A stretch of 63,633 bases of DNA, filler included, from Pirum gemmata (lineage: Eukaryota): assembly GCA_002812295.1 (NCBI GenBank). It is 6 parts of 6 records of this genome, joined end to end, with 100 filler letters (N's around TTAATTAATTAA, not from the genome) between each part and the next. Parts side by side here need not be neighbours in the genome. Positions count along the whole stretch, not along the records: positions 42,951 to 52,484 come from PDIN01000048.1; 5 more parts are not named here. One strand, written 5' to 3'. Positions 1-63,633 of this stretch are shown here, piece by piece. The position numbers and the translations under genes were made by a program. The notes under the pieces were generated by a model that saw nothing but the letters and a program-made list of their open reading frames with translations, was not told the origin of the DNA and searched no databases. Every line of letters starts with the position of its first letter. The first letter of the stretch is position 1.

Positions 1-29846: not shown

Positions 29847-32539
29847 CTGTAATAATAAATTTATAATATACATACATNNNNNNNNNNNNNNNNNNNNNNN
29901 NNNNNNNNNNNNNNNNNNNNNTTAATTAATTAANNNNNNNNNNNNNNNNNNNNNNNNNNNNNNNNNNNNNNNNNNNNATATTATGATAATATTATGTATA
30001 GTATAATTATATTATATATATATTATATAATATAATATATATACTGATCATGAACTCAGGAGTCTTTAGAATATAAACCGAGCTCTACTAGCTAGCTAAC
30101 TAGCTACGTAATATATTCTATCGATAAAATTTGATAAATATGATACATTACCATAATAATATATCGAAAAAGTAAAATAATTATTTCCATTACAGTAGTA
30201 TTGTCCAACTGAATCTCTACAAAACAACTAAAAGTAAAGATATTAATTTAACTAATTTAAAAAAATTGAAATCTAGTTTTATTGAATTCAATCAACTACG
30301 CGTACGTATATATAATATAAGGATTGTTATAATATATTATTGATAAACCAATTACAAATAACATTATCATAATAGTAGTAACATCATTATTTCTATTATT
30401 ATTATTTTATTCTACTATATGATCGATAGTTGTTACATAATATACTTATCCCCAGCACTAGAGCCCTAACCGGCATGCCCTAACGTTATAACCCTCACCC
30501 TAACCCTAGCCCTCACCCTAACCCTAACCCTAACCCTAACCCTCACCCTAACCTAACCCTGACCCTAACAACTCTTATTAGCTATAGCGTATACATCACA
30601 ATATGATGGTAATTTTTATTATTATTATTATTTATTTATTTATAAATGTAGTTTTCGTACAACGTTCTCAGTTTTTAGACTATTAAATTTTCAAGGACTT
30701 GAAAATCATCATCCGATATTGTTATTTGCAATTGTATATATATTATTGTTATTTATGTATTTATAATCTTAACCGGTAATTATAAATTAATAGTAATAAT
30801 AAAATAATAATAATAATGATTTTTTTATTATTATTACACAAATTATATTCATAACATGTACATGTGGGAGAAAGGTGCCTATAATTTATAGTTTATGATT
30901 AATGATAATCATGATAAACGAAACAAAACAAAAAAAGAACATGATAATGTATGATATTATTACTACTATCGATATGATACTACTATGACATTATCAATAC
31001 TGTCTATTCTCAATAGCTAGCTATAGTACTTTTCAGTTGTTTTGTCATCATAAATTTAAAATATACAATAAATTGTACCAAATTAATATAATATAAATTT
31101 AATTTGGTATATTTTATTATCTATTATTATATTGATTAAATAAAAAATGTCAATTTAAAGATTATAACCCTCCAAATAAATATTCAGAGTGATAAATTAA
31201 ATGAAAAACACGATAGCAATAAGCTATTGATAATAAATGAAAAAATTTCAAAAGCACTATGCATTATTACATACAAAACAAAACAAAAAATTGAAAATTT
31301 CGCAAAATTTCCCAAGTAGCAAACAAATTATGATTATGTTTTCTTGATTCTAGAGCTAGCTAGACTAGTACTAGTTCTTGATTTTTTAATTTTTTATTAT
31401 AATAACTAGACCTAATGAAAGTACTATCATATTGTGCTTTTCATTTACTTTGTCACTCTGAATATTTATTTGGTGGGTTATAATATTTAAATTGGAATTT
31501 TTAAATCAATACATAGATAATAAAATATACCAAATTAAAATAAAAGGATTTATATTGTGTTGATTTGGAACTATTTATTGTATATTTTATGACATAATAA
31601 GAAAACAACTGAAAAGCATTCATTATACCTAATTTTCCTAATGGGCCAGTAAGCCCTGTCACAAAGGCTGGTCTACAATGACTCTGCATGAGTTAGAAAG
31701 GTACTATCGATCAGTCAGAGTGACACTTGAAGTGACACCCAGGAATACACCAGAGGTTTGAGTATTGGAGGAGTATTGGGTCAAGTATGTAGACTATTGG
31801 TCAGCAGTATTGGTTTTCAAGTTTCATCTACTAGCTAGCTACTAGCTAACTACTAGTAGCTAGCAAGTTTCATCCAAATGGCGAAATGGCAAATGGGGGT
31901 TTCAGAGTGGTTTCAGAGTGGTTTCAGTTTTTTGATTCTACCCAATGATAAGGCTATTTTTAGATGTTTTTTTTGGTCTTTCTGACTCTTTTATCAATAG
32001 ACAGCCAGATAGTAGATACAGACAGCTACTAGATACATCCGAATATTTATTTGGTTGGTTATAATATTTAAATTGACATTTTTAAATGAATATATAGATA
32101 ATAAAATGTACCAAATTAAATTAAATGGATTTATATTATATTAATTTGGTGCTATTTATTGTATATTTTATCACTAGACTATAGTCTAATAAGTACTAGG
32201 TACTAGTTTAGGTCTGATACTCAAGTACTTTTCAGTTTGTCATACAATAAAGAGTACCAAATTAATACAATATAAATCCATTTAATTTAATTTTTCTATA
32301 TTCTATTATTTCTTTATTCTTTTAAAAATATCAGTTTAAAGGTTATAACCTACCAAAAAAAATATGAAAAGTACTATTGATATGCTATGATAGTCTACTA
32401 ACTACTCTAGCTAGATCTACTACACTTCTAGGTAGACAGACTATCAAAGATATTACGATACTCCACGCTTTATTATCGACAGATATTATGATAGACTATT
32501 TTTTTAAAAAAATAATATGATATATATTGATTGATATAT

Positions 32540-32638
32540 AGTGTAAAATTGTGCGAATACTGGTGGCACTTTTGTACAACTGGCACTTTTGTACAAAAAA
32601 GCCAGTATTCAGCCTCAGTATTCGCACAATTTTACACT
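32540..32638. repeat. 99-bp hairpin/mini-MITE with 23-bp perfect inverted repeat
   Basis: agtgtaaaattgtgcgaatactg (32540-32562) and cagtattcgcacaattttacact (32616-32638); similar motif near 22329. Confidence 0.8.
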
Positions 32639-34178
32639 TTTGTCGCATAAAGTGTCTAGTCTGTTTATAAATAAATATCATAAATACAAAATGATATAGT
32701 CTATAGTAAAAAATAATTATAAATAAATTATTTTCTTAAAAAAAATATGATAGTTTAACTCATAGATGATAGACCCCTGGGCCCTGGGTCATAAATAAAT
32801 TTATTTATAATAGTCTAATAAATTTATTATATAGAAATAATTAGTAAAAATACTGTAAAAATACTTTTTTTTATTTATTACTTATTTATTTATTTATTTA
32901 TTTTTTTAAATAATTAATTTATTTACGATAAAACAAAAAAAAAAAAAAGACAAAAACTGGGCCTAAAAGCTGTCAGACTCACAGCAGATGTCAATAGATG
33001 TATGATACCAGTCTATCATTGTGTTATGTATACAGTAATACTAGTAATGTATACATGTATAAGTCAGTGTGGTGGTGGTGGTGGTGGTGGTAAGTACTTT
33101 TTCCGACTAATTGATTGTTATATATATACCAAGTTCGGAAAGACCCAAATCTGGTTCCATATTATATATATAGCAAAAAAACGGTTATTTTTGCGAAAAT
33201 GAGTGTATGTAGATACATTATTATGTACAGTAGTAGTCAACTACTACAGGCCCTAGCTACTAGAGTACACTAAAGAAGTGAAATATAGAAAAAAATGAAT
33301 GGGAAAAGATAGAAGAATCAATACAAAAAGAATCCCGAAAATACTAAAAAGTCACATATGGATACTAACCCAAAGAAAATTAACAAGACAGTGGACGTCG
33401 AAAACCCAACCTTTTCAATGTCAATATTGTTCCAAAATTTCCACCAGAACTCAAACTGCACATTTTTGAACATAGACAAAACTGTAAGGCTATAGCTAAG
33501 GCTATGATAGAATAGTGATAGAATAGAATGGATTAACCTACATCAAAAAAATATTACATATTTTATTAATTAACCCAAATATAGATTATAACATCAACAA
33601 TATCCACAACAACGACTACAACGCTATAATTCTAGGAACAAATTTTTAAAAGTTCAAAACAAATATTTATACTTCAAAAGAACAATACAATTACTCTTCA
33701 TAGACTATATATATGGTCTTATTATGAACAATACAATAAATCACAACCAACAACTAAATCATTAACTTATACCAAATTATTATGAAACAAATCAACAAAA
33801 CACAACTTTAAAATTTAACTATATATTACTGTAACCTACTGTTCCCCCTTTTTTTATACCGGTATGATATCATAATATAAAGGAAAATAAAATTTCTCTT
33901 TGGAAAAAAAAAGGAAAAAAAAAACCTAAAGGAACTGAAGGAGTCTGAAGGAAGAAAAATATCATACAAATATTTTATATATACTTATTTTATACAACTA
34001 TTATAATGATACATACTATACATACCCATTTTTTTTGCTTTTTTTGTTTTTTTGGTGAATTTTTTGTTGCATCGATCTAAAAAAAATTATTTTTAGTATG
34101 CATACATTGACAGAATTGATCTAATATCCATTGACTAATATTATATGATATCGGATATCGGATAATACTATATTATAA

Positions 34179-34478
34179 GGGAGCGTTCAATAATTACGTA
34201 ACGCCGATTTGGGACAAAAACCTACCCTACTACCCCCGTGTAACAGCCTATCACGTTTGAGAAGGACTACCTACCCCTTATGACGTAACGATTTGGAAAA
34301 AATAGTACCCTAAATTACCCCTCATGTTATATTTATATATATATAGAGGGCTATATATATATATTTTTTTGCGTTATGTCATATTACGAAAATCTACCCC
34401 CCTACTGCGTCACGGCCTGTCACAAAAATCCGACCCCCCCTACCTACCCCCAGCGTTACGTAATTATTGAACGCTCCC
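34179..34478. mobile_element. MITE family C, 300 bp, 26-bp TIR, TAA target duplication (Zator or PIF/Harbinger type)
   Basis: TAA|GGGAGCGTTCAATAATTACGTAACGC...GCGTTACGTAATTATTGAACGCTCCC|TAA. Related partial copies at about 4730-4850, 27622-27710, 34813-35120, 40602-40715. Confidence 0.9.
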
Positions 34479-36843
34479 TAACACTAGTAGATAAACTACT
34501 AGATAGTAGATGTCAATATAATATCATAATATTATTTTTTTAAAAATACATTACAAATTTACAATGTCATTATCAATATTAACCATTAAATTAACAGCAA
34601 TTCTAATAATAGTCTAAACTGTAGAAATCATTTTTTTTAGACTTCTTTTCTCTTTTCTAAAAACCTTTTTAAAATATTAACTAGCCAAATTATTTTTAAA
34701 AGCTATCCATTGGTTTATAATAGAGTTTTATTAATTAGACGATTTCTCACATTTTGGTAGTACTTTTATCAAAATTGGCAGCATTTTGAGATTTTTGGAT
34801 GTCACAATGTGCAAATACTACGTAACGCCAATTTCTGGTCAAATACAGCTTCAAATACCCCTACCTACCTACCCCTCGACGTTAATTTCCGGTCAAATAC
34901 CACCTACCTACCTACCCCTTATGACGTAACGATTTGGAAAAAATAGTACCCTAAATTACCCCTCATGTTATATTTATATATATATATAGGGCTATATATA
35001 TATATTTTTTTGCGTTATGTCATATTACGAAAATCTACCCCCCTACTGCGTCACGGCCTGTCACAAAAATCCGACCCCCCCTACCTACCCCCAGCGTTAC
35101 GTAATTATTGAACGCTTCCTTAGGTATGATAGTGGCTACAGAATATTGATACGGTCTATCAGATACTCTCTAGCTAGCTAGCAGCGCTAGCTAGTAGTTA
35201 GCACTAGCTAGCTGTTGTCTGTAGAGTCCTGTATCGATAGAGTTTGCACTTTGCAGCCTGTAGCCTTCTGTAGGCTAGCTAGTAGTCTAGTAGACTCTAG
35301 TAGACTCTAGCTAGTAGCTAGCTACTATTAGCTAGCTAGAGCCAAGAGTTAGGCACCTATCAATATCATATTAATTAATTAAAATGGCACCTGTAAATTC
35401 TGTAATATTATATTATAATGCATAGAACTATGCATAGCTACTATTAAAACTGGGCAAGCCGCAAAAATGCTTAGAGCTCACAGTCTCACAGAATTACACA
35501 CCGCAGATTTTAATTAAATATTAAATTACAGAATTGTAGAATAATTGATAGACCGTCTAATCATTGTTAATTAAATTTTGCTATTTAAATGATACAAAAT
35601 CATTCTGAATAATGATTATTGCTCGAAGTTCTAACTTCAAGACTAATTGATGATATTATACAATTGGTAAATACTCTAGCTAAGTATTATTATATACGTG
35701 GTGTTATCGGTATCGTCTGTTTCATTATTAATATTTACAATTATCCTCTCAATCTTTAATTATGTATATAATAATTGAACTTGCTTATAAAATACAATAT
35801 TAATAGTATAGTAATTATAAAATACCAAATCATTTAAAAAATGCCCGATAGTTTTACTACAAGCATACTTTGGTATAATATCATAAGTTTATTTTAGTTT
35901 TCGAACTGGACAAAACCATGAGACCTACAACCAAGGTTGTATGATAGGTCTCATGACAAAACTACTAGTCTAGTGAAAAACAACAAGCTAGTCACAACAA
36001 ACTAGCCACAATCTATAAGTAGACCACTCACCTTTTCACTTGTGCTGCATTAAGTAGTATTAAGTTAAGCCTAAGGTCTCTCTCTAACCCTACCCCCAGC
36101 CCCAACCCTAACCCTGTCCGGATCCCTAACTATAAGGTTAGAGCTACGTTATAGAGGTTGACAGTCTACCACGAGATAGAATCTACCCATTTATAGTGAG
36201 TATAGTCAAATTTCCTCAAATTTCCTCAAGACTTCCTCAAGTCTTCCGCTGTCTTCCTCACACATATTCCAGAAAATGTTATGACACTAGTACTTTTAAT
36301 TTTAAAAAACTAGCTAGCTAGAGAGCTATCGATACTGTAAGTAACTAGCTAGAGTCTAGCTTAGAGACCTCTTTTTATTAATTAACTGTACTTAAATAGA
36401 GACTCTTTTAGTAGAGTCTTACACAGACTTAGACACTCTTAGTTAGAACTTAGAAGCTCTTTTAGACTTCTTTTAGACTCTCTTAGACCCAAAACCACCT
36501 CTACTAGACCACTCTTAAAAACCACAAGTTATGATGACATTCATGTTACTCTCATACTTAGACTCATTATTATCGATACTAGCTAGCTAGCTAGCTAGCT
36601 AGTACTTAGACACTCTTAGTACGTTCTTACTAGTATGATCATACTACTACTTCTTAGTCTCTAAAAACTTCTATCGATAGCTAGTCTTCTAGCTAGCTAG
36701 CAGCTAGCTCTCATAGACCACATGTAAACAAAATTTCCATATATACATATATATCTATATATATTTCCAAAAATAGATGAGGGCAAAGATGTGTTTATCT
36801 TCTGCTGAATTATCTCTGAAAGTGTGCAGCGCTGTGCGGCTTA

Positions 36844-37148
36844 GGGAGCGTTCAAATACTACGTAACACTTACGGGTTGGTAGGGGGGGGGTAGAATTTT
36901 GTTTTAATTAGTGTAGGTAGGTAGATTACCGTAGATATTTCGCAATGTTACGTCACTCAAAAAAAAATATATATATATAGTGGGAAAAAAAAAATGAGCT
37001 TTTTTTGGAATTTTTTGAGCTTTTTTTGGGATTTTTTTTTTAAAACTTTACGGTAGGTCATTTTTCTCGATGTTACGATTGTGTGACTTTTGAGTAGGTG
37101 GGTAGGTTTTTGCCGGAAATTAGCGTTACGTAGTATTTGAACGCTCCC
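36844..37148. mobile_element. MITE family C relative, 305 bp, 24-bp perfect TIR, TTA target duplication
   Basis: TTA|GGGAGCGTTCAAATACTACGTAAC...GTTACGTAGTATTTGAACGCTCCC|TTA. Confidence 0.9.
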
Positions 37149-37902
37149 TTAGTACCTAATTATTTATTTTTTTTAAAAAATTATTATTATTAACCACGGG
37201 CCTCTAACGAGTCTAACCACCACCTATTATTCTTAGACCCACCAAAGGCGTAGTACACTGTAGTACCATATTATCATTGTATTACGCGTATGGGTCTCAC
37301 ATGTAATAATATATAAGTTGTATCAATACAATGTCATGTTGTAACTACTAACCACCACCAAATCAGGTGAAATTGTATGATAAGATCCGGAGATCTAGAG
37401 GATCTCCCTAAAACACTTCTAAAACCTTCAACCGAGCACACTTCCACTACTAGTTAGCTTCAGAAAAGAAACCGAACTATTACAATAACAATAAAAATAA
37501 TATGTTCAGTATTAATAACAAAAACAATGTAGGTAACAATATTAATAATAATAACAATATTTAATATTAAATTTTAATATTAATAACAATATTTAATATT
37601 AACATTAATAATAACATTTTTTAACAATAATTTTATAACAATATTAATATATAATTATAACAATATTAAAACATTACTATTATTAATTTAATAACAATAG
37701 CAATAACAATGGCAATAATATTAATAATATTAAATTATTATTATTATTATTATTGTATTATTATTGATATTATTAATTATTATTATTATTATTATTATTA
37801 GTGTTGTTGTTGTTGCTGTAAGTATCGGGTTTTAATATTAGTATTTTATATTGGTATTGGTATTTTACATTAATATTTTATATTGTATTATTATTATTAT
37901 TA

Positions 37903-37942
<40 letters not shown>

Positions 37943-37954
37943 ATTATTACCCTG

Positions 37955-38000
<46 letters not shown>

Positions 38001-38053
38001 GCAATATTATTGATATTAATTAATATTTATTTCTATTACTTTTAAAAATCCAG

Positions 38054-38879
38054 TGCTTCTCCTAATTGGACTTGTTATCGTACTAATGAATACTGGAGTG
38101 GATGCTTTCCACCGGGGCATGAAATCGACAACGACACAGAAAACGATGCAGATATCGGAACTGATTGCGGAGCTGATTCCGGAGCTGATTCCGGAGCTGA
38201 TTCCGGAGCTGATTCCGGAGCTGATTCCGGAGCTGATTCCAGAGTTAGTTCTGGAACTGATCATGATGCGAGCTCTACTGCCTGCGCATCACCACGCACA
38301 CCCTCACATGGACAATGTACCGGTTGCCCGCCAATGTACAATGGAAAAATGTGCGCGAGCACAACCCGTTACACAGATGATACCAAAGGTGCCTGTGGGA
38401 TGGGGGAGACAGAGCATGTTCCATCTGACTATTGGACGGTAACTAATTATACTGCAGCAATGAGTACAATGAGTTTAGCACCCACGCAACCGTTACTATC
38501 ATGGTGTCCTACCGGGAATTGCGGAACCTGTTGGAAACTTTGTACAACGGGAGGTTCTACTAATAGTAATAACCTTCCTTCTGTTGGTGTTTGTCGAGTT
38601 TTCCGTATAACAAATCGTTGTGGTGATGGTTACCCTAATTCTCCAAATTGGTGTAATCAACAAATGTCATGGGAACAATGTGAGGCTGACCCGACCGAAT
38701 GTGCGATTTCAGGGAAAACTAATATGTATGGGTATCCTGTGCATTTTGACTTGATGGATCTTAACGGTCAAATTACTGGTGAAGGCGGATTGGGTTGGGA
38801 TAATCCCGAAGTAACGTTCGAGGCGGTGGATTGCGTAGCGTCTGGACTAGCATCTAGTCCGTATAGTCAATGTAATTAG
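38054..38879 (+). CDS. Terminal exon of a CBM1-linker-GH45 (subfamily B, mollusc/EGV-type) endoglucanase
   Basis: The frame of ORF 38334-38879 is open back to acceptor ccAG (38052-38053): ASPNWTCYRTNEYWSGC (second half of a CBM1-like module), (GADS)n linker, then YNGKMCASTTRYTDDTKGACG...CGTCWKLCTTGG...ITNRC...NMYGYPVHFDL...LGWDNPEVTFEAVDC. Confidence 0.9.
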
Positions 38880-39131
38880 TCATATTAGTATTTATTTTAT
38901 TAATTACTTCGTGCTTTTCAGTTATTTTGTCATCATAAAATATACAAAAAAAAAAGAGTATTAATTAAATTTTAATGCAATATATTTATAAGTTCATTTC
39001 CTTTAATTTGGTATATTTTATTATCTATTTATTCATTTAAAAAGGTCAATAACCAACCAAATAAATTGAAAAGAACAATAATTAGACTTAATCTTGTTTC
39101 GAGATTTGAAATCGATCAACGAAATATAATT

Positions 39132-39206
<75 letters not shown>

Positions 39207-42200
39207 AAAAAACAAAATTCAAAAAACTTTTTCCAAGAATAAGTAATAGCTTTACATTATTGCTATACATAATATTATCTAGATCTAGGTTATATATACA
39301 TAAATATGAATGAAAAAAATATAATAATCATAATAATTATTAATAATGAATAAACAATAATACATTAAAATATGAAAAAACATAATTATTATTGAATCTC
39401 ATATTATAACATTAGCATTGCAATAATAATAATAATAATATTAATAAGGATAACAATTATATAAAAATGTAGAAATGATACTAATACTACTAATAAGGGC
39501 TGGCGTTAGTGTTAGTGTTAAGTGTTAGTGTTAGTGTTAGTTTTAAGTGTTGGTGTTGGTGTTGGTGTTGGCGTAAGTATTAATGTTAGTGTTACGTTGG
39601 GCTAATTCTGAAGTAATGTTCAAGCAAGAAAGTAAAAGTCTGAAGCTTGACTATCATCTAGTCCGTACTCTAACCCTAACCCTATTAGTATTTATTTTAG
39701 ACTTGTTTTCGAAATCGATTAATATTGATAAAAACAAAATTCAAAAAATATTTTCCAAAAATAAGTATAGCGATTCTCATTTATTTTGTCGCTCTGAATA
39801 TTTATTTGGTTGGTTGGGGATGGGGATGGGGATGGGGATGGNTTATTATTATTGTTATCATTATTATTATATAATTATTATTATATATTATTACTATTAT
39901 TAATTATTATTATTATCATTATTATTGTTATTATATATTAAAAGGTAAAAATAAAAATTAGATTAAAAACAAACAACAACTACCAAGGTCTCAAAACAAC
40001 AACAACAACAACAACTTCAACAAACTACATGTATAACAAACAAACTACAACAAACTATATATTATTATACAAACTACAAACTTATCATAATTATTTTGGT
40101 TAAAATTTTTATTATTAATATTAGTATTTTAATTAAATTAAAACTTCAAAATTATTTTTCATCTCAAATTATAATTTAATTATAATCACGTATCGGTACG
40201 TACTATCGTGTTTTTCAATAGTGTTATCCAGTTCAAAAACTGAAATAAAACTTACCAAATTATAATTAATTGGTCATGTTTTAATTAATTTGATATTTTA
40301 TATAGTAATTTTATATTTATAAAAAAGTTCAATTATACAATTAAACGGTACCGAATGAAAAGACGATACATACTTTTAAAATACAACAGCCCCATAAATA
40401 AGCAGCTGGCCAAAAACATAATAAAATATTACCATAGAATTTTACTTTTCAAGTAGACAATAAATAGTACCAAATTAACACAATATAAATCCATTTACTT
40501 TAATTTGGTATGTTTTATTATCTAATTATTGATTTAAAAATGTCAATTTAAAGATTATAACCCTCCAAATAAATATTCAAAGTCACAACCACGATATCCA
40601 TCCGGTCAAATACAGCTTCAAATACCCCCTACCTACCTACCCTTCGACGTTAATTTCCGGTCAAATACCCCCTACCTACCTACCCCTTGACGTGACTTAT
40701 TATTTGAAGGCTCCCTTAATTAACAATATTGTGCTTTTCATTTATTTTGTCACTCTAAATATTTATTTGGTAGGTTATAATATTTAAATTGATACTTTTA
40801 AATAAATAAATAAATAATAAAACATACCAAATTAAATGAAATGGATTTATTTTGTATTAATTTGGTACTATTTATTGTATATTTTATGATAACAAAATAA
40901 CTGAAAAGCATGATATCAACATTTATCATAAATTTTCTTCTTGGTAGAGTCTATCGTCACTATTATAGACTACGGTATATCATATCATAATATTATGATA
41001 TCGTGCTTTTCATTTATTTTATCACTCCGAATATTTATTTGGTTGTTTATAATATTTAAATTGATACTTTTAAATAAATAAATAAATAATAAAATATACC
41101 TAATTAAANNNNNNNNNNNACATATGTATAGGTAGGTATTATCGTGCTTTGCAGTTGTTTTGCCTTCATAAAATATACAATAAATAGTACCAAATTCATA
41201 CAATATAAATCCATTTAAGTTAATTTGGTATACTTTATTATGTATTTATTGATTTAAAAATGTCAATTTAAAGACTATAACCCTCCAAATACATATTCAC
41301 TACTGATACCCACTGACGATACCAGCAGAAAATTTATAATATTAATTAATATTATGATAATGCACATGTGCTTTTCATTTATTTTGCCATTCCAAATATT
41401 TATTTTGCTTGTTTTAAAATATTTAAACTGATATTTTTAAATTAATAATTAGATAATAAAATATACCAAATTTTAAAAATAAAATGAATTTATATTGTAT
41501 TAATATATATGTGGGTATCGGCAGTATCCTATGATACCGATCATAATTATAACAGCTCTCGGGTCAGACTCTCGGGTGGCAGAGGCAGACTCCCCAGGCA
41601 GACTCCCCAGGCAGAGTGGTTGAGTTGACTGTCAAAGTACTGTCAACCAGTTTGAAATTTGAATGACTGGGGTTCGAATCTGTCAACGATATCATGTGAG
41701 GTTTTCGCTATTTTCCCTCTAAAGGCATGAACGTAATAATAAAATTCCACACCTAAAATATGGCAAAAAAGCCACAAACTCTGGAGGGAAACAGTAGGGA
41801 AACACTAGCTAGGAAACCATGGTCTCAGAACATGGTGGAACACAAACCATGGTCTCAGAACATGGTGGAACACCGGTATACCCAGGGTTAGGGTCTAGGG
41901 TTAGGGTTAGTTAGGGTTAGGGTTAGGGTTAGGGTTAGGGTTAGGGTTAGGGTTAGGGTTAGGGTTAGGGTTAGGGTTAAGGAGGAATGGTAGGTCGGAA
42001 TGTGTGAACAGTGTGTGAACCTAGTGAACCTCTCCCTAGACGCAAGTAAGGAGACTGAAAATGCAACTCGAAAAATAAAAAAATAAAAAAATAAAAAAAT
42101 AATATTGATATCGATACCTTACTTTTCATTCACTCGGAATATTTATTTGGAGGGTTATAATCTTTAAATTGACATTTTTAAATCAATAAATAGATAATAA

Positions 42201-42378
42201 AATATACCTAATTAAATTAANNNNNNNNNNNNNNNNNNNGTTAGGGTTAGGGTTAGGGTTAGAGTTAGAGTTAGGGTTAGGGTTAGGGTTAGGGTTAGGT
42301 AACCTTCCATGTTTAGTTTTGTTTGAATAAAGTTTTAATTAAGATTTTATTATTGTTTGAAACTTGGTATGTACTAGG

Positions 42379-42689
42379 AGTTATAATCGCTCCAACTCAA
42401 ACCAATCGTCGCACCGAGCCCATGACCGAGACAACCAAGCCCATGACCGAGACAGCCGAGCCCATGACCGAGACAGCCGAGCCCATAACCGAGACAACCG
42501 AACCCATGACCGACACAACCGAGCCCATGACCGAGACGACCGGGCTCATGACCGAGACGACCGAGCCCATGACCGAGACGACCGAGCCCATGACCGAGAC
42601 GACCGAGCCCATGACCGATCCAATAACCGGCGCGATGGTGGCCAAGATGATGGCGATGCTTACCGTCGCACAAGCCGGAGTAGTGACAA
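42379..42689 (+). CDS. Probable internal exon with a 21-bp tandem repeat (RAHDRD[D/S/N] or TEPMTET)
   Basis: GC-rich island with about 10 units, preceded by tactAG and followed by GTTAGT; true frame and product cannot be determined. Confidence 0.45.
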
Positions 42690-42985
42690 GTTAGTATAAT
42701 TGTGATTGTTGTGGTTGTTATGGTTATTATTGTGGTTATTATTATGGTAGTAAATACAATTGTTTATTATTATTATTATCATTATTATTATTATTATTAT
42801 TATTTATTATTATTTATTATTATTGTTATTATTATTTATTATTATTATTANNNNNNNNNNNNNNNNNNNNNNNNNNNNNNNNNNNNNNNNNNNNTTAATT
42901 AATTAANNNNNNNNNNNNNNNNNNNNNNNNNNNNNNNNNNNNNNNNNNNNTTTTTTTTGTTTGTTTGTTTGTTTGTTTGTTTTCT

Positions 42986-43489
42986 TTATCCTCGGTAAAC
43001 CATCTTTCTCCATTTGGTATCTGGGAAGCAATCTTTAGGTGATTTGATAAAGCAAGAGTGCGCACAACTTACTACATCTTTACAATTATTCATCAAATTC
43101 TGAGCACAAACTGTCATTTGTTCGTCCGCAGAATTGTCGTTGGGCATAGAGGCTTTGACCATTGTGACAACTTTCAATTGCTGAGCGATTGTTTCGATTG
43201 TATCCGTGGAATTTTTCAGATTACTTGCCAATCTCTTATCTGGACATTTTTGTTCAAACAATCGAGCACATTTAGCTGCTTTCTTTGCGTCCGCAGTAAT
43301 TTCTCTGGACAAAGCAATAAGTTCGGATTTTGCCCCTATTTTTTTTTTGTTTGTTTGTATGTTTGATATATTAGTATAATATAATAATAATAATCGTTAT
43401 AGTTGCCAATACTAAAATGCAATCGAAATAACGATCGATAAATTTGGAAGTAATTATATAAATCAATGTATTGATGATGATGGTGATAA

Positions 43490-43522
<33 letters not shown>

Positions 43523-44072
43523 CGATGTTCTTGATGTTGGTATTGATGTTTATCATGATGATGATGATGATGATGATGGTGATGATGATATTGGTGATAA
43601 ATGATAATAATAGTACTTATTAACTCAATTAATTACCTCTTTGATCCTTCAAGGAAGACATCTTAGCAAAGTTCTCTGTAATTCTCTTCATAAACATGAT
43701 AAGATCATTTTCGGTATCATCCCACTGCAATACTGCATTGTGTAAATCTTGAGCAGCTTTACCCATGGCATTATCAGCGGTATCAAGTTTAGGAGCTGCT
43801 GCCATAACAACACGTCTTTGTTCTTCAAGAATTTGAGCTTGTTCTGCTTCTTTTCTTCTTCTCTCTTCTTCTCGAAGTCTAGCTTGTCTTTCTGCTTCTT
43901 CCGCAGCTAACCTGGCTTCTTCAGCTAATCGAGCGGCTTCAGCTGCCGCGGCTGCATCGGCCAATCTCTTAGCCTCAGCCTCACGTGCAGCTTTTTCAGC
44001 AGCCTATTTTAATTCAATAAAAACAAAACAAAAAACAAAAAATGTATTAATAAAAGAAAATCAACAAGGAAA

Positions 44073-44136
<64 letters not shown>

Positions 44137-44318
44137 TATTATTATTATTATTATTATTATTGTGTTGTGAAAAATAAATAAAAAAGTTAAACACATCATA
44201 TGGATATTTGACTATTTATTGCTACACAAAACTATATTTTATTATTACTCAAACTATATTTACATATATAACTTCTATTATTCTAGTTTTCCTATTTTTC
44301 TTCTTTTTTGTTTTTTTT

Positions 44319-44368
<50 letters not shown>

Positions 44369-46270
44369 CGTCTTTCTAAATCTTCCAAGTTCTCACCACC
44401 TAAAGCATTGATAGCTCTATTAGCTGCTGCTTTGAGTGCATTTTCTTTAGCAGCCAAATCTTTACTATTACTTTCACTTGGATCAGCTTTATACTGGTCC
44501 AAGGATTTAAAGTAGCCTGGGCTTTCTTTAGCGATGGCGTTCTTGGCTGCTTGTAATTCCTGTGTATAAGCCGCGTTATCGTGATTCGCTTCTAATTCTT
44601 TGTCAAGAACATCATTTAATCTGTCAAGAATTTGTTGAACTTCTTCTTTATGATAATTGAATTTATCATCATCACCAGCTTTAGCTCCATCTCGAGCATT
44701 TTTCATTGCATCAGCAAGACGTCTTTCTAAAGCGGCAGCAGCCAAACCTATTTTTAAAAAAAAAAATACACGAAATTTAACAAATGAATTGGAACAAGTA
44801 ATTAATGAAGAAAAAAATGAACAGAAGAAAAAAATTAAAATAAAATCGAAGAGAGGGGTCAGTGAAATTACCAGGTTTGTTAGTAGCACGGTCCATAGCA
44901 TCTACAAGTCCTTTATGACGTCTGTCCCATTCAGCTTTGACTAAATCAGCATGTTTCTTATCTTCTGCGTTTCCAGATTTAGCAGCTTGTTTAGCTGCAG
45001 CGATAAGAACTGGTGTGTATTTTTTAACGTTGTCTGAAGCATCAATAACAGCTTTGGATTTCGGTCCATTCTCTGTAAGAGAAGCAACAGCCTTTGCAGT
45101 ATTGTCCAAATGATTAACAGCTTTTTGTAATGATAATAATTGTTAGTAACAAAAACGTTTCAAAAATAACAAACTATTCATAATGGTGAATTGTAAAATA
45201 TTTGATAAAATTATAATAGTAATTGCAACAATAGCAAATATAATAATGTAACAATTACAAAAAGATTCAAAAAGAATGAAAATATTGATAAATAATAAAA
45301 TGCGAATTACCCTTTTCCAATTTAGGTGAAATTTGTTCAACTCCAGGTACATCTTCAGCTTTGGATTTTTCCATTAATTTGTTGGCCAAGATCATCGCAT
45401 CAATAGCTGCTTTTTCTCTGTTTTTAGCCAATACTCTCTCACAATCATCTCTTAATTCGCCAATTTCGTGGTGTAATTCACCACAAGCCTGCTTATATTT
45501 TTCTTTTAAGTCTTCATCATTAGGATTTCCTTGTAATTTTTTAGCTAGTCCTTCAACTTCATTCATCAATTTTTCGCATTTGGCAATTCTGTCTCTTAAT
45601 CTTTTGGCGTCTTCAGGATCATCACAGTTATGGGCAATTTTTTTAGCTTCTTCGATAACCTTTTTGTATTCGCTCATCAATTCAGATTGGGTGATAGGAT
45701 CGAATGCATCGCCATTTATACCACTTTCTAGAATATCTAATACATTAGCAACGGCTGTGGCAAAATCGCCACCTGGACAAAAGGTTTCTGCTAAAAAGTA
45801 TCTCATGTTAACTAAATAAATAATTCGTTCACAGGCTTCATTTATCTCGGTAATGTAAAAGTCTCTGGAAACAGCAGCGTCTGCATTTTTATTTTGAACC
45901 CAACCTTTTAAGGAAGACACTAAACCTACACTGTTGCTGGTAACGATCTTAATAGCTTCTTCCGTGCTTTCACGATGTGGGCCTGTTTTCAAAAGATTAG
46001 CTCTCTCGGTGGATAATCTAGCCGCAGCTACAAGTTTAGGATTCAAAGCTTTTACAGAAGCAACCAAAGCTGCAAGATCTCCGACATCTTTTGTAGGAGT
46101 TAACGCAGCTTGAGCTTCTCTGCAAGCTGAAACAATTATACGTTTGTCCCTATCGTCATACACATCAAGCATTTGAACACAGCCTTTCATCATGTTATTA
46201 CATCCTTGATCCATGTTTTTGTGTTGCTCTAAATCTCTTCCATGTTCCAAAAGAGCAGTGATAGCGTCAA
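42986..46270 (-). CDS. Vinculin/alpha-catenin family protein; exons 46270-45311, 45120-44872, 44747-~44370, 44003-43637, 43335-42986; N-terminal ~90 aa not seen
   Basis: Tail QWDDTENDLI...KCPDKRLASNL...IAQQLKVVTMVKA...CAQNLM matches the vinculin tail; YDDRDKRIIVSAC aligns with vinculin D1 (FDEAEVRKIIRVC). Three introns are GT-AG and phase-consistent; the donor near 44370 is replaced by a homopolymer. Confidence 0.92.
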
Positions 46271-46357
46271 CTATTTGTTGTGCTCCTTTTTCGGAAAAAT
46301 CACAAGGAGAAACCTAACCAAAAGTAAACAAACGGTCAACAAAAGGTAACAATGCCA

Positions 46358-46417
<60 letters not shown>

Positions 46418-46501
46418 TATAATTATAATAATAGTAATAACAATAATAATAATAATAATAATATTTAACAATATTCATAAGAAGTAAAAATTAATGCTTA
46501 C

Positions 46502-47291
46502 AAAAGTAACCTACAGTAGAAAGAAAAAAACTAGCACCAATTAACATGTAAAAGCCTGCAAACCACACAGTACCCTTCTTCACATTAAAATGATTTAGAA
46601 TGTCACCATACCCGACTGAAGTCTAACAAACAAAAAGATTATTGTGATTATTGCTGTTAGTTTTAGTGTGATGGTGGTTGCTGAACAAGTTAGGGTTAGG
46701 GTTAGGGTTAGGGTTAGGGTTAGGTTAGGGTTAGAAAGGGTTATGGTTAGGTTAGGTTTAGAAAGGGTTAGGGTTAGGTTAGGTTCAGAAAGGGTTAGGG
46801 TTAGGATTAGATTAGGGTTAGAAAGGGTTAGGGTTAGAAAGGGTTAGGGTTAGAAAGGGTTAGGGTTAGGGTTAGGGTTAGGAAAGAGGTTATTGTGATC
46901 ATTGCTATTAGTTTTAGTGTAATGTTAGTTGTTGAAGAAATTAGGGTGGGTGACTGTGAATATTTTGTTAGAGATTACTATTAACCTTTACACATTTAGT
47001 ATACAATAACATAAATGCAAGCAATGTGCAATAACAAGGACTAGAATAACGACATATGATATTGGTAAATAAAATTTAAGTCAGGATTACAGTAACAGTC
47101 AAAGCCACAGTTAGGATTAGAGTTAGGATTAGGGTTAGCGTTAGCGTTAGCGTTAGCGTTAGCGTTAGGGAAAACACATACACAAGTCTCCAAAGCCCAA
47201 TAAACGGAATTCAAAGTTGATAAATTTTCCACAATAGAGTAGTAAACAACTCCGACAACAATAATGGAGACTAAAAATACAATACATCCTA
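46502..47291 (-). CDS. Potassium channel TM-pore-TM module, exons 47291(or 47288)-47182 and 46622-46502
   Basis: Spliced: GCIVFLVSIIVVGVVYYSIVENLSTLNSVYWALETC|TSVGYGDILNHFNVKKGTVWFAGFYMLIGASFFLSTVGYF; TxVGYGD selectivity filter; donors GTATGT and GTAAGC. Confidence 0.92.
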
Positions 47292-47670
47292 CTATTTGTA
47301 ATAAAACTTTTTTATATTCTCTACTGAATGACAGTTTACCCCTATATTGAAAAATACAAGGCCAGAGTTAGGGTGATGGTTGGGATTAAGGTTGGGGCAG
47401 GGTTACCGTTGGGGTTAAGGTTGGGGTTAAGGTTGGGGTTAAGGTTGGGGTCAAGGTTAGGGTTAAGGTTAGGGTTAAGGTTGTGGTTAAGGTTGGGGTT
47501 AAGGTTGGGGTTAAGGTTGGGGTTAAGGTTGGGGTTAAGGTTAAGGTTAAGGTTAAGGGAGGGGTTAAGGTTGGGTTAAGGTTCAGGTTAGGGTTGGAGC
47601 TAAGGTCCAGGTTAGGGTTGGAGCTAAGGTCCAGGTTAGGGCTAGATTTATGGACTATAATAAAACATAC

Positions 47671-47995
47671 CTTCAAAAGTACAATTTCGAATAGGTATTG
47701 ATATATCACTCTCTAAATCCAGACTATCAACACCCACTTCTAGTTCATTTTCACAGTGCACCAAAATTAAACCCCAATTATCACAGTAATTATTCGATCT
47801 TTTCATTAGTTTAATTTCGTTATCGGTTAAATTACGATAACCCTCGGGAACGCTATCTAATTTAGCTATTGGTTCATTTTGGTGTTTTACAATTAATTGA
47901 ACAGCTGGATTGTCTTTTATCTCTCTAATTTTATTCAGAAAATCACAATTTTTTATAGAAGCTAGAACTTCCTCTGCTGGTGTTTTTACGTCCAT
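47671..47995 (-). CDS. First exon of a DUF4954-like protein
   Basis: ATG at 47995, GTATGT donor at 47670; YRNLTDNEIKLMKRSNNYCDNWGLILV...IRNCTFEG resembles the DUF4954 N-terminal YRxLTxxEI...DW...IRNxxFxG pattern (from memory). Confidence 0.65.
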
Positions 47996-49109
47996 GTTTA
48001 TTTTCGCTATATATACTTAAATTGGTTTAACGTGAAAGTTTTTGTATTGATTGTTGTTAAAGTTATTATTTGTTGATACTTGTTTAGCATTGGTGTACCA
48101 TGGATTTTATGTTATTTAAGATGGTGGTGGCGGTGGTGGATGGTGATTAATAATTTAAAATAGTTGATTAATTTATGTGATAGTTTTTTGTATTGTTATT
48201 TGCAATTGTACCATGTATTTATGTTATTTAAGGTGGTAGTGGTGGTGATTATTTAAAATAGTGATTAATGTGTAGGTGGCCAGTTGTGGTTTTTCATTAT
48301 TGTTTATTATTATTAATTAATTATAATAATATCATTAATATTATTGATATAAATAAAATAATAAAATAATAATAAAATAAAAAATGGATTCATTATTTTG
48401 GAGGAAATATCATAAATGACGTCACTTTTTTTTTTCACACCCTTTGTCATTTATTAGTCTATGTCACCAATAATAAAATACTATCCTTTTTAATAACCCT
48501 TTTCCCCTCACCTTTCCACCCCATCCCCTAACCTTAACCCCCTAACCCCTAACCCCTAACCTCTAACTTACCCTAACCCTAACTACCCTAGCTAGCTAGC
48601 CCTAACCCCTGACCAGTCCCTCCAACAAAAAATACCATCCATTCTCTAAATAAATGACGTCATTTATTATGAAACTAAATGATAATAATTTTATTCCTTT
48701 TTTTTGGTTTTTTTTTCTATTTTTGGAAAATCTATATTAAAAAAAGGTAAAATAGCTAGTCTGAAAGACTGCTGCTAAAACTATCCAACTTTATATGGGT
48801 AACATGAGTACTTTATTTTCGATTAAAAATCGAGGTAGACTAATAATTCCACCAACTCAAGAAGCTTTTTTAGGTAATAAAAGAACTACAAAAGGGAAGT
48901 TCTATGGTTATAATTATTTTGTTTTTTTTTTATATCATAACTTAAAAAATTAAATAATTTTGACATCGTTCGAAAATGTTCGAAATATTGATAATCCTAT
49001 CATATGTAATCATAATTTGATTCGTTTTTTTCAAACGGGGCCCAAATTTTGCTATTAAATTTTGTTGGATGATTTTAGACCATGTGCCTCCATGATAATA
49101 TGTCAAAAG

Positions 49110-49142
<33 letters not shown>

Positions 49143-49539
49143 ATAAACTAAGCTAAGTTAGCTAGCTAGCTAGTACTAACGCTATCAATAACTTAGCCAA
49201 GCTAGCTGCTAGCTAGCTACTAGCTAGGGGGTCTATGAGAGCGTTAGTAGCAGCTGGTTACTAGCTAGCTACTAGAGATTTTTATATCAGATCGATTAAA
49301 TAGAGTTTGGCTTTGGGGTTCGGGTTTCTAGCTAGGTTAGGGACTTAGGGTTTAAGGTTTAGGGTTTAGGATTTAGGGTTTATTTTTAGTTTTAGGTTTA
49401 GGGTTTAGGGTTTGGTTTTAGTTTTAGGTTTAGGGTTTAGGGTTAGTGTCAGGATTGGGGTTAGAGGTATAAAATACCAAATTAATTAAAACATGCCTGA
49501 TAGTTTAACCATAATAATTATTTGGTACGTTTACTTCAG

Positions 49540-50381
49540 TTTTTTTCTTGATCGCAATTTATGTTTAAGTTCTTATTGTAATGGTGTAGCAACATATTTA
49601 GAACTTGGACGCTTGGTAATATCACAAAGAAAGCCGTATTGTAAATAATAATCCCAACTTTGCCAAAAATTCGGCCCGACCTTTTTTTCAAAATTTGCAA
49701 GTACTTTCAGACAGACTTCTTTTTCTCGATCGCGATTATGTTTAATAAGTTTTTGTTTTAATTGTGTAGCAATATCTTAAGCACTCGGAAGCTTGGTAAG
49801 ATCACATAATACACTAATATATATTGTTACACGATTAAAACAAGAACTTAAACATATGTATATTATAATATCGCGATCAAGAAAAAGAAGTCTATCCAAA
49901 AGTATCTTTGTTGTTAGTTTAAATTTTGAAAAGGGGTTTCGGCAAAGTTGGGATTATAAATTGTAATACAATATTGGTGTACTAAGTGATATTACCAAGC
50001 GTTCAAGTGTTAAAGATATTGTTACACAATTAAAACAAGAACTTACACATATAACGATATCGCAATCAAGAAAAAGAAGTCTATCCGAAAGTAACCTTGT
50101 TAGTTTAAATTTTTGAAAAGTGTTTTCGGCAAAGTTGGGGTTATAAATTGTAATACAATATTGGTGTACTAAGTGATATTACCAAGCGTTCAAGTGTTAA
50201 AGATATTGTTACACAATTAAAACAAAAACTTAAACAAACATATATCGCGATCAAGAAAAAGGAGTCTATCCGATAGTAACCTTGAAAATTTTGAAAAGAG
50301 TTTTCGGCAAAGTTGTGTGTTGTGTATAAATTGCAATACACTATTGGTGTGCTAGGTGATATTACCAAGCGTTCAAGTGTT
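49540..50381. repeat. Palindromic tandem array of ~185-bp units derived from the Raf 3' coding end
   Basis: 49540-49806 holds about 1.5-2 units oriented like the gene; 49822-50381 holds about 3 units in the opposite orientation (unit starts near 49986, 50172, 50356). All match 51424-51588. Confidence 0.9.
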
Positions 50382-51150
50382 CTAATTTAAAAAAACATAA
50401 TTAATTCCAAATCCAACTGGCTAGTGACTTCGATGTAAATTGGTGCAAAAGAAGTTCACAATAATAATTCTAATTTACAAAAATAATTAATTCCAAAGCT
50501 GCCAAACTTGGCAACCGTAACATTCAGTGGTACAAGACTAGACTTTGTACGAATTCTTTCGTACAAAGAGGTTCACAATAATAATAGAACTATCAATATC
50601 TACGCAGTATCTACGCACTGTGGCGCTTTTTTCAAAAAAGTCGGAAGACTTTGCAGATATTCAAAAACATACAAATATCAGGGGCTAATTTATAAATAAT
50701 GGAGGAGGATCAGATTCTCAAAATAATTGAAGCAAAGAAACAAGGAACCCTCACTTTGGCAACCCTAACCTTAAAAGAAACGGAATATAAATGGTTAATA
50801 AAAATATATAGTACGTACGCTAGTTATTTCATTTCTTTATTATTGTTGGCATTTTTCATTTTTGCCGTTTAATTTCATACATATAAATTCATACAAAATA
50901 GCCAAACAAAGAACGATAAGGAGTATCACAGACCCTCCCAGTTTTTTTTTTTTTGTGGCAACAAAAAGATAAACAATTCAACTTTAGTTTGTTTTTCTTT
51001 TTTCTTCGCCTTTTTCTTTCTTCTTTTATTACTCCAGCATTTTGAGTTGTAAAAGGTATCATACGATGTTACTTAAATAAAACATCAAAATGATATTTTG
51101 AGAACGTTTTCCCTATTCATAGGCTTACTATAATTCACAAGAAGTCGACC

Positions 51151-51400
51151 GTGACCAACCTTCCAAGTGCTAAAGATTGTGCCACATAATTAAAACAAGA
51201 ACTTAAACTTATATCGCGATCGAGAAAAAGAAGTCTGCCCGGAAAGCAACCTTGTAATTTGAAAAAGGTAGGCCGAATTTTTGGGCGAAGTTGGGATTAT
51301 AAATTATAATACACCATATCACAGTTAAAACAAGAACTGAAACATATATTGCGATCAAGAAAAAGAAAGTAAGCTTGAAAATTTTGGAAAAAGGTCGGCT
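51151..51400. repeat. Inverted copies of the Raf 3' coding end directly after the stop codon
   Basis: 51151-51308 is a near-full reverse complement of 51424-51588 (e.g. ttaaacttatatcgcgatcgagaaaaagaagtctg); 51315-51400 is a partial second copy. Confidence 0.9.
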
Positions 51401-51421
51401 TAACATACTAAGAATGTTGTC

Positions 51422-52376
51422 TTACAGTTTATAATCCCAACTTCCCAAAAATTCAGCCCGACCTTTTTCAAAATTTACAAGGTTACTTTCGGACAGACTT
51501 CTTTTTCTCGATCGCGATATAAGTTTAACTTCTTGTTTTAATTGTGTAGCAATATCTTTAGCACTTGGGCGCTTGGTAATATCACTTTGCACACATCGAT
51601 CTACCATTTCTTTTAAATTTTCAGGTACCTCCACAAAGGCTTCTTTTTCGACATCAATCTTTAAAATACCCATAGCAATTTGAAACACAATTTGTGCTGG
51701 GTGTAAATTTCGATGTGGAAGTTTCCCAGTTAACATTTCATAAAACACAACGCCAAATGAATAAATGTCTGATCCATTTTCGTAATGTATTTTTCCTGGT
51801 TTTGATTTCATTACTTCTGGTGCCATCCACAACACAGACCCTGGTAGTGGGTTAGTAGAATTTTTCCCCTTTTCTTCAGAATACAATGTTTTTACTGCAG
51901 CCAAACCAAAATCACCAACACGAACATGGTTATTCGAATCTAAAAAGATATTAGGAGATTTTAAATCGCGATGTAAAATTTCTTTATCGTGTAAATAACC
52001 TATGCCTAACGCTACTTGGTGAATTATTTTTAATACATTCATTACTTCAAATTCATAATCAGACACGTGGATAAGGTGATACAATGTACTACCACTACAC
52101 CATTCAGTAATTATTGTAGGAGTTGGGTAACAACATGCTCCCATAAATAAAATAATATTTTGATGTCGACATCGCATCAATGTTTTTACTTCATTTCTGA
52201 AAGCTTCCATTTGCCCTTGACTAGGCTCTGTACAATGTAATTTTTTAATAGCTACCTCGCCATGCCAATTACCTTTGTAAACAGTGCCAAAAGACCCAGA
52301 CCCCGCACATTCTAAAATTTCTAGCTCTCCTTCATCTATTTCCCAGTCTGCAATGGACTCTTTATCGTAACTATCA
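51422..52376 (-). CDS. RAF: Raf-family MAP3K, terminal exon with the whole kinase domain
   Basis: From acceptor ccacAG: DWEIDEGE...GSGSFGTVYKGNWHGEVAIK...AFRNEV...RHQNIILFMG...HRDLKSPNIFL...DFGLAAVKT...GSVLWMAPEV, plus C-terminal RSLSESNL (Raf 14-3-3 site RSASEPSL). Confidence 0.93.
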
Positions 52377-52384
52377 CTGTGGAA

Positions 52385-52417
<33 letters not shown>

Positions 52418-55400
52418 TAATAATTAATAATCAATAATTAAAAATTAAAAACCAAAAATCAAAAATCAAAAATCAAAAATCAAANNNNNNNNNNNNNNNN
52501 NNNNNNNNNNNNNNNNNNNNNNNNNNNNTTAATTAATTAANNNNNNNNNNNNNNNNNNNNNNNNNNNNNNNNNNNNNNNNNNNNATTATTATTATTACCA
52601 TTAATATTACCCTATTATTATTATTATATTATAATAGTTTATAATTATATTAATATCGATAAATTAATTATTATGCTTAGGGTAGACTGCCATTTAATTT
52701 TTTTTTTGCATGAGACCTAGACTAGCTAGTAGACTATGCATGAAAAGTCATGAAACCTACCACATGTGGCAAGTCTTACGTATTTTATCACTCTGAATAT
52801 TTATTTGGTAGGTTTTTACCTTTACATTGTCATTTTTAAATTAATTAATAGATCATAAAATAATAGACCAACTTGCAAATTAAATGAAATAGATTTATAT
52901 TGTATTAATTAAATTTTGGTATTCTTTATTGTATATTTTATAAAATGATGACAAGGAAAAAGGAAAAAGCACCTTCAGCACGAGACCGAAGTACGTTCTT
53001 TACCTCGAGCTAGTTAATTTTTTTATAAATGATTTCTATAATGTATCGATATTTATAGTATATTTATCGATATTTGTAAATGGTATTTTAAAAAAAAAAA
53101 ATAATTTTTAATTTAATTTATACAATCTAACTTTTTTTTACCATTTTCCAACTTTTTTTTTTTATTTTTTTTTTATGATAATATGATATGATTGAAAAAT
53201 TTTAATAATAATTATTTTTTAAACCTATTGAATTATACCTATTATTTAAATAATTATTATTATTTTCGAAAACTGAAAATTATAGTGAAATCCAAAAGTC
53301 AGTCGTTTTTTTAATAACTTATGAAAAAAAGTTGCATCAATCATATTTATATAATTAAATTAAATTTTTTTATTGTTTACAAACAATAATATTATTATAT
53401 TAAAATTTTATAATTAATTTTAATATTAATTTTATAAATAAATAATAGTCTAATGGATAAAAATTTAATTTTTTTTTAATATAATGACCACCATAATAAA
53501 AAAAAATTAAAATTTTTAATACAGAAGTTCCATGTGGACATTGGAGAGATTTTTAAAAAAGAACACAAACACTGCCCCAAAACACTCGAAGGAAAAAAAA
53601 AAAAAATTAATGTAAAAAATAGACTGGCACCCAAATGAACAATAAAAGAACTTTGACAAAATATGGCTCAGTATGCTGCCGCATTGCTGCGCAAATTTAG
53701 TGTAAATTACTTCCAAATTTGTAAAACTAAACATACCATGTTTAGGTTAAAATATTTGGTTTTGGAAACCTATTTTTAGAATCCAATGAAATTTATGAAA
53801 TATTCAAATATGAAAAAATGTGGCTCAGAGGTAACTCCTAAATTCCTAATAACTCTCTCTCCTATTAAACTAAGTCCTAACACTCTCCTAACTCTCAGAA
53901 CACCTCAGAGGCTCAGAGCCACCGAGAAACATTTGGGAAACTACTAGCTAGCTAGCTAGAGCGGGAAACAGTCTCTAGCTAGTCGCTACAAGTAGCAGTG
54001 CCACTGCCACCACCAATATCTGCGGTCACTCCTCTCAGTCATCTTTAGCTTTTGATATAGGATAGGGCTGAAAACCTAAACCTAACATCCTAATCAATCG
54101 GTCACCCTAATTCTAATCCTAATCCTAATCGTAATCCTAACCCTAACAGTCTCTAATCCTCTCTAAGTTTTAATTCTAACCCTATAGCTATGACATAGCT
54201 AGCAACTTTCTAACCCTAATTGTAATTTATAAACCATAAATCTAACCCTCACCCTTACCCTAATGCTAATCCTAACTCTAATGCTAATCCTAACCCTAAC
54301 CCTATAGCTAATCCTAACCCTTAAACGTTAATTAACTTTAACCCTATAGCTAATATTATTAATAATATATATATCGTATTAATAGTCCCTAATCATATAA
54401 CTTTAACCCTTTACAGCTAACGCTAGTGCTATACGACATCGACAACGTCTTATACCCTAACGTAAATTTTAAAACCTTTTTTAAACCCCAATTAACCTTT
54501 GTGATGACCATATTATTATATTAATTTTTTAATTATTTATAATGTTGTTATTATTATTATATTCTTATTCTTATATTATAATTATTGTTGTTGCTGTTAA
54601 TTGAGCTTTAATATTAACAACGTTAATATTAATTAATAAATCTTAAATGTAATAATAATATAATAATTATATAATAATTATAAGATTTTGAAGATGAGAA
54701 AGAAAGAATAATAAAAAGTATTTTGTAATATGGCTTGAGTAACTGCTTGAGTGTACTGGTAGTCGTAGTCACAGTCCCACAGAGTGTGTTTTCTCAAATT
54801 CTCAGCCAGTTATTTTTGTTTACAACAAGTTTACAGCATTGATGAATGATCTTTTTTTTTTAAAAAAAAAACACCACTTCTAGCCAAATTATTTTTAAAA
54901 ATTGGCCATTGGTTCATAATAGAATTTTCTTAGTTAGCCGATTTCTTAAAATTAGGTAGTACTTTCATTGAATTTGGATTATTTTGAGAGTTTTTTTTGG
55001 TTTTTTGAGCTCCCCCGCAGGGCTTTGGTGTTTTAATAAGAAAAAAAATATTTTGCTTTTTTTTTTTTGTTGTTCATGACTCATCATCAGACAGCTAGTA
55101 GGTTATAGCTGAGAACTTGTTGTATTGTTTGTTTGTGTTGTTTGTTGTTTGTTGGTTTTTGTAGAAGGTTGATGAGAAATAAAATTATTTTTTTTTCTTC
55201 CTTGTTTATTAGGTATAATGCTAGCTAGGGTTATTTATAATATTATTACTTGTTAGTTTTAGTAGTACTAGTGTTATCATTATTTTCAATAGCGTTATCC
55301 AATTCAAAAACTGACATAAACATAACAAATTATTATTATAGTTAATAAACAATCAGACATGCATGTTTTAATTAATTTGGTATTTTATTGAAATAGACGA

Positions 55401-57687
55401 TATTAGATAGTGTTTTAAAATTACCACTGTTGATTATAATTATATAGCTTTTATATGTTATATTAAAATATTAATTAATTATAATACTATTATTAATACT
55501 AGTATTATTATAAATTAGCTATATTATAATAGTGTTAAACGTTATTAGTGTTATTAATGTTATTATTAGCTATAGCCTAGGGTTAGTGTTTTGTTTAGCG
55601 TTGGTGTACACATGTTAGAGTTAACTTTAGATTATAATTAGGCTAATATAATTAGGGTTTAATTAAATTAAGTAATATGTAGTGCTTGAAATTATATTAG
55701 GTAGTTCTTTTATAAAAATTTAATTAAGTGTTAAACTGCACATGTTATATTAATATTATATATATCGTATTAATATAATATATTATTATAATATATGGAT
55801 ATCCCTTGGGTTATAATTATTGTTATTATCAATTTTAATTAAGGTTATATTAATAGTTATAGGGTGCACCAAACAAAACCCTACACTATCTTAAAAAATA
55901 AGGGCGTCCTCTAGCTAGATCTATAACTAGTAGTATAACTAGTACTGTTATAACTAACATTAATATAATAAAAAACTCATGAATTTATTTATATAAAATT
56001 TATGTCTATCATTAGAAAAAAGTTTATAAAAAATAATAAAATAAATATTATATTAATACACAACATTTACAATAAATAAATAACTATATTATAAATAAAA
56101 AAGATATTGATAATGGTTGTCCAACGTTTGTTCTCTGAGTAGTTTCTAATAATATTATATTATTATAATAAATATATTATATTATCAGGTGTTTTTTTAA
56201 AATTTGTTCTTTAGTTTTATTTATTGAATTTTATTATTATTAAATTAATTTTTTTTTTTTTTTAGTATCATACCAGTAGGTAAAAGTATCCATCTTTAAC
56301 TATAAGTAATTTATGATACTATTAGTTATACTATTAGTAAATATTACTTATGCTTTACTTATTCTTTTCACCCAGAAAAACTTCACAAAAATCCCAAAAC
56401 TAAAAAATCAACTAATCAAAAAGATTAAAAAAAGATTAAAAAAAGATTTTTTTTTTTTCATTTTTTTTTTTAATATTTAATATTTTTTATAATTTCTTAG
56501 ATAGATGATATACATGTTATTTATTTATAAACAAGATTGAAGTTCATTGAACCAAACTGTCCAAACCGGCACCTTTCCGAAACAAGAAACTTTTGCAAAA
56601 AGCAAAATTATTATTTGGATTTATTTCTTATACATTATATTTATACCAATAATTAATAATAATACTAATTATAATAATATCAATAATAATATAATTATAT
56701 ATATAATAACAATTGATAACAATGATAAAAATAATTAATAATAATAAATTAAACTATATACAATTATAATAATTATTATAATATATTATAATAATACCAA
56801 TAACAATACATAATAATATATAAATGATATTATACTATGTAATATTATAATATATACATTATGTATAAATATTACATAATATTATAATATTGTCATAAAA
56901 ACCCAAGGACAGAAAAGATGATAGAAATTGTACTTTTCGAAATTTTAATGAAACAAGAAAAAATTATTTAATTAAATTGTATTAATATTGTGCTTTTCAT
57001 TTATATTTTGTCACTCCAAATATTTATTTGGTTGGTTATGATATTTAAATTGACTTTTTTAATTAAATGAATAAATAGATAATATTAATACTTGATTTGA
57101 TCGTTAATCGAAATACTAAAATCACTTCGAATATAAATATATCATAATAAATATTAACATAATATTATCCGAAATACTAAAATCACTTCGAATATAATAT
57201 ATATCATAAAAAAATTTTTAATTATAGTTATCCTCTCAATCTTTAATTAATCTGATATGGATACAGTTTTTAAAGTCTATATAATTGAACTTTTTTATAA
57301 AGTATAAAACATGTATGATGAGTGTGATAGCTTATAATGGTAGACTACTAGCTAGACCCCGATCTACGTTTATTTCAATTTTTGAACTGGAAAACACGAT
57401 ATATCTTTTATATACCTGGGGGTCGGGAACGTGTAGATAATTTTTTTTTTTTTTTAAATATATCGTGCTTTTCAGTTGTTTTGTTATCATAAAATTATAC
57501 AGTAAAGAGTACCAAATCAATACAATATAAATCAATTTCATTTAATATGGTATATTTTATTATCCATTTATTCATTTAACAATGTCAATTAAAAAATTAT
57601 AACCAACCAAATAAATATTCGGAGTGACAAAATAAATGAAAAGCGCTATGTATAATAATTATATCTATATTGTATAATTTAATAATG

Positions 57688-57985
57688 TATAGTAAAATAT
57701 TACATGTAACTTTTGTGGAAAGTGAGAGAGGACGTATACTCTTACCACTAGTAGTACTGGACCAACTTTATCAAACAATATTAATATTAATATTAATAAT
57801 ATTATGTATATATATACAAAAGTGTTTTATAATAATAATATAATAGTAAAATATTATATTATTACATGCAACTTTTGTGGAAAGTGAGAGAGGTACGTAC
57901 ACTCTTACCACTAGTAGTACTGGACCAACTTTATCAAACGAAATTAATAATATTATGTATATTATATAATATTATACAAAAGTAT
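57688..57985. repeat. ~175-bp tandem duplication
   Basis: aacttttgtggaaagtgagagagg...ctcttaccactagtagtactggaccaactttatcaaac twice. Confidence 0.85.
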
Positions 57986-59350
57986 TTTTCAGTTGTTTTT
58001 ATAAAATAAACAATAAATAGTACCATAAACAATAAATATTAATACAATATAAATTCATTTAATTTATAAATTAAGTTGGTATTAATATATTTAAAAACGT
58101 CAATGTAAAGAGTATAACCCTCCAAATAAATATACAGAGTGACAAAATAAATGAAAAGTATGATATAATTTGGAATAAAAACATTATAATTAGCTATGTG
58201 TAGCTGTTAGAGTGATAATTAAAAGGTCTATTAGGGCCAGGGCTAGGGTTAGGGTTAACGTTTTTGTAACGTAATACCTGGTCATGGTCATTTCCAAACT
58301 GCGTATACGTATACAACACCAACAAGAACACCAACAACAACACCAACACCATAAATATTATCGATATAACATAAATATTATACTTAAATAATTAATAATT
58401 ATATTGTTATACTTTGTTATTATTAGTATAATTCTAATATTACATACAAAAACTACGCCAGTTTTATAATTGAAAAAGTAATTCTTATTAATATAATAAT
58501 TATTATAAATAAAGGGTTGAGAAAACGTTGAGACTTCAGTGGGTTGTTTTGGGCGGCTTGAATAAAAAAAAAAATATTAGACTATCGATTTAAATTTTAA
58601 TAGACAATTATAGTCTACATGGGTCCGTCTATATGTGTGTTGTAGTTGTTGTGTCCAGTTCAAAAAACTGAAATAAACCTACCAAATTATTATTATGGTT
58701 AAACTAACAGACATTCTTTAATTAATTTGGTATTTTATAACTATTGTTACATTTTATAAACAAGTTCAATTATACACTTAAACAGTACCAATTTAAACAT
58801 TAAGAAGAAGATAACCGTAATACCACAGTGTAATACAGGTGTAATAAAAAAATTAATTATTATCGTTTTTTTTCTAGCTATGATAATAATGTTTTTTTCT
58901 GGGGTATTTTTTTTTTTTTTTCATAACTACTAAAGTACTACTAAAGTTTTTTTTTTTTTAATTATTAAGTTTGATATTTTGTTGTTGACAAAATTAACCA
59001 TAATATAATATACCGAAATGATAATTGGAAAATATATATTTTTAATAATATATATAGTAATTAAAGTTTTAACTAATAGAAATTTTAATTAATATTTAAG
59101 AATTAATATTAATTTTTTAAAAAATAATAATGTAGTAATAGCAAAATACTATATTATACTAAGTAAAATTTATTAATAATACTTAATAATAATAATAATT
59201 TTAATAGTAATTTATATATAGTAATATTAATATCATAAACATTATTAGTTATTTTTAAATATAATAATTATACTTGCATAATTATAATATAGCAATAATA
59301 ATTATAATCTACATTATAATAAATTCATAAAAACAAATTTACAAGCAAAA

Positions 59351-60109
59351 ATGATAATTGGGAGAATACTAGCACATAATAGTACTGCCAACAGTACAAA
59401 TAATAATTCAAAACCATTTCATAATAATAGTAAAACAACAAACCATAACAAAATCCAAACACAACTAAAACGAACTCACTCGATAAAACTATGGGACGGT
59501 GAGAGTTTTAGTACTTGTGAAAGTTTTCAGGATTTTCTGGTAACCGTTTCTTCATCTTCTTTGGAATCGATACATAACTTGGACAATGATGTATCAGACA
59601 ACGGAACCAACAACAATACCGATGATACTAATAACAACAATAACAGTAACTACAACAAACGGAACAACATTAACAATGGAAACTGTTTGTGTAAACAAAA
59701 TAAGAAGCAGCAAGAACAACAACAACATGATTATAATGATCATCATAACCACCATCATAACCACCATCATCATCACCATCATCATAATTTGTTTCGTAGT
59801 CATATTTGCGATAGGATAAAACAAAGAATCAACAGCTGCAGTAATAGTAATAGTAATAGTAATAGTAATATTAATAGTAATAGTAATAATAATAGTAATA
59901 GTAATAGTAAAAGTAATAGTAATAGTAAAAGTAATAGTAATAGTAAAAGTAAAAGTAATAGTAATAGTAATAGTATTTTTTATAATAGTAATAGTAATAT
60001 TAATGATAATAATAGTTATAATACATGTAATAGTAATAGTAATAGTAATAGTAATAGTAATAGTAATAGTAATAGCTATAGTACTAGTAATAGCTATATA
60101 AAGTTATAG
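59351..60109 (+). CDS. Hypothetical Asn/Ser/His-rich low-complexity protein
   Basis: ATG-initiated 252-aa ORF; the first ~150 aa look coding, the rest is (AGTAAT)n microsatellite. Confidence 0.4.
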   Translation: MIIGRILAHNSTANSTNNNSKPFHNNSKTTNHNKIQTQLKRTHSIKLWDGESFSTCESFQDFLVTVSSSSLESIHNLDNDVSDNGTNNNTDDTNNNNNSNYNKRNNINNGNCLCKQNKKQQEQQQHDYNDHHNHHHNHHHHHHHHNLFRSHICDRIKQRINSCSNSNSNSNSNINSNSNNNSNSNSKSNSNSKSNSNSKSKSNSNSNSIFYNSNSNINDNNSYNTCNSNSNSNSNSNSNSNSYSTSNSYIKL

Positions 60110-60429
60110 TAATAGTAATATCCATAGTAATATTCATAGTAATAGTAGTAATCAATATTTAAAATAATAATAATTATATAGTAATAGTACACGACCTTAC
60201 TATTGAAATTGCAATGACAATGACAATTTAGTATTATATATAATTAAAATTATTAATAATTATATTATTTTATTTATGTATTGTATATATAAATAAGTGA
60301 AATGGAAAATAAAACAAACAATTTATTAAAACTCAAACCACATTTTCTCCCTATTTACAATCATAAACTTAATTAATATGATAGAAACCCCAGATTTCTT
60401 ATTACTCTCTAGACTACTAACCAACAAGA

Positions 60430-60930
60430 ACCCTAACTAAACCTTATTGATAACTGGAACTCTACATCTACCCCCCTCGGACCCCAAACCCTTACAATCC
60501 CTAACACCCAACAAGGCAACTTGACCCTAACTATAACCCTCACCCTGATCACCCTCACACTCACCCTAACCCTAGCATTCCCTAACCCTAACCCTAACCT
60601 TAACCCTAACCCTAACCCTAACATTCTCTAATCCTAACCCTAACCTTAACCCTAACCCCAACCTTAACTCTAACTCTAACCCTAACCCTAACCCTAACCC
60701 TAATTGTTATAACCCTAACCCTAACCCTAACCCTAACCTTAAAACCCTAACCCGAACCCTACCATAAGATCAATTATGATTAGGGGGTGCTAGGGATAGG
60801 GAGTGTTAGGGATAGGGAGTGTTAGGGATAGGGAGTGTTAGGGATAGGGAGTGTTAGGGATAGGGAGTGTAGGGATAGTTAGGGTTCTGGGTTAGGGTTA
60901 GGTTTTAATTAAAAGGTTAGGGTAGGGTTA
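60430..60930. repeat. (CCCTAA)n tract followed by a 16-bp minisatellite (tagggatagggagtgt) x5 and TTAGGG units
   Basis: C-strand repeats 60430-60762; G-strand repeats 60780-60930. Confidence 0.85.
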
Positions 60931-62571
60931 TGATAGCTCTAGCTATCATACTAGTAGAGTGCTAGCTAGACTAGCCCAAATTTTGTGGCTTTTTTTGGTA
61001 TAAAGAGTGACTTTTATATAAAAGACTATAAAAGGTAAGAACCAAAAGGAATGCTTTAAAAAACTCTAAAAAAAGAAATAATTAGTATGTCTCAGGCCCT
61101 ACGCAGGCCCTACGGGTTAGGGTTAGGGACCTTAGGGTTAGTTAGGGTTAGGGTTAATTAAGGTTAGGTAGATGAGTCTATGACATTCTATCATTGTGCT
61201 TTTCATTTATTTTGTCATCGTTGTATATTTGTTCGGTAGGTTATAAGCTTTAAATTGATATTTTTAAATGAATTAATAGATAATTAAATGTAGCAAATTA
61301 AATTAAATGGATTTATATTGTATTAATTTGGTACTCTTTATTGTATGAGAACACAACTGAAAAGTACTATAATATTTATTATAATTTTAAATTATTTTAG
61401 TGTATATATAATTTAAAGAATATATATTGTATATAAGTTTGAGGTATTTTTATATTAGATTTTTAGAATATTAATTTGTTAATTGTTCATTGTTGTTTTT
61501 TTTCATTTTCAAAAATATAACAATAATATTTATACACATTTTATAAAATATTAAAATCAATATTATCATAATAAAAAATGAATTTGTAAAACAACTTTAA
61601 ATAAACAAACAATAATTAATCATTATAATTATTATTATAAACAATTAATTAATAACATATATCATAAAATCTTCCAATGATTCATTGACACCAAACACTT
61701 TGGATAACCTCGGGTATTGATTTACGAAATCAGTCAATATTAGCCAATAACTAATTTAAAGTTAAAATTACTTAAACTAGAAATATAATATAAATTAACA
61801 AATGAATTAATTATAATAATATAATAAAACAATCATTTGTTGATCATCACAAATTACTTAATTAGCTTTAAAGCAAATCAAATAATATATACAGCTTAAA
61901 TTCTTAGAAAATAAGAATTATTTCTTTTTTTATATATATCAAAACAAATATTATTGATATCAAAAACTTATCAATAAACCAATAATAATTTAATAATTAA
62001 TACCAAATATTGTAATTATAATTTATATATCATAAAATTAGATTTTGGTTCTTTTTAATTATCAAATTAAAAATATCTACTTTTGTTTTATATATTAACA
62101 AATAATATAAAACAATTTTATTAATTAATGATTTTCAATCATCAAATTATAAATTCATATAAATACCTATATTAATAAATAATACAATATATATATAACA
62201 TATTCATAATATATAATTGTATCTTATTTAAAATATAAAACCGCATAATCATTTATATATTATATTAATAAATAATATAAAATAAATCTTATTATTATTA
62301 TAAATCTTATTATTAAATAATATTAATTGATATTAACTGATTTTTATAATAACAATCATAAGTATTATAAAACAAATCTTGTCATTAATTGATATTATTT
62401 GATTCTTTTATCAATAATCTAACTAATCGATATATATTTATTAAATATATAACATGTCGGTCTTTAAAAATAAACCTCGGTCTCTAAAACAAGTTAAAAA
62501 ATTTATTTGAAATCTAAGAAAATTTTTAATTTTTTTACTCACTCTGCGTTTTAAAACTAATGCATATGGCT

Positions 62572-62685
<114 letters not shown>

Positions 62686-63169
62686 NGTACCGAAGATAAA
62701 TAGGAAAGTAAATAAAAAAGACACCAAATATCTAAACAGGTAAATTTAAGACAGAACCAGCAGACTGAAGCGAAGCCAGCAGACAGCTAGAAGCAAAGAG
62801 AGACACTGGAAAATTATTTGGTATGTTTTTAAAATACGGGGGTATATAGGTACTGAAGATAAATAGGAAAATAAATAAAAAAGACACAAAATATCTAAAC
62901 AGGTAAATTTAAGACTGAAGCGAAGCCAGCAGTTCGAATTGTTATAATTTATTATAGTATTTTGAATTTATATATAGAGCGAACTTGTTTATACTTGAAT
63001 TTTTTTATTTTTTTTTGAATTGGACAAATTAGGGAGGAGAGAGGAATAAGCCGAAGGAGCGGGAAGAGGAAAGAGGATATTATTGGAGGAACTGTAACTC
63101 TATATATAAATTCAAAATACTATATAAAAACAAATATTTTAATTTCTAATCATTTATTTAAATAAATAC

Positions 63170-63440
63170 AACTGGTGTCTGGGACTGGACAATTGGGGTC
63201 TGGGACTGGACAACTGGGGTCTGGGACTGTACAACTGGTGTCTGGGACTGGACAATTGGGGTCTGGGACTGGACAATTGGGGTCTGGGACTGGACAACTG
63301 GGTTCTGGGACTGTACAACTGGGGTCTGGGACTGGACAACTGGGGTCTGGGACTGTACAACCGGGGTCTGGGACTGTACAACTGGGGTCTGGGACTGTAC
63401 AACTGGGGTCTGGGACTGTACAACTGGAGTCTGGAGTCTG
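63170..63440. repeat. 21-bp GC-rich minisatellite (ctggggtctgggactg[g/t]acaa), about 12 units
   Basis: Direct tandem units; explains three overlapping repeat ORFs. Confidence 0.92.
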
Positions 63441-63633
63441 GATTTGGTAGCTGCTACCAATATAAATTATTAATATCGAACAAGTATATTCTTATCGTCA
63501 ACTTGTTTTTAAAGGGTCCTAGCAAGACCCTTGTTATTATAATTTTAAATTATTTTAGTGTATATATAATTTAAAGAATATATATTGTATGTAAGTTTGA
63601 GGTATTTTGATATTAGTTTTTTATAATATTAAT

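What the first reader, a model, noticed from the sequence alone, without database searches (positions are those of the whole stretch)
51151..51588. Raf gene followed at once by an inverted copy of its own last ~165 coding nt (self-hairpin)
Seen: 51151-51308 is a diverged reverse complement of 51424-51588, about 115 nt past the stop codon, with a partial second copy in the loop. The copied part encodes the RSLSESNL 14-3-3-type motif, so the gene is the donor. Inference: a Raf mRNA with a 3' UTR of about 270 nt would fold back on its own CDS as a long imperfect duplex, a substrate for Dicer/Drosha or editing. Established: inverted duplication of a target gene is a known origin of hpRNA/miRNA loci in plants and flies.
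Basis: partly seen in the sequence, partly recalled or inferred. Interest (0 to 1): 0.75.

Follow-up and report, generated by a model that had tools for sequence, protein, structure and literature searches.

The report
Raf mRNA folding on itself
In a single-celled relative of animals (Pirum gemmata), the end of a Raf-like kinase gene has been copied eight times right behind the gene, and the nearest long back-to-front copy appears in RNA data, so the messenger is predicted to fold into a 150-base-pair helix over its own coding end; this is likely a tolerated duplication scar, but it could feed the cell's RNA-silencing machinery.

Summary
The inverted copy is real: 51154-51318 matches the last ~160 nt of a Raf-like kinase CDS (145 of 161 aligned bases). 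The predicted mRNA fold has 151 pairs (-226 kcal/mol, z -25.6). It is no amplification chimera: contigs of three runs from three studies carry it unchanged. Two of those runs hold spliced RNA and cover it, which places it in the 3' UTR (strand not shown). The organism is the ichthyosporean Pirum gemmata, reported to have Drosha, Pasha, Dicer and Argonaute.

The downstream six form a second, longer fold-back that RNA contigs also cover. Nothing shows selection. This copy is no closer to the gene than the others, has no G-U strand bias, and leaves three gene-only changes uncompensated. Close inverted repeats are common in this window. No small-RNA data were available.

Verdict: most likely a tolerated local duplication scar that builds a CDS-UTR duplex and perhaps leaks siRNAs, like mouse Optn. 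A regulatory hpRNA reading stays open (about 0.2-0.3).

The parts
51422..52376 (-). Last coding exon of a Raf-like kinase (whole kinase domain plus C-terminal tail, stop at 51424-51422); splice acceptor AG at 52378-52377
   Evidence: Best PDB hit B-Raf, E 9e-79. Groups with Raf kinases, support 96/99. X2 and X3 contigs leave the genome exactly at 52376 with the same 30 letters, in frame. Those letters are not in the window.
51414..51577 (-). 5' arm of the predicted duplex: last ~52 codons, stop codon and ~8 nt (donor segment; other copies reach up to 51594)
51320..51404 (+). Copy B: partial inverted copy in the loop (gene 51546-51452); can pair with the CDS alone (-103 kcal/mol without A)
51154..51318 (+). 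Copy A: inverted copy, 3' arm of the predicted mRNA duplex; 35-nt perfect block 51203-51237 = 51494-51528
51304..51435 (.). Hairpin loop region bounded by a 7-nt direct repeat (51304-51310 and 51429-51435); inferred back-junction in run X2 (RT template switch or loop circle)
   Evidence: Inferred from contig borders and depth arithmetic; the letters of the junction record were not displayed
50818..51421 (-). Inferred 3' UTR of the kinase mRNA; AATAAA at 51030 and 50841
   Evidence: X2 contig chain down to 50925 and X3 contigs down to 50818; hexamers. The true 3' end is not shown.
50785..50785 (.). Shared stop of RNA-derived contigs in two studies while the DNA contig goes on: possible end of a second transcription unit, strand unknown (weak hint)
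   Evidence: X3 stops without a loose end; X2 continues with one C and an Illumina adapter (adapter identity recalled)
49812..50385 (+). Tandem inverted copies F (49812-49972), E (49973-50159), D (50160-50339), partial C (50343-50385); period 187, 3.0 copies
49542..49805 (-). Direct copies G (49805-49640) and H (49625-49542); with D/E they form a second fold-back (49540-50270: -267 kcal/mol, z -18.4)
   Evidence: covered by X2 contigs 49504-50785

Best explanation
This is a likely tolerated DNA-duplication scar: the last ~180 nt of a Raf-like kinase gene sit in eight local copies behind the gene, and the nearest long inverted copy is covered by RNA-derived contigs, so the mRNA is predicted to fold into a ~150-bp duplex over its own coding end. 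Step 1 (inferred): replication template switching or fold-back made an inverted copy of the gene end, and later slippage or unequal exchange made tandem and re-inverted copies. Step 2 (shown): the copies have decayed to 86-92% identity with indels. Step 3 (cover shown; strand and single-molecule continuity inferred): transcription runs through B and A to about 50.8-50.9 kb. Step 4 (predicted): the duplex forms on untranslated or nuclear mRNA and is unwound by ribosomes reading the last ~52 codons. Step 5 (untested): Dicer or Drosha may cut a share of it and give low-level siRNAs, as at mouse Optn, without a selected regulatory role.
For: Eight copies in both orientations, including the stop codon but no poly(A) tail; tandem period 187. 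A is not closer to the gene than the others: difference rate 0.121 against 0.108 for G and 0.138-0.159 for B, D, E, F, H; pooled Fisher p 0.62, copies not independent. The 35-nt perfect block is within chance (permutation P 0.125). Transitions that keep a G-U pair on the mRNA strand: 6 against 3, p 0.51; the opposite strand folds nearly as well, z -22.3. At 3 of 129 ungapped columns the gene differs from all five compared copies including A, so those changes are uncompensated; only 2 columns join gene and A alone. 17 of 23 close inverted pairs in the window are unrelated to this cluster, mostly a dispersed ~190-nt repeat. The gene|B junction holds a short interrupted palindrome, the kind of site linked with template switching (PMC5453318, abstract and opening seen).
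Against: With about 20 differences the selection tests have little power. The same ~180-nt gene end was copied and kept eight times, while 0 of 8 exons of the neighbouring vinculin-family gene have local copies beyond one 25-27-nt simple-repeat match and 0 of 37 distant kinase loci hold an inverted repeat of 60 nt or more (weak control). A 151-pair duplex with a 39-bp unbroken helix in a species reported to have 2 Dicer, Drosha, Pasha and 2 Ago is unlikely to be wholly without effect. Drosophila hpRNAs are born in just this way, next to their targets and with tandem copies (PMC10317233 section 12).
Confidence: 0.55

Rival explanations
1. Functional cis self-regulation. The CDS-UTR duplex is a selected brake on Raf: Drosha or Dicer cuts the untranslated mRNA inside its own coding end, removing the stop and the 14-3-3-type motif, and the siRNAs silence further Raf mRNA. 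Active translation unwinds the stem and protects the message.
For: RNA cover across both arms in two studies. 151 pairs and a 39-bp helix; 15 of 149 21-mers of A match the CDS perfectly and 47 have at most 2 mismatches. The machinery is reported in this species, and synthetic siRNA silences in Creolimax (PMC4342548 passages). An inferred back-junction in X2 sits where the helix brings two sites together, which suggests the fold exists in extracted RNA.
Against: No sign of selection on pairing. The kinase exon is present as long spliced contigs in both RNA-holding runs. No small RNA was sequenced for this species in PMC6206976. The back-junction is absent from the X3 and X1 contigs.
Confidence: 0.22
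2. The active part is a separate hpRNA-like unit downstream (49.5-50.8 kb). Copies D/E fold on G/H and give siRNAs that hit the Raf CDS in trans, and copy A is a by-product of the same duplications.
For: Second fold-back of -267 kcal/mol, z -18.4. X2 contigs cover 49504-50785, and X2 and X3 both stop at 50785 (weak hint). The tandem-plus-inverted layout beside the parent gene is like D. simulans hp58, ballchen and tHMG hpRNAs. D and E pair with the CDS end at -185 and -194 kcal/mol.
Against: The strand and nature of that RNA are unknown, and it may be read-through. 0 of 161 (D), 0 of 167 (E) and 0 of 141 (F) 21-mers match the CDS perfectly; 12, 26 and 8 have at most one mismatch. Three mismatches abolished siRNA action in Creolimax. 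X3 has no listed contig below 49830.
Confidence: 0.13
3. The hairpin rarely forms on mature mRNA, because most messages end earlier or the RNA cover of the arm comes from another or opposite-strand transcript.
For: Contigs show neither strand nor molecule ends (tool note). In X3 the two contigs that meet in arm A overlap by only 15 nt.
Against: A single X3 contig (51218-51528) bridges the stop codon, the loop and about 100 nt of arm A. X2 contigs chain from 52376 to 50925. The first AATAAA on the minus strand after the stop is at 51030, beyond A.
Confidence: 0.08
4. Assembly or amplification artefact.
For: The window has gaps and many repeats, and X1 may be the source of this DNA.
Against: The arms differ by 10-13% with indels. 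Contigs of X2 and X3, from two other studies, carry the junction region with 0 other letters and 0 gaps.
Confidence: 0.02

Closest known systems
Mouse Optn 3'-end inverted repeat, a natural endo-siRNA source (PMC11239679, passages read)
   Same: [quoted passage not shown]
   Different: The Optn stem is ~300 bp with a ~1 kb loop. The passages compare it to a hairpin placed in a 3' UTR and do not say that one arm is coding. Here one arm is the CDS end with the stop codon, the loop is ~95-125 nt, and small RNAs are untested.
De novo Drosophila simulans hpRNAs born beside their parent gene: hp58/CG17385, ballchen, hp-tHMG cluster (PMC10317233, sections 7 and 12 and passages read)
   Same: Inverted fragments of a protein-coding gene next to that gene, with local tandem and multiple copies and long imperfect stems. 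The downstream D/E-G/H fold-back has this layout.
   Different: Those loci are defined by Dcr-2-dependent 21-22-nt siRNAs and by derepression in dcr-2 mutants, neither tested here. They are separate non-coding transcripts, whereas the gene:A duplex would be inside the intact mRNA.
Inverted-duplication origin of plant MIRNA genes (10.1101/682591, search listing and start of abstract only; the wider model is recalled)
   Same: A partial inverted duplication of gene sequence gives a fold-back complementary to the parent gene.
   Different: No mature/star pair is shown; the stem is long and decays evenly; the organism is a unicellular holozoan.
Ichthyosporean miRNAs of Sphaeroforma (PMC6206976, parts 1-2 of 6, passages and supplement 1 read)
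   Same: Same class of organism. [quoted passage not shown]
   Different: Those are short hairpins conserved across species with 2-nt-offset products. This is a ~150-bp CDS-derived duplex with no Rfam match at gathering level.
Replication template-switch inversions (PMC5453318, abstract and opening only)
   Same: Local switches create hairpins and paired inverted repeats without selection.
   Different: The events described there are short and single; here a ~180-nt unit was copied eight times.
Raf kinases (B-Raf; Sphaeroforma arctica TKL/RAF/RAF XP_014153289.1; Creolimax CFRG5905T1)
   Same: Kinase domain 43-46% identical (blastp); groups in the Raf clade; RSLSESNL aligns with RSASEPSL of BRAF and RAF1.
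   Different: The N-terminal RBD and C1 domains are outside the window. The two other ichthyosporean proteins lack the motif at the aligned place.

Membership tests
hpRNA / hairpin endo-siRNA locus | Long inverted repeat that folds into an extended duplex | tested here: met
   151 pairs, z -25.6; second fold-back z -18.4
hpRNA / hairpin endo-siRNA locus | Both arms transcribed in one RNA | tested here: inconclusive
   Contigs of two RNA-holding runs cover both arms, and one contig bridges stop, loop and ~100 nt of arm A. Contigs do not show strand or single molecules.
hpRNA / hairpin endo-siRNA locus | 21-22-nt siRNAs from the duplex, Dicer-dependent | not testable with these tools
   No small-RNA run among the 7 listed; this species was not small-RNA-sequenced in PMC6206976
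hpRNA / hairpin endo-siRNA locus | Precursor or target rises when Dicer is lost | not testable with these tools
   Needs a knock-down experiment
hpRNA / hairpin endo-siRNA locus | Separate non-coding transcript | tested here: not met
   For gene:A one arm is the intact CDS. For the downstream unit this is inconclusive (shared contig stop at 50785).
Canonical miRNA (Drosha/Pasha type) | Short hairpin with mature and star reads at a 2-nt offset | not testable with these tools
   No small-RNA data; the only Rfam row is a chance match at E 0.99
Canonical miRNA (Drosha/Pasha type) | Conserved sequence or compensatory changes across species | tested here: inconclusive
   No close relative found: 37 loci at 25-43% identity. 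Within the window no G-U bias or compensation.
Processed pseudogene / retrocopy | Poly(A) tail and dispersed insertion | tested here: not met
   Copies end ~10 nt after the stop without an A tail, and all lie within 1.9 kb of the gene. The rest of the genome could not be searched.
MITE-derived hairpin | Unit with terminal inverted repeats, dispersed | tested here: not met
   The unit is kinase coding sequence with 8 local copies only; the window's dispersed repeat families are unrelated
Amplification chimera | Near-identical arms, confined to one library | tested here: not met
   10-13% divergence with indels; same sequence in contigs of three studies
Raf kinase | Kinase domain groups with Raf | tested here: met
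   Clade support 96/99 among 23 rows. No named KSR was in the tree, and the pairing with Creolimax/Sphaeroforma (90/90) carries a long-branch warning.
Raf kinase | C-terminal 14-3-3-binding phosphoserine motif | tested here: inconclusive
   RSLSESNL aligns with RSASEPSL but lacks the +2 proline; the role of the motif is recalled and binding is untested
Raf kinase | N-terminal Ras-binding and C1 domains | not testable with these tools
   The upstream exon is not in the window and no genome is held

The most novel reading that the evidence does not exclude
An endogenous RNAi circuit on Raf in a unicellular relative of animals. The Raf mRNA carries an antisense copy of its own coding end in its 3' UTR, so untranslated messages become Drosha/Dicer substrates (a translation-coupled self-destruct switch). 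A second hairpin RNA built from further copies just downstream supplies siRNAs in trans. This would be gene-derived hpRNA regulation outside animals, plants and fungi, in a lineage that has the Microprocessor.
Probability: 0.2. Interest if true: 0.8.

Novelty: new variant of a known kind. Interest (0 to 1): 0.45.

Why it matters
Ichthyosporeans have the animal Microprocessor, but its substrates and targets are barely known: eight miRNAs in Sphaeroforma and none found in Creolimax (PMC6206976). A transcribed, gene-derived long duplex with an obvious target gives a direct test of what Drosha, Dicer and Ago do in Pirum. It also tests whether the inverted-duplication route to silencing loci operates in unicellular holozoans. 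A duplex that covers the stop codon of an intact signalling-kinase mRNA is an unusual layout. If it is neutral, it shows that such cells tolerate long dsRNA in an mRNA. If it is functional, it is a form of self-regulation that my searches did not find described for this group.

Tried and rejected
(1) No whole genome is held, so copies elsewhere in the genome and the upstream exons could not be checked. tblastn with 8 Raf-like proteins found no upstream exon in the window, and the 30 spliced-in letters are absent from it.

(2) The look-up of sequencing runs: no RNA holder listed on record; X2 and X3 were judged to hold RNA only from their splice junction.

(3) Editing: no other letters in any contig at min_share 1. 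Contigs drop rare variants, so this says nothing on editing.

(4) Contig depth in X2 is lower in the stem (50-77) than in the CDS (255) and distal UTR (148), as described for fly hpRNA arms. X3 does not show this, and contig depth cannot rank parts of a gene, so it is not used as evidence.

(5) X2 has no cover at 50786-50924 and X3 none at 50786-50817 or, among listed records, below 49830. A hole proves nothing.

(6) The 21 loose letters at 50785 were first considered a spliced leader; they are one C plus an Illumina adapter (recalled).

(7) The unit at 50785 as the 5' end of the vinculin-family gene: its gene model starts at 47995, so this is not supported, though an untranslated first exon is not excluded.

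(8) Loop deletion as the hidden X2 record fits worse (squared error 6.3 against 0.015) and conflicts with the contig borders. Depth alone is not unique, since 276 of 1,524,600 free models fit.

(9) No close ortholog with DNA: 37 metagenome loci at 25-43% identity. Two protein searches and the representative search did not list this species' own full-length kinase.

(10) Rfam and ARAGORN gave nothing.

(11) Earlier-findings look-ups by place, by sequence and by one word set were empty; one search gave unrelated rows.

(12) Ten paper searches found no description of this locus. Most subscription papers are not in the library.

Full report
What is there. The minus strand carries a 955-nt exon, 52376-51422, that encodes a whole protein kinase domain and a short tail. 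Its best solved relatives are B-Raf kinase domains (E 9e-79). In a 23-row tree it falls in the Raf clade (96/99), next to the Creolimax and Sphaeroforma proteins (90/90, with a long-branch warning; no named KSR was included). The tail motif RSLSESNL aligns with RSASEPSL of BRAF and RAF1; that this motif binds 14-3-3 is recalled, not tested. The neighbouring vinculin-family gene matches a protein at 99% whose record reads EP00122_Pirum_gemmata, so the window is from the ichthyosporean Pirum gemmata (taxonomy). That genome is described as AT-rich, repeat-rich and fragmented (PMC5560861, passages).

The observation. Copy A, 51154-51318 on the plus strand, aligns to gene 51577-51414 at 145 of 161 columns in five blocks. 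The mRNA strand folds at -225.7 kcal/mol, z -25.6, with 0 of 100 shuffles as good. The stem has 151 pairs, 6 of them G-U, the longest unbroken helix is 39 bp, and the same helices form in a 933-nt context. A partial copy B fills the loop (51320-51404) and could pair with the CDS on its own (-103 kcal/mol). The gene is the donor: the unit is conserved kinase sequence, while the copies have indels and differences at all three codon positions (A: 5, 3 and 6).

blastn finds eight copies of this gene end between 49542 and 51404. A and B are inverted. After a 770-nt stretch without copies come four more inverted copies in tandem (C partial, D, E, F; period 187), then two direct copies (G, H). All are 86-92% identical to the gene over aligned columns. 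D and E fold on G and H in a second hairpin (-267 kcal/mol, z -18.4, 0 of 20 shuffles). No copy has an A tail. A tree of the nine sequences has no support above 65, so the order of events is unresolved. The gene|B junction holds a short interrupted palindrome. Template switching during replication is known to create hairpins without selection (PMC5453318, abstract and opening); that it made this cluster is inference.

Is it genomic? Three runs from three studies hold the stretch (3 of 7 listed); X1 may be the source of the window. Contigs of X1 (51208-51523) and X3 (51218-51528) each span both junctions with no other letters or gaps, and X2 covers them in a chain. With 10-13% divergence between the arms, an amplification chimera is excluded.

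Is it transcribed? No run is on record as RNA. However, contigs of X2 and X3 both leave the genome exactly at the predicted acceptor, 52376, with the same 30 letters, which continue the reading frame. The X1 contig runs on into the intron. In X2 the depth of the last bin equals what is expected with no cover past 52376 (239.5 against 239.5; only 4 intron bases are tested). So both runs hold spliced RNA. X2 contigs chain from 52376 to 50925. X3 has 51499-52322, 51218-51528 and 50818-51232, the last two overlapping by only 15 nt. The minus strand has AATAAA at 51030 and 50841 and none nearer the stop; X3 ends 18 nt after the second. The simplest reading is a 3' UTR of 500-600 nt holding B and A. 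Contigs show neither strand nor molecule ends, so this is inferred.

A trace of the fold in RNA. X2 alone breaks the loop into three contigs, with borders at 51304-51333 and 51406-51435. Three X2 records were not displayed. Subtracting the listed ones from the depth tables leaves a record in two pieces. With its ends fixed by the contig borders, the best fit is 51406-51428 plus 51304-51333, 53 nt at depth about 34 (squared error 0.015, against 6.3 for a loop deletion and 355 for no record). That is what a backward jump at the 7-nt direct repeat at 51304-51310 and 51429-51435 would give, and the two sites lie side by side across the predicted helix (coordinate sum 102739 against a helix register of 102731). 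Depth alone does not fix this (276 of 1,524,600 free models fit), and I never saw the record's letters. I see no canonical splice sites at it. RT template switching is known to mimic back-splicing (PMC10275267, passages), so I read it as a library artefact favoured by a folded hairpin; a real loop circle is the alternative. X1 and X3 do not show it.

A possible second unit. X2 contigs cover 49504-50785. X2 and X3 both stop at 50785 while X1 goes on; X2 ends in one C and an adapter. An extra C could be the copy of a cap on a minus-strand start (inference from recalled RT behaviour), but a plus-strand 3' end or read-through is possible. This is a weak hint. If a minus-strand RNA starts there, it is antisense to the Raf CDS end over C-F and folds on G-H, the layout of a young hpRNA.

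Tests for selection, all negative but weak. A's difference rate (0.121) lies within the range of the other six copies measured (0.108-0.159; pooled Fisher p 0.62; C left out as too short), and its 35-nt perfect block is within chance (P 0.125). Transitions that keep a G-U pair on the mRNA strand number 6 against 3 (p 0.51), and the other strand folds at z -22.3. Among 129 ungapped columns of gene, A, G, D, E and F, the gene stands alone at 3 (uncompensated in A) and with A alone at 2. Close inverted pairs are common here: 23 rows with arms under 1 kb apart, 17 of them outside this cluster, mostly from a dispersed ~190-nt family with 22 hits of 100 nt or more. Against a purely ordinary reading, none of 8 vinculin-family exons has such copies, and 0 of 37 distant kinase loci hold an inverted repeat of 60 nt or more (short contigs, distant organisms). 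No close ortholog with DNA was found, so conservation is untested.

Machinery. PMC6206976 lists 2 Argonaute, 1 Exportin 5, 2 Dicer (as fragments), 1 Drosha and 1 Pasha for P. gemmata (Table S2), and it did not sequence small RNAs of this species. I read parts 1-2 of 6, passages and supplement 1, searched the three supplement files held as text, and could not see figures. Synthetic siRNAs silence a reporter in Creolimax and fail with three mismatches (PMC4342548, passages). Of 149 21-mers from A, 15 match the CDS perfectly and 47 within two mismatches; D, E and F give no perfect 21-mer.

How it most likely works. Shown: the copies, their decay, their presence in independent data, RNA cover over both arms, and the predicted fold. 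Inferred: origin by local template switching and tandem expansion; one mRNA carrying both arms; a duplex that forms when ribosomes are not unwinding the last ~52 codons. Untested: RNase III cleavage, siRNAs, editing and any effect on Raf. I commit to a tolerated scar that may leak siRNAs (0.55), ahead of selected cis self-regulation (0.22), a downstream hpRNA (0.13), an arm that is not in most mature mRNAs (0.08) and an artefact (0.02).

Comparison and novelty. It works most like the mouse Optn 3'-end inverted repeat, which gives low-level endo-siRNAs (PMC11239679, passages). Its layout is that of young D. simulans hpRNAs beside their parent genes (PMC10317233, sections 7 and 12). It cannot be filed as an hpRNA: the defining siRNA and Dicer tests were not possible, and the gene:A duplex is not a separate non-coding transcript. 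What differs is that one arm is the intact CDS with its stop codon, in a unicellular holozoan. Searches listed no such case for this group; that is a limited library, not proof of absence. Earlier notes of this scan report similar gene-derived fold-backs in other genomes, mostly read as scars (unchecked AI notes, not support). Verdict: real, covered by RNA data, new variant of a known kind, function untested; interest 0.45.

Noticed in passing
window 42989-47995 (-): Vinculin/alpha-catenin-family gene. Its public model (P0057, 942 aa) has a potassium-channel pore-like segment (Pfam Ion_trans_2, residues 109-176, E 2.7e-9; exons 47280-47173 and 46637-46509) in front of the vinculin part: either a fused gene model or an odd fusion.
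   Followed up: partly
window 40727-40915 and about 20 other places; also 27855-28046 and 7 others: Two dispersed ~190-nt repeat families. The first has terminal inverted repeats (MITE-like, 30 blast hits, 22 of 100 nt or more); the second shares a similar right end. Several copies form close inverted pairs, e.g. 31029-31616 and 40451-41504.
   Followed up: partly
window 51421-51209 (-): After the stop codon the same frame stays open for 70 codons through copies B and A and would add a hydrophobic stretch on read-through; likely a by-product of T-rich antisense sequence.
   Followed up: partly
window 51445 region: Copies A, D, E, F and G all have 1-2 more bases than the gene near the end of the CDS. 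Either the first copy gained a base, or the gene lost one and shifted its last codons to a second nearby stop after the copies were made.
   Followed up: partly
window 49856-49966 (+): Copy F keeps a 36-codon frame that includes the basic-serine motif and the gene's last five residues, despite indels; probably chance.
   Followed up: no
window 52376 upward: The exon spliced to 52376 is not found in the 11 kb of window upstream, so the intron is very long or the exon lies in an assembly gap.
   Followed up: partly
window 9696-9795, 20117-20216, 29878-29977, 42851-42950, 52485-52584: Assembly gaps of a fixed pattern: 44 N, 12 bases, 44 N (the 12 bases read as an AT palindrome at 52529-52540).
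   Followed up: no
window 1064-1497, 23051-23249, 46689-46892, 49345-49446 and others: Many interstitial telomere-like TTAGGG arrays, some inside introns of the vinculin-family gene.
   Followed up: no
P0219 and P0227 (Creolimax, Sphaeroforma): Their Raf-like kinases have very long tails after the kinase domain (1725 and 2090 aa in all) and lack the RSxSEP-type motif at the aligned place; the window's kinase ends soon after the domain and has it.
   Followed up: partly
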